A stretch of DNA of 63,761 nt, the filler included, from Octopus bimaculoides (taxonomy: Eukaryota), in assembly GCF_001194135.2 (NCBI RefSeq). It is 6 parts of 5 records of this genome, joined end to end, with 100 filler letters (N's around TTAATTAATTAA, not from the genome) between each part and the next. Parts side by side here need not be neighbours in the genome. Positions count along the whole stretch, not along the records: positions 36,150 to 46,103 come from NW_026332907.1; 5 more parts are not named here. One strand, written 5' to 3'. Positions within the stretch are counted from its first letter, which is position 1, and every line of letters begins with the position of its first letter. Both the position numbers and the translations under genes were made by a program. The notes under the pieces are model-generated. The model made no database searches. It saw nothing but the letters and a program-made list of their open reading frames with translations, and had not been told where the DNA came from. This document shows positions 1-63,761 of this stretch, one piece after another.

Positions 1-144
1 ATATATATATATATATATAATAACATAAATAATATATAAAGATATGCATATATCCATCCATATATGTACATACCTATATGTATACATAAATGCATGTATG
101 GGTACAGGACATCACACACATATATATATGTGTGTGTATATATA

Positions 145-191
<47 letters not shown>

Positions 192-504
192 GTGTGTGTG
201 TGACAAGAAATCTATATAGAGATAGATTTGCAAATCTCATCAGGTTACAGAGACCTGTGCACCCTAAGGTGGAATTTAGAATAGCAACAATCAAACTCAC
301 TCACCGCTAAGAAAAATTTCTAGAATAACATTAGCTACACTTTCTCCCAATTAGCACAAAGCGGTTACACACACACACACACAAACACACTCGCAAGTGC
401 ACATGCACACACACACACACACATATATATATATAAAAGCAGAAAATTAAGGGATCAATATAAAATCAGAAGCGAAAAGGAAATACACTATATAGCGGAA
501 AAAA

Positions 505-547
<43 letters not shown>

Positions 548-740
548 TGTGTGTGTGTGTGTGTATGTGTGTGTGTGTATTTGTGTGTATCTGTGTACAT
601 TTTCCCTTTCCGATAAGGTAAGATCAGCAAAATATTACTCCAGGCTGTTAGAGGTGAAAAGCATGTGTTCATAGCCTTAGGACTACTTGGAGACACTAGG
701 TGTGTTATAAAAACGTGCCTAGACCATATCTCTACTAGCG

Positions 741-890
741 CTGATGTGGCTCTCTGGTAAGAAGTTTGCTTCCCAATCACATAGTTCAGGATTCAATCGT
801 GTCATTACTATAGCCTCGGAGTAACTATAGGCTGGTGAGCGGATTTGGTGGACAGAAACAGAAAGAAGCACATCGTATATACATATATGT
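741..890 (+). mobile_element. tRNA-derived SINE (family A), degraded 5' half
   Basis: Matches head of the copy at 3010-3423 (gtggct..tggtaagaagtttgcttcccaatcacat..actatagcctcgg..ggatttggt..gaaa..gaaagaagc). Confidence 0.75.
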
Positions 891-1084
891 CATAATTTAG
901 AACAAACAGTAAAAGGTTATCATTATAGTAGTCGGAGTTTCAAATGTCGAAGCTGCGATACATTCTCGTCGGTTATTAATGTCAATAGACGCTATGTAAC
1001 GTAGTTCTTCGTTCCGACATTCGAAGTTCCGAGTACTACAATAACAACCTTTCACTATTTGTTCTAAACTATAACATATATATA
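880..1084. repeat. Long gapless inverted repeat (71-bp arms, 63-nt spacer), MITE-like or hairpin element
   Basis: 880-950 aligns to the reverse complement of 1014-1084 at 58/71 identity with no gaps. Confidence 0.85.
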
Positions 1085-1129
1085 ATCCTCTGATTATATA
1101 ATATCGAAGTCTCATTCTTTTGTTGTCAC

Positions 1130-1197
<68 letters not shown>

Positions 1198-1198
<1 letters not shown>

Positions 1199-1521
1199 GT
1201 TCAGTAGTTTTATTTTTATAACGTGCTTTCACTTCACTACCGAGCGCAGCTCTGTGCGCCTTGGGTATGTGCTGTGGTTTGCTGTGGTGCTCTTATGTTT
1301 ACTGTATTTAAAGTGCTTTGCGTAGAATGTGTGCAGTACCCAGTAGTGCAATTTTCTGTATGTTATATATATTTGTAAGTCCTGGTATTTTTGTTATGTA
1401 TTTGTCTGAATATTTTTATATTATACCTAAGGCACCTACTATGGTAGGAATTGTTTCTGTTTTTAGATTCCACATTCGAGTTATCTCTATTTCCAGGTCT
1501 TTGTATTTTGAAAGTTTTTCC

Positions 1522-1523
<2 letters not shown>
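1198..1523 (-). mobile_element. 5'-truncated RLE-clade (Dong/R4-like) non-LTR retrotransposon 3' end embedded in (AAT)n
   Basis: Minus strand reads MEKLSKYKDLEIEITRMWNLKTETIPTIVGALGII*KYSDK...IQKIALLGTAHILRKAL*, the EK..KY..L restriction-like endonuclease C-terminus; flanked by (TTA)n at 1131-1197 and 1524-1592. Confidence 0.8.
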
Positions 1524-1596
<73 letters not shown>

Positions 1597-1699
1597 CATA
1601 TATATATGTGTGTGTGTGTGTATGTGAGTATGTGTGCGCACGTGTGTGTGTGAGTGTGTGTTTGTGTGAGTGTGTGAGTGCGTGTGTGTGTGTGAGTGT

Positions 1700-1870
1700 G
1701 TGCGTCATTCTTTGTTCGCCACCACCGACTGACAACTGGTGTGTTAGTTTGTTTACGTTCCCGTAGTTAGCGGTTCAGCTAAAGTGAGGATGATTCGTTC
1801 GACCAAATGTTCTTCAAGGCATTGTTCCAGCAAGGCCGCTATCTAATGACTGAAACAGTTAAAAGATGAA
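1700..1870 (+). mobile_element. SINE family A, degraded 3' half (continuation of 741-890)
   Basis: Matches 3' half of the 3010-3423 copy: gtttacgttcccgta.ttagcggttc..ttccagca.ggccgc..aatgactgaaacag.taaaag. Confidence 0.7.
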
Positions 1871-2651
1871 ATGTATGAATCTATTAGTAGCTCATAAATT
1901 TAAATTATTTAGATTAAACGATATATATATTTTGTGTTTCTGTTATTAGGGAGTGACCATGCTGGGACACCGCCTTGAAGAAACTTTGTCGAATGAATCG
2001 ATATTACTACTTTTTCATTTTAACGCTTGCTACTTTGTCAGTAATCATCAAGCCTTCGTTATGGAACGCTGCTAATCCTGTCCATCTCCGATAAGAAAAG
2101 ACGAGGCATACATATCACGGGAAATAATTTTAACTGTTGTCTCCCTTTCATTATCCTTGCAAATTTTGTTAGAATTTGCATTCGTTATTCATTGATTAAT
2201 TTCTTGATGATTTCATGTGAGAAGGCTCGTGCACGTTCTGGTACAAATTTATAAATAAAATACACACGTATGTGCACATGCTCATCTATTCAAAATATGT
2301 TCGCACACACACACTGGCGCATTGAGGTGCATTAAGCATATTGTTCAGGCTTTAGTATGTGCACCTAATTCTGGAGTCTCACATATTTCGACGCCAAACT
2401 AGACCCACGGGTATGTGTGTGTGTGTGGGCGTGTGTGTATACTATAGGAATTAATTGTAATGCACAACATGAACGCTCACATATGACCGTTGATAACAAA
2501 TATAAAACTATATGATATTTATGAATGTTGATTTCCTACAATGCTACAGGAATATAAACTCTACAGCTTAAGTGGTATGCGGTGCAGAAACAAATTTTGT
2601 AGTCTACTATTCAATCTTATCCTCTATATTTGTGTTATGTTATCCTTATGC

Positions 2652-2698
<47 letters not shown>

Positions 2699-2902
2699 TA
2701 TANNNNNNNNNNNNNNNNNNNNNNNNNNNNNNNNNNNNNNNNNNNNTTAATTAATTAANNNNNNNNNNNNNNNNNNNNNNNNNNNNNNNNNNNNNNNNNN
2801 NNTGGAAAGAGAAACGCCTGACATATACACATACGCGCGCGTGCTCGCTCGCTTGCACACACCATCATGTATGCATTCATAAATACATAATGCACACACA
2901 CA

Positions 2903-2986
<84 letters not shown>

Positions 2987-3009
2987 ATACGTATGTATGT
3001 ATGTATAAT

Positions 3010-3423
3010 CTTTTTTTTTTACTCTTTACCTGTTTCAATCATTTGACTGCGGCCATGCTGGAACACCGCCTTTAGTCGAACAAGTCGACTCCAGGACTTA
3101 TTCTTTGTAAGCCTAGTACTTATTCTATCTGTCTCTTTTGTCGAACCGCTAAGTTACGGGGACGTAAACACACCAGCATCGGTTGTCAAGCGATGGTGGA
3201 GGGACAAACACAGACACACAAACACACACACACATATATATATATTTATATACATATATACGACGGGCTTCTTTTAGTTTCCGCCTACCAAATCCACTCA
3301 CAAGGCATTGGTCGGCCCGAGGCTATAGTAGAAGACACTTGCCCAAGGTGCCACGCAGTGGGACTGAACCCGGAACCATGTGGTTGGTAAGCAAGCTACT
3401 TAGCACACAGCCATTCCTGCGCC
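3010..3423 (-). mobile_element. tRNA-derived SINE family A, near full length (~410 bp, internal TA/TG microsatellite)
   Basis: Minus-strand head with A box TGGCTGTGTG.T and B-box-like GGTTCAGTCCC. Other full or partial copies near 9965-10130(+), 13170-13275(+), 16911-17061(-), 36150-36277(+), 42240-42430(-), 45735-46075(+), 47770-48215(-), 48278-48671(-), 49720-49900(+), 55920-55985(+). Confidence 0.9.
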
Positions 3424-3464
3424 TGTACGTACATACATACATACATACATACATACATACATAC

Positions 3465-4567
3465 GTATTAAGTCAAGTATGAAATTTGTAGTAAGGTATA
3501 TGGTAAACTTTGACAGTTGCTCATTATATTTTGAAAATCTTTATTTTTTGTTAGAAAGCTGACACATCTATTTCTTTATTCTAACTCATTTTGCACTTTA
3601 TAAAGTATTTTTAAATCGATTTTTGCTATTTTTGTTTTGAGATGGATAAGTCGGAAATTCGTACAGTTTTGAAATATGAGTTCTTTCTTGGAAATACAGC
3701 ATCACAGGCAGCTCGGAATATTAATGGACTATTTCATTCTAATGTTATTACACAGCAGACAGTATCAAATTGGCTTACAAAATTTCGTTCTGGTAACTTT
3801 GACCTCACAAATGAGCAACGCGGTCGACCAGAAACAAAGATGGATAATGACGAACTGAAAGCCACCATCGAGTCAGATCCTTCTCTCAAAGTGCCCGTGA
3901 ATTATCGTTGTTGTTTGGTGTTAGCAAGCAAACAATATTGACTCACTTAGTTCAACTCGGTAAAGTGAAAAAGTTGGATAACTGGGCTCCACATGAACAC
4001 AATGAAAATCAGAAACTGATACGTTTGGAACCCTGCATTATGCTACTTTCTTGTCATAAAAAATGAATAATTTTTGAATCGAATTATAACATGTGATGAG
4101 AAATGGATCCAATACGACAACTGTAAACGTTCAACACAATGGGTGGACAAAGACGAGCCACCAAAACACAGTCCAAAAAGCAAAATTCATCAAAAGAAGC
4201 TGATGGTGTGTGTTTTGTGGATGGCACAGGTGTGATCCATTATGATTTCATTAAACCTGGCTCATCAATCACGGCCGAAGTATACTCAAGCCAACTGGAT
4301 CAAATGATGCAGAAACTTACAAAAAAAAAAAAAACAGCCAAGATTAGTCGACAGATCCACTCCTATATCATTGCAAGACAACGCCAGACCACACATCGCA
4401 AAAATGACATTGGCGTAACTACAGTAGTTGGAGTTGGAAGTTCTCCAACATTCACCATACTCATCTGATCTTGTCCCCACTGACTACCATTTCTTCCAGA
4501 TAACTTCTTGACAGGAAAAAAATTTAATTCCGACGATGCTGTAAAATAGGCCTTCCAAGATACACAC

Positions 4568-4626
<59 letters not shown>

Positions 4627-4833
4627 CATACGAATGCGATTTTCGTCATCAGCAAGCAAAAACCTACATTTTTTGAAAATAATCTGGTGAAAATTTGATA
4701 TGCTTCAAGAGGTTGGAAGAAATTTAGCAAGATCTCACTCCTCCGTGTATGCAAAAAGATGGTAGGATCAATGTTGAAATGGTTTTGATCATTTAAGTCT
4801 TCTCAATCAAAGCTGACATGAGATTAGACAATA
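3465..4833 (+). mobile_element. Defective mariner DNA transposon
   Basis: 3642-3941 gives Mos1-type HTH (MDKSEIRTVLKYEF..TVSNWLTKFRSGNFDL..RGRP). Downstream frames give RIITCDEKW, KKLMVCV, HYDFIKPGSSITAEVYSSQL, DNARPH, SPYSSDLVPTDYHFF. Multiple frameshifts, CA microsatellite at ~4561-4630; ends uncertain. Confidence 0.9.
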
Positions 4834-4865
4834 ACAACAACAACATGTATAATTACAACACCCAA

Positions 4866-5203
4866 GGCGCATGGCTCAGTGGTTAGAGTGTCAAGCTCAC
4901 AATCATAAGGTAGTGAGTTCGATTCCCGGACCGGGCTGTGTGTAGTGCTCTTGAGCAAGATACTTTATTTCAAGTTGCTCCAGTTCACTCAGCTGGTGAA
5001 ATGAGTTGCGACGTCCCTGGTGCCGAGTTTTATCAGCTTTTTGCCTTTCCCTTGGATAACGTCGATGGCATTGGAGAGGGGAGGCTGGTATGCATGGGCG
5101 ACTGCTGGTTTTCCATACACAACCCTGCGCGGACTTATGCCCCGGAGTGGGGTAACTTTCTAGGTGCAATCGCATGGTCATTCATGACTGAATGGGCTCT
5201 TTA
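4866..5203 (+). mobile_element. tRNA-derived SINE family C
   Basis: A box TGGCTCAGTGG and B box GAGTTCGATTCC, then cttgagcaag..ctttatttca.gttgctccagt..actcagctgg. Related pieces at ~15793-15915(-) and 51821-51970(+). Confidence 0.8.
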
Positions 5204-6069
5204 CCGTCACCTAATTACAACACTCACCAGAGATGCACCACTCTCATGTTGTATATACATACATATCCACACACATACGCATACACACACTCTCTCAGAC
5301 AACATATAAATGCATCAATGATGTTATCCATGACATACCCACCCAAAGCGCGCGCGCACACACACACACACACACACTATACACCTCCCCGCGAACACAA
5401 ATACATCACATACACCTAGAAACATTACCCTCAGCCTCTACGCAGTTGCTCGACGTGCTGGAAAAAAATCACGCACCAAGCGTCTTTAAAAAGGACTTAT
5501 TGGATAATGTGCAAATAGGAGAAAGACAGGATGGTCACGGATGGAATTCCTTTGACTATACATATACTTGGTTAGGTGTGACATAGGATTAAACAACAAC
5601 ACTAATTCACAATTACTATTTCGCACATAGTTTATACACTCACACATGCACATGCGCACACACGCACATACATACACGTGCACTACATACATACACGTAC
5701 GCTACATACACAAAAATCAGCGACGGAACTCACCTTGTTAGAAATAACAGCCAAATACCCCTTAAATCATACCTCAGGGTCACAAGGAAGATGGATATGT
5801 TCAATAATATAGTCTTAGATACAGATTGCTCATCAATTTTGATCATAGGCTCCATCAGTGAGAGCTTGCTTTGGGACAACATCAGCTGTTCACACGTCTC
5901 AATTACTAAATACCAAAATGAGCCAACGAAGAAGCGTCTGTTATGGCAACCTGTAGCCCGCGGAACTTTCTGAATGGAGGACCTAACACGAAAATTTATC
6001 TTGAATTTTTTAGTAGTGCGGCCTGCCTGATTATGAACCATGTCTCATTCTCGAAAATGACTGCCTCTG

Positions 6070-6270
6070 CCTACATGGTCACCTGGCCAGCAGGAAATAC
6101 CTGGTAAATCTTCCTCGAATCACGCTTTACTGTCATAGGAAAGGTCATGTTGGATAATGTGGAGCTGAGATTCCTGCTCAAAGGAAAAAAAGATGGGATG
6201 GTCCCAGCTCAAATGCCTTTCATCGTGGTTATGATCGATCGGTGCTGGTCTGGAACAAAACAAAAATAGC
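6070..6270 (+). repeat. Degenerate dispersed repeat, family E (AAC-tailed, SINE/LINE-3'-like)
   Basis: Shared core (gagcttctac.tggtc.ttcgac..gctagaaatagcag.caaat..ccctcaaatcacacc..ttggataatgtagtc.tagat..cctttgatcata..aaacaacaac) also seen near 5430-5600, 5715-5850, 13310-13525, 16590-16740, 24055-24225 (all +) and 34190-34400 (-). Confidence 0.65.
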
Positions 6271-6599
6271 GACGACGACGACCACCACCACCACCTCCTC
6301 AAAAACTGCATACAAACTAACAGCAGCAACACAACACACCAGGTATAATAAATATAACACTCACCCATTCACATATCACATGGACACATTATCCACGCGC
6401 AAGTCTATACACCCACAAACACTAAAATGGCTTTCGTTTTTAATTTTATGAATCAGCTGTTGCTATTCCACCTAATTTCAATTCCACCTACGTCTACAAA
6501 CATCTGAATGACTTTTTGACACATACACACCAATTGTTATCTTAACTCTATGATAAATAATTCATGAGGGTGTACGTAGAACACCTAGAATTCAGACAC

Positions 6600-6844
6600 T
6601 AACGTATCTATTCATTCTCAATACGTTCTGACAGATTCGAACGTTGAATATCCGATCACTGTTGCTTTCTATTGTCGGAGAGCACCCCACCCTCCCTTTA
6701 GGTGACGTGTGTTCACCGGGAATCACGTGTGCTACGAAAAAGCCATAGTCGCTTAAAGGGAGATTTTCTTCGATGATGAGTAACAACGATCGGATATGCA
6801 CGTTCGAATCTACCAGAACGTATTGAGACTGAATAGATACGTTA
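6600..6844. repeat. Inverted repeat (~58-bp arms, 130-nt spacer), MITE-like
   Basis: 6600-6657 (taacgtatctattcattctcaatacgttctgacagattcgaacgttgaatatccgatc) matches the reverse complement of 6788-6844 at ~90%. Confidence 0.85.
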
Positions 6845-7766
6845 ATGTGTGATACATCCATCCTTTCTTCAAACTGCCACATACTATCTGCTACATGACC
6901 ACCACCACCATCACCATCACCATCACCATCACCACCACCACCTCCTCCTCCTCCTCCTCCGCCTCACATGACCAACTCCACCACTAAAAAGTCAATGAAG
7001 GTAGCTCTATACAGTCAGGTGACTACATAATGTCGCTAGCAATTGCGGCCAACGTATCATATAANNNNNNNNNNNNNNNNNNNNNNNNNNNNNNNNNNNN
7101 NNNNNNNNNNNNNNNNNNNNNNNNNNNNNNNNNNNNNNNNNNNNNNNNNNNNNNNNNNNNNNNNNNNNNNNNNNNNNNNNNNNNNNNNNNNNNNNNNNNN
7201 NNNNNNNNNNNNNNNNNNNNNNNNNNNNNNNNNNNNNNNNNNNNNNNNNNNNNNNNNNNNNNNNNNNNNNNNNNNNNNNNNNNNNNNNNNNNNNNNNNNN
7301 NNNNNNNNNNNNNNNNNNNNNNNNNNNNNNNNNNNNNNNNNNNNNNNNNNNNNNNNNNNNNNNNNNNNNNNNNNNNNNNNNNNNNNNNNNNNNNNNNNNN
7401 NNNNNNNNNNNNNNNNNNNNNNNNNNNNNNNNNNNNNNNNNNNNNNNNNNNNNNNNNNNNNNNNNNNNNNNNNNNNNNNNNNNNNNNNNNNNNNNNNNNN
7501 NNNNNNNNNNNNNNNNNNNNNNNNNNNNNNNNNNNNNNNNNNNNNNNNNNNNNNNNNNNNNNNNNNNNNNNNNNNNNNNNNNNNNNNNNNNNNNNNNNNN
7601 NNNNNNNNNNNNNNNNNNNNNNNNNNNNNNNNNNNNNNNNNNNNNNNNNNNNNNNNNNNNNNNNNNNNNNNNNNNNNNNNNNNNNNNNNNNNNNNNNNNN
7701 NNNNNNNNNNNNNNNNNNNNNNNNNNNNNNNNNNNNNNNNNNNNNNNNNNNNNNNNNNNNNNNNNN

Positions 7767-8040
7767 AAGTGTACCCTTAACGTAGTTCTCGGGGATATTC
7801 AGCGTGACAGAGTGTGACAAGGCTGGCCCTTTGAATTACAGGCACAATAGAAACAGGAAGTAAGAGTGAGAGAAAGTTGTGGTGAAAGAGAACAGCAGGG
7901 TTCACCACCATCCCCTGCTGGAGCCTCGTGGAGCTTTTAGGTGTTTTCGCTCAATAAATACTCACAACGCCCGGTCTGGGAATCGAAACCGCGATCCTAT
8001 GACCGCGAATCCGCTGCCCTAACCACTGGGCCATTGCGGA
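7767..8040 (-). mobile_element. tRNA-derived SINE family D (3' end lost in gap)
   Basis: Minus-strand head cgcaaTGGCCCAGTGGttag...GGTTTCGATTCCcagacc; degraded copy near 55375-55500. Confidence 0.8.
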
Positions 8041-8073
8041 ACTGATACAGATATAAACAGCAACATGTAGGCA

Positions 8074-8350
8074 ATGAAATATCCGGAATGCAGAACCCTG
8101 AGAAACATCGAGTACATCAAATGGTACCATCACGTTTCCAACGAAGAACTGCGTGAGCGCACGCATCAACCCGCAGCTTCCCACCTCATAGCTATCCGTC
8201 ACATGCACCGATACGGGTATGTCCTCTACCTTCCATCAGATCATCCAACCTGGGTTTTACTCCCGCCCGTGGAAGAGGGCCTGTGGTAGGCCTCGCACCA
8301 GATGGCTGGACGTAATTAAGGAAGGTCTCCAGAGGCTCGACGTCATCTTG
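8074..8350 (+). mobile_element. RTE-type LINE C-terminal remnant
   Basis: LRNIEYIKWYHHVSNEELRERTHQP...HRYGYV and, after a frameshift, KRACGRPRTRWLDVIKEGL, typical RTE ORF C-terminus. Confidence 0.7.
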
Positions 8351-8574
8351 AAGAGCATAAAGTAGCAGTAAGCAAGATCTGTGGTTTGCACTGTAATGTC
8401 TGACCAGCAATTCATATCACAGAAAAAATATAAAGAATACAGATTAAGAGGCGCTATCTGCATGAAAAACAATAACCAAGTTAGTGTTAACGGAATTGAT
8501 TAAAAAAACATTAAAAAGCTAACTAGAAATAATTATGTGGTGAGGTATATATGCACTTAAAGCTTAGTAGTAGG

Positions 8575-9247
8575 TCTTAAAACGAACTACATGAAAAAGT
8601 ACATGCGGTCGGAAGACGTAGCATAAGGGCGAATAGAGGTGGAATGCAATGAAATCGAGGAGGTAAAGGAATACGTCTACTTAGGGCAAACAGTGAATAG
8701 GCACTGAGATATGGACGCTGAAATCTCAAAGAGAATAAGGGCAGGATGGAAGGCATTAACTTAATACAGGATGTACTCCAAATAAAGCTGGTCGGGACTT
8801 TACATGCCAGACTCTTCAATAGCTCTGTCCTACATGCGTTCTTATACGCAAGTCAGACCTGGGCTACTACGAAGAGGTTAGAAAATCGATTGGCTACGAC
8901 GCAAAGGGCCATGGAAAGATCCATGCTAGGAATATTATTAAGAGATCTAATTTGAGATGAGATAATTCGAGAACGGAACGGAGTGAACAATGTGATCACA
9001 GAGTACCGAAAGTACAAGTATTTCTCGGCAGGACGTGTCGCAAGGTTCACAGACAACAGGTTGACTCGTGCAGTTACCGAGTGGCATCTGAGAGATCAGA
9101 AAAGGCCACGACGATGGTAAAACGATTTAGTGAAGCAATTTGGGTCTCTATGTAAAAGAATGGCGCAATCAAGATAAAATTGGAAGCGCATTGTGACCAG
9201 CATTGTATAACAGCATCAGATGGTCTGGTCGATACTGTGATACTATG
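8575..9247 (+). mobile_element. RTE-clade LINE 3' fragment ending in (ATCT)n
   Basis: EIEEVKEYVYLGQ..EISKRIRAGWKA..RLFNSSVLHAFLYASQTW..TQRAMERSMLG..AGRVARFTDNRLTRAVTEW..KRPRRW; stops and frameshifts. Confidence 0.85.
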
Positions 9248-9316
<69 letters not shown>

Positions 9317-10139
9317 GAATCTATCTATCTATATGTCTGTCTGTCTGTCTGAAAATGTTTTCATTACATTTATATACACATGAAAAAGCATGCACACACG
9401 CATATCCTACACACACAAACACGCACAACCAGGCACTCTCATATTGAGAAAGATCAGCTGTATATTCTCTTTCTCACACATACTTCTATATGCATGCATA
9501 CATGCTTGCACTCACACACCATTTTCTGGAGATATTGCACTTGGAGTTGAATTCCTTGACAAATCAATGTTTTCGAGCATCCACTCACGTTAAACGTACA
9601 CGTACGCGCACGCACATGCACACACACACACACACACACATACACACACACACACGCACACACACAGATTTCCAAATATGATGGACACTAGCTGCTGGTA
9701 ATATATATTTCATACATTTTCTAATAACGCTATATCCAGATTCTCGTATTTAGATAGCTTGTCAGTCTCTTTAATTGAAATGTTACTATCACTGGGCATG
9801 ACAGAGACTCAGAGTAAAGTCTTGCATCGTTAGTCATTGATTACTATGCCAGGTCGGTTTGTAAATACTTGTCAGAATGATTCTGTATACACTAGGGGAT
9901 CGTTATTTCATGCCATTTCAGATACTTTTCTCGAAACTATTTTCGTGCCATTTATGTATATATAGGCACTGGCGTGGCTGTGTGGTTAGTAGTTTGTTCC
10001 CCAGCCTCATGGTTTCGGATTCAGTCCCACTGCGTGGAACCTTGTGCGAGTGGCTTCTACTATAGCTTCGGGCCGACCAAAGCCTTGTGAGTGGATTTGG
10101 TAGGTGGAAACCGAAAGAAGTCCGTCGTATTGAATCACT

Positions 10140-10179
10140 ACTGTCCGACAAACGGAAATGTGAAACTCTGAGTAGCAGT
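10140..10179 (+). ncRNA. Degenerate minimal type I hammerhead-ribozyme-like motif within a Penelope-type terminal fragment (~10131-10290)
   Basis: ACUGU-CCGACAA-ACG GAAA UGU-GAAAC-UCUGA-GUA-GCAGU: 5-bp stem I, core differs from CUGANGA at two positions (both transitions), near-palindromic stem III. Confidence 0.6.
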
Positions 10180-10377
10180 TTGTTTGTGATGTTTTTGTAG
10201 CTTTAATAAAAAAGCATATTACTCTGCCTCCGGTATTCGAGTACTATTTTTTCCCACCTTGTTTCACATTTATGTGCTTACTCTAGTATATATATNNNNN
10301 NNNNNNNNNNNNNNNNNNNNNNNNNNNNNNNNNNNNNNNNNNNNNNNNNNNNNNNNATATATATATATATATATATA

Positions 10378-10580
10378 GGGAGAATTCACAAAAACAACAA
10401 CAAAAGACGAAGGCAGGTGGTGTAGACAACAACCAGAAGTATTAGTTTAACGCTCGGGAAGTGAAAAAGTCTTTAACGTTTCGAGCCTACGCTCTTCCAC
10501 AGAGAGGAACATAGAAAGAAACAAGGAGAGAAAATAAAGAATGTGTAGTGGTTAGCGATCTATCATGACGAATGCCGGAC
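10378..10580 (-). mobile_element. Penelope-like pseudo-LTR fragment carrying a hammerhead-like motif (10471-10506)
   Basis: Minus strand CUCU-CUGUGGA-A-GAGC GUAG GCUC-GAAAC-GUU-AAAG; next to (TA)n. Same family at 39558-39655 and 54409-54548. Confidence 0.7.
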
Positions 10581-10720
10581 TATATGTGTGTGTGTGCGTG
10601 CGTGTGTGTGTGTATTTGTTTTTATGTTCAGTTATAATTAAAACAATTTTACATTAATCTGACGGGCTACTCTATATTTTTGTAGAGTACAAATTTAATA
10701 TTCTTATGTAAGTGTTGTTG

Positions 10721-10765
10721 ACAGTGACTTCGAAGTTTCGGCCGGCTAAGCTGTCATTGGACTGT
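10721..10765 (-). ncRNA. Degenerate minimal type I hammerhead-ribozyme-like motif
   Basis: ACAGU-CCAAUGA-CAGCUUAGCCGGCC-GAAAC-UUCGAA-GUC-ACUGU: perfect 5-bp stem I, perfect palindrome ACUUCGAAGU in stem III, GUC triplet; core and stem II decayed. Confidence 0.6.
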
Positions 10766-11974
10766 GATGTAGTAAGTTAGTCTTGGCTTTATATAATATC
10801 TGTTGAGATAATTTTTTCTGGGGTTAAATTGAATAACTATTAGGTTATAGGTAGGGTATGATGGAGAAGTATTGCGAGAAACTTTTATTGATTAAATTTG
10901 GTTATGTTGTTGTTCAGTATTTATTCATACGTGTAAAACTTTGTAAACAGGCGCATATATTTAGGTGTGTCAGTTTCAGGTCATGAAATTGTTTTTTAGT
11001 GATTCACAAAAAGAAGTAGGTAGAGGATGTTCTTTGGTCAGCAGATGTCATTAATTCTAGTTATTTTTCGTTTTTTATTTATTTACTCCTTTGCTTTCGC
11101 AATGCAAATGCCAGAGTTCAAAGTTTAGTCCAGCATGTAAAAACTTAGCAATTGGGTGTAACAATTTGTCTTATAATGGGATTTTTAAGGGTTCACGAAA
11201 GAATGCAATGCAAATAGGTGCTATGTTTTAGTTGGTCAGAGAGCTTCTTTACTTGCTGTTGATGTTATTTAGAGTATTTCCTGTTTGTATTTGGATGGTG
11301 GAGGTTATTAGTCAAGTATGTCATGATGTTGTTCGTATAAATAATTTTTTTGTCTTGTGTTTTGATGTACACAATAGAATGTGGGTAAGTGTAAAGGTTG
11401 TTGATCAGTATATTTCTCTCTAGGAGTTCATTGTTCTATAAGCAATTTGATTTATATGTAGAAATGTTAAGCTTTGTGTTTTACGGAAGCAGGATTAGTG
11501 GGCTATGTGCTTATAAATATTTCTTCGCTTCTGTTTCAAAGGTGGGTATTTTATAATATATTTTAGGTCTTAGGAAATATGCGAAAATAGGGTGTTATAA
11601 AAAAAAGTGTGTATATACTCATGTATTAAAATTGGAATAAAAATACAATTCAATAAAAAAAATTAATTTAGATATTTAAAAAAATTTAAATTTAAGAGTG
11701 GCAGGATAAAAAAGAAAATGTTCATCTAACTTGCTTGCATATAAATATATATTTCTGTAAGCGTATGTTGGTTTGTCCACTTACGTTAGAAAATCTTTTG
11801 TGGGGTTAATTTTGGTTGGAGATTGGGAAAGTTTTATATGATTTCTAAGTGCTTGTTTAGTGTTCAGTTGTGAAAATGATTTTTATATATACTATGGGAT
11901 AGTTTATGGTGAATGTGGAAGGAGAGAATGTGGTGAAATATATTTTAGCTGTTATATAAAAAAAAACTATTAGT

Positions 11975-12935
11975 TTTAAATATTTTTGTGTTTTTAAGCT
12001 CTTGTACTTGCACGAAGAGACTAGTTCAGTGTTTCGGTTCAGAATTTGGTTCTTGAATGGGAGAATATAGTAGGATTCATTAGTACAAAGTTAGTAGAGT
12101 TTGTTGTTACCTTTGTATGATTGTGCATGTGAGAATATTTTCCAATTGATGTTTGGATAGTGATGCTTAGGGTTACGATAAGTGTGCATGCGTTGGTTAT
12201 ATCGTGTCTTGAAGTGGTATGCTGTAGATCCTATATAAGTAGATATAGTAGCTGGTGTCCTCTTCGTGGTTACCGTTGCACTACAGACAATTTCTTTCAA
12301 AATGGCAAGATAAAGTTGTTCCACATTTGCAATTATTATTATGAGTGTGATTTAGGTTTTCACTTTTAGACAATTTTTGATGGTTGTAATTGGCTACAAT
12401 TTCCTCAAAGTTGTTGGTCATGGAATATACAATTTCACGTTGTGTTTATTTATTAGTTTGTAGTACTTGTGGTTGGAGTGGAAGTGTTTCTGCAGTAATT
12501 TGAAAAACAATTTAGCTATTGCTATGAAGACGTGTATGTTGAAAGAGGATTAAACCAGATTATTTTCCCTTTTCTATTCTAACGTTTTATTTTATTTATT
12601 GTTGGAGGTTTGTTGTTTATATATTGTACTTTTTTCTTGTAATCTTTGTTATTGAGAGCTTACTATATGGAGTTGCTATTTAATTTAGTATTTTTTTTAG
12701 TTGAAGAAAGACTTAGAGATATGTTTTTTACTAGATTTTTAATAATGCTTTTGAGGTGGCTGGATTGCCTATACATATACTGAACATTTTTGTTGTCTTT
12801 TTATAGGGTTAATAGAAACAAGTTGGTAACATCTAGGAAGTTGACTGATTTTAGTTGTGTTTCTACTGTAATGGAGAAGCCTTAGCTTTTAGAGAAGTGA
12901 TGCAATTCATTCTTAAATTTATAAGTTCTTTGTGG
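11975..12935 (-). mobile_element. Penelope-like retroelement (Naiad-type) RT-thumb/linker/GIY-YIG remnant
   Basis: Minus strand gives GFSITVETQLKSVNFLDVT, KIIWFNPLF..FFKLLQKHF, CKCGTTLSCHFERNCL, IVCSATVTT..TYIGST..FKTRYNQ, LCTNESYYIL..ILNRNTELVSSCKY in the Naiad domain order; heavily mutated. Confidence 0.8.
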
Positions 12936-13113
12936 GATATATATATATATATATACGTATGTGTGTATGTATATATATGTGTGTATGTATACATATGTAT
13001 GTGTGCATGTATGTATGTATGTATGTATGTATGTATGNNNNNNNNNNTGTGTATGTATATGTATGTATGTATGTATGTATGTGTGTCTGTCTGTTTATCT
13101 GTCGGTCTCTCTG

Positions 13114-13146
<33 letters not shown>

Positions 13147-14553
13147 CTATCTATGTGCGTGTGCGTGTGTGTTTGTGGTTGTCTCCTACTCCCGTTTGAC
13201 AACAGGGGTTGGTTTGTTCGGCTAAATCTCTCAAGGCCCTGCAATGGCTGAAACAAGTAAACGATAAAAGAATAAGGTAGAAATCTGGTGTACTTTTAAC
13301 AAATTTAACGATGGAAATAATCTACGTGGTCATTCGACCCGCTAGGAAAAAGCGGTTGTAGTCCTCTTATAACCACAACCTGTCGTCGTAAAAATGGAAG
13401 GAGCTGTTAAAATACACTGTTTCTGATAAAAAAAAAAGATGAATGACCAAGCAGCCACAGTTTGAAGACCTTTGATCATAGGCCTGATATGGATTAAACA
13501 TCAACAACAACAACAACAACAATAGCAACAACATATATTAAAATTTATTTGTGTATAAAGTATGTAGTTTAATTAATGACGAAAAGCGTAGATATGCAAA
13601 TTAAGCTACACAGTAAGGGCGTAACTTAATTTAAGACAACCCGAACCGATGTCTCCTCACGTTTACAGAGGTGGGTTCGGGCAGTTCTGGTTCTGCGGGT
13701 AGCCTTTAACTTTTTTCTATCCAAAGGGTTTTTAATCCGATATTTACCCGCTATTATTTCTAGCTCACCTGTTTCAAGATCCAACGTTCTAAAATGGAAT
13801 TATTTCATGTTCTCTTGAAATTCATAAGTCCTTAAGACATTAACTTCTAATTATATTTTTGCACCGAAGCAATAAACGATGCATGCTAGAAAATCATTTT
13901 TGCTTACAGGATGGCAATCAGTAATCAAAAAACTTAATTTAGTTGCAATATATTTCAATCAGGGCATTTTACGAATCTAGAAAAAAACACACAAATAATC
14001 ATAATGATAACATAAAAAAGCATGCATTAAAAGGTGGTAAACTGACTATGATAAAAAGACAAAATTTAATGCAAACAGATGGTGATTCAATATGAAATTG
14101 AACACTGCTTGTTGATTGAAAGTTGCATGTTAATCCTAATATTATCCAAATATGCGAAAGTCAATTTTGTTCTCATTAGCGATGTGAATGCCATTTTCTA
14201 AGCGAAATTTTGATGAGGATCCCAAATTTAGCTTAAACATTAAAAAAAAATCATATCAACCCTTCCTTTTTAAGGTACAAATATTTTAATTTACTTTAAG
14301 ATAGCAAGGTTATCTCTACCTGCATATCTAGATATTGTAACTGTATGCTCGTCAGAGTTTCTTCTTGTGCCAAGCGCAGATCAAACTTGACCCATGTTTC
14401 CACATTACGCTCGGTGACTGACTCTATTGTGATGTATGCTACTATATGCACTTGTCGTTACGAACGGTCTAAACTCCATCCGACCACCCATTGTTCTTCC
14501 AATCCTTTCACTGACACTATTGCTTACACAGATAAGTACTGCCAAACAATGAT

Positions 14554-14637
14554 GCTTGGATAACAAAGTAAGGATATTTCCAGTTGGACGAATTTTGGCT
14601 TGGATAACAAAGTTAGGATATTTCCAGTTGGACGAAT
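14554..14637. repeat. Local tandem duplication, 44-bp period, 2 copies
   Basis: gcttggataacaaagt[a/t]aggatatttccagttggacgaat starts at 14554 and 14598. Confidence 0.9.
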
Positions 14638-16313
14638 ATATTTTCTATGGAAGTCAAGCATTGACACATCTTCAGAAAGAAATTTCGACCTCATTATGTT
14701 TTCTGTTTTACTATTTTGCGTACTTGACATTGTTGTTTAGCTCCATGCCTTACTTTTTTTTTCAGGTATAGTATATCCAAGTCTTTATTATACAATGTGT
14801 TCTACTTTAAGGTCTTAAAATAGTGGAATGGTAGATTCGTTCGAGAGTCGGGTAAACTGTTTTGTTCTCAAAATGCCGAAGTCAATTTTGCTTCCTTCCG
14901 GGTGTCGATAAAATAAGATAGCAGTCAAATACTGAGGTTGATTTAATCGACTGACATTGAAGTTATGCAAGCTTCTCCAAGCAAGAAAATCGCTTTGTGC
15001 TACTGCGACTTAAGGACGGACGAGGGTTTAAATCCTAATGACTACAGTTTTCCTGTGAGGATCAGGTATCATTAAGTTTGATGATGGAATAATGCCACAA
15101 AATCCTGTAATTGGTAGGATTTGTAACTCACCTCTCATCGCGTCTCATAAGGTGGGATTTGAAGATGACATTACTTTTGCAGAGCACACGATCTGCGCAG
15201 AGACCTTCTCCTTAAGTTTGCTGTTTTACACTCTCCTTTACTTGCAACGCCATGGATCNNNNNNNNNNNNNNNNNNNNNNNNNNNNNNNNNNNNNNNNNN
15301 NNNNNNNNNNNNNNNNNNNNNNNNNNNNNNNNNNNNNNNNNNNNNNNNNNNNNNNNNNNNNNNNNNNNNNNNNNNNNNNNNNNNNNNNNNNNNNNNNNNN
15401 NNNNNNNNNNNNNNNNNNNNNNNNNNNNNNNNNNNNNNNNNNNNNNNNNNNNNNNNNNNNNNNNNNNNNNNNNNNNNNNNNNNNNNNNNNNNNNNNNNNN
15501 NNNNNNNNNNNNNNNNNNNNNNNNNNNNNNNNNNNNNNNNNNNNNNNNNNNNNNNNNNNNNNNNNNNNNNNNNNNNNNNNNNNNNNNNNNNNNNNNNNNN
15601 NNNNNNNNNNNNNNNNNNNNNNNNNNNNNNNNNNNNNNNNNNNNNNNNNNNNNNNNNNNNNNNNNNNNNNNNNNNNNNNNNNNNNNNNNNNNNNNNNNNN
15701 NNNNNNNNNNNNNNNNNNNNNNNNNNNNNNNNNNNNNNNNNNNNNNNNNNNNNNNNNNNNNNNNNNNNNNNNNNNNNNNNNNNNNNNNNNNNTACTCTCT
15801 TCATCGAATCGACGTTGTCTGAACAGGTGCACCGTGTACCACGCATCAGGTGTCGAAGTGATCGCAGAGCAACGTGAGATAAAGTGTTTTTGCTCAAGAA
15901 CACAACGCACCACCCAGTAAAGTGTAATAGTAGGAGAATAGGAAGAGAGACACAAGAAAGAGAAGTACCTTCAGAGAGGATGGGGAAGGGAAAAAGCATA
16001 GCTATACTAGGTAAGGTGGAATGAAGATAGAGAGGAATGGGTAGAAGAGAGGGAGGGATTGGCAAGAAAGAGAACAATGGAGGGAAGATAGAAACAAAGA
16101 GAAGGGAATGACGAGAGGGAGAAGAAAGAGAATAAGATAGAAAAGAAACGATCGTGGAAGGAGAAAATTTCACTTACACATACATACTAACACACACGCA
16201 CAGATACGAACACGCACCAACACTTGTATACATACATAAATACGTCCACACATGATTCTGTCCGGCAATGCAAGAAATTATATATATATCCATGCATACA
16301 TACGTACGTACGT

Positions 16314-16417
<104 letters not shown>

Positions 16418-18029
16418 TTTTTTACAACATGGTTATACTAGTATTTATATGTAGAAGAAAGTATTTCTATCTTTTTTGGCTGAATGCATTCGCAACTAAT
16501 AATTACTAGAAAGTACTATAACACTTTCAATGTGAATCCGAAATGAAACCAGCCATCAGCCAGGCGTATTAAGTCACACAAAATTACTAACTCTATGGAG
16601 TTTCACAATCTGCTAGAAATAGCAGTCAAATTTCCCTCACACCACACCCTACCGTCTTGAAATATAAGAAACATTGAATTATGTAGTCATAGATTGGCAA
16701 TGCCAGAAAAAAGAATGGTTATAGATGGAATACCTTTCATCACCATTGGGGAAATTTTCAAGAATCAAAGAAGTTTGTATTGTTCTAACTTCAATAAAAT
16801 ATTAACGTAATTTATATAAAACATATCTTTATATTTAATTGCCTTTGGATCCAATCCTACAAAGTATTTTCAATCGAAATTTAATTATTAAACACACACG
16901 CATACACATATACGACGGGATTCCTGACAGTTTCCATTTACTAAATCCACTTGCAAGGTATTGGTCGGCCTAAGGCTATAGTAGAAGACACGTGCCCAAG
17001 GCCAATCGAGGCGGAGCTAACGCCGAAGGCAAGTTTCTTAACTACACAGCTATGCCTGCGCTTAACAAAAACAAAATCACTTATTCTGTTGGAATAGTCG
17101 ATCGATGTAAAAATATGTGCCAACAATACTTACATAGCTGTAATCATTTTGATAATAATATTACTCAATATATACACACACAATTAAAACTGAGAAACTG
17201 GAATATATATTCTTACCGTTGTTTTGGAAAGCCTACAAAAGACATAGGCATTGTATCTCCTCCTCTGACGATCTAATAATGGAAGACATTTTACCAGAAA
17301 CTCAGTCTATTTTGTGCAAACGTAAGAGTATTTCCTTTCTATGTTTTATTTAAAGATGTAGTAAATAATTACCGTCCATAAAGTCACGGTTCTTTACAAT
17401 TCTTGTTAATTCCTATTATGTTACTCAAATTTGTTATCTGGAATAATAGCTCTAATATATTTTTATGAAGTTTAAGATGAATGAAAAAAAAAATAACATG
17501 TATAGAAAATATATAAAACATAAAATACACATAAAACAATTATTTACCAATAAAACAATACAAAATTTCTAAATGCTTGTTTGAAATAATTGTTTTCCAA
17601 ATATATAGAATTTAAAAAGAAATGCCTTGCTTGCACCAATTTTTCACTATTTTTATGAGAAATTTTAAAATTAAATTTAAAACTACTTTTTCTTTTGATA
17701 AAATAAACGAATGGAATAATATAATCAGAATTTGTGCTTTTAGTTTTCATGCCGAGTAAGACTAACGCTAAATATCTTTCTTGATTCGCCGAAACTCTCA
17801 ATTATAATAAGATGAATTTCAAATTAATGGAAGATCACTCACAGCTGGCAATTACAGTTGCAATATCTAGTTTTACTGAACAGTTACTTTGAAAGAAAAC
17901 AAGACAAAAACAAACATATCCGCATTGAACGTACAGGCGTTATCCATAAGCCAACTAGACAGAGATCTTGAAAACATTTTTCAGTGAGCATATGACCTAG
18001 CACAGTGTAACAATTTTTGTTTTGTTTTT

Positions 18030-18368
18030 GGTCAGTAAATATTATTTCCTATTTGCTTCTATCTAAAAAATCAAAGGAAATGACTACTATTCTTCAAACT
18101 TTGCTTTTGTGACCTGGACATCAGTGTTTTGAAACTGACCTATTTTCCTTACATTCCAGACAGATTCAACGCTGAGTTGCTGAAGCAGAAACATTGTTAT
18201 AGCAAATATTCAGCTCAATACCACAGATCTGCCTGTTAGTTGCTTGACCATATCCACTTGAGCATGTCCCTTAGTGGTTGACAATATGTGCATCTCTGAT
18301 CATGAGCAGGAGTAGTGGGAGAGCATCATAGCCATGTGTTGAGAGAGATTCTTTGGGATTTGAATAAA
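18030..18368 (+). repeat. Dispersed non-coding repeat family F (part)
   Basis: Shares agccatgtgttgagag..attctttggg.tttgaataa with 63205-63558 in opposite orientation. Confidence 0.6.
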
Positions 18369-19127
18369 TGTAACCTAAGCAAAGTTTGAGGAAATGTTAA
18401 CCATTTTTCATACTTTCTAGGACTTTCTAGGGGTAAGTAAATAGGAAATAACAGTTGCTACTGCTACCCAAGGACAAAAATTGGTGTTACACTTTGTAAT
18501 GCCTAAGAAAACAAGACATGATTCAATGAAAGAATAGTAGCGAAATTTCTCCCCCGCCCAAATAAATAAATAAATGAAATAAATAACACAAAGGACAACA
18601 GTCAGAAAGATATAAAAATACAGAAGGTCATCGTCACTCCAGTTTTAGTTCGAGGCCTTCTCCATCCGGCTACACTTCAAGCGAAATAACCGCACTCTCC
18701 TTTAAATTCGTCAATCAACAGAAGATAACTTGTAGTTACATTGTTATATTTGTCCTGGGTATGGATTTAACTTGCATCCGTTAGTGGGGCCCTGAGTCGT
18801 GAGTTTTAGGGTTTTGAGGAGCGCGGAATTACCTCTTAGTCACTATTGATCCAAAATCTTTTCTCTCTCGGAATAGTAGAATCTGTCAGGCTCCCAGCTA
18901 TGGATTAATTAACTTGTCACGGTTTTTGATCGGTTTTGATCGGTTTTTAAAAAAAGGCTAACAGCAGTAAAGAAACATATATTCATACATTAAATTAGGG
19001 ACAAAAAGTACGTACAAACACACATATATATATATACATATACACATAACAAAGATATATACATATAACTGTATATATACATATACACATAATATATACA
19101 TATATACATACATGTATATGTGTGCGC

Positions 19128-19232
<105 letters not shown>

Positions 19233-19903
19233 TATATATATATACACACACATATATATATATATATATATATGCACATATATACAAACATACAGAAAAT
19301 CCGGAGGGAAGAACCCTAAAGCTGATATGTACGGTTATGCTTAACTAATATCTGGCATTCTCTGCAGCTCCATGGATGCTGCGAACGTATTGACTTGTCT
19401 TTCTTTCGTGGTGCATCCACGACTGGAAAGGTAAAGTCTATATGGATCTAAGCGCTAGCTTCTGGAGACAGTCCAGGCACAGTAGAGGTGGTTTAGCTAC
19501 TGTCTCTGGTCTCTGCAATACCGTTGATCAACGATGAAAAAAAGAAGTCAACCACATTGTTCATATACCTAAAAATATTACTGCCATTTCTATTACTTCA
19601 AAATTTGAATGTTGTTCAGTGCAATTCTGGAGTAGGAAGTTACAACTACATACACGGATTATACACGAAAGAAACAGAAAGACGAACAATCCGACCTGGT
19701 ATGTTAACTGATCTCAGTTATATGGGATTAAGAGTGATATTATGATCCATATAATACAGAATTGTTCTGACATTTTCAGACAGCTTCAAACTACGTACTT
19801 ATCTTTGTATGATGAATCATGATGTAAAAACTATACAATGCCATTTTGACGTAACACAAGAGATCGACTCTTAAGAATGTACAGTGATGTAAAATATATA
19901 ATC

Positions 19904-19999
<96 letters not shown>

Positions 20000-20352
20000 A
20001 CGTCATGAAAATTTGTGTGTGTTGCATGTACTATATACATGTATATATACGTATATATACATGTATATACATAATTATACACAAATATACATATCCATAC
20101 TCACACACACACACGTGCACGCATGCACACACACAAATATACACATATATATANNNNNNNNNNNNNNNNNNNNNNNNNNNNNNNNNNNNNNNNNNNNNNN
20201 NNNNNNNNNNNNNNNNNNNNNNNNNNNNNNNNNNNNNNNNNNNNNNNNNNNNNNNNNNNNNNNNNNNNNNNNNNNNNNNNNNNNNNNNNNNNNNNNNNNN
20301 NNNNNNNNNNNNNNNNNNNNNNNNNNNNNNNNNNNNNNNNNNNNNNNNNNNN

Positions 20353-20388
<36 letters not shown>

Positions 20389-23300
20389 CTGCGAATATAG
20401 TTTTGGCTTCCTCATTGCTGGCAGATGATGTATCTCAACACAAGAAGACAAAGCTGTCGACCTCTTCAGTCTGACGGTATGTATGTGCAATATAACCACC
20501 GTCAATTGCACTTAACACCAGAAAGAACCACATCTGCTCTACACATTTAACCACATGTCACGAAAGTCTCTATAGACACATTTCATAGCCAACGCCCGCT
20601 TTCCATCTTTTTACGTTTTACTCACAGCCGACACTCACACATCATTAAGTGTTTCTGTTTATTTTGCCTACACAAACCATATTAATGCACCGACAACAAC
20701 ACGAATAAATACATTCGCAGACATTTGTTGAACATACCTTCCCGTCATTGCGTTTTTAACGCTAGACTTACTGGATATCTCGACTCGTTCGCTATTGTAT
20801 GTTTGTATGGATGTATGTTTGTATGAATGTATGTTTGTATGGATGTATGTTTGTGTGTAATTATGATTGGAATTAAGTGTGCATGTGTGTATATAGGTAT
20901 GTGTGTAGATGTGTGCATATACCTCTGTATGTAGGCACGTATGTACGGATGGATGCATGTATGTATGACATATATACTAATTAATATCTATATCTATCTA
21001 CATACATACACATATAATATATATATATGTATACATATATAGATATATGTGTATTCTATCTATCTATCTCTCTATCTATATATATATATAATATATATAT
21101 ATATATCTATGTATACATCTATATATATATGTTTGTATATATGTTTTATGAATATATATANNNNNNNNNNNNNNNNNNNNNNNNNNNNNNNNNNNNNNNN
21201 NNNNNNNNNNNNNNNNNNNNNNNNNNNNNNNNNNNNNNNNNNNNNNNNNNNNNNNNNNNNNNNNNNNNNNNNNNNNNNNNNNNNNNNNNNNNNNNNNNNN
21301 NNNNNNNNNNNNNNNNNNNNNNNNNNNNNNNNNNNNNNNNNNNNNNNNNNNNNNNNNNNNNNNNNNNNNNNNNNNNNNNNNNNNNNNNNNNNNNNNNNNN
21401 NNNNNNNNNNNNNNNNNNNNNNNNNNNNNNNNNNNNNNNNNNNNNNNNNNNNNNNNNNNNNNNNNNNNNNNNNNNNNNNNNNNNNNNNNNNNNNNNNNNN
21501 NNNNNNNNNNNNNNNNNNNNNNNNNNNNNNNNNNNNNNNNNNNNNNNNNNNNNNNNNNNNNNNNNNNNNNNNNNNNNNTATATATATATATATATATATA
21601 TATACATACATACATACATACTCATGCATACGTACAGAAGCGTACGAAAAATAAATAAGAAAAATACAAATGTATTTATTCTGAATACCATAAGAAAGTA
21701 TACATAACTTGTAGACGGAATAAGTTGCACACAGGAGGACTTAAGTCGCATGCTGACTGCAAAGAAACAACGCCATTACTCATTACTCGCAGCACAAATC
21801 ACCGTACTTAGTCAAAATTATTGGATACAGAAGCTAAGAAAAATATATTCTTTCTGACAGATATAAACAGTACTTTGTATGGAAGTAATTAGAAGAAAAG
21901 TCAAGTTTACATTTTTTAAATTTTATTTTTATCAATGGCGTATGTCTGGCTATTTTGTGTTGACACAGGTGTAAGCAATCTTCACCAATTTCTCCACCTC
22001 TTTATGGAGATAACATTGCTAGCTAATTTATCATGTTACATTATGGCGGACTGTCACTCGAATTGTTTTCATTTCCTGATAACTGACCGCCTCTATTATT
22101 AAAATGACTACAACGTCATACATTAGGTCACATGTGCCTAATTGAGGGCGCATACCAGTTTTATTTATCTATTTATTTATTTATTTATTTACTTTTATTC
22201 TAAATGACCGTTAGTTGTTTTTTTTAAAATATGTATTTTAGAGTGTAAACTGTGTTTTGTTAGTCCTTTTCTTTCATTGAAATCATATCTGCCCGTCTTT
22301 CAACCTTTCATTCATTTATCTATCCATTCATTCGTTTGTCTGTCTGTCTGTCTGTATGTATGTATGTCTATTTGCAAGCATGCATTAAAAGTATCAAAAA
22401 TCCTTCCTGAGCCATAGGTTCACAAGGTATTTTTAGGAGATGGAAAACTCGCATTATAAATCTTCAATACGTACACTCAAATGTATTTTGCGCGGAAGCA
22501 TAGAAATATCTAGGTTTGTGTGTGGGCGCACAATGAAACCACCATGAGAAGGTAAAACTTTAAAACCAAACCCCTATATATTTGTGGGTATTCTTATATT
22601 GGAAACGTCTTAACGTCTACAGGAAGGCTCTTTAACAGAAAACCAGCGGTTAAATAGTTTCTGGCCATCTTGCACTTGTTTGTTGCTTTTGTTACTGGAT
22701 ATTTAGAGATTGACGACATACATGTCGTACACTCTTATCTCTCTCTCTCTTTCTATATATATAAATACAATGTTTATATACCAAAAACATTTTATAACAT
22801 TTTTCTGACATAATTTAAATATATACTTTAACCATGTAACACAAGCCTTCTGTAGTTTTTTCACTCTTATTATCTTTTATATATANNNNNNNNNNNNNNN
22901 NNNNNNNNNNNNNNNNNNNNNNNNNNNNNNNNNNNNNNNNNNNNNNNNNNNNNNNNNNNNNNNNNNNNNNNNNNNNNNNNNNNNNNNNNNNNNNNNNNNN
23001 NNNNNNNNNNNNNNNNNNNNNNNNNNNNNNNNNNNNNNNNNNNNNNNNNNNNNNNNNNNNNNNNNNNNNNNNNNNNNNNNNGTCCACCATTTCGTCAATC
23101 GCAGCAGCTTGAAGCTTCATCACTAATTCAGTTCTCAACTAAATTGCAAACTGTTAATAGTTTTAAAGAGGACACCTCTTCAGCTACACTTTGGCGTAAA
23201 TAGTTTGAGATTTGGTTCAGTAGAAAAAAAAGTCACATCAAAAATGTGCCAGACCTCAAGTGGGCAGTAAGGCAGATATTCATCTTCAATTAACATAATT

Positions 23301-23520
23301 TTTTTAATATTAAATTAAAAGTATACTTTTCTTAGGCTTAAATGATAGAAAATGCATGAGGAATTCAGAATCGTTAGTCGCATTGAACAAAAATTAGTAG
23401 AAGAACAATTATGAGGTAAAATGTTATGAAATTTAATGTCAGTAAGTAAGGAAGTAAGAAGTAACGCTTAAGCAATAAGAATAAAAAATATATTACTAAA
23501 ATGACTGATTACATCCTAAG

Positions 23521-23900
23521 GCTGCGAGCTGGCAGAAATGCGTCGGGCGAAATGCTTGGCGGTATTTCATCTTTATGATTTAAGTTCAAACTTCGCCGAG
23601 GTTGACTTTGACATACAGATTATTTAATTAATATACTGGTCGAATATGTCACATAGAACAGGATTTTTGACAAAATTTTGTATTTTAGAAGCGGTATTTC
23701 GTCTGTCTTTACGTTCTGAGTTCAAATTCCGCCGAGGTCGACTTTGCTTTTCATCCATTTCGGATCTATTCAATTAGACGTACAGATTATTTAATTAATT
23801 TTTTTTCAACTAAACACTTTCAAACTTCAGATACTGGTAGAACGTGTCACATAGAACAGGGTTTACTCTTAACGTTTTTGACAAAATTTTGTATTTTAGA
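23521..23900 (+). repeat. Two SINE family B head fragments within an imperfect tandem duplication
   Basis: ggtatttc..agttcaaa..cgccgagg..gactttg occurs twice, each followed by tacagattatttaattaat..gtcacatagaacagg..ttttgacaaaattttgtattttagaa. Confidence 0.7.
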
Positions 23901-24649
23901 AATTATTGCGCCAGAAGTTACAGAGTGACAATGAACAAATTCGTGTTTGATAAGTGCCAATACACGAAACTCTCAGCTTTTGACTTACTCTCTAACTTCT
24001 TCTGATGATATATATACATATTACATATATGTGTAAAAAAATCTCATCACGCAATCGAACCAATGAAAGAGCTTCTACCTGGTCGCTCGACACGCTAAAT
24101 CACACGCCCATTGTATGTAATGCCCTAGATTATCCATAAAAAAGACGGTTTGCTGAAGGCTGGAATGTCTTTGATGATACGTTGCAGTATCAGGGTTGAT
24201 TTGAGGCTAAATAACAACAACATTATGGTCAATTTCTATATTAATACCCGCATGATTTTCATAAAGAAAAAGAAAAAAATTTGATTTTTTACATGGAATC
24301 AAGTACTGTGACGTCCGAAAATACTGCAAATTCCTTATTTTGGTTCGGAAAAAATGAGGTGGGGGTTCCCCCAATCCCGGAATCATTGAAATTTCTTTTT
24401 GTTGAATGAATTCCTGTGACCTCCTAATATTGCAAAATTAGGTTACTTAAGGTGAACCTGGTAACTGATGGTTTTGGGGTCTTGTTGTTTGTAATTTTTG
24501 GTGAGCCATGGTACAGCCAATAACATGGTAAAAATCCCAGCCATTAATTTGGTGTGGATGGGTAATATCAAATAATTCAACCACAACATATATTTAAATT
24601 AAACATGAAAAAAATTGAAATATTATCATCACTTACATGGAAAAATTGA

Positions 24650-25090
24650 AGAAATATCTAAAGAAAACATTTTAGAGGTCCTCGTTAGACATTTCTGCTG
24701 TAGAGGATGAAGATGATGTGAGTGAATTTGTGGAACTAATTCAATCTTATCGATTAAAAATTTGTCTGAGACATCTTAGTTTTTTTAGATAATGCTATTT
24801 AATTTTTCTCCGAAAAAAGATCCTCAAAGAGACAGGAGTTCAGAAACTAATAGGTTAACAATGTATGGTTAGGAGTACTAAAAGAAATTTTACAAACGAG
24901 AAGAAACATTCCAACAAACACTGACCATGCTTACAGAAGTATAAAATTATCTTATTGGTTTTCATTAAACCCTTCTAAATGTATGTATAACACCTCTATA
25001 TTTTCATGTTAAATATTGAGAGTGTTTTGAATATCTCGTTTAAGAAGTTTGAGGATGTTTTTGTTAGCAGGAACATATCGTAGGAACATA
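24650..25090 (+). mobile_element. hAT-like transposase C-terminal remnant
   Basis: Fragments NTDHAYR and LNIESVLNISFKKFEDVFVSR resemble the hAT dimerisation domain (FPN..IA.R / LSIE...IDF.DII..F); very decayed. Confidence 0.4.
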
Positions 25091-25390
25091 ACTTTTGTTT
25101 TCTATCATTGAGTGGGTCTATTAGAAAATTGATGCTTTACGTCATTTCACTTAAAGTCACACTTCTCAAGAACCAGAACCTATCAACAACGTTCAGAGAA
25201 GACTGACAAAATAAGTGTATGTATGTATGTATGTATGTATGTATGTATGTATGTATGTATGTACATATGCATGTATTACATATATATATANNNNNNNNNN
25301 NNNNNNNNNNNNNNNNNNNNNNNNNNNNNNNNNNTTAATTAATTAANNNNNNNNNNNNNNNNNNNNNNNNNNNNNNNNNNNNNNNNNNNN

Positions 25391-25458
25391 ACCCAAGGCG
25401 CACAGAGCTGCGCTCGGTAGTGAAGTGAAAGCACGTTATAAAAATAAAACTACTGAAC

Positions 25459-25500
<42 letters not shown>
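25391..25500 (+). mobile_element. 3' end and (AAT)n tail of the same Dong/R4-like LINE as 1198-1523
   Basis: acccaaggcgcacagagctgcgctcggtagtgaagtgaaagcacgttataaaaataaaactactgaac matches the reverse complement of 1199-1266; 5' part hidden in a gap. Confidence 0.85.
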
Positions 25501-25504
<4 letters not shown>

Positions 25505-25672
25505 TCAAATTACGACAAACGTAAATAAACAAACGAAGTTTGCTTTTAGAAGCGTTGAGATGTCCTAGAAAGCCACCTGCACTTTTCTCTGCAAAATAGG
25601 GGTAGTTTATCCTGTTCAGGCTATATTATTAGTATTATTCTGCGATTGAGATTTTAAAATCACTTCTTTAAC

Positions 25673-25758
<86 letters not shown>

Positions 25759-25780
25759 AATAATAATGATGATGATAATG

Positions 25781-25829
<49 letters not shown>

Positions 25830-26159
25830 GAGTGAATAATTAAAGGTTAAAAGGTGAAAGGTTGGGATAGTCTAAATTATGTGTAGTGCTTGTTAAAAAT
25901 GGGAAATTGTGTGGGTGGAATTTGGTAGAGCTGTGGTGAAGTTGGTGGCGGAGAAAATAAATTAATGAGTAAAGTGGAAAGAAAGCGTGTAAGATGAAGA
26001 ATTCATGGAAAGAGTAAGAGGAAGAAAAAGGAGTAAAATAATAAAGAAAAGGAAATAAAATGCGAAGGAAGATTTAGATCTAAATGATTTTTTTAAAGCT
26101 GAACACTCGTATGCTGAGGATGTTACTGTACACTACTTGTGGTCTTTCGCCGTTGTTAA

Positions 26160-26270
26160 TCACCATTGTAATACTATATGTACTTGGTTATGCCTCTTTG
26201 TGTATCCGTATCCCAGACTTAGTGAGAAATTGGAGAGTATGTGCCGCATAATTCTAACCCTTCTGCATTT
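26160..26270 (-). mobile_element. RLE-LINE zinc-knuckle region remnant
   Basis: KCRRVRIMRHILSNFSLSLGYGYTKRHNQVHIVLQW resembles KCR.C..ET..HILS.C...Y..RHNQV. Confidence 0.5.
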
Positions 26271-26369
26271 GCACATACTATTTGCCTCTATTTTCCAACA
26301 CTGAGTTTGAAGGTCTAGACAGCATGTCATAGACGGAGCGAGTTATAGAGATAGGTTGAGATAAGCAGA

Positions 26370-26590
26370 AATGTTAGTATTGAGCTGGTAGAATCGTTAC
26401 TGCGCCAGGCAAAATACCCTGCAGCATTTCGTCCGTCATTACGTCCTAAGATCAAATTCAGCCGTGATCGATTTTGCTTTTCATCCTTTCGGGGTCGATA
26501 AAAGAAGAATCCAGTAAAGCATTGGGGGTAGATGTAATCGACTTACATTCACCTACCGAAATTACTGGTCTGATGCCAAAATTTAAAACT
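26370..26590 (+). mobile_element. SINE family B, degraded
   Basis: Matches 57364-57595; similar copies near 29085-29285(+), 35680-35825(-), 49395-49612(-), 52270-52440(-), 53300-53405(-), 55605-55812(+). Confidence 0.75.
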
Positions 26591-27779
26591 ATTAACGCCG
26601 GAAAAATTGTAAGGAGAAATGAAAGATAAATTAAGTTATCAGAAAGTCTGATTTATTTGTAGAAGATATACTTTGGGTAGTGAAAAAGTGAGGGCTGGTG
26701 GTGGTAGTGGCTTATGCGAAAGAGAAGGTAAAATGATATTGGTGATGAATATAATAATACAGAAGTACAAATAGGGATAAATTTAAAGTAGTAACTGTAA
26801 GTATGGTTTCTGTGGTTATGATGATGGCTCAATAAAGTTGTTGAAAAGTCTGATGATAGTGAAGAATCGAAGATAAAAGTGTAAAATCGAGAATGAATAG
26901 GCAGCAGGGAGAGAAGAGTGTGGATAACTGGTTAGGAGTGAATGGTTAGAGATTAAAATGGATGATATGTTGAGAAAGATAGTTGGTTTGACAAGAGAAA
27001 GACTAAGATAGTTTAGGTTAATAGTGTGGATGGGGTGTGGTGAAGCAGCGGTGCTTTTTTTTTTATATAGGCGATGGCAAAAGAAGATAAGAAAAATGTG
27101 ATTGCCGTTGTACATAACAAAGTCATTAAAAAGGGTTTCTAGTGATATTTGGGAGCTGTGATAATGTAGTTTTTAATGTAATAAAGTAAACATCGAAATA
27201 ACTGAAAAATAAGACTAGATGATAACATAATTGTGTGTAAATATATGTTTGTGCAATTCTGAGTATACTTTTGAATATGTATACAATACTGTGTCTCTAG
27301 CATGATATGAACCATTGGTAACTCTGCTGGGTTATCTGGTAACCTACTGACATACTCAGTGGGACATTCTTGTACGGATTCATGTATATTTTATACGTTA
27401 ATATATTCTAAGCCGCGCACAATATACAATATAAGCATACAATATACAATATGCAATATAAGTATACGATTGAAACCGATATAAAAACATATAAAGCAAA
27501 AACGGTTGGAAATAAATACTGTCGCTCTGCTATAGGATTCAATCTAATACCTGGAGGTGGTGCTGCAGATATAGGGATTAAAACCAACTAAATAATTTAT
27601 ACTTTCTGTATTTGTCACCTTCAGATATTAAAGCAGTCTAGTCTCATTTTGCACTCAGAAAACTGTTGTGAAATCTGAACTTTTCCTTTTCTGTCTTCCC
27701 AATGTGTAAATGTGGCCTCTGGCACGGCGATGGTCAATAAATTAATTTTTTTGTATATTGAGTGATATGCGTTAATGAC

Positions 27780-28075
27780 ACTGATCAGAGAAGATATAGC
27801 TACGTCGTTCATGTATTTCCTCAAAATGTTTGCGACGTAGCCATAGCGGATATTTGAAACCGGGATGCGTGCCTACCCGTCACTAAGGGAGTGCACTGGA
27901 CGGCACTGCTCCCTCACTATTTAATGGTATACCCTCAGATTTAGAAAATACAGTTTGCAAAAATCTTCCTGCAATATAAATTAGTGCCCATCCAGAATAT
28001 TCTGGAGTATCCTCAGGTACCAAAGTCTGACGACGGGCCTGAGCGCGTGGGTAGCTAACCTCTCCCTCTCTACAG
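27780..28075 (+). mobile_element. CR1/L2-like LINE 3' remnant
   Basis: Across frames DQRRYSYVV, APSLFNGIPSDLEN, YKLVPIQNILEYPQVP..RVGS*PL resemble QRRRERY / GP.LFN.LP..LRN / KLD.FL..IPD.P..SNSL. Confidence 0.45.
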
Positions 28076-28771
28076 AACCAGACGCTTTGAAGCATTCATA
28101 TAAATGAATATGAATTATTGATTCACAGGAATGGATGATAACAATCTAGACAACATTTGTAAACATATTCCTTCATTGTTTATTGTTTTAATATTTGTTC
28201 CACTTGTTTGTCAAGTTATGTTATAGATACACTTTAATTGTATTTTGTCTTTTTCTTTCGCAGACATTTTTTTTTCAATCGAGCATTACTATGTACTATA
28301 GAATTAATTTTATATTCACAGTGTACTTATTTATTTTCTTTTAAAGCTTGTATCTTTTTTATCGTTTTATCTTTTAACGGTATATATCTTTTGGAGAATT
28401 GTTCTTTTCTGGTGGCTATGTAGGATTATCAGAATCACAACACGTATTTAATCTGCTCTTTGCGCGAAATCTGCCGCCGGCTTACACGTTCCAAAGTTTA
28501 GATTTTAACAGTTTCTTGGGAAGGAGACAGACTTGATATTTGAAGATAGTGTATTTTTCTTTGTTTTCCATTTTTATTTAAATTTACTAAAAGATATATT
28601 TCCGACCACTTTATCGTATATTGAAATTATGTGACGTCAATATCATTGTTGCCACATATTTGGTTTCTAATGCCCTTTGGATTACGCTAAAGTACGTTTT
28701 CTTCAGCGAAACGAGATAGACATGATGAGAGAAAGAGAGAGAGACAGGCAGACAAAGACAAAGATACAGAG

Positions 28772-28827
<56 letters not shown>

Positions 28828-30299
28828 GATAGACAGAAAGAGAGAGAGAGAGAGGCAAAGACAGAGATACAGACAGAAAGGGAGAGAGAGTGAGTGATAA
28901 AGAGAAAGAGAGTGAGAGAGAGAGAGAGAGTGAGAGTCAGAGAGAGATAGTGAAAGAGAGAGGAAGAGCAATAAAGTAAACCTTTCTTTGATGTTATAAG
29001 CTCCCTCCATGTCAATGATAATAATGTATATTCTTCACTTTCTCCGAAGAAAATATTTAACATGCTGGTATAACATTATTTCGCTGCGATCTGGCACGCC
29101 GGACAAAATGCTTAGCCGCATTTCGTCCGTGTCTACGTTCTGAGTTCAAATTTCACCGAGGTCGACTTTGCCTTTCATCCTTTCGAGGCCGCTAAAATAA
29201 ATACCAGCTGAGTACTGGTGTCGATGTAGTTGACTGTCATCTTCATCGAAATTACTGGCCTTGTGCCAAAATTGGAAGCCATTATATTACTTCGCTACAT
29301 CCTGATTTTGCAAATTGAAGTTTTGATTGAATTAATGTAAAGAAACCAAGCTATTAATAAAACAAGTTTTGCGTTAGATTACGATAATAGTTACATCAAA
29401 CTGTTATTCTCACTATACGTCTATCAACTCGATATGAAGCTGACTATGTCTGATTTTAACTATAAATGTTATTTTTATTGTCTTATATGACTGGCTTAGC
29501 TAATAGTACAGAGACTGACAGATAAAAGCTGTCAGCTCCAATTGAACGTTACGGGCTACTGCAGAATACGCTAATAAAATGTATCGTATTGACATATTCG
29601 GCAGCCTCACAAGTACTTTGGCTAGCAGAGAATGATATTTTTACTAAAGATTTTTCGTAAAAGCTCTTTCGTACGTTCTGAAAATTTCTGTGGATGTTAT
29701 ACAGAATTCAAAGAAAATACAATTTTACTTAGTATTAAAAAAAGAAGCAGATAAATATATAAAAAAATTTTTATAGCTTCAGAAAGCTGTTTGAAGTGTT
29801 GATCTCCAACTCCAAAAGACTTTCAATGAAGTCACCATAAATTATTTTATAAATTCACCTGACTTATACAGCTAATTCTTTCATTAAGATTTTCTAAAAA
29901 TAGAGAAGATTAAGGAGAAAAGTAAAGTTTATTATATTAAAATATACCTTCTTTCTACAGAAACAAACATATTCTACTGAGGTTATTTCATGAGATGTTG
30001 GTTTCTGAATGTTTTAAATTACCGGGATGAAACGGATTGGCTAATTTGAATGGTTTATAAGAAAATATTAAATATTCTGAGATTGAATCGTTAATTCCAT
30101 CATAGCTGCAGAATCTCATTATGGAATAAATCCCAACTACTGGCATGACCAATGAATAGCAATCAGTACTTTAGATATTATAATGTTTACTTTTAAAATT
30201 GAACATGACCGTTCGTCTATGCATCACGAAGATAGGAAATGGAGGAGTGAGTGTTCAAGAAAGAAGAAGGATAAACAGGGAATGATAGTGACAGAAAGA

Positions 30300-30444
30300 A
30301 AATCTCTCTCTTTTTCTCTCTCGTTCTCTCTCTTTTTCTCTTCCGTTCTCTCTCTTTTTCTCTTTCGTTCTCTCTCTTTTTCTCTTTCGTTCTCTCTCTT
30401 TTTCTCTTTCGTTCTCTCTCTTTTTCTCTTTCGTTCTCTCTCTT
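30300..30444. repeat. CT-rich minisatellite (~22-bp unit ctctctctttttctctttcgtt)
   Basis: About six imperfect tandem units seen directly. Confidence 0.85.
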
Positions 30445-30532
30445 CTTTGGTTAACCGCGTACATGATCATGTTTCGGGCTTAAAGTAATAAAAACCTGAA
30501 ACAAGGTTCATGTACTACACGGTTAACCAAAG
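30445..30532. repeat. Compact 88-nt hairpin
   Basis: ctttggttaaccg pairs perfectly with cggttaaccaaag, then gtacatga/tcatgtac and tgtttcggg/cctgaaaca; ~16-nt loop. Confidence 0.75.
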
Positions 30533-30541
30533 TTTTAATTC

Positions 30542-30672
30542 ATTTTCTTTCTTCTGCTAGCCTATTATGTAGTGTGTTTTTCCTGGAGAATTTATGGTGG
30601 TAATAGTGTCCTTTGACGTGTATTTTTCAGTGCCTGGTGAGGCACAAGCCAAGCCCTTGTTATAATTATAAA

Positions 30673-30716
<44 letters not shown>

Positions 30717-30717
30717 A

Positions 30718-30758
<41 letters not shown>

Positions 30759-30836
30759 GAGTCAAAGGACACTATTACCACCATAAATTCTTCGCGAAAA
30801 ACACACTACATAATAAGCTAGCAGAAGAAAGAAAAT
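30542..30836. repeat. Inverted repeat (76-bp arms) around a TA/TG microsatellite, MITE-like
   Basis: 30542-30617 vs reverse complement of 30761-30836: 72/76 identical, no gaps. Confidence 0.9.
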
Positions 30837-31059
30837 TATTTATAAATCTTGTATGACTCTATTTCTGTCTATCAGCCCCTTCACTCTTATTTTTTCATTC
30901 CACTGTTCGTTCTTTCGTTCCCCCTCGCTCACATTTCCTTGCCTTCTATTCTTGCTCACTTTCCCTCCACTTTTTACTTCACTGTGTCCCTGTCAATTTT
31001 TCTCGCCCCTCCTTAATTCTTTTGTCCCTCAGCCTCTACCTCTCTCTCTCTTCTCTTCC

Positions 31060-31522
31060 CACGTGACCGGTGTTCGGCCAAGCCTGACCTTTTTTTTCTT
31101 GTCTAGCCGTTGTGCGTGCAATATCGTTATTCCTCCCTGTGGCTGTGAAATCTTGTATCCCTGCTGTAAGGCCTTATTTCCATACACGTCAGCTTAATTT
31201 AATTCGTCCTTAGTCGAAAGACATCTGTTGTTATGTCCTGTTATTAATTTTCATACTGTATTTGTGTAACATTGTTCGTTTTTTCCCGTCCTTATTTTTG
31301 TATACATTCGCTGCTTTCTTCCAAGGAATCTAATGCTCTTAGCTTAGTTCTTCCTTGGGGCTGGCCAGATTGGAGCAATATCAAGAATAACCAGCCGAAA
31401 TTGCAAGGATAATCTGGATCTCAACTGAAGAGAGAAAACTCCAAATGACCTGTCCGTGTTTTCTTTGTATCGTCTATCTGTATGTTTTGTCCCATTCTTG
31501 TATCACCTAACTGTCTGGATGC
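31060..31522 (+). mobile_element. Possible LTR-like interspersed repeat (runs into a gap)
   Basis: Non-coding block distinct from its CT-rich flank, starting cacgtgaccggtg; class assignment is from recall of octopus repeats only. Confidence 0.3.
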
Positions 31523-32388
31523 NNNNNNNNNNNNNNNNNNNNNNNNNNNNNNNNNNNNNNNNNNNNNNNNNNNNNNNNNNNNNNNNNNNNNNNNNNNNNN
31601 NNNNNNNNNNNNNNNNNNNNNNNNNNNNNNNNNNNNNNNNNNNNNNNNNNNNNNNNNNNNNNNNNNNNNNNNNNNNNNNNNNNNNNNNNNNNNNNNNNNN
31701 NNNNNNNNNNNNNNNNNNNNNNNNNNNNNNNNNNNNNNNNNNNNNNNNNNNNNNNNNNNNNNNNNNNNNNNNNNNNNNNNNNNNNNNNNNNNNNNNNNNN
31801 NNNNNNNNNNNNNNNNNNNNNNNNNNNNNNNNNNNNNNNNNNNNNNNNNNNNNNNNNNNNNNNNNNNNNNNNNNNNNNNNNNNNNNNNNNNNNNNNNNNN
31901 NNNNNNNNNNNNNNNNNNNNNNNNNNNNNNNNNNNNNNNNNNNNNNNNNNNNNNNNNNNNNNNNNNNNNNNNNNNNNNNNNNNNNNNNNNNNNNNNNNNN
32001 NNNNNNNNNNNNNNNNNNNNNNNNNNNNNNNNNNNNNNNNNNNNNNNNNNNNNNNNNNNNNNNNNNNNNNNNNNNNNNNNNNNNNNNNNNNNNNNNNNNN
32101 NNNNNNNNNNNNNNNNNNNNNNNNNNNNNNNNNNNNNNNNNNNNNNNNNNNNNNNNNNNNNNNNNNNNNNNNNNNNNNNNNNNNNNNNNNNNNNNNNNNN
32201 NNNNNNNNNNNNNNNNNNNNNNNNNNNNNNNNNNNNNNNNNNNNNNNNNNNNNNNNNNNNNNNNNNNNNNNNNNNNNNNNNNNNNNNNNNNNNNNNNNNN
32301 NNNNNNNNNNNNNNNNNNNNNNNNNNNNNNNNNNNNNNNNNNNNNNNNNNNNNNNNNNNTATATGTATATATATACATACATACATAC

Positions 32389-32421
<33 letters not shown>

Positions 32422-32454
32422 TGTATGTATGTTTGTATGTGTGTGTGTGTATTT

Positions 32455-32493
<39 letters not shown>

Positions 32494-32634
32494 CGTGAAC
32501 CAACGAGAAAGACCTCTATATTATATCTTGAGTTGCCAGAAAAACTAAGTTTCCTTAAAATCATACCCTGACGCTTTGATACGTATATATGTCTGCATAA
32601 CTGAACGAAGAAATCCCTACCTTGCAGTGTGACG

Positions 32635-32675
<41 letters not shown>

Positions 32676-35600
32676 AGACATATTATCTCCATCAAATCAC
32701 ACTGTACTGTCTAATGTTTATACTTATGTGTTATGTATCTACTTATGTATCAGTCAATGAAGGAGTCCTATACATAGCAGCTTGATCTGTAGAAATAGCA
32801 GGTAACCCACCTCCAGATCAAACTCTACTGTCTCATGTTACTTTAATACATTGCCAGAATATTGCGGGGTACATCTGCTATTCAATTCAAAATCGTGTTT
32901 TTTTCAAGTCTTCGGAGATTTACTGATTTCTAAAATAGATAAATGGCTTTTAATTGAAATATAGGTATAATATAAATACACCAAACGTACGACTTAACTC
33001 GGAAAAATAAAAGGCAAAATTGACAACTGTGGGAATTTCAACGCAGAACACAAAAGAATACAACTAAATACCATCTGGAATGTTGTCCGACACTAAAGCT
33101 TCTGCATATCGACTGTTTTTCCACTGGTCTTGTAACATTTCCACCATCTTCGTTATTAGCATAGACTCTTTTCTGTTGTTTACAAAGAGAAGTTCATTAT
33201 TAAACTTAGTTGTAAGCGTGTTTAATGAACGACATTTCTGGATCATTGGTTGCGTGTTAGTCCCATAAATCAATAGGCAAAACAACGAACATACAAATTT
33301 AACGTCATCTTTCCTTCATTAACTTGCAGTTGCAGCCATTGTTTGCGTGTCGTTTTGAGAAACAACTCTAAGCATTTATTAAATAAGCTGTCGGTGTATC
33401 TATATACTTCTGTCTCTCGTAGTTTGAGCGTTAATGCTTTTTAAGTATTTGCTCTGATGATAGGATAGTCTCTTTCAGTTAGGAATCAGTTTATTTATTT
33501 ATGCAAGGCTGATCCAACCGTTTCTTAACTGCTTGCTAACGCAGGTAGCTATAAACCACAACTAAATTCTGGCTGGCGGTAAAATAATCTGGTGAAAAGA
33601 AGCCATGTTGTTTCCCTATCTAAATAAGAATAAATGCGGCGTATTCGTTTTATACTTCTCGTTTACATATAATTCTTGTATGCTAACAGATTTCTTTGAA
33701 AATCGGTTTTATCTCATCCTCCAACCGTCTCAATAATTTCTGCTTCTTCTCTTTTGCTTTACTTCTTATAGACTTTCATCATACTTTCAATGTTTTCATT
33801 AAGAGTGTATATAAAGACATATAAGCAGTACAAAACAGCTAAACTTAATTATTTGCTGGTCGGGCAAAATCTTTTCAAGCTCTAAAGAGTCTCCTAACCC
33901 TTGAAAGGTCACAGCTTATGTAGAATATCTATTTCCATTGATATAATCTGACAACAGCTTCTAGTTCTGTTGAAAATAGAATCTATTCATTTGCATGAAT
34001 AGATCACACCAAAATTATTATTTGTTCTGATTTAAATAGTGAAATACTTTCTATTTGTTGAAAATTGAATTAGTTTCGTGCAATAACTTCCCAGAACATC
34101 ATTGTTTTGCTTCCGCCGGTAATGTTAACTCTTTCTAATGAATTTAATGTTAAAATAATTCTATGAGACAAAAAACTAATACAAGTAATATATATCAACC
34201 TTGATTAAGCAGATCAATAATTAAATACATACCACTCATTAATCTCAGGTCTCTTTTTTCATGCATTGTGTATCTAAGACTACTTTTTCTAATGTCTTCC
34301 ATGATAAACTGTACTTGGGGAGAGATTTGTTTTCTATTTCTAGTTAATCCAATGCTCACGTAGAAGCTCCTTCGTTGGTTCAGATTCCCAGGTATAGCGT
34401 GCATCTACAATTCCATGAGCACAACAAACCTTGAGATTGGGCCTTGAAAACTGACTCATTCACTGCCGACACAACTAAAGGTCAAAATGGTACATTTTTT
34501 ATCGTTACCATTTCGTATTGATTCTCTATTACAATGTGTGATGGCTGGTTACAGCATCTTTAACCTTACAATTTTTGGGGGGAGGGGAAAATCACCTTTA
34601 CAAATATAAAGCTACAAAAAGTGTCATATTTTCAGGCAGTCATCTTTTGGTTTAGCTTAACGTATATTTGGCAGAGAAGAATGGCACTAGTTTCGTCGAA
34701 AATACATAGTTCAACTCCTGCTACACTCAGTATACGCCCTCTTTTATATTTAGAGATAAACGAAAATCAACCTAACTATCCTGATATATTTGGAATCTGA
34801 ATGAGAAAGGAATCAACAACATCAGTATTTGCTAGCCTGTTGTCGAAACTACAACGTTTTGTATCAATGAATCAAAAGGATACCAAGTCTTCGGCCGGGA
34901 AAATATAACATACTTATGTAAACTTTTGAAGTCACGACCACAAATATATTATAAGGTATTTTCAGTTACAAACCGAATAAAATCGCGCATTGCTTAGTAC
35001 CATGTTGGCAACATGTATATTGTAGTAATCTCGAACTAGTAGTTAAAATGATTAACAACAAACCATTTTTTACGGCTACTGCAGCAAGTGCTATAAATAG
35101 TATGTTAATTCACACTAACTAAATGATCTGGAAATCGAAGAGATAAGACAATACAGGAGCTGGACAAATATTTTTTCTATAGATATTTTTATTCTTACTT
35201 ATTTCAGCTTTACTGTATTATAGCGAACAACCAAAAGATGCTTCCAGCAAGATGGCATTAAAACTGTTTGCAAATACGAATGATAAATGGATATTTTCAA
35301 TCGAGTGACTGTTTATGTATTCATAAATGGTATTATATGTACCATTTATGAATACATTTGTTAGTGCTAGCTATGTTATGTTGCACTGTAATAATGTACT
35401 GAAGTGTAACATATATTACATAGGTCATAATATACAAGAGATCTGTTAAAGATCGCAACGTTATAAACAATTAATAGATGGTCGTCAATTGTTGAGCACC
35501 AACAAGAAGAAGTCACTACCTATTAATGTTACTTTCCGAACTCACAACAAGGCCTGCCCTTGTTATGAATTTTTTCTTGAGGATTATGATCATACAAAAA

Positions 35601-37959
35601 GTAGCAAATCAATTATTTTGATTTCAAATTTTTGCACAACTTCAACAAGTTCGAGGGAAAAGATAAGTCGATTATATTGAGCCCAATACTTCACTGGTAC
35701 TTATTTTACCGACCCCAAAAAGATGAAAGGCAAAGTCGACCATGGCGGGTTTTGAGCTCAGAACGTAAAGACTGATGAAATGCTGCTAAGCATTTACCCC
35801 GGCGCACTAATGATTCTGCCTTAGCAAATCAATTATCTTGCCAGAAACACAGATTCTCTTAAGAAAATGAACGCGATATCGTTCAACTGAAATTTGACGC
35901 AAATCAGCAACAAAAATGACCATATCGATAGTGTATTATAACGAACAACCAGAAATGCATGTTACATAGCCACTATTTCAAGGAACTAGCTCACTCACCC
36001 CACTCTCTGTTTCCCCTCTCCCTCTCTCCCTCTCTCCCTCTCCCTCTCTNNNNNNNNNNNNNNNNNNNNNNNNNNNNNNNNNNNNNNNNNNNNTTAATTA
36101 ATTAANNNNNNNNNNNNNNNNNNNNNNNNNNNNNNNNNNNNNNNNNNNNACCAATAGAATAAATACTAGGCTTCCAAAGAATAAGTCCTGGGGTCGATTG
36201 GCTCGACCAAAGGCGGTGCTCCAGCATCGCCGCAGTCCAATGACTGAAGCAAGTAAAAGAGTAAAGAGTAAAGAGAGTGTCTTTGTTATCTTTATTGAAC
36301 TGTTTAAAATTATTGGACGATTATTTTGCGTACACCCTTTTCTTCATAAATTATCAAACAGATATAAATTCATGAAATTTACCCATTTCATATTATATTT
36401 CCATTAGCTCAGTTCTCCCATCAATTTGATAGCAGAGGCATTTCCTGACAAGTTGAACTTAATGCTACAAGACACCGAAAATTATTTTCTCATTATAAAC
36501 TTTCTAATTGTGGAGAGTAAAAATCTAGGACTTGTCTGCTGCTAGAAGACTACATTGGTACTTAAATAGAGCTACAATTTGAGATATATTCCAAAAACCC
36601 TATGCTACCTTTAACCCTGTGTTAATATAACATCTTTATCAATTTCGGCAGTAGATAATACAGCACTATAAAAAAAAAAACAAATAACGCACAACAAATT
36701 GTTTTTAATAAGAAGAACGAGAGTTTATTCAAACTTGGAAATTGGGAAGTGCACATATATGTTAATATTCCTGTAATTCAAATATTATTTGTAAAGCGTA
36801 AATACTATTGTGACAAGAAGCAATATTCTCCAAATTTCCAGATGTAAACTAATCTGATATGGTGAAAATAAGGGGCCACATGCGATGTGAGCGACCAGTA
36901 TGAAGATATCTGCAAACTTTTCAGTTCCTTGTAACTTCCATTTCTTTCCAAAGGTCACTAACAATTGTGTATATCTATAAAAATGAAAATCAGTTTTTTT
37001 TCGATTTTATGTAATACAAATATTGTGCAATTTCTGAGAGCCACAAGTAATGTTATTTCAAAGATATTAGCAATAAAATATATATGTTAATAAAATAAAT
37101 AATTTTGAGGTTGTTTTAATGTTCATTTCAGTTTCAGGGAAATACGTAGAATAATACTAAGTATTATTTAAAGAAAATGCCTAATAGGAATGCATCGGTT
37201 TATTTATTTGCATAAATACTGAATATTGATTATGCAACCATAGCTTTTATATTCATGTATTTTGTGAACAAAATACATGAATATTACAAGTTCATTTCTC
37301 AGAAATTGCACAATAAAATTACAAGTTCATATAGTCTATGTGTATGTGTGGTCGGCTGTGTCTATGTGTGTGTTACTTTTCTGTATATATCCTATTAAAC
37401 TAGTTGCGTTTTCTGGTAGATATTGTGTCAATATCAGTATCAGCGCAATTTTAATTTACTTCTAAAAAATATAATCTTCTACTCTTCTCAATCGTGGCTT
37501 TTCATGAGCATTTTCTTTACGAAACACGTACACTCTCCGTGTTTACATGCATTTAAATTACTTATTAGCTTAACAGAAAATTGTACTATATTGCGCTTTA
37601 CTAGAAAATTCATATTTACAACACTTGTAAACTGTTTACGATTTTAACAAGTTTGCATGATTGACGGAATTGATATCATCAGGTTAAAAAAGTTCAAAAA
37701 CACAATAGGAAATATGTTAAGCATTTTATGGTAATAGCTTTTAATGACTTTACGGCTTACGTACTATATTTAATATTATAAATAAAGCTGAGTCAAGTCA
37801 GTATCATATTTGAGAATACTTAGCATATATAGTATTATATATGCGACTACTAAATAACTACTGGATTACATTATATGTAATGAAACAAGTGGTACCTGCC
37901 ATAGATAAAAAAAGTAAAGACTGAAATATAATACAAAGATGTTGTGACAAAGCAAACAG

Positions 37960-38105
37960 GGTGAACACGTGGTACAAAACCACCAAATATAAAGGAGTGA
38001 TGTTTGTAGAGGCCACGGCCCATGGAGAACTAGCCCGTAGATTTAGGAAAGCTCTGAAGTACACCAAACTCAGCATTAAGATCATTGAAAAGCTAGGGAA
38101 CAGAA
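37960..38105 (+). mobile_element. Penelope-like element RT-endonuclease linker remnant
   Basis: VNTWYKTTKYKGVMFVEATAHGELARRFRKALKYTKLSIKIIEKLG fits the WY....Y.SVMFV.AT..GEL...IKVVE..G pattern. Confidence 0.5.
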
Positions 38106-38532
38106 TAGTTTATTTGAATTTGTGAGTTTATGAGTTTATTGACTGCTGATGGCGTGTGGATATTGCGTGAATGAATTCCTGTGCAATTATTATTTGTGCA
38201 TGTGTTTCTGTCATTATCAGTGAGTGTATTATAAAGCAAATCTATGTATGGCTATGAAGTTCGTATTTGTATGTGCGTAAGTATTCGCGCATTCATTCTT
38301 GTGCGGGATGTTATGCTTCTTTGCGTTATTCGCCAGTTCATTGCGAAATAGACGTGCTATATTCTAGTATTTAGAGATATATGCAGATATGCATTACTGC
38401 AAGATGCTTTTGTAACTGTGTATGCACGTTTATGTTTCCCTCATATATCTGGAGGATATGTTTGGGTTTTTTGGATAGGTGTGGTATGGTTTCATACGGA
38501 AATGGTGAGTGAACATATGTTTATACACTTAT

Positions 38533-38593
<61 letters not shown>

Positions 38594-38696
38594 NNNNNNN
38601 NNNNNNNNNNNNNNNNNNNNNNNNNNNNNNNNNNNNNNNNNNNNNNNNNNNNNNNNNNNNNNNNNNNNNNNNNNNNNNNNNNNNNNNNNNNNNNNN

Positions 38697-38740
<44 letters not shown>

Positions 38741-38968
38741 TGCCTCTGTGTGTGTCCGATATAACAGATGTGTGGTTCATTTACTTGTATGATTTTGTCT
38801 TGCATCTGTACAAGCTTTATGATAGATATGCTTATGAATATGCTCTGAAAGTTAAATAGAGTGTGTGAATATACCGCAGTATGTCTTGTTATTCTGCGCA
38901 TAAGTGTATGCAGAATATTATAGATATTTGTGAGTGTTATCTTGTTACACGGCAAATTGTATATTAAT

Positions 38969-39020
<52 letters not shown>

Positions 39021-39473
39021 TATAAATACATGTGGGCGTACGTGTGTGTGTGTGTACATACGCAAACATGTATGCATGTATGTGCGCATGTAAAGAAAGT
39101 TTGCGAAAAAAAGTTGTCAATACATACAATGATATTGAAGATATTTCATTAACACACTTTCGTGACATATCAATCACGCTAGTCCATTCTTTCTAATCTC
39201 ACTGAAATGTTCGTAGTGTTATCGTTTTCAGTAAGCTTAGGCTTATGGTAACAGCGAAACAGAAAATTGGAAATGTTTTTTGTAAGCGATATGTTAATAG
39301 AATATATGTTGCATTCAGTGTGGGTCGTCCTTATTAATCTTGGCTCTCTTATGTAGAGATGGATATGGATTCAGAACGTCTTCTTGTACTGTTGCATACT
39401 AAAAATTTGCATTCTTGATCACGCTGTTGGTGGGCATGACTGCTTCTCAAAAATCTGTGTACTTACTTACACA

Positions 39474-39479
39474 TTTATT
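39474..39479 (-). terminator. Candidate polyadenylation signal (AATAAA) for the receptor gene
   Basis: First minus-strand AATAAA found downstream, ~225 nt after the stop codon; common by chance in AT-rich DNA. Confidence 0.3.
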
Positions 39480-39519
39480 CATACATGTGTGTGCGTGTTA
39501 GCGTGTGTATATGTATATA

Positions 39520-39557
<38 letters not shown>

Positions 39558-39559
<2 letters not shown>

Positions 39560-39655
39560 TCGCTGACCACTACACATTTTTTCTCCTTGTTTCTTTCTGT
39601 GTTTCATTCAGTTGAAGAGACTTTCTCTATTCCGGAGCGTTATAGTAATACATCC
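39558..39655 (+). mobile_element. Penelope-like pseudo-LTR fragment with hammerhead 3' half deleted
   Basis: Aligns with the reverse complement of ~10440-10562 but lacks the ~21 nt cgtaggctcgaaacgttaaag; lies ~48 nt beyond the receptor stop codon. Confidence 0.7.
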
Positions 39656-39702
39656 ATATATATATGGAATGTTTGGGTGTATTGAGAGTTGCATTATCAT
39701 GT

Positions 39703-40845
39703 CTATAAAGATAATACAACAAAAATCATGTAGATTAACAAAAATATAACAGTGACGAACAAAAAGACGATGTCAAGCTTTTGATATGCATACATATGCT
39801 TCTTAGAGTGAATTGTATTTTTGAAGTTTAACTTCGCATCATAAGGCTGCTCAATAATTCCGATTTTATTTTTTGACCCTGTTTGTTTAAATCTGAATTT
39901 TGGTATTGAATTATTTTTCACTGTAGCCTGGTCGACATACATTCTACACCCAATTATGGAGATAAGTGTAGAAAAGCCGCTGACAAGTGTCAGAATTAAA
40001 AGATATAACAAGTACATTGACATCCCGAGAGACTTCGTACCCAATACTTTGGCCGTTTCTGTCAGATAGACAACATTGGCAAGGAAAATTGTGATTGCAA
40101 CTGAAACCTTCTCTCCCGATTCAGCAGGCAATAAATACACGCCTAAGTTCAGTATTGTCAGCATTATTGGGAATATGAAGTATGTTAATGTTTCACTCAT
40201 AAATTTTCTTTTTGCGAAAATAGTAACACTAGCCGATATGATTTCCTTTTCAGTAACGTTCCCTACAGCAAACTTATATTCCCACTTATCTGCTTCCGCA
40301 TTATGCAAATTGTTAAAAGAAAAGCTTTGCATGGTTTTCTCTATATTCTCCTGATGACCTAAGCAGACGGTAATATTACATTCATGTTCATCTAAAGGAT
40401 ATTTAAGCATGTTAATTGTACAGTGAGTTTGGAAAATTCCATCCATATGTAAAGACACTGATCCGTCATATTTTACAGTGGCTCCTTCTCCTTCATGTTG
40501 AGAAAATTTGCCTGACATATCGTTACATATGGAAACAGTAGGATACCATATGTCATCTACATTTACGCTTATGTAAGTTATATTTTTCATTGTTGTATTC
40601 CACAGCAAGTAGATATCTTTCCATGATAAACCAAGCACAACTTTGCTTGTAAGCAAAGCTTTTTGAATATCTAATTCAATTATTTTAAACATTTCAAGGA
40701 ATACATCTACTTTCACTATGTCTTCATCATTATGGACAGGCCTCTCGCTTTTCGTGTAATTTTGAAGCAACATTGATCGCAGAATGCTTTTCTCAGAAAT
40801 AGCGTTCACATTAACCGCTAGTAATAAGATAGCTATGAATTTCAT
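39703..40845 (-). CDS. Intronless Cys-loop ligand-gated ion channel subunit, atypical nicotinic-acetylcholine-receptor-like; probable cephalopod chemotactile receptor (CR) family member, 380 aa
   Basis: Uninterrupted ORF. Signal peptide MKFIAILLLAVNVNA; nAChR-like motifs ERPV, W-x-D-x-x-L-x-W-N (WKDIYLLWN), IWYPTV; Cys-loop C142-x13-C156 (CTINMLKYPLDEHEC); pre-M1 KRK; M1-M2 LPAESGEKVSVAITIFLA; M3; ~55-aa M3-M4 loop; terminal M4. No loop-C YxCC. Channel fold ~0.97 certain; CR-family assignment ~0.8. Confidence 0.95.
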   Translation of the reverse strand: MKFIAILLLAVNVNAISEKSILRSMLLQNYTKSERPVHNDEDIVKVDVFLEMFKIIELDIQKALLTSKVVLGLSWKDIYLLWNTTMKNITYISVNVDDIWYPTVSICNDMSGKFSQHEGEGATVKYDGSVSLHMDGIFQTHCTINMLKYPLDEHECNITVCLGHQENIEKTMQSFSFNNLHNAEADKWEYKFAVGNVTEKEIISASVTIFAKRKFMSETLTYFIFPIMLTILNLGVYLLPAESGEKVSVAITIFLANVVYLTETAKVLGTKSLGMSMYLLYLLILTLVSGFSTLISIIGCRMYVDQATVKNNSIPKFRFKQTGSKNKIGIIEQPYDAKLNFKNTIHSKKHMYAYQKLDIVFLFVTVIFLLIYMIFVVLSL

Positions 40846-42989
40846 TGTTGTTATATGAAGGTAAACTATTTCTTCCCTTTGTTGGTTTGTTACTTTAAAG
40901 GGCTCAGTAGTTTTCGATTTCTGAATTAACTTGAAACGTTAAATATCCATGTAGAATAAGCATTCCGCTTGACAAAATATAACTGTATATTTTATGCATG
41001 AAAATATGTAAAATATTTGCCTTTGGCAAAAGTGTGTTTCAGAAATGTATAGACAAAAGAAAAGTACGAGCATGCAGACAAGATTTCTCGCTAAGATTGC
41101 ATGAATTCTCTACATTCTGTAGTTGGTAAAATTTTGTGAATATTTTCAGCCAAGTTACAATGAATTAGTTTCTTTCATCTACCGTCGCTCTCAAATGAAG
41201 TTACCTAAACTCATTTGACAGTCATAATTTTCTGTTCTTTGACGCTCTACCCCCTCTCTGTCTCTCCCTATCTCCCTCTCTCTCTCATCTCTTACGTTCT
41301 CATTTTCCGTCTTTGATTATAGCTCCATTCTTTTTAAGCCATGTATTTCTGGATCTTTTTTTAAAATTACAGCATTGTGCTAAGTATTTTTTCTAAGTAT
41401 ATTTAAAAGCCGTTTCAACTACTTTGATTTGAAATACTGAATTATTACTTTATTATTACTGAATCATTTAATTAATAAGGAGCAAGTAAGATAATATTAT
41501 AAAACAAATTCCTCTGAGACTACAAGCGACGGGACATTTGAGATTTACATTGTAACGGTTGTAAGTATAAAATCATGCTTCTTACACTGAATATGCACTG
41601 AGTATCGTTATTGTATTCATTACTTGTTTATAGATCAATTGTCTGCATTTACTTTAACGTTCTCTTTTCCTTTTATGCATTTTGTACAAAAGAATATGCA
41701 TAAGTACATAACAGCATTTCAAACCGATCCCTTATAATATTATTTGCCTAGAAAATACTTTTGTCATTTTTGGCTAACGCATTCAACGAGTTAAAACGTT
41801 CTAAATTGGTCCCAGTAATAATAACAATAAGATTGTTAACAATATAAAATTTTATTTCTTTTCTTTTCCGGACAGCCGAGTAGGCAAGTCCAAATATTTG
41901 TTATCTGACATTCTACTGCTCAAAATGTTAAATTTATATATGAAACACACATGTCTATGCACCTAAGCACGCAGAACTATTTGATTTCCGCACAAACAAA
42001 CGACTAAAATCTATAACAAAATCACGAGATAAATCTGCCACAAAAACAATATATCATAGAGTTCCCTAATGATAAAAAGAGAAATAATCTAGATATCTGG
42101 AGCAGAAAAACAACGTTTTTACTGCGGGTTTTCATTAACATATAGAGAGATAGAAGTGTACAAACACACACACACACATAAACATTCAAGCTCATACACA
42201 TACTTACATACTGATATTCTTTTCTTTATTCGTTTATTCTTTTACTTCTTTCAGTCGTTTGACTGCGGCCATGCTGGAACACCGCCTTTTAGTCGAACCA
42301 ATCGACCCTAGGGGTTTGTAAGCCTAGTACGTATTCTATATGTCTCTTTTGCCGAAACTCTAAGTTACGAGGACGTAAACATACCAGGATCGGTTGTCAA
42401 GTGATGGTGGTGGGACAAACACAGACACACAGACATATGTATGTATGTATGTATGTATGTATGTTTTCTAAGGCAATCGTGTCGTCAAAAATATGTACAT
42501 ACATTTTATATTGAAATAAGTAAATGGACACAGGAAAAGAAATAATGGAATTAACTTTATTCTTTAATTTATTCGCTCTGTCGTTTGATATCATCACAAG
42601 TTATAGCACCTATAGATCAGGGTTTGTGCTGTGTGATGGTGAGGTTTGAATTTCTATCATCGTTTAGCTTATTTAAACTTCGTTGTTTCTCGCTTGTAAA
42701 CATTTGTCGCAAATTTTACTTCTATCGAATTGTTGTACTCTAACCATAGTAAAAACCTTTCACTGTTTTTCACTAACTCAGTTTTCTATACTGACAATTT
42801 TCTTCACTCAATTCTATTCTATTAGTTGTTATATAGATCTTCAAAGCAGCTATGGTATTATGAGGATGTCAATTACTCACCCTGTATCTAAAAATGGTCA
42901 CATGGTTGTTGTTACATAAACGTAAATATTGTCAGACATCCATTTATGACTTTCGTGGGCTTTCTGAAAAATAGTGAAAATTGTTGAAA

Positions 42990-43420
42990 CTCGGTTGGAG
43001 TTCCACTGTGTACTTCAACCATGCTGGGTTTAATAAGTGTGTACAGCAACTCAACGTAACCAGCAGCATAAATCTAAGCCCTTGTAAGAAGATTCGACGT
43101 AGTATGACAGGTTCGTCGTTGTTCTGCTCCCACAGAAGAAGCAATCATTCACATTTGCTGGAAACCTGCGGTGCATAAGTCTGTGGATATCAGAAATGAT
43201 CTGCATATAAGCATTTGTCATTTCTTCTAGACTTTTGAGATTCATCGAAGATTTACCACACCAGAGTAATAATGCAAGCCATATTCGAGATGGTTAATTA
43301 ACCGATAGGCACATATCAAATGTTCTTGTGTTTGTTTTACACATATAAATTGGTCTCTCAATATATACCTATGTCTAATACCCTCGTGTACCACTGTCCT
43401 AATAACCCACTCATACACCT
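42990..43420 (-). mobile_element. Old L2/CR1-like LINE RT C-terminal remnant
   Basis: Minus frames ICAYRLINHLEYGLHYYSG, MNLKSLEE, AEQRRTC echo LY...IRPHLEY.S..W / LE..Q / LE.RR. Confidence 0.4.
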
Positions 43421-43923
43421 GAAGTTATTTGATGATAGAGCTCCCTTATTTCCTATAATCATCATCGATAATATTTTGAACCCTTTGAATGAATCACAGT
43501 GTCCTTATTGAGTCTGAATATTCAGAATGTTTTGGTCTCTTTAATAGAGTTGAATAATTCCCGGCAGAGACTTTCAATTCAATCTAAAATTTGTGCACAA
43601 AAAATCTTGCAAAATTAAAAAAGTTAACAATTTTTAAATCACCGACCTCGTTTATTTGACAACAATGACTGCATGTCTATTAATTTCTTGTATTTGCAAT
43701 TTTATCGCCATGGAGATTATTGAACTGATAATTACGGAAGGATACCTAAAGGAAACTGGGATTTTGCAATATTATATTATTCGTTTAGATTTACATGTTT
43801 ACACTTTTACATGTTTACAATTTTATTGCAATTTGAATTATTCTCCATTTCAAACAATGCCGAGGCCCGGGCGCGTTTTCCTCTATTCGAAGCAATGCTG
43901 AAACCCTTGCGAAGTTTTTGTTT

Positions 43924-44480
43924 TCACATCTTCCACATCGGCAAATTCCTTTCGTCACCATTATTGAACTTCGAGAAAAGGTCCTGACTTACTTCTAACT
44001 TTTCATTCAGTTCACGACAGGCATTCAGTCGTGACTGGTTTTGATCTTCCATGAGTAAGTGAAGCACAAATTTTGCTGCAACTCGTTTCATTCGCAATTT
44101 CTCGCTCAAAATTCGTTGGCGGGAGGTCCAGAACACAACAGTCATATCAAAAAATTCGTCAATTATCTGGTGATGGTCCTCCAAGATGAGTTCATGAATT
44201 TTCATGAAGTTTTCATTCCTTTAGGAGTTCCCCAGTCGTCTTCAGCACGTTTGATCTGTAACTGATAAGTGACCGAACTTAAAGCGTGGTAACCACTCGT
44301 AAACATATGTTTTGCTCATGGAAGCGCACTTGTAAGCTGTTTGAAGCATGAAAACTGTTTCCGCTGCCGTTTTCCTCAGCAGGAAACAGAATTTTATGGA
44401 AGCACGTTGTTCCTTCGTTTCAGCCACCCTAAAAATCGACGAACAGGGGAGAAGGATTGCAAACCAACGATGCTCCACAT
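43924..44480 (-). mobile_element. Defective mariner transposase (5' half)
   Basis: EQRASIKFCFLLRKTAAETVFMLQTAY..MSKTYVYEW..RFKFG, then ILSEKLRMKRVAAKFV.HLL..DQ.QSRLNACREL..GDE. Confidence 0.9.
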
Positions 44481-46840
44481 AGCAGTAGGATTGTATCAGA
44501 CGACGCCAGTCGGCAGACTAATGCCTGAGGTTTGCAGCTGTCCCACTTTATTCCGATGTTTTTTGTTTTGTTTAGGTACGAAGTCATTACATTTAAATGA
44601 ACTCAAGAAGTCGATACCATCGACATTATTATTTACCTCGTACTTATTTGGTCGATAACGAAATTTTAAGGGTGAATATTTGAAATAAGCAAAGTTTGAA
44701 CCAAGAAGATAGATGCATTGATTTAATACAGGTAACTAAATTAAACACAAGTTGCTAACCATTTTAAGTTTATTCTCTCATTTATATGCATTCTATATCT
44801 ATAAAAGCCTTCGAAATACACAGATCATCCATTACAGATTATTATAGCATGTGGATACTTTGCCATACGTTTATTTTATCTCCTGGTTCAAAATTCTTCC
44901 AACTACTAATACTGACGTTACGTGATTTTATTCTAATTCAACATTCGTTCTCAATTCACATATATCTCTAAGAGATGTTATTTTTGCTTTTGAATATCTT
45001 ACACTGAGGCGATTTTATATCTTGTATCAGTTAAGAACAATTGAGAAAGAAAAAAATTAACACATGTGATTCTGTGGGCTAGCATTAAAATGATACAATT
45101 TTGTTAGCTTGAAGGTAAATGTAAATGTGTGTAATCGCGTTGTACATTAAATAGAGAAGTTTCATTTTGATGACAATATTACTACTATACATTTGTGTTT
45201 ATGTATATACGCTGTTGGTTTTATTGCGATTGTAGGTGTGATGAATTTATTAACCTGCGATGATTATATATACATGTTTCCTGTCAAAACTTTCATTTCT
45301 ATTTTATTGTTCCCTCCACGCACTTGATATTTTGTATTCATTTTCAGATTTTATGAACCGTTATTCACTTGGGTTAAACAAACTCGATAACATATGAAAT
45401 ATTCATAGCTAAGTCAGTTATGTATTCAATGAAAAGTATATTTTAATGTATACGTGCTTATTTAACAAACAATAAAATACGATAAGCAAAGAGAGAGAAA
45501 CTGCTAAGCTTCAGCACATTTATTTCTTAATGCATTATGATTGCTATAATGAAATAAAGCAATATATAGCAACAGAGAGAAATGGTATGCCGCTATTGCT
45601 CATTTGTATCTACTTGAAATGCTGTAACCATTTTCCAGAAATGAGTGAAATATTGTAAACACTAATACATTTACTCCAAATTATGAATAGTTATAGAACC
45701 TCGAAATGTAACAGTATCACTTAAACTACAATGTGTCTGTGTGGTTAAGAAGTTTGCTTTGCGAAAACACGGTTTCGGTTTCTAACCCACAGCGCCGCAT
45801 CAGATTCCACTCACCTCTACTGTAGCCACGAGATGACCAAAGCGTTTTGAATGAATTTGGCAGATGGAAACTGTGCAGAAGCCCAACGTATAATTATATT
45901 TGTATAGGGATGTTTGTGTGTCTTTTTTCTTTGTTCCTCACCCCTTGACTACCAGAGATAGTTTGTATGCCAAAGCAGTAATACAACTTTGCTTAAAGAA
46001 ACTAGATACTCAGATACTGCAGTGGATTTGTTAGGGTAAACCATTCAAGGTGAAACAATGTGTGAAACAAGTAAAGTGTGTGCGTGTATATATATATATA
46101 TATNNNNNNNNNNNNNNNNNNNNNNNNNNNNNNNNNNNNNNNNNNNNTTAATTAATTAANNNNNNNNNNNNNNNNNNNNNNNNNNNNNNNNNNNNNNNNN
46201 NNNGGGTAAGGCGAGATACGTAGTAGTACAGAGGAAGAACAAGAGGGGTAAGGCGAGATACGTAGTAGTACAGAGGAAGAACGAGGGGGGGGGGAGAAAG
46301 GAAAGAGAAAGAGATAGAGTAGCGTCGGAGGATAAGTTTACGAACTACTTACAATTTTTGTGAGACGCTGCGTTCAATCATGTAAAAACAAAAGTAAATG
46401 AGTATATGCATATATACGTACAGGTATGTGCATACCGACATCCACCTGTATGTATAGGTGCATATCTGGGTACAGGACATTGCACACAAACGTAGACGAG
46501 AACACACATGTCATGGTCTCGTATGGTACGGCCAGTTAATAGAAGACTGTTATATAGTGAAAGTCTTCAAAATTTCCATGTTTTTAATCGAACACATCGA
46601 CATCAGCTCTTCTGTTTTTTTGTGCCTGGTACTTCTTTTATTGAAAGTCACTGGAATGGCATGTCCTGTAGAGTTTCTACAGAAGATTAGCCTCTTAGGA
46701 ACAGAAAAGATTATCAGGGAGGTTTTGAGTATTTGACGGATTATTGAAAGTTTGCGAATATCTAAAATTACAGTTAGGAAACCGCTACCCACATAAATTC
46801 CACCGAGTTGAACAACAAAAATAATATTACTGGTTTTCAA

Positions 46841-47068
46841 AGGCGGCGAGCTGGCAGAGACGTTAACACGTTATTACGCCGGGCGATATGCTTAGCGGTA
46901 TTTCGTCTGTCTTTATGTTCTGAGTTCAAATTCCTCCGAGATCGTCTTTGCCTTTTATCCTTTGGGAGTCGATAAATTAAGTATTAGTAGTGTACTGGGG
47001 TCGATTTAATCGACTGACCCCTTCCCCAAAAAATTTCGGATCTTGAGCTTAGAGTAGAAAAGAATATT
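46841..47068 (+). mobile_element. SINE family B
   Basis: aggcggcgagctggcaga..gagttcaaattcc.ccgag.tcg.ctttgcc..gtcgataaattaagta..ggggtcgat. Confidence 0.85.
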
Positions 47069-47070
47069 AA

Positions 47071-47239
47071 TGGTTTCAAATTCTAACACAATGCTAGGAA
47101 TTTCACGGTTCTTATTTTATCGACCTCAGATGAATAAAAAGGGAAGTCGACCTCGGCGGAATTCGAACTAAGAACATAAACACGGACGAAATGCCATGAA
47201 GCATTTTGCCCGATGTGCTTACGATGCTGCCAGCTCGCC
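47071..47239 (-). mobile_element. SINE family B, inverted relative to 46841-47068
   Basis: gtcgacctcggcggaattcgaac..gacgaaatgcc..aagcatttt..gctgccagctcgcc is the reverse complement of the family B head. Confidence 0.85.
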
Positions 47240-47241
47240 AA

Positions 47242-47272
<31 letters not shown>

Positions 47273-47576
47273 GATGATGATGATGATGATGATGATGAGG
47301 AGGAGGAGGAGGAGGAGAGGATTGGTGTCGAGTAGAGTGAAAAACCTATAATCATAGTGGCAACGTATTTAAAGGATTACGTCGTAATACGAAACTTAGA
47401 AAGCCGTGATAGTAATCAGGTAACAGTTTAATTAATCATTAGGCTTGTCCTTTCTTTTATATCGTTAATGATGGCTTATTCAGAGGAGTGATTCTTTCTG
47501 TTTCAAATTTAATATTAGTCGCACGAGTATGTGGTGTGTCCTCCTATATGGATACATGAATGTATGTTTTCTGCGG

Positions 47577-47616
<40 letters not shown>

Positions 47617-47769
47617 CCGTTCATACATGCAAGCAACATACATTTATATGTAAGGATATGTGTATATGCATATGGAATTTATGAACGTAGGTGTTTATAT
47701 AGGTATATACATATGTATGTATGTATTATCTATCTATCTATCTATCTATCTATATATATATATTCTTTT

Positions 47770-48671
47770 ATTCTTTTTCTTGTTTCAATTATCTGACTGT
47801 GGCCATGTTGGAGCACCGCCTTTAGTCGGACAAATCGACCCCAGGACTTATTCTTTGGAAGCCTAGTACTTATTCTATCGGAAACTTATGCTGAACCGCT
47901 AAGTTACGGGGACGTAAACACACCAACATCAGTTGTCGAGCGATGGTGGGGGTCGGAACAAACACAGGCATACAAACATATACACACACACATATATACA
48001 TATATATATATATGTGAGTGTGTGTGTGTGTGTGTATATACGGTGGGCTTCTTTCAGTTTCCGTCTATCAAATCCACTCACAAGGCTTTAGTCGCCCCGG
48101 AGCTACAGTAGATGACACGTGCCCAAGGTTCCATGCGGTGGAACTGAAACCAGAACGATTTGGTTGAAAAGCAAGCTTTTTACCATACATCTACACCAAT
48201 CTATATAGATAGATAGGTAGATACATAAATATATATACGCACAGATATATATTACATATTAAAACGTAAATATATGCTCGTTTACTCTTTTACACGTTTC
48301 AGTCATTTGACTGCAGCCATGCTGGAGCACCGCCTTCAGTCGAAGAAATCGACTCCAGGACATATTCTGTGTAGGCCTAGTACTTATCCTATCGGTTACT
48401 TTTGCCGAACCGCTAAGTTTGGGGGACATAAACACACCGACATCGGTTGTCAAACGATGGTGGGGGGACAAACGGATACAAACGCACACACATGAATGTA
48501 CATTCGTATATACTCGATGAGCTTCTTTCAGTTTCCGTCTACCAAATCCACTCACACGGCTTTGGTCGGCTCGAGGCTCTAGTAGTAGACACTTGCCGAA
48601 GGTGCCACGCAATGAGACTGAACTCGGCACCATGTGGTTGGGAAGAAAGTTTCTTACCATATAGCCATGCC
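47770..48671 (-). mobile_element. Two head-to-tail SINE family A copies (~47770-48215 and ~48278-48671)
   Basis: Both align along their length with 3010-3423. Confidence 0.85.
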
Positions 48672-49664
48672 TATATGTATAATATATATATATATANNNN
48701 NNNNNNNNNNNNNNNNNNNNNNNNNNNNNNNNNNNNNNNNNNNNNNNNNNNNNNNNNNNNNNNNNNNNNNNNNNNNNNNNNNNNNNNNNNNNNNNNNNNN
48801 NNNNNNNNNNNNNNNNNNNNNNNNNNNNNNNNNNNNNNNNNNNNNNNNNNNNNNNNNNNNNNNNNNNNNNNNNNNNNNNNNNNNNNNNNNNNNNNNNNNN
48901 NNNNNNNNNNNNNNNNNNNNNNNNNNNNNNNNNNNNNNNNNNNNNNNNNNNNNNNNNNNNNNNNNNNNNNNNNNNNNNNNNNNNNNNNNNNNNNNNNNNN
49001 NNNNNNNNNNNNNNNNNNNNNNNNNNNNNNNNNNNNNNNNNNNNNNNNNNNNNNTATACATGCATACATACACACTATTACAGTGTAGAAGACACTTAAT
49101 AGCCTTTCAAAAAACACAAAATCTTTTAGCTTCACTTATACACTTAATATGTAGTATCAACATTTTCGTTGTATCATCTGTAACTGAATCACTGACACCG
49201 TTTCATTGCAAATGGCTTGAGGCATACATATATATAAGGAATGTTTATCGCCACTTCAGCATGGCTGTTTCGTAGGAATTGACGTTACTATCATTTTAAC
49301 ACCAGAAGGACACCTCCTCTAGTTGATTATTCGATGCAATGTGCACCCGATATATATATCGCAAGCAGAGGAGTGAACTCCTATCATCTTCCAACGACCG
49401 GACTACCAGGTTTCGAGCTCAAATTTTGGCACAACACCTGCAATTTTGGGAAAGGTAAAAGTCGATTACACTAGCCCCAGTACTCAAGTTGCACTTATTT
49501 TATCGACTGCGACAGGATGAAAAGCAAAGTCGACCTCGATAGAATTTGAACTCAGATTGTAAAGACTATCGAAGTGCTGCTAACCATTTTGTCCGGCGTG
49601 CTAACGATTCTTTTCTACTCTAGGCACAGTGCCCGAAATTTGCACGCACACACACACACACATA

Positions 49665-49705
<41 letters not shown>

Positions 49706-50837
49706 GTAACGGGCTTCCACATATAGTGTATGTTGTCTGTGTCGTGTTTGTGTTTGAACCCCACATTACTTGACGATGGTGTTGGCTTGTGTACGTCCCG
49801 TGATTTAGCGGATCGACAAAAGAGCCGATTGCATAAATAGAGTTCATTGGTTCGATTAACATTCTTAAAAGCTGTGCCCTAACACGGCTACAGTTCTGTC
49901 NNNNNNNNNNNNNNNNNNNNNNNNNNNNNNNNNNNNNNNNNNNNNNNNNNNNNNNNNNNNNNNNNNNNNNNNNNNNNNNNNNNNNNNNNNNNNNNNNNNN
50001 NNNNNNNNNNNNNNNNNNNNNNNNNNNNNNNNNNNNNNNNNNNNNNNNNNNNNNNNNNNNNNNNNNNNNNNNNNNNNNNNNNNNNNNNNNNNNNNNNNNN
50101 NNNNNNNNNNNNNNNNNNNNNNNNNNNNNNNNNNNNNNNNNNNNNNNNNNNNNNNNNNNNNNNNNNNNNNNNNNNNNNNNNNNNNNNNNNNNNNNNNNNN
50201 NNNNNNNNNNNNNNNNNNNNNNNNNNNNNNNNNNNNNNNNNNNNNNNNNNNNNNNNNNNNNNNNNNNNNNNNNNNNNNNNNNNNNNNNNNNNNNNNNNNN
50301 NNNNNNNNNNNNNNNNNNNNNNNNNNNNNNNNNNNNNNNNNNNNNNNNNNNNNNNNNNNNNNNNNNNNNNNNNNNNNNNNNNNNNNNNNNNNNNNNNNNN
50401 NNNNNNNNNNNNNNNNNNNNNNNNNNNNNNNNNNNNNNNNNNNNNNNNNNNNNNNNNNNNNNNNNNNNNNNNNNNNNNNNNNNNNNNNNNNNNNNNNNNN
50501 NNNNNNNNNNNNNNNNNNNNNNNNNNNNNNNNNNNNNNNNNNNNNNNNNNNNNNNNNNNATTACCATTATTATTCTCGATCGTTATTATTCCCCCTCTCC
50601 TCCTCCTCATCATCAACATTATATTTTCTCGTTTCTCTCCTTATCTTCATCATTGTGATTACCATTATTATTCTCGATCGTTATTATTCCCCCTCTCCTC
50701 CTCCTCATCTTTCTCTTTCTCTTCCTCCTCCTCCATATTATCTTGGCATACCATCCTCCTTTTCATCAGCATCATTATCATCTATCGCCACTACAACAAT
50801 CACAATCACCACCACCACCACCACCACCACCACTAAA

Positions 50838-50898
<61 letters not shown>

Positions 50899-51267
50899 GA
50901 TGTATATGTATTTCAATTGGCGATATATTGAAAAATAGGGCTCATACATACGATGTGTCTTACATAAGAGTATATNNNNNNNNNNNNNNNNNNNNNNNNN
51001 NNNNNNNNNNNNNNNNNNNNNNNNNNNNNNNNNNNNNNNNNNNNNNNNNNNNNNNNNNNNNNNNNNNNNNNNNNNNNNNNNNNNNNNNNNNNNNNNNNNN
51101 NNNNNNNNNNNNNNNNNNNNNNNNNNNNNNNNNNNNNNNNNNNNNNNNNNNNNNNNNNNNNNNNNNNNNNNNNNNNNNNNNNNTGTATACATATATATAT
51201 ATATATATATATATATCATCGCAGAAAATATATATACATACATATATATGTATATACATACATGCAT

Positions 51268-51322
<55 letters not shown>

Positions 51323-52738
51323 CACACATACACAGACACGCATTATAGACATTATAGATGATAAATGAGAATTTGTAATTGGAGACAGTGTGTTTATAGT
51401 GTGTGTGTGTTTATGTTTATTTTGTTGTTATTTTATTGTACAATCAACCAACCAACCAGCCAACCAACCAGCCAACTATCCCCCACAACCAGTCAACAAA
51501 CCTGTCAAGTATCTAACCAACTAGAACTGCAGGATCTTTATGGCAGGTTATCATTAAACATGAGTGGCAAGCTCCACCCTTCCTCCCAGTCTTCCCCGTC
51601 ACACTGAGCTTCTACCATTAGCATCATTTCAACCAGTATCATCATCATCATCACAGCTAATGCCAACAGCAACGCTACCACCACCACCACCACTGCTACC
51701 ATTACAGCCGCCGCCCTTGCTGACGCTACTGCGACGACGACCACTACAACTGCTTCCACAGAATGCGAGAAACCGGACTTATGAGCCTGTGGGTCGGGAC
51801 GGACCTTTGATCTTTTTAGTGGAGGCGCGTGGCTTAAGGGCTACAGCGTTGGACTCACGATCGTAAGATTGTGGTTTCCTTTTCTGGACATTGGCGATGC
51901 GTTGTGTTTTTGAGTAAAATAATTCATTTCACATTACTGTAGTTTAATCAGCTGGCAAAAATGAGTAATCTTTCGACGGACTGGTATCCCGGCCAGGAAA
52001 CCGGCCCTGGGCGCTTATGACTCGAGAAGGACTTCTGATTGTTTTTTTGATATGGTATATCATACATCTTATATAAGAGTACTTATATATGTATGTGTAA
52101 GTGTATTTGTATATATGTATGTAGTTAATATACACATATATGGTTAATAAAATTTCCGATGGATTGAAACGAGACGAATTTAAAGCAGCGCAGAGCAGCA
52201 AGAAATTGAAAACAGTCATGAGCAGCCAAATAGAGAATTTGAGAAATATTTGAGAAAAAGATTATTATAACAGTTTCAAATTTTGGCTCAAGGTCAGCAA
52301 TTTTAAGTGAATCTGGTGGGATGGGATGGGATGAGGTAACCGATTACAAATATTTATTTTATGAAAGGAGGAAAGGTAAAGTTGATCTCGGCAGAATTTG
52401 AACCTCGAATGTAAGGAACTAGAAGTAATGCCACAAAGTATGGTTCCCCCAGCATTCCTCCATACAAAAGATTATGATAACACTGAGGAACAGACTTTGT
52501 TGCGAAAAGGCTAAACGATGATTTCCGTTGTTGGTGGAAGCGCCCAGTGGCCCTGCCAGCGAAAATGTTGCAACGAATTTGTGTCTACACAACGAAAAAA
52601 TAAAGGAAGTATTTTTCCACTAACAACCACAGCTATATTACTTTAATACTGGGTGAAAGAACGACTGTACATTTTTGTGGGGAGGAGGTGCAAATGAATC
52701 TCAGTACCATGGTTAATTATGACATAAAATAACTGTGC

Positions 52739-53000
52739 GTGCGCAGAGGACTTGCTAAGATAGGTGAACGAGGACGGAAATACAATCGGGGAATAATGCT
52801 ACCGGATCTGTGGGTTTTCTGTGGTATGTACCAAGAGACTCAGCAGGTGTTACTGCATGTAGAACTATGTCGTGACAATGACACGCTTAGAGAATATATG
52901 AAGGAATCGGTTCTGGGATCTATATATACAGCGGCTTACGGCAAGCCTATTCCCATAACCCAGACATGTTTCTCTACGAATTTCGGCATAAGTGAGCCAA
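52739..53000 (+). mobile_element. Merlin/IS1016-like DDE transposase remnant
   Basis: KIGERGRKYNRGIMLPDLWVFCGMYQETQQVLLHVELCRDNDTLREYMKESVLGSIYT, then shifted RQAYSH and MFLYEFRHK; fits KRKYNRGR...WVFGG...R...TL...GS.I..D.W.AY and YL.EF. Confidence 0.7.
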
Positions 53001-53798
53001 AGTGTCGAATTTGTCAACTCAGGTATGAAATCTACATAAAATTTGAAAGCACATGGAACAACCTTAAAATATTAACTATGCGATGCTATGTTAGTCAATA
53101 TTTTATGATTGACAATTTTCATTAGTTCATTTGTTGTTTTGTTTCGTTTTCTTTCATTAAATATTTTCCATTTATAAAATAGTTGTGTAATTTCTCACAA
53201 AATAATTAAAAAAGAGAAAAATTTTAACTGCAAGAGAAATACATATCCAAAAGCAAACAAAAAGAAACGGTGTCGGAAGTAAACGTGGAAATTCTAACCT
53301 GCAGAGTGTCAAAAATGGACCCATCTGATTTGAACACGGAATGTAAAGACAGACAAAAGGCCGCTTACCGTTTTGACCAGCGTGCCAACGGTTCTGGTAG
53401 TTCGCACATTATCATAAACATATAATAAAATATAAATAGACATTTCAAAAAAGTAATTCAAAATATACAAGATATAAAATAAAAATAACACTAAAACAAT
53501 AACTATAAAATTTACGAATAGAAGTAAAAAAACAAGGAAAAAAATAGGTAAAAAGAATACTTTCACTTCACTAATTATATATTTCCTGGATTGTTTGCTG
53601 TCTTTTGTACGCATCGAACTTCAAAAGAATTTGGCAGTAGTAGTGATGAATGAGGTCAGAGGCTTAAAATTGATAACTCAATCTAAGCGTTCACCGAAAA
53701 CTTTCTTTTGGTTCAGACTCTATTCAAACTCTATTCTCACTCTCTCAATTAATTTCTCTGTCTTTATCTTCTTCCTTTACTCATGAACAAATAAATCA

Positions 53799-53849
<51 letters not shown>

Positions 53850-54408
53850 ATGTAAATATTTCAATATTTCGCTTAGGCATAGCGAGACTAATAAACTTAT
53901 ATATGTAAGGATGTATAAAACACCTGTATGTGTTGGGATTCTCCATGCATAGGGGCCATCCGGATTCCCGCTTTCGCCGTGAACAGGAATTTATCTTGTC
54001 TCTTTGCTTCTTTGCGTCACATGGGCTCAACTCACCACCTCTCTTCATCTGACTCCTCTTCTCTTCGCACTTACTTTGACGCCTACTTCCTCTCTTCACT
54101 CCTACCCACCTTCTCTCTTCATTGATATCCCTCCACAAACATTAGCACTGACCACTTCCCAGGTCCCACACCACACACCATCATCCGCACTCCCACACAC
54201 CATCATCCACACACCCACACACCATCATCCACACATTACAGAGGCACACACACACACACTTGCACATCCACACACTTCAAGGTCACTATCCTCTATCTAC
54301 ACACACACATTCTCACAAACGCACACACGCGCACCTTCGCTTTGGGATCACCAATACTTTATTTCCCCTTCTTTCTAGCTCTCCTGTCAAGCATATTTTT
54401 CCTAACCA

Positions 54409-54548
54409 GTCGCCATGCTTGACCGCTAAGTCCACAAGTTTTTTATTCTCTCTCTGTTTATTTTCTCTTACTTCCTTTCTGTTGAAGAGCAACAACCTGC
54501 TTGTTGCTTATACACCTGTCTTCGTTCTTTGTTTTTCTGTAAATTTCA
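54409..54548 (+). mobile_element. Third copy of the Penelope-like pseudo-LTR family, internally deleted after ctgttgaagagc
   Basis: gtcgccatg..accgctaa..ttttattctctc..ttcctttctgttgaagagc|..acacctgtcttcgttctttgtttttctgtaaatt matches 10378-10580 (-). Confidence 0.65.
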
Positions 54549-54634
54549 ACTACACACGCACACACACACACACACAGAGATATATATATTATATAAGTAT
54601 ATATATATATATATATATTATATATGCATATATA

Positions 54635-55095
54635 CACGAAGTCTGATCAATAAGTATCCAGACTGTTGCCATAGTAACGAAGCTAAAGCACACAGTGTGA
54701 AGCCGCTTGTCGAAGACTGACCTTGAACGCTGCTGTGCATGCGCACTAGGATCTAACTTTCTAGCTCACTTCTGCTGTTTACAGCAGTGCTTGGAAGAAA
54801 GGTGTGTAACGTGTGATCGACGCATTGACCATGACAGAGGCCTACGAAAAGTTTCAGAAAGTGTATGGAGAGGATTGCATGAGCCGCACACAAGTGTGCG
54901 CGTGGTTCAGACATTTTCAAGATGGCCTAAAAAATGATGATATTGACGAAATTTCGGGCACACGCGCAACCAGCAAAACTGAGAAAACCATCGCAGATGT
55001 GCGTGCAGCTGTGAGGAGAAATCGTGAGTTAACAGAGGATTTGCAGATTAGTTACGGTTCAGTTTAGTCGATTATCACTGAAGATCGGGGTATGC
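54635..55095 (+). mobile_element. Mariner-like 5' fragment with TIR-like start
   Basis: Starts after TA with cacgaagtctgatcaataagtatcc; ORF MTEAYEKFQKVYGEDCMSRTQVCAWFRHFQDG..SG.RATSKTE...LQISYGSV is a mariner HTH. Confidence 0.85.
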
Positions 55096-56023
55096 AGGCA
55101 GAATTTAAGGTCAATCTGTGCTAAGTGGCTTTACTCTGAGTGGTTTAACTCCATTACTATGGCAACATTCCGGATACTTATTGATCAAACCCCGAATGCG
55201 TGCATATTTATAGAGTGTTTGAAATAGTGCACAGATATTGTATATCGAGAAAAAGGAGGCAGTCAGACTTTTGGATTATCCAGAATTCTGATTGCCTCCT
55301 TTTTCCCAATATATGTATATATATATACAGTGTGCATTTAAACACATAAGAGAGATGTCCATAGCAGGACATCTAATCCGCTAGAAGGGAGTTGCGTGGG
55401 GTTTAGGTGTTTTGCTCATAAACACATATATCGCCCGGTGTGAACCCGCGATCCCTCAACTGCAGGTCTGCTGCTCTAACTACTAGATTATGTGCTTCCA
55501 CAATCATTAATATAGTATTAAAATTCTGCATATTAATATATCTTTTATTGTGATTATTCCACATATAACTATTCGATTCTCTCTTATATATATAACTGCT
55601 CTCCTTAGCGGTATTTCGTCTGCGTTACGTTCTGGTTTCAAACACCGCCGAGGTCGACTTTGCCTTTCATCATTTCGGGGCCGATTAAGTAAGTACCAGT
55701 TACTTACAGGAGTTGATGTAATCGACTTTTGCCTGTCCTTGTTTGTCTGTCCTTTTGTCTGTCCTTGTTTGTTCCTTCTATATCTAGCCCCCTGTGAGCA
55801 ATAAAGAAATAAATATATAACTACTCTCTGTGCACTGTTAAATCCTTAAACATCTTTTTTAAGATTTTATAAATACTCCAATTTCAACGCTTAGTTAGCA
55901 ATGCCCAATACATTTTGTCCTAAAAAGACATTCCAGCATGGCCGCAGTCAAAATGACTGAAACAAGTAAAAGAGAGATAAAAGAGATATATATACATACA
56001 AACATATATACATTCATATATAC

Positions 56024-56072
<49 letters not shown>

Positions 56073-57363
56073 NNNNNNNNNNNNNNNNNNNNNNNNNNNN
56101 NNNNNNNNNNNNNNNNNNNNNNNNNNNNNNNNNNNNNNNNNNNNNNNNNNNNNNNNNNNNNNNNNNNNNNNNNNNNNNNNNNNNNNNNNNNNNNNNNNNN
56201 NNNNNNNNNNNNNNNNNNNNNNNNNNNNNNNNNNNNNNNNNNNNNNNNNNNNNNNNNNNNNNNNNNNNNNNNNNNNNNNNNNNNNNNNNNNNNNNNNNNN
56301 NNNNNNNNNNNNNNNNNNNNNNNNNNNNNNNNNNNNNNNNNNNNNNNNNNNNNNNNNNNNNNNNNNNNNNNNNNNNNNNNNNNNNNNNNNNNNNNNNNNN
56401 NNNNNNNNNNNNNNNNNNNNNNNNNNNNNNNNNNNNNNNNNNNNNNNNNNNNNNNNNNNNNNNNNNNNNNNNNNNNNNNNNNNNNNNNNNNATATATGAC
56501 TTTAAATGTGGTAAGGGCGTCAGCCTCATAGATTCTGATTTTAGTCTTTGTATTGGGAATTGCTTCCATTTCGTTTTGTAAGTTCCCGGAATGTTGCGAC
56601 TGCTTATCCCAATATTTATTTCCTTATGACGTCACGGTATGATACATATAGTAAAATCTACTATTACCAATAAATAATTATATAACGGGGTACAAACAAA
56701 TACTGCTGTCTTGCGATCAGATGTCTTCTTTGTTGTGAAAAGGCTTTACATTCCCAAGATAGCCTATCGTTTGTTTCTTACAGCTAACTCTCTGTGAACA
56801 ACTTTTGCCGCATCAATACCAAACGCTAGAGCCTAAATGGTAGACTTTAACACCTAGTCCCTGCACTCAACTGTTTCAAGTTGAATAAGATTCCTAATAC
56901 TTTTTACTTGAGGGTGACATCGCTACGTGTTTTCTTGAATGAACACTGAAGTAAGACACTGAATATATATATTCCACACTTCGTATGTATGATTTTGCAT
57001 TTTTTATTTTTTGTAAAGAAACGATTACCCTGAGCAATATTGGAAAGCATGACATTTCATTCAGCCCTAAACTGCTGACTATATCAAATACATTAGTTTG
57101 ATTTAGAAGTTCCTTCTACTCTTGTTTCCACACTCACGGCAACTTTCCTCTAATAACCTTTCTCCTATATTTTTAAACGCTTTAAAATGTTAGAGCAAAT
57201 AATTTTTACTTACTACAGTTGCCCTTGTCCCCGCGTTCTAATTAGCATATATATTCGCTTCGACCCTGTGCTCTGGGATCAAATCACTTCTTTTCAAAGT
57301 CGAGTAAAGTGTTCATGTTTAAGGTTATAAACATGCGATAATGTGGCACAGAAAGAAGTCGAG

Positions 57364-57595
57364 AGGCGGCGAGCTGGCAGAAACGTTAGCGCGCCGGGCG
57401 AAATGCTTAACGGTATTTTGTCTGCCGTTACGTTCGGATTTCGATTCCACCGAGGTCGACTTTGCCTTTCATCCATTCGGGGTCGATAAATTAAGTACCA
57501 GTTAAGCACTGGGGTCGATGTAATCGATTAATCCGTTTGTCTGGTCTTGTTTGTCCCATCTATGTTTAGCCCCTTGTGGGCAATAAAGAAATAAG
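57364..57595 (+). mobile_element. SINE family B, best-preserved copy
   Basis: tRNA-like head (ggcgagctggcagaaacgttagc.cgccgggcgaaatgctta.cggtattt), core gaggtcgactttgcctttcatcc..ggggtcgataaattaagtaccag, tail gggcaataaagaaata. Confidence 0.85.
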
Positions 57596-59450
57596 AAAGA
57601 AGTCGAGTGATAGTATAGAAATTTAACGTATCAAAATGTATGCATGTATGTATGTCTCATCTATTTTTTAATTATTATAAATCTTCTACAGAGGAGGGAG
57701 CGGGTTTCCAACAAAGATACAAGGCTCCATCTTTAGGATGTAGTTAAAACAGACAAATTCACATTTGGAGTTTGAGGAAAGTCTTGCATATTTATACGGT
57801 TCCACTCACAGATTGCATCTGTAATGTACGATTTAGCCTGTCGATTTCTCCTTCTGAAAATCCCAGTATGTATGCATGTATATATGTGTGTGTATGTATG
57901 CATGGATGTATGTAAAGTACGTATGTAAGGATGTTTGCTGTGTGTGCAGGAATACGTGTGTTCAGTGGGTTTCCATGTCATAACCTATTTGTTTGTTTCT
58001 TTCTTCTATCTCTTCTCACTTTCTTCCCCCCACCACACACACGAATGCACACATACACAGACATGCACACACCACACACATGCACACATATAGGGTGCAA
58101 AATGCATACATGCTAAGATGCGTTACTGTATATTGAAATATATACTCATATACATACAAACACACATACATATATGTATGTATGCATGTATGTACGTATG
58201 TAATATATAGTACTTACATATTGATGGACACAAAGAACGAAAAAAGAAAGAAAAACAAGAGAAAGACAAACGATAAAAATTTATATACACAGACACATGG
58301 ATAGATAGGTAGATAGATAAATAAATAGGGAGGCAGGTATTCATACATTTATGAATGAATGAATGGATGAAGACTGTATAAATATATGACTACCTTTATA
58401 GATAACAATATTGATTGACAAGGCTAAATGACCTCCTCTATGGGGTTAATCAATTTTCAAGCGGCATTTATTATTCGGGTGGTATCATTAATAGTACATT
58501 ATAGTAATAGATATAACTATATATATATATATNNNNNNNNNNNNNNNNNNNNNNNNNNNNNNNNNNNNNNNNNNNNNNNNNNNNNNNNNNNNNNNNNNNN
58601 NNNNNNNNNNNNNNNNNNNNNNNNNNNNNNNNNNNNNNNNNNNNNNNNNNNNNNNNNNNNNNNNNNNNNNNNNNNNNNNNNNNNNNNNNNNNNNNNNNNN
58701 NNNNNNNNNNNNNNNNNNNNNNNNNNNNNNNNNNNNNNNNNNNNNNNNNNNNNNNNNNNNNNNNNNNNNNNNNNNNNNNNNNNNNNNNNNNNNNNNNNNN
58801 NNNNNNNNNNNNNNNNNNNNNNNNNNNNNNNNNNNNNNNNNNNNNNNNNNNNNNNNNNNNNNNNNNNNNNNNNNNNNNNNNNNNNNNNNNNNNNNNNNNN
58901 NNNNNNNNNNNNNNNNNNNNNNNNNNNNNNNNNNNNNNNNNNNNNNNNNNNNNNNNNNNNNNNNNNNNNNNNNNNNNNNNNNNNNNNNNNNNNNNNNNNN
59001 NNNNNNNNNNNNNNNNNNNNNNNNNNNNNNNNNNNNNNNNNNNNNNNNNNNNNNNNNNNNNNNNNNNNNNNNNNNNNNNNNNNNNNNNNNNNNNNNNNNN
59101 NNNNNNNNNNNNNNNNNNNNNNNNNNNNNNNNNNNNNNNNNNNNNNNNNNNNNNNNNNNNNNNNNNNNNNNNNNNNNNNNNNNNNNNNNNNNNNNNNNNN
59201 NNNNNNNNNNNNNNNNNNNNNNNNNNNNNNNNNNNNNNNNNNNNNNNNNNNNNNNNNNNNNNNNNNNNNNNNNNNNNNNNNNNNNNNNNNNNNNNNNNNN
59301 NNNNNNNNNNNNNNNNNNNNNNNNNNNNNNNNNNNNNNNNNNNNNNNNNNNNNNNNNNNNNNNNNNNNNNNNNNNNNNNNNNNNNNNNNNNNNNNNNNNN
59401 NNNNNNNNNNNNNNNNNNNNNNNNNNNNNNNNNNNNNNNNNNNNNNNNNN

Positions 59451-59502
<52 letters not shown>

Positions 59503-59600
59503 TATATGCATACACAGATAAATGAATGTGTATATATATACACACACACATACGTACACACGCGCACGCGTGTGCTCACACACAGACATATATACATGTA

Positions 59601-60872
59601 CACAGACACGACAGAAGTAAATAGACATCCCATAAAACATCGTTTTATGTTTATTTTAATTTGTAAAGGTTTATATCTTTTATTAATTGGCATTTTTATG
59701 TTTCAGGTTCTATAAGTGACTGCTTAATTATGTCACATACAAAAGTAGCCTTGTAACTGTCCGAATTTCAAAGAGGCCGTATTGTGGGTAAATCTGAAGG
59801 TAGACTTAGTCACCGTAAAATCGTAGAAAACCTTGGTATCTTGCTTTCTGAAAAATAATAGAGTGATTCTGCTATTCACCAGAAAGAGAGGGGGGAATCC
59901 TCATCACCTTGCTCAGGTCGACCAGGGTCCTCTGAAAGGTGCCTTCGTTTTGCTAAGAGAAGAGTGGAGGATAATCCTCGTTGCTAGGCCTCTGATATAG
60001 CAGAACAAGTTCAGAACAGCTGTCAGGTATCTTCACAAACTTGGCTAGTATGGCAGAGCAGCAAACTGGAAGCTACTTCTTCGACCAGTAATACCAAGTG
60101 GAGAAAAGACTGGGCCTGTGAGAAGGGGGAGAGTCCATTAGCATTTTGAGAGACTGTCACATTCTCTGACGAGTTCAGATTTCCTGCATTTTCTGACAAT
60201 GCTAGAGTGTGGGTCTGGAGACTCTGTGATCAAGAATTTGATGTGAAAAGATTGAAGCCAACAATAAAATACGGTGGCTGTTCTGTGATGGTCTGGAGAG
60301 CAATTTGGAGCATTGGTCGATCAGAGCTGGTGGAGTGTGAGGGAAACATAAACTAAGATAAATATGTATCCATATTGAAGAAAAGACTCCTTCCGATCTT
60401 CCCCAGTGGTGAAATTATTAAAGAAGATTCTTTATGTATGGAAGATGGGACTCCTTGTCACACAGCTAAACTGACCCAAGATTTCTCGGAAGAGAATGGT
60501 GCTTCCATGGACAAACCAATCACCAGATATGAACCTTATTGAACACCTCTGGGACATAATGGACAGGACACTTCCTAAAAAGCACCATAAAAGGATCCTC
60601 AAAGCCAAATTTTTCAGATTACTACATGATTACTACATGAATTACTTCAGATTACTACATGAAACTTGGCAAGAAATTCCGCAAGAGAAACTTCATCGTT
60701 TGATCAGTGGTTTGCCTAATAGCGTCCTTCCATTTAAAAATGCTACGGGCATGTCTATTAAATATTAAATATTCACATCATAATAATTGATAAATAATTT
60801 GAATGTATAATTTCAGATTTAAATAAATTTTCACGATTATAAGGTTGCATATTTACTTCTGACATGCCTGTG
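59601..60872 (+). mobile_element. Full-length (1272 bp) defective Tc1-like transposon with TIRs and TA target duplication
   Basis: TA at 59599-59600 and 60873-60874; left TIR cacagacacgacagaagtaaata vs right reverse complement cacaggcatgtcagaagtaaata; transposase motifs VTFSDEFRF, PTIKYGGCSVMVW, EDGTPCHTAK, WTNQSPDMNLIEHLW; stops and frameshifts. Confidence 0.93.
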
Positions 60873-61491
60873 TATAGTATTTGAAAGTCAAAAACAAAAT
60901 GGGTCGTCATATAAAATCAAATGGTTGAAAATACTAAAACAAAAAAATGACCCCGCTGTTCAACATAACGATTTTCTTCTTTATATTTTATCAAGTTTTT
61001 CTTCTTTCAGCTTTTTATTCATTTCATATCTGTTGTCTTATCATTAAATTGGTTATTTATTAGCGTCTGCCCTGCTTTCGTCCGTTTGTTTTAGGTTTGA
61101 AATTGCTGTTTCACTGTCGCCCTTATTCTATGTTCTGAATACATGAAGGTTCCATGCTCCATGTCACCAACAAAGGTTTGCTGCTTTTCTTTCTTTCATT
61201 AATCCATTCGTTCATTCGTTAAAAATACCCTTCATTCTCCCATTAGTACATTTTTTGTTTTGTTTTATACTCTATTTGTGTGTTTCCTAATTTTCTTCTT
61301 TCTTTTAACTTCCCCCACTCCTCTCATAACCACATTCTTTGTTTCTTTTTTCTTCTCCTCCTTTCTTGCATTGATTGTGTGCCCCTATTCCGTGTTTATC
61401 GACCCGTTAACATGTACATAACTGTATGCATATGCACCCGTGTGTATATGTGCGTGTATGTGTGTATGTGTTTATACATATACGTATATAC

Positions 61492-61524
<33 letters not shown>

Positions 61525-61639
61525 NNNNNNNNNNNNNNNNNNNNNNNNNNNNNNNNNNNNNNNNNNNNTTAATTAATTAANNNNNNNNNNNNNNNNNNNN
61601 NNNNNNNNNNNNNNNNNNNNNNNNATATATAAGATAATC

Positions 61640-62030
61640 AATAAAAGAACTATTACTACAAAGGAAGTACTTTTTGCATTCCCCAAGGCATGTTATATAA
61701 GGAAAATGAAGTTGCAATAGAGGTCTCCAATGACAACTTTTTCTGCGTTCTTTTTTTTTTATAAGAATATAAGACAAAGTGGTATCCAGATATGATCATA
61801 CGAAATACACAAGGCATGTGGACGATATATTCGTTGCAATGTAGTCATCAGAAGATGTCGAAGGATTAATAAAAGACCTAGAAAACAGGTCTGCACGAAC
61901 TGAGGTTTCATTATCCAAAACAGTATAAGCAAAACACAGCATTACCATGACTTTATGTCTAGACAGAAAACCCAAATGAAAACATAAGATATATCACGTC
62001 CGTCTGTATTAAAGACAGAAATAATTGATT
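61640..62030 (+). mobile_element. Penelope-like reverse transcriptase remnant
   Basis: TTKEVLFAFP/GMLYKENEVAI (cf. CT.E.PF..P.G.LY.Q.DGVAMGS), YTRHVDDIFVAM*SSEDVEGLIKDLENRS (RYVDDIF catalytic motif), YITSVCIKD. Confidence 0.65.
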
Positions 62031-63204
62031 TAGACACATTGAAATTCCAATTAGAGTGTTTCTTTTCTTGTTTTCGGAGAATGTCTACTGTTATGTTTAG
62101 ATTCTTTCATTTATTTACTTCCCTCTCAGTTTCAAGTTACAATCCAAATATTCATTATGTTGAACATTGTCCTTCCGTAAACTGGTTAAAATCCCTTTGT
62201 TTTGTTAGTGCCTGCAATAGCATCGTTTTTATATTCTATTTCTTCCAGTTTCTTAAGTAGCCTTTACTGGTTATTTCGAAAGAACCAGTTCTACCTGAAT
62301 TGTTCAATTATACATTCGTAGATTTAAATTCGAGCACTTTTTGACGCCTTTTGATTCAAGCGTTTTATTATTACATTAATTCCTTTCTCTTTGATCTTAT
62401 ACGCTGTCATTGGCCTCTCTCATAGATCTGTTACTAATTTATTTTGTAATGATTCAAGTTTCCCGTTCTCTTTTCGTAGCCAGTTAATTTGACCATTAAG
62501 TCCTCTTCCAACAAAGCACTGTTTTCTTTATATTTGGTCTCTTCTTTACGCTTGCTACAATACATGCTGCTCTGTGTAATTTATTAGATTGCTTGTCTCA
62601 CAATCGTCAAGTCACCTTCGATGCTTATGATGGAAGTAGTCATGACCTGACAAAAAATAAACATGCACAAGTATATATAGATATCATTTGGATGGTGATT
62701 CGCTCCGCTAATTTCATCCAATCTTTAAAGATGTTGCTTTCCATCCAATAAAAATCACCGTCCACATGATGCAGGCTCACTGCAGTTGCTAGTTTAGTAA
62801 CCTACGGCCCAAGGAAATTCATGGTTACAAGTAGCAAGATCTTAGGGTGATTTTTCTCCCTTACAAAAGGTACAATTATTATCATGATTATTGATTCGAC
62901 TTATGTTTGGTCTTATTCCTGACAGGATTTATGTGGGTAGCAGGATACTATATGTAGTCTTAGGTATCCACTAACATTCAATAGTCTTTTATTATTGTGA
63001 AAATTTTCCTTGATATCAACTGTATTTACACATTATCCACCGTGAGATAGATTTGGGATATGATGTTCTTAGTATGTTGGATGGTAATATGATGTCGAGA
63101 AGTGTTGGACTGGGTAAATTTTATAAAAAAAAAAAGTACGTGTACACAAGAGTGCTAAATAACAATGCTATAAAACTATCAACATTAAATTGATTGTGAC
63201 CTGA

Positions 63205-63558
63205 CCTACTATTATTATTACTATTATTATTATTATTGAGTGAGAGAGCAGTGCATGCCATCAAACTGACACTAGGGTAAAATATATGAAGCCCAGTATA
63301 CCCATCTTGACTACCCGTCTGATAAGGGTACACCAGGCACATGCATAACAACCATATGTGCGCGACATGATCTCATATCAAGATAAATAGCGCATGACCT
63401 TACAGGTGAGGCCCAGTTAGAATTTTCGTCTGGTCGAGTAGCCCATCCTGCTCAAAAGGTCCTTGAATAAGAGTTGCTTAAGGATGTTGAACGAAACACT
63501 CGCGTTTCCAGATGTCAATTATTCAAACCCCAAAGAATTCCTCTCAACACATGGCTTT
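63205..63558 (-). repeat. Dispersed repeat family F, 3' part with (AAT)n tail
   Basis: Overlaps 18030-18368 in sequence; minus strand ends gcactgctctctcactcaataataataat. Confidence 0.6.
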
Positions 63559-63571
63559 TAAAAATAGTTAA

Positions 63572-63603
<32 letters not shown>

Positions 63604-63606
<3 letters not shown>

Positions 63607-63761
63607 ACAAGAAACCGGAATTTTGCAATATCATTTTATTCACTTAGTTTTACTTTTTTTACACTTTTTTCTCCATTTGAAGCAATGCATTGATCCAGAC
63701 GCATTTTCCGTCCACATCTGCAAAATGTTTTCCTTTGAGGACCTTTTTCATTTGGGGGAAC
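63604..63761 (-). mobile_element. Mariner 3' end, internally deleted, cut by window edge
   Basis: Minus strand FPQMKKVLKGKHFADVD, then RLDQCIASNGE, the typical mariner C-terminus. Confidence 0.75.

What the first reader, a model, noticed from the sequence alone, without database searches (positions are those of the whole stretch)
39703..40845. Lone intact gene is a probable octopus chemotactile ('taste-by-touch') receptor paralog
Seen: a single-exon 380-aa pentameric-channel subunit with signal peptide, Cys-loop, four TM helices and a short M3-M4 loop. Established: octopus sucker chemotactile receptors are divergent nAChR-derived channels that lack the ACh-binding signature and respond to poorly soluble compounds such as terpenoids (van Giesen et al. 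2020; Allard et al. and Kang et al. 2023). Inference: this ORF belongs to that family. Few paralogs have known ligands, so it may be an orphan sensory receptor.
Basis: partly seen in the sequence, partly recalled or inferred. Interest (0 to 1): 0.9.

Follow-up and report, generated by a model that had tools for sequence, protein, structure and literature searches.

The report
Octopus chemotactile receptor family gene
This is an intact, intron-free Octopus bimaculoides gene for one subunit of the already described "taste-by-touch" chemotactile receptor family; it is an ordinary, uncharacterised member whose predicted ligand pocket differs from that of the one well-studied receptor, CRT1.

Summary
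Window 39703-40845 (minus strand) is one uninterrupted 380-codon ORF. It encodes a pentameric ligand-gated channel subunit with a signal peptide, a Cys-loop (C142-C156), four TM helices and a roughly 45-residue M3-M4 loop. The piece is the unplaced O. bimaculoides contig LGKD02038026.1.

- The best solved relative is octopus CRT1 (172.8 bits, against 101 or less for canonical nAChRs).
- An NJ tree puts the gene in a clade with CRT1 and squid-CRB1-like proteins (81% bootstrap).
- It lacks the ACh aromatic box and the loop-C Cys-Cys.
- It shares with CRT1 an extra Cys pair (C107/C161).
- It is intronless.
- Its O. sinensis orthologue sits in a tandem, same-strand array of paralogues.
- The ORF is intact in three octopus species, with dN/dS of 0.25-0.34.

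The pore keeps the cation-channel signature. However, the four aromatic CRT1 ligand-contact residues align to V70, H133, D135 and I202, and D135 and H164 are conserved across this subfamily. Terpenoid tuning therefore cannot be assumed.

Expression and ligands were not testable here. The 26-member family was enumerated from this same genome, so the gene is almost certainly already counted. Only truncated public gene models of the locus were found (268 and 295 aa). Interest is low.

The parts
39703..40845 (-). Complete single-exon coding sequence (380 codons plus TAG stop) of a chemotactile-receptor-family pLGIC subunit
   Evidence: ORF list. Full-length alignment to CRT1, 8eis_A, E = 8.7e-50. 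The O. sinensis orthologue has the same 380-aa single ORF.
40798..40845 (-). Predicted signal peptide (residues 1 to about 16, MKFIAILLLAVNVNAI)
   Evidence: Hydrophobic window 4-22. M1 is invariant and the N-terminal hydrophobic segment recurs in 14 paralogues. The 8EIS CRT1 chain aligns from query residue 18 onward. The cleavage site itself is inferred.
40201..40797 (-). Extracellular ligand-binding domain (residues 17-215), with sequons at N29, N83, N88, N157 and N196
   Evidence: Pfam PF02931, 102.9 bits over residues 24-160. Beta-sandwich secondary structure in the model. Sequons.
40378..40422 (-). Cys-loop, C142 to C156 (CTINMLKYPLDEHEC)
   Evidence: Both cysteines are present in 136 of 138 aligned family members.
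40525..40527 (-). C107, at the loop-A position of the nAChR Tyr93; first half of an extra Cys pair shared with CRT1 (C96)
   Evidence: C107 and C161 occur together in exactly 27 of 138 sequences: the window protein, its 18 subfamily relatives, CRT1 and seven other members of the CRT1-containing clade. A disulfide between them is inferred, not shown.
40363..40365 (-). C161, two residues before the loop-B Trp149 position (G163 here); second half of the extra Cys pair (CRT1 C150)
39934..40197 (-). Transmembrane helices M1-M3 (residues 217-304)
   Evidence: Pfam PF02932 match over residues 227-298. Model helices 217-236, 244-268 and 277-313.
40042..40122 (-). Pore-lining M2 with cation-channel signature: E242 (-4'), G244-E245-K246 (E at -1'), L255 (9'), E263 (17')
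   Evidence: Read from the sequence. G244, E245, K246 and L255 are invariant or nearly invariant across the CR clade. There is no Pro-Ala-Arg anion motif.
39796..39933 (-). Short intracellular M3-M4 loop (residues 305-350)
   Evidence: pLDDT below 50 and no secondary structure over 308-351. Highest dN/dS of the long segments (0.55 against O. sinensis; the short M4 segment, with very few sites, gives 0.79).
39706..39795 (-). M4 helix to the C-terminus (residues 351-380); missing from both public gene models of this locus
   Evidence: Kyte-Doolittle window 351-380. Model helix 345-379. Aligns to CRT1 M4. P0002 and P0020 lack it.

Best explanation
The ORF is a functional, intronless gene of Octopus bimaculoides for one subunit of the cephalopod chemotactile receptor (CR) family. 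This family is a lineage of nicotinic-receptor-derived pentameric cation channels that no longer bind acetylcholine. The gene belongs to an octopus-specific subfamily that arose by tandem duplication within the CR gene array.

Inferred mechanism. Five subunits assemble around a cation-permeable pore, either as a homomer or, as reported for CRs, mixed with other CR subunits. A small molecule met on contact binds at the extracellular subunit interface and opens the pore, which depolarises a sensory cell.

Shown here: fold, family placement, loss of the ACh-binding residues, an intact pore signature, purifying selection, and the genomic organisation.

Inferred only: the expressing cell type, homomeric versus heteromeric assembly, and the ligand. 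The aligned pocket is more polar (E51, H133, D135, H164, E201) than the aromatic pocket of CRT1. The ligand class is therefore probably not the same as CRT1's.
For: Identity of the locus. The piece is contig LGKD02038026.1 of assembly GCA_001194135.2, 9,954 bp.

Homology.
- CRT1 scores 172.8 bits and E = 8.7e-50 over the full length, against 101 bits for the best canonical nAChR.
- In Foldseek the top hit is 8eis_A, with a target-normalised TM-score of 0.71.
- By contrast, a bivalve nAChR-like protein from the neighbouring clade (P0083) hits canonical alpha3/alpha6 best, with no CR chain among its 55 matches at E <= 1e-30.

Tree (NJ, 172 sequences, 363 columns, 200 bootstraps).
- Window gene + O. 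sinensis + a third octopus species: 100%.
- The 19-member octopus subfamily: 100%.
- A 58-member clade holding this subfamily, CRT1 and its paralogues, and the CRB1-like group: 81%.
- P0035, in that clade, scores 292.9 bits to squid CRB1.

Loss of the ACh site. Trp55 aligns to V70, Tyr93 to C107 and Trp149 to G163, and there is no Cys-Cys in loop C.

Shared derived Cys pair. C107/C161 occur together in 27 of 138 sequences, all of them inside the CRT1-containing clade of the first tree.

Gene structure and arrangement.
- The coding sequence is intronless, as are P0022, P0007 and P0011. Those three lie on one strand within 340 kb of chromosome CM046615.1.
- CRs are described as intronless (PMC13174522).

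Synteny. The whole piece is colinear with O. sinensis CM016874.1. There the orthologue lies between two same-strand paralogues, P0019 about 15 kb upstream and P0004 7.3 kb downstream.

Selection.
- The ORF is 380, 380 and 381 aa in three species.
- dN/dS is 0.34 and 0.25 overall, and 0.21 in the extracellular domain.
- From the 66 substitutions counted, the coding sequence is about 94% identical between O. bimaculoides and O. sinensis, against 82-87% for the flanks.

Pore. The E242 / G-E-K / L255 signature is conserved.

Family properties are taken from bioRxiv 10.1101/2025.03.03.641191, bioRxiv 10.1101/2025.10.28.685082 and PMC11526382.
Against: - There is no expression evidence. The matching Logan contigs carry genomic flanks, so they are not transcripts.
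- There are no functional data for this paralogue or for any member of its subfamily.
- Within the 58-member clade the branching order of the three groups is unresolved (27% support). The subfamily could lie just outside the last common ancestor of CRT1 and CRB1.
- The tree is neighbour-joining on corrected p-distances, not maximum likelihood.
- The four aromatic residues that coordinate all CRT1 ligands (Y58, W122, F124, F192) align to V70, H133, D135 and I202. The 'flat hydrophobic pocket' said to be common to CRs is therefore not evident from the alignment.
- The AlphaFold model is of low confidence (pLDDT 58), so the pocket could not be examined in three dimensions.
- The contig is unplaced in the O. 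bimaculoides assembly.
Confidence: 0.8

Rival explanations
1. It is a CR-clade subunit that does not form a ligand-gated receptor on its own. It would work only as a partner in heteromeric CR channels, tuning the ligand range, conductance or trafficking of other CRs.
For: CR subunits are reported to combine into many multimeric complexes, and only some can be studied alone in expression systems (bioRxiv 10.1101/2025.03.03.641191; bioRxiv 10.1101/2025.10.28.685082). The subfamily keeps a conserved D135/H164 pair where CRT1 has hydrophobic ligand-contact residues. That pattern would fit a conserved interface role as well as it fits ligand recognition.
Against: Nothing in the sequence separates obligate partners from homomer-forming subunits. 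All pore and Cys-loop elements needed for a homomer are present.
Confidence: 0.25
2. It is a CR-clade gene with a non-chemotactile job, for example a receptor for an internal signal in neurons, glands or reproductive tissue rather than in sucker epithelium.
For: Expression was not tested. The pocket chemistry differs from CRT1. Related 'CR-like' nAChR-derived clades of unknown function exist across molluscs (PMC13174522).
Against: It lies, through its orthologue, in the same kind of tandem array as CRT1-like genes. It also shares the family's derived features. CR transcripts as a group are enriched in suckers and the hectocotylus (bioRxiv 10.1101/2025.10.28.685082).
Confidence: 0.12
3. It is a recently inactivated or never-expressed copy, or an assembly haplotig, and makes no functional contribution.
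For: The contig is unplaced. Frameshifted CR-like fragments lie next to intact CR genes in the array, so gene death does occur in this family. Public gene predictors failed to model the locus completely.
Against: The ORF is intact and of conserved length in three species, with dN/dS of 0.25-0.34 and a coding sequence more conserved than its flanks. No identical product is recorded on any other contig of the assembly.
Confidence: 0.05
4. It is a conventional acetylcholine-gated nicotinic receptor subunit.
For: Automatic annotations name its relatives 'acetylcholine receptor subunit ...-like'. It carries the Pfam nAChR-superfamily domains.
Against: - The aromatic-box residues and the loop-C Cys-Cys are absent.
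- It scores 70 bits lower to any nAChR than to CRT1.
- It is intronless with a 45-residue M3-M4 loop.
- It clusters apart from alpha-type sequences.
Confidence: 0.02

Closest known systems
Octopus bimaculoides CRT1 (CR518; PDB 8EIS, 9E6B-D, 9YI4)
   Same: - Same species and same nAChR-derived pLGIC fold.
- Full-length collinear alignment.
- Similar length: 380 aa here, 410 aa for the full-length 9E6B chain.
- Short M3-M4 loop; close CRT1 paralogues such as P0022 are single-exon genes.
- No ACh aromatic box, and the same extra Cys pair at the loop A and loop B positions.
- The same E/GEK/9'-Leu pore signature.
   Different: - Only about 32% identical, and in a different, octopus-specific subfamily.
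- CRT1 ligand-contact residues Y39, Y58, W122, F124, L153, S169, L191 and F192 align to E51, V70, H133, D135, H164, L180, E201 and I202.
- The Ca2+-permeation residue E104 aligns to S115 or Q116.
- Ligands are unknown.
Squid CRB1 (PDB 8EIZ) and CRB1-like proteins
   Same: A CRB1-like protein (P0035) falls in the same 81%-supported cephalopod clade. It has the same overall architecture.
   Different: More distant: 92.9 bits. Three of the four CRB1-like sequences lack the C107/C161 pair. CRB1 is reported to be a bitter-tastant receptor of squid suckers (PMC10338036, citing Kang et al. 2023).
Canonical nicotinic acetylcholine receptor subunits (e.g. human alpha7, alpha4beta2, Torpedo)
   Same: Same superfamily, Cys-loop, four-TM topology and cation-selective M2 signature.
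   Different: - The window protein lacks Trp55, Tyr93 and Trp149, and has no loop-C Cys-Cys.
- Its intracellular loop is much shorter.
- It is intronless.
- About 20-25% identity in the structural alignments.
Lophotrochozoan orphan nAChR-like expansions (e.g. Alvinella Alpo4; bivalve and gastropod 'CR-like' clades)
   Same: These too are nAChR-derived subunits without the ACh-binding motif and with unknown agonists (PMC10338036; PMC13174522).
   Different: They fall outside the CRT1/CRB1 clade in the tree. The bivalve example P0083 matches canonical nAChRs best, not CRT1. None of the sequences outside the CRT1-containing clade carries the C107/C161 pair.

Membership tests
Cephalopod chemotactile receptors (CRs) | nAChR-type pentameric ligand-gated channel subunit (extracellular domain with Cys-loop, four TM helices) | tested here: met
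   PF02931 at 102.9 bits. PF02932 at 25.1 bits, slightly below its cut-off, as in the paralogue P0004. Full-length alignment to CRT1. Model topology.
Cephalopod chemotactile receptors (CRs) | Phylogenetically within the cephalopod clade that holds the characterised CRs, apart from canonical nAChRs and other molluscan expansions | tested here: met
   NJ clade of 58 sequences with CRT1 and a CRB1-like protein, 81% bootstrap. Caveats: the method is NJ, not ML; the order of the three sub-groups is unresolved; the published list of 26 CRs could not be included.
Cephalopod chemotactile receptors (CRs) | Loss of the acetylcholine-binding signature | tested here: met
   V70, C107 and G163 stand at the Trp55, Tyr93 and Trp149 positions, and there is no Cys-Cys in loop C.
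Cephalopod chemotactile receptors (CRs) | Intronless coding sequence (PMC13174522, citing van Giesen et al. 2020) | tested here: met
   A single ORF spans the whole protein. The same holds in O. sinensis and for P0022, P0007 and P0011.
Cephalopod chemotactile receptors (CRs) | Located in a tandem array of CR genes | tested here: met
   Met through the orthologue. The piece is colinear with O. sinensis CM016874.1, where same-strand paralogues flank the gene. The O. bimaculoides contig itself is unplaced. Its subfamily relatives P0007 and P0011 lie within 340 kb of the CRT1 paralogue P0022.
Cephalopod chemotactile receptors (CRs) | Relatively flat hydrophobic orthosteric pocket suited to poorly soluble ligands (bioRxiv 10.1101/2025.10.28.685082) | tested here: inconclusive
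   By alignment, CRT1's aromatic contact residues are V70, H133, D135 and I202 here, with E51, H164 and E201 nearby. However, these positions are reported to be under diversifying selection in the family, and the 3D model is too poor (pLDDT 58) to judge pocket shape or polarity.
Cephalopod chemotactile receptors (CRs) | Expression in sucker (or hectocotylus) sensory epithelium | not testable with these tools
   No transcriptome mapping is available. The Logan contigs that carry the orthologue are genomic.
Cephalopod chemotactile receptors (CRs) | Gated by contact chemicals and not by acetylcholine | not testable with these tools
   This needs electrophysiology.
Cephalopod chemotactile receptors (CRs) | Being one of the 26 published O. 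bimaculoides CRs | not testable with these tools
   van Giesen 2020, Allard 2023 and Kang 2023 are not held, and no supplements are held. Indirect evidence: the word-limited searches found about 10 CRT1-like and 7 subfamily proteins from O. bimaculoides. A total of 26 therefore probably needs this subfamily.
Canonical nicotinic acetylcholine receptor subunits | Aromatic box for ACh (loops A, B, D) and, in alpha subunits, the loop-C vicinal cysteines | tested here: not met
   see above.

The most novel reading that the evidence does not exclude
The octopus-specific subfamily to which this gene belongs has a nearly invariant Asp135/His164 pair and none of CRT1's four aromatic ligand-contact residues. 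It may therefore recognise a different chemical class from the hydrophobic terpenoid, steroid and beta-carboline ligands of CRT1, for example polar or cationic contact cues. Alternatively it may act as a dedicated heteromeric partner subunit. Either reading would widen the known coding logic of octopus taste-by-touch.
Probability: 0.3. Interest if true: 0.5.

Novelty: already known. Interest (0 to 1): 0.22.

Why it matters
The CR family is a well-known recent example of neurotransmitter receptors turned into sensory receptors. Ligands are published for very few of the 26 O. bimaculoides members, so any intact paralogue is a candidate for de-orphanisation.

This work adds three practical points:
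- The correct full-length gene model. The public models found (268 and 295 aa) lack M4, and the O. sinensis RefSeq model carries a spurious-looking N-terminal extension.
- Evidence that the gene is under purifying selection and has 1:1 orthologues in other octopuses.
- A testable observation that its subfamily has a conserved polar Asp/His pair where CRT1 has hydrophobic ligand-contact residues.

None of this changes the current picture of the family.

Tried and rejected
- Primary CR papers. van Giesen 2020, Allard 2023, Kang 2023 and the Current Biology primer are not held. No supplements are held for the two papers that might list CR accessions. Text searches for CR518, CR840, Ocbimv22 and A0A0L8FXG6 gave nothing usable. 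I therefore could not check whether this gene is on the published list of 26.
- Profile search with alignment A2. It was capped at 8,000 word-sharing candidates and did not even recover the CRT1-like proteins, so it could not be used to count family members.
- Second PDB search. I set the E-value cut-off too strict and missed the alpha4 alignment I wanted. I derived the aromatic-box positions from a multiple alignment instead.
- AlphaFold2 with a 14-sequence alignment. It gave only pLDDT 58 and pTM 0.38. That is adequate for topology and for a fold search, but not for pocket geometry or for checking the C107-C161 distance.
- P0083. I guessed it might be squid CRB1 because its length matched, but it is a Pinctada nAChR-like protein. 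It served as a useful negative control.
- Canonical nAChR reading. Considered and rejected (see rival explanations).
- Logan contigs as expression evidence. Rejected, because they include homologous genomic flanks.
Full report
**1. What is in the sequence**

The finding's piece (window 36150-46103) is 9,954 bases at about 33% G+C, with one 103-N gap. It is identical in length to contig LGKD02038026.1 of the Octopus bimaculoides assembly GCA_001194135.2, and it carries the same gene call as that contig, an unplaced one.

The ORF list shows one long frame, 39703..40845 on the minus strand, 380 codons from ATG to TAG. Every other ORF of 60 aa or more is short, is made of microsatellite translations, or belongs to a decayed transposon. 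With the local stop-codon frequency of 0.072, a 380-codon open frame is expected about 1e-8 times in the piece. tblastn with the protein finds no second receptor-like stretch in the piece.

**2. Anatomy of the protein**

- Pfam gives Neur_chan_LBD at 102.9 bits. Neur_chan_memb scores 25.1 bits over M1-M3, just under the curated 28.1.
- The sub-threshold membrane score is not peculiar to this gene. The paralogue P0004 scores 23.7 bits, P0007 scores 35.2 and CRT1 itself 47.5.
- The Cys-loop is C142-x13-C156 with YPLD at its centre.
- A hydropathy scan finds the signal peptide, M1, M3 and M4.
- An AlphaFold2 model is of low confidence (mean pLDDT 58). It still gives the expected N-terminal helix, a beta sandwich and four helices at 217-236, 244-268, 277-313 and 345-379, with a disordered loop between 308 and 351.
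- M2 reads E242-S-G-E245-K-VSVAITIF-L255-ANVVYLTE. That gives glutamates at -4' and -1' and leucine at 9', with no Pro-Ala-Arg motif. This is the signature of cation-selective nicotinic-type channels (established knowledge of pLGIC selectivity filters). These residues are invariant or nearly so across the clade.

**3. Which family**

PDB sequence search:
- The two best chains are octopus CRT1 (8eis_A at 172.8 bits and E = 8.7e-50; 9e6b_A at 172.2 bits), aligned from residue 14-18 to residue 378.
- The best canonical nAChR chain scores 101 bits and squid CRB1 scores 92.9.
- Foldseek with the model also ranks 8eis_A first.

A full HMMER scan of 1.84 billion cluster representatives shows a steep drop in score:
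- 614 bits for a truncated model of the locus itself;
- 495, 293 and 231 bits for representatives of the same octopus subfamily;
- 174 bits for P0022, a CRT1 paralogue, followed by a continuum.

I built NJ trees on MAFFT alignments with 200 bootstraps:
- In the first tree (138 sequences), the window protein, its O. sinensis orthologue and a third octopus species group at 100%. A 19-member subfamily whose members of known origin are all Octopus has 100% support. That subfamily joins the CRT1 side in a 31-member clade at 72%.
- After adding 33 more sequences found with CRT1 as the query, the joint clade has 58 members and 81% support.
- It contains CRT1 (P0179), its many octopus paralogues, and a 100%-supported group that includes P0035. 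P0035 scores 292.9 bits to squid CRB1.
- The named bivalve, chiton and gastropod proteins all fall outside it. One of them, Pinctada P0083, matches canonical alpha3/alpha6 receptors best, with no CR chain among its 55 matches.
- Within the clade the order of the three groups is unresolved (27%).

**4. Diagnostic residues**

In the 138-sequence alignment, the positions of the nicotinic aromatic box are V70 (Trp55), C107 (Tyr93) and G163 (Trp149). There is no Cys-Cys between the Cys-loop and M1. The position mapping rests on established nAChR numbering.

C107 and a second cysteine, C161, occur together in exactly 27 of the 138 sequences. These are the window protein, its 18 subfamily relatives, CRT1 and seven other sequences, and all 27 lie inside the 31-member CRT1-containing clade. 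Such strict co-occurrence suggests a second disulfide linking loops A and B. That is an inference, because the model is too poor to measure the distance.

**5. Genomic organisation and selection**

- The O. sinensis orthologue is a single ORF of exactly 380 aa and 90.5% identity (L001:16098-17240).
- It lies between two same-strand paralogues: P0019 about 15 kb upstream, and P0004 (62% identical, the sister group in the tree) 7.3 kb downstream.
- The whole 9.95-kb piece is colinear with that region at 82-87% identity in the flanks. From the 66 substitutions counted, the coding sequence is about 94% identical.
- Nei-Gojobori dN/dS is 0.34 against O. sinensis and 0.25 against the third species (381 aa, 80% identity). 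It is 0.21 in the extracellular domain and higher in the M3-M4 loop and M4.
- In O. bimaculoides, the CRT1 paralogue P0022 and the subfamily members P0007 and P0011 are all single-exon genes. They lie on one strand at 38.05, 38.17 and 38.39 Mb of chromosome CM046615.1.
- Frameshifted receptor fragments lie beside two of them.

This is the pattern of a chemoreceptor array evolving by tandem duplication with birth and death of copies. It matches the description of CRs as intronless (PMC13174522).

**6. How it most likely works**

By homology it is a subunit of a pentameric cation channel. The channel is gated from the extracellular subunit interface by something other than acetylcholine.

Published work on the family states the following:
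- CRs are enriched in sucker sensory cells.
- They form homo- and heteropentamers.
- They are activated by poorly soluble molecules on contact (bioRxiv 10.1101/2025.03.03.641191; PMC11526382).
- Five CRs were screened against lipids, and only CRT1 responded to sex steroids (bioRxiv 10.1101/2025.10.28.685082).

For this paralogue none of that could be tested.

The residues published as ligand contacts of CRT1 can be mapped through two independent alignments, phmmer and MAFFT:

| CRT1 residue | Window protein |
|---|---|
| Y39 | E51 |
| Y58 | V70 |
| W122 | H133 |
| F124 | D135 |
| L153 | H164 |
| S169 | L180 |
| L191 | E201 |
| F192 | I202 |
| E104 (vestibule, Ca2+ permeation) | S115 or Q116 |

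D135 (Asp in 11 of 14 subfamily members, Asn in two, Glu in one) and H164 (His in all but P0018, which has Arg) are conserved across the aligned subfamily members. Position 133 is His, Tyr or Phe in all but P0018. The pocket therefore looks more polar than CRT1's. Pocket residues are reported to be the fastest-evolving part of CRs (PMC11526382), so this difference does not argue against membership.

**7. Novelty**

The family is known, and it was enumerated from this species' genome: 26 members (bioRxiv 10.1101/2025.03.03.641191) or 'up to 26' (PMC11526382). A later study collected 235 receptors from 30 cephalopod genomes (bioRxiv 10.1101/2025.10.28.685082).

The locus is already in public databases, but only as truncated models:
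- A0A0L8FXG6 (295 aa) is identical to residues 25-301. It then joins a spurious exon about 3 kb downstream, at roughly window 36614-36664.
- The other model is 268 aa.
- The exact 380-aa product is not in the 15-billion-protein collection.

I could not obtain the published list of 26 to confirm that the gene is on it. The searches I could run found about 10 CRT1-like and 7 subfamily proteins from O. bimaculoides. A total of 26 almost certainly includes this subfamily. I therefore rate the finding as already known. A minority possibility remains that this particular copy was overlooked because of its broken gene model and unplaced contig.

**8. Verdict**

Function is inferred. Interest is low (0.22).

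The one mildly interesting lead is the conserved polar Asp/His pair in this subfamily's pocket. It predicts either a ligand class different from CRT1's or a role as a heteromeric partner.

Noticed in passing
window 43924-44478 (-): Decayed mariner/Mos1-type transposon remnant about 3 kb upstream of the receptor gene. The ORF at 44242-44478 hits Pfam HTH_48 (HTH domain of Mos1 transposase) at 22 bits, just under the cut-off of 24.1. The adjoining ORF at 43924-44205 reads like the next part of such a transposase but gave no Pfam hit. The O. sinensis alignment spans the whole remnant and the third species' alignment reaches only its 5' part (to window 44330), so the insertion predates the split of at least the first two species.
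   Followed up: partly
window 38535-38755, 38973-39018, 39508-39557, 42436-42464: Microsatellites: (TG)n on both sides of a 103-N assembly gap (38594-38696), two (TA)n runs, and a (TATG)n run. They produce the long artefactual Cys/Val, His/Thr and Tyr/Ile 'ORFs' in the ORF list.
   Followed up: yes
window 36614-36664 (-) and 39934-39945 (-): The UniProt model A0A0L8FXG6 (295 aa) leaves the true ORF after residue 301. It then joins a short stretch about 3 kb downstream, replacing the M3-M4 loop and M4 with 'IAVLSTAEIDKDVILTQG'. A second model stops at residue 268. Both look like gene-prediction artefacts, because the contiguous ORF is conserved to its end in other species.
   Followed up: yes
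L001 10001-16097 (O. sinensis CM016874.1): RefSeq XP_029646610.1 adds 76 N-terminal residues to the orthologue, drawn from an exon about 6 kb upstream, with a weak DUF8422 hit. The extension precedes the conserved signal-peptide Met and is probably a mis-model or a 5'-UTR exon read in frame.
   Followed up: partly
L007 3546-4362 and L008 17967-19063 (O. bimaculoides CM046615.1): Frameshifted, partial CR-like sequences lie 6-8 kb from the intact CR genes P0007 and P0011. Each gives three tblastn pieces that cannot all share one reading frame. These are likely pseudogenes and indicate birth-and-death turnover in the array.
   Followed up: partly
L006, L007, L008 (O. bimaculoides CM046615.1, 38.05-38.39 Mb): A CRT1 paralogue (P0022) and two members of the window gene's subfamily (P0007, P0011) are all single-exon genes on the same strand within about 340 kb. 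The two subfamilies therefore share one genomic array.
   Followed up: yes
proteins P0035, P0203, P0204 (ENA contig of 168,729 bp): A CRB1-like protein and two proteins from the CRT1-side group are each recorded on a contig of the same length in an ENA assembly. This is probably one tandem array in another cephalopod genome. The species was not identified.
   Followed up: no

What the first reader, a model, noticed from the sequence alone, without database searches (positions are those of the whole stretch)
40200..40530. Acetylcholine site dismantled; an extra cysteine pair replaces the loop A and loop B aromatics
Seen, against alpha7 nAChR recalled from memory: loop A 'YN' becomes C107-N (IWYPTVSICN); loop B 'FGSW' becomes V-C161-L-G-H with no Trp; the W188-to-preM1 segment is about 7 residues shorter and has no YxCC or second Tyr (GNVTEKEIISAS). 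Inference: C107 and C161 lie on neighbouring strands and could form a second extracellular disulfide that reshapes the pocket for non-cholinergic ligands. An NVT glycosylation sequon (N196) falls in the loop C region.
Basis: partly seen in the sequence, partly recalled or inferred. Interest (0 to 1): 0.7.

Follow-up and report, generated by a model that had tools for sequence, protein, structure and literature searches.

The report
Octopus taste-by-touch receptor gene
This is an intact gene for one of the octopus "taste-by-touch" chemotactile receptors, a published family descended from acetylcholine receptors; its lost acetylcholine site and extra cysteine pair are shared with the already solved receptor CRT1, so the gene is ordinary, though the pair does behave in evolution like a real disulfide.

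Summary
The finding lies in an intronless 380-aa ORF (39703-40845, minus strand), 99% identical to an Octopus bimaculoides database fragment. Its best solved relative is the octopus chemotactile receptor CRT1 (8EIS, E 9e-50, 32% identity).

All five acetylcholine aromatic-box positions are lost: loop A Tyr to C107, loop B Trp to G163, loop D Trp to V70, and both loop C Tyr plus the vicinal Cys-Cys deleted. This loss is the published hallmark of the family.

The extra pair C107/C161 is not special to this gene. It is invariant in 19/19 octopus paralogs and present in CRT1 (C96/C150). C161 replaces the Gly of "FGSW", not an aromatic.

Evolution supports a disulfide:
- Of about 190 receptor domains, 26 have both Cys, none has only the loop-A Cys, and one short fragment has only the loop-B Cys.
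- Both Cys were lost together at least twice independently, each time in lineages carrying a different extra pair (C-x16-C).

I could not measure the Cys-Cys distance, because no coordinates were available. Squid CRB1 lacks the pair yet is non-cholinergic, so the pair is not what abolished acetylcholine binding. Verdict: known family, modest interest.

The parts
39703..40845 (-). Complete single-exon coding sequence (380 aa plus stop) of an Octopus bimaculoides chemotactile receptor (CR), a nAChR-like pentameric ligand-gated channel subunit
   Evidence: ORF. Best PDB hits are CRT1 8eis_A (E 8.7e-50) and 9e6b_A; squid CRB1 8eiz_A also matches at 1.7e-25. Pfam Neur_chan_LBD 2.1e-29. 99% identical to the O. 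bimaculoides fragment P0002. Foldseek top hits are 8eis_A and 8eiz_A. dN/dS 0.25 against ortholog L003.
40795..40845 (-). Predicted signal peptide (about residues 1-17, MKFIAILLLAVNVNAIS)
   Evidence: Hydrophobic N-terminus upstream of where the mature 8EIS chain starts to align (query residue 18 to chain residue 6). Inferred; no signal-peptide predictor was run.
40201..40794 (-). Extracellular ligand-binding domain (residues 18-215), containing exactly four cysteines
   Evidence: Pfam LBD; AF2 DSSP shows a beta-sandwich; Cys count.
40636..40638 (-). V70, at the position of the loop D Trp of nAChRs and of pocket residue Y58 in CRT1
   Evidence: alpha4 and CRT1 alignments; CRT1 pocket residues from bioRxiv 10.1101/2025.03.03.641191.
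40525..40527 (-). C107, at the loop A Tyr position (alpha1 Y93). First half of the accessory Cys pair; equals CRT1 C96
   Evidence: Codon is TGT here and TGC in the ortholog.
40378..40422 (-). Canonical Cys-loop, C142 to C156 (C-x13-C)
   Evidence: Invariant in all aligned receptors.
40363..40365 (-). C161, five residues after the second Cys-loop Cys, at the Gly of nAChR 'FGSW' (alpha1 G147). Second half of the accessory pair; equals CRT1 C150
40354..40359 (-). G163-H164, at the place of the loop B Trp. H164 aligns with CRT1 L153, described as the 'back wall' of the pocket
   Evidence: alpha4 alignment; CRT1 mapping; L153 role from bioRxiv 10.1101/2025.10.28.685082.
40222..40284 (-). W188 and the shortened loop C region (residues 188-208), with no vicinal Cys-Cys and no Tyr. 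Contains the N196-V-T sequon at 40252-40260
39919..40197 (-). Transmembrane helices M1-M3 (residues 217-309)
   Evidence: AF2 DSSP helices 217-237, 244-269 and 277-309; alignment to CRT1 and nAChR TM regions.
39712..39792 (-). M4 helix (residues 352-378)
   Evidence: AF2 DSSP helix 352-378; aligned with the CRT1 C-terminus.

Best explanation
The window holds an intact, selectively maintained, intronless gene for a member of the cephalopod chemotactile receptor (CR) family. CRs are nAChR-derived pentameric cation channels of octopus sucker sensory cells that detect poorly soluble contact chemicals instead of acetylcholine.

Shown: all five aromatic-box positions and the loop C vicinal disulfide are gone, so the orthosteric site cannot bind ACh in the classical cation-pi way.

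Inferred: C107 (end of loop A, strand beta4) and C161 (strand beta7, just before loop B) form a second intrasubunit disulfide. It would staple loop A to loop B on the principal face and form part of the conserved inner or back wall of the pocket. It sits three residues before the position of CRT1 L153, the residue that paper calls the back wall. The CRs with this pair have also lost the WxPD aspartate, which in nAChRs holds loop B by hydrogen bonds (established knowledge, not tested here).

Ligand specificity would be set by the variable residues on loops C, D, E and F. In this paralog those are more polar than in CRT1 (E51, V70, H133, D135, H164 against Y39, Y58, W122, F124, L153).

The disulfide is a scaffold feature inherited from the CR ancestor. 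It is not an adaptation of this gene, and it is not the cause of the loss of ACh binding.
For: Family identity:
- Best PDB hits are CRT1 8eis/9e6b (E 1e-49); squid CRB1 8eiz also matches at 1.7e-25. Foldseek ranks 8eis_A then 8eiz_A first.
- The protein nests in a large octopus clade with 297/300 bootstrap support.
- It is 99% identical to an O. bimaculoides entry.

Live gene: dN/dS is 0.25 overall and 0.18 in the ECD against ortholog L003, with a synonymous TGT/TGC change at C107.

ACh site lost: alignments to alpha4, alpha1 and Torpedo beta.

Disulfide:
- C107 and C161 are invariant in 19/19 paralogs, alongside the Cys-loop pair. CRT1 has C96/C150.
- Across the roughly 190 anchored domains, 26 have both Cys, 0 have loop-A only, 1 (a 138-aa fragment) has loop-B only, and about 162 have neither.
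- The ECD has exactly four Cys in 15 of the 19 pair-bearing sequences tabulated.
- Both Cys were lost together in P0024 (L/G; groups with CRT1 298/300) and in the CRB1 subclade (Y/Y or H/Y; 299/300). P0024 grouped with the CRB1 subclade in 0/300 replicates, with the focal columns removed.
- The DSSP of the model puts C107 right after strand 104-106 and C161 inside strand 153-162.
- The WxPD Asp is present in 0/31 domains with the pair and in 72/165 others.

Pocket residues and the 'back wall'.
Against: - No coordinates were available, so the Sgamma-Sgamma distance was measured neither in the AF2 model (pLDDT only 60.7) nor in 8EIS.
- The co-occurrence counts are phylogenetically non-independent. 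Essentially there is one origin plus two or three loss events.
- CRB1 has two bulky Tyr at the same two positions. This shows the sites tolerate large side chains and need not be tightly apposed.
- None of the papers I could read mentions this disulfide.
- Expression, assembly and ligands of this particular paralog are unknown.
Confidence: 0.72

Rival explanations
1. C107 and C161 are not bonded to each other. They are free thiols, or they take part with nearby His residues (H154, H164) in a metal-binding or redox-sensing site in the pocket.
For: H154 is invariant, and H164 is His in 17 of the 19 paralogs of the large octopus clade (R in P0018, E in P0019). C156-x4-C161-x2-H164 superficially resembles a metal-binding motif. 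Metal-gated pLGICs exist, for example ZAC.
Against: C156 is committed to the universal Cys-loop. In CRT1-type CRs the position aligned with H164 is L, I, V, S or Y (CRT1 L153), so no fixed Cys/His geometry is conserved wherever the pair is. Unpaired Cys in a secreted domain are unusual, and the strict both-or-neither pattern with an even Cys count is the classic signature of a disulfide. Metal sites more often lose single ligands.
Confidence: 0.1
2. The four ECD cysteines are connected differently (for example C107-C142 and C156-C161), so the canonical Cys-loop is rewired in CRs.
For: Sequence alone cannot fix connectivity. C156 and C161 are close in sequence.
Against: The C-x13-C Cys-loop is invariant in every receptor examined, including CRs that lack C107/C161 (P0024, CRB1, P0033, P0039). 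So C142-C156 stands on its own, and C107/C161 come and go as a separate unit.
Confidence: 0.03
3. The ORF is a decaying or non-functional duplicate in a large tandem family, and the unusual residues reflect relaxed constraint.
For: CRs are a rapidly expanding family. The public gene model for this locus is truncated and ends in unrelated residues (P0002). Transposon debris and microsatellites flank the gene.
Against: The 380-codon ORF is uninterrupted, with signal peptide, Cys-loop and M1-M4. dN/dS against an 80%-identical ortholog is 0.25, and 0.18 in the ECD. The 'unusual' residues are the conserved ones of the family.
Confidence: 0.04

Closest known systems
Octopus chemotactile receptor CRT1 (PDB 8EIS; 9E6B/C/D, 9YI4), O. 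bimaculoides
   Same: Same family and fold. Both have about 380 aa, a short loop C without vicinal Cys, a lost aromatic box, the same four ECD cysteines (C96/C131/C145/C150 against C107/C142/C156/C161) and a short intracellular loop.
   Different: Only 32% identical, and in a different CR subclade. The CRT1 ligand-contact residues Y39, Y58, W122, F124, L153, S169, L191 and F192 are E51, V70, H133, D135, H164, L180, I202 and I203 here. The pocket is therefore predicted to be far less hydrophobic and less aromatic, and the ligands probably differ.
Squid chemotactile (bitter) receptor CRB1 (PDB 8EIZ)
   Same: A cephalopod CR: nAChR-like, no loop C vicinal Cys, and described as not gated by ACh.
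   Different: CRB1 has Tyr/Tyr at the two positions instead of Cys/Cys. It carries a different extra pair (C-x16-C around the W188 equivalent) that the window protein lacks.
Nicotinic acetylcholine receptor subunits (alpha7, alpha4, muscle alpha1/beta)
   Same: Pentameric Cys-loop receptor fold, C-x13-C loop, WxP motif, M1-M4, and a cation-channel-type M2 region 'SGEK'.
   Different: Loop A Tyr, loop B Trp, loop C Tyr-x-Cys-Cys and the second loop C Tyr, and loop D Trp are all absent. The WxPD Asp is replaced by Thr, loop C is 6 residues shorter, and the intracellular loop is very short.
Accessory disulfides in other pLGICs (nAChR alpha C192-C193; GlyR/GABA-A/GluCl loop C disulfide; ZAC C289-C394; SsCl apical disulfide)
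   Same: A second disulfide, added to the universal Cys-loop, that tunes binding-site or gating conformation (ZAC and SsCl; the others from established knowledge).
   Different: [quoted passage not shown] None links loop A to strand beta7/loop B. I found no described example of that position in the papers I could search.

Membership tests
Cys-loop (pentameric ligand-gated ion channel) superfamily | Extracellular beta-sandwich domain with a 15-residue Cys-loop (C-x13-C) | tested here: met
   C142-x13-C156; Pfam Neur_chan_LBD E 2.1e-29, above the cut-off; fold match to pLGIC structures with probability 1.00.
Cys-loop (pentameric ligand-gated ion channel) superfamily | Four transmembrane helices M1-M4 | tested here: met
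   AF2 helices 217-237, 244-269, 277-309 and 352-378; aligned to the CRT1 and nAChR TM regions. Pfam Neur_chan_memb scores only 25.1 bits, below its 28.1 cut-off, as expected for the very short intracellular loop.
Cephalopod chemotactile receptors (CRs) | Closest relatives are CRT1/CRB1-type receptors, and the protein nests in the cephalopod-specific clade | tested here: met
   Best PDB sequence hit is CRT1, and squid CRB1 also matches. Foldseek ranks CRT1 then CRB1 first. The NJ tree places it inside the octopus CR clade with 297/300 support. The tree is distance-based and sampling is limited.
Cephalopod chemotactile receptors (CRs) | Loss of the canonical acetylcholine-binding residues | tested here: met
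   Loop A Tyr to C107, loop B Trp to G163, loop D Trp to V70; loop C Tyr residues and Cys-Cys absent. The family trait is stated in eLife 2023;12:e86029 and bioRxiv 2025.03.03.641191.
Cephalopod chemotactile receptors (CRs) | Single-exon gene lying in a tandem cluster | tested here: inconclusive
   The whole protein is one uninterrupted ORF, as are the relatives in L001-L004. The 10-kb piece holds no second CR gene, so clustering cannot be judged. That this is a family feature is from my own recollection of van Giesen et al. 2020, which I could not read.
Cephalopod chemotactile receptors (CRs) | Expressed in sucker sensory epithelium; gated by poorly soluble contact ligands, not by ACh | not testable with these tools
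   Needs RNA-seq or in situ data and electrophysiology.
nAChR alpha-type (agonist-binding) subunit | Vicinal Cys-Cys at the tip of loop C | tested here: not met
   No CC anywhere in the ECD; loop C is shortened by 6 residues.
nAChR alpha-type (agonist-binding) subunit | Aromatic box (TyrA, TrpB, TyrC1, TyrC2) on the principal face | tested here: not met
   C107 and G163 at the loop A and B positions; no aromatic residue in 196-206.

The most novel reading that the evidence does not exclude
The CR family uses two alternative accessory disulfides. One is a loop A-to-beta7 staple (C107-C161 type), ancestral and kept in nearly all octopus CRs, including this gene and CRT1. The other is a C-x16-C bridge flanking the W188 equivalent (loop F to beta9). 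Lineages that have the second bridge lost both cysteines of the first, at least twice independently: P0024 within the CRT1 subclade, and the squid CRB1 subclade, where Tyr or His took their place. P0058 keeps both bridges and may be an intermediate. If so, a 'disulfide swap' frees the loop A and loop B positions to become ligand-contacting residues. That would be a discrete structural switch between pocket types in a rapidly evolving sensory receptor family, and it may not have been described.
Probability: 0.3. Interest if true: 0.45.

Novelty: already known. Interest (0 to 1): 0.27.

Why it matters
For genome annotation, the locus is a bona fide, complete chemotactile receptor gene. The public protein model for it looks mis-spliced: it is truncated after residue 301 and lacks the intracellular loop and M4.

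For receptor biology, the value is modest:
- It pinpoints a conserved, probably covalent loop A-loop B staple in the scaffold of octopus CRs. This can be checked at once in the deposited CRT1 coordinates.
- It shows that this staple is dispensable in the squid CRB1 lineage, where another cysteine pair is present.
- It shows that this paralog's pocket is much more polar than that of CRT1, which makes it a reasonable candidate for a different ligand class.

None of this changes the published picture that CRs are nAChR descendants with a remodelled, non-cholinergic orthosteric site.

Tried and rejected
1. The three primary papers (Allard 2023, Kang 2023, van Giesen 2020) could not be opened by PMC id or DOI. 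I therefore cannot say whether the C96-C150 bond of CRT1 is already described. Full-text searches for chemotactile plus disulfide or disulphide found nothing relevant, and the two CRT1 preprints never use the word.

2. The AF2 model built from the 19-paralog alignment reached only pLDDT 60.7 and comes without coordinates.

3. I looked for a published Y93-G147 distance in muscle nAChR papers. Both residues are treated there as binding-site residues, but no distance is given.

4. The profile search with a 16-sequence CR alignment hit the candidate cap and added only two sequences.

5. The first bootstrap run timed out and the second produced NaN distances. It was repeated with capped distances, and the conclusions did not change.

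6. The Zn/His-Cys site idea was considered and judged unlikely, because in CRT1-type CRs the position aligned with H164 is not His (CRT1 L153).

7. The AATAAA at 39474-39479 (-), 3' of the stop, is not more than chance in this AT-rich DNA.

8. The mariner-like remnant gives only a sub-threshold HTH_48 match.

Full report
**1. What is at the coordinates**

The finding (40200-40530) lies inside one uninterrupted ORF on the minus strand, 39703-40845, encoding 380 residues.
- C107 in IWYPTVSICN (codon 40525-40527)
- the C142-x13-C156 Cys-loop
- C161 in CNITVCLGHQ (40363-40365)
- W188
- an N196-V-T sequon

The extracellular part holds exactly four cysteines. Pfam finds the neurotransmitter-gated channel ligand-binding domain at E 2.1e-29. 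The AF2 model shows a beta-sandwich followed by four helices.

**2. What the protein is**

The best solved relative by sequence is the octopus chemotactile receptor CRT1 (8eis_A, E 8.7e-50; 9e6b_A, 1.3e-49). Ordinary nAChR subunits follow at about 1e-28 to 1e-24, and squid CRB1 scores 1.7e-25. Foldseek on the model ranks 8eis_A first and 8eiz_A second.

The protein is 99% identical, over the part they share, to a 295-aa Octopus bimaculoides database fragment. It has 80-38% identical relatives in O. sinensis, O. vulgaris, O. bimaculoides and unnamed assemblies. In a distance tree it falls in a large octopus clade with 297/300 bootstrap support. It is only 32% identical to CRT1.

Against its 80% ortholog (L003), dN/dS is 0.25 overall and 0.18 in the extracellular domain, and the C107 codon differs synonymously (TGT/TGC). 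This is a live gene, not a pseudogene.

**3. The acetylcholine site**

HMMER alignments to alpha4, alpha1 and Torpedo beta give these equivalences:
- Loop A Tyr aligns with C107.
- 'F-G-S-W' of loop B aligns with V160-C161-L162-G163, so the loop B Trp falls on G163, next to H164.
- The loop D Trp aligns with V70.
- The distance from W188 to the pre-M1 Arg is 25 residues against 31 in alpha4, with the YxCC...Y segment deleted.

All five aromatic-box positions and the vicinal disulfide are therefore gone. This is the published defining property of CRs (eLife 12:e86029, bioRxiv 2025.03.03.641191). One correction to the title of the finding: C161 replaces a glycine, not an aromatic residue.

**4. 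The extra cysteine pair is a family trait**

In the alignment of 19 octopus paralogs, C107 and C161 are invariant, exactly like C142 and C156. Mean column identity there is 57%.

CRT1 has the same pair, C96 and C150. The numbering was verified by matching eight literature residues to the 8EIS chain. So the pair is already present in a solved structure.

**5. Does it behave like a disulfide?**

I searched all 1.84 billion representatives and read the two positions with the WxP and Cys-loop anchors in about 190 receptor domains. The counts were:

| State | Domains |
|---|---|
| Cys at both positions | 26 |
| Cys at the loop A position only | 0 |
| Cys at the loop B position only | 1 (a 138-aa fragment, P0050) |
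| Neither | about 162 |

Further points:
- 15 of the 19 pair-bearing sequences tabulated have exactly four extracellular Cys.
- Within the CR clade, several members lack both cysteines together. These are P0024 from O. bimaculoides (L/G), squid CRB1 (Y/Y), P0033 (Y/Y) and P0039/P0173 (H/Y).
- With the focal columns removed, P0024 groups with CRT1 and P0020 in 298/300 bootstraps. The CRB1 subclade is recovered in 299/300, and the two never join (0/300). So there were at least two independent joint losses.

This both-or-neither pattern is what a disulfide predicts. The caveat is that it rests on one origin and a few loss events.

**6. What I could not do**

The decisive geometric test was not possible. 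The AF2 model is of modest confidence (pLDDT 60.7) and no coordinates are returned, and I have no access to the PDB coordinates. The DSSP string only shows that C107 follows a short strand (104-106) and that C161 lies in strand 153-162.

The primary CR papers could not be opened, and the papers I could read never mention this bond. I therefore cannot tell whether it has been described.

**7. Likely role**

C161 (CRT1 C150) lies three residues before CRT1 L153. The CRT1 authors describe L153 as the conserved back wall of the orthosteric pocket, in a region under purifying selection.

The WxPD aspartate holds loop B by hydrogen bonds in nAChRs (established knowledge). It is absent from all 31 pair-bearing domains and present in 72 of 165 others.

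My best reading is a covalent loop A-to-beta7 staple that fixes the principal-face scaffold of the pocket, with specificity set by variable residues.

The pair is not what abolished ACh binding. CRB1 lacks it and is also described as non-cholinergic.

**8. This paralog's pocket**

The CRT1 contact residues Y39, Y58, W122, F124, L153, S169, L191 and F192 map to E51, V70, H133, D135, H164, L180, I202 and I203. D135 is conserved in most members of the large octopus clade, and H164 is His in 17 of its 19 sequences. The pocket is thus predicted to be much more polar than that of CRT1, consistent with the reported positive selection at these sites.

**9. Seen in passing**

- The relatives without the loop A/B pair all carry another pair, C-x16-C, flanking the W188 equivalent. 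Both Cys are present in six of six sequences, and P0058 has both pairs.
- The public model P0002 leaves the ORF after R301 and ends in residues encoded at 36614-36637. This is probably a mis-splice.
- The flanks contain (TG)n and (TA)n microsatellites, an assembly gap, and a decayed mariner-like element.

**10. Verdict**

The gene and its dismantled ACh site belong to a known, published family, and the cysteine pair is shared with a solved structure. The covariation evidence for a loop A-loop B disulfide, and its apparent exchange for another pair in some lineages, is a small and easily testable addition.

Noticed in passing
Not in the window; proteins P0024, P0033, P0039, P0173, P0058 and PDB 8eiz_A (region aligned to window residues about 178-195): There is a second, alternative accessory cysteine pair (C-x16-C flanking the W188 equivalent), always with both Cys present. 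Five of the six carriers lack the loop A/loop B pair, and P0058 has both. P0024 and the CRB1 subclade are phylogenetically separate (0/300 bootstraps together), which suggests a convergent 'disulfide swap'.
   Followed up: partly
window 39943-39945 (R301) and 36614-36637 (-): The public O. bimaculoides protein model P0002 (295 aa) follows the window ORF to R301, then ends in 18 unrelated residues. The last eight of these (KDVILTQG) are encoded 3.3 kb downstream. The model therefore skips the intracellular loop and M4 that orthologs retain, and is probably a mis-spliced gene prediction.
   Followed up: partly
window residues E51, V70, H133, D135, H164 (40693-40695, 40636-40638, 40447-40449, 40441-40443, 40354-40356): The positions equivalent to the hydrophobic or aromatic ligand contacts of CRT1 (Y39, Y58, W122, F124, L153) are acidic, His or small here. 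D135 is conserved in most members of the large octopus clade, and H164 is His in 17 of 19. This hints at a different, more polar ligand class.
   Followed up: partly
window 38535-38755: A (TG)n microsatellite is split by a run of N (an assembly gap). Perfect (TA)n tracts lie at 38973-39018 and 39508-39557, the latter about 150 nt 3' of the gene's stop codon, and (TATG)7 at 42436-42464.
   Followed up: no
window about 43900-44480 (-): This looks like a decayed mariner/Mos1-type transposase N-terminus, broken by stop codons. The only match is a sub-threshold Pfam HTH_48 hit (E about 2e-4, 21-22 bits against a 24.1 cut-off).
   Followed up: partly
P0050 (138-aa O. bimaculoides fragment, not in the window): This is the only sequence with one cysteine of the pair (Arg at the loop A position in 'WYPDVHIRNS', Cys kept after the Cys-loop). 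It could be a pseudogene fragment, a sequencing error, or a single C-to-R change.
   Followed up: no
L001 1883-4728 (-): A non-LTR retrotransposon (RVT_1 plus Exo_endo_phos_2 ORFs) lies about 5 kb from the CRB1-like gene P0033 in an unnamed assembly (ENA ERZ21867824). P0033's match to squid CRB1 (E 4e-86) suggests a squid- or cuttlefish-type species. The same assembly also encodes a Cys/Cys-type CR (P0028), which tentatively suggests the pair predates the octopus-squid split.
   Followed up: no
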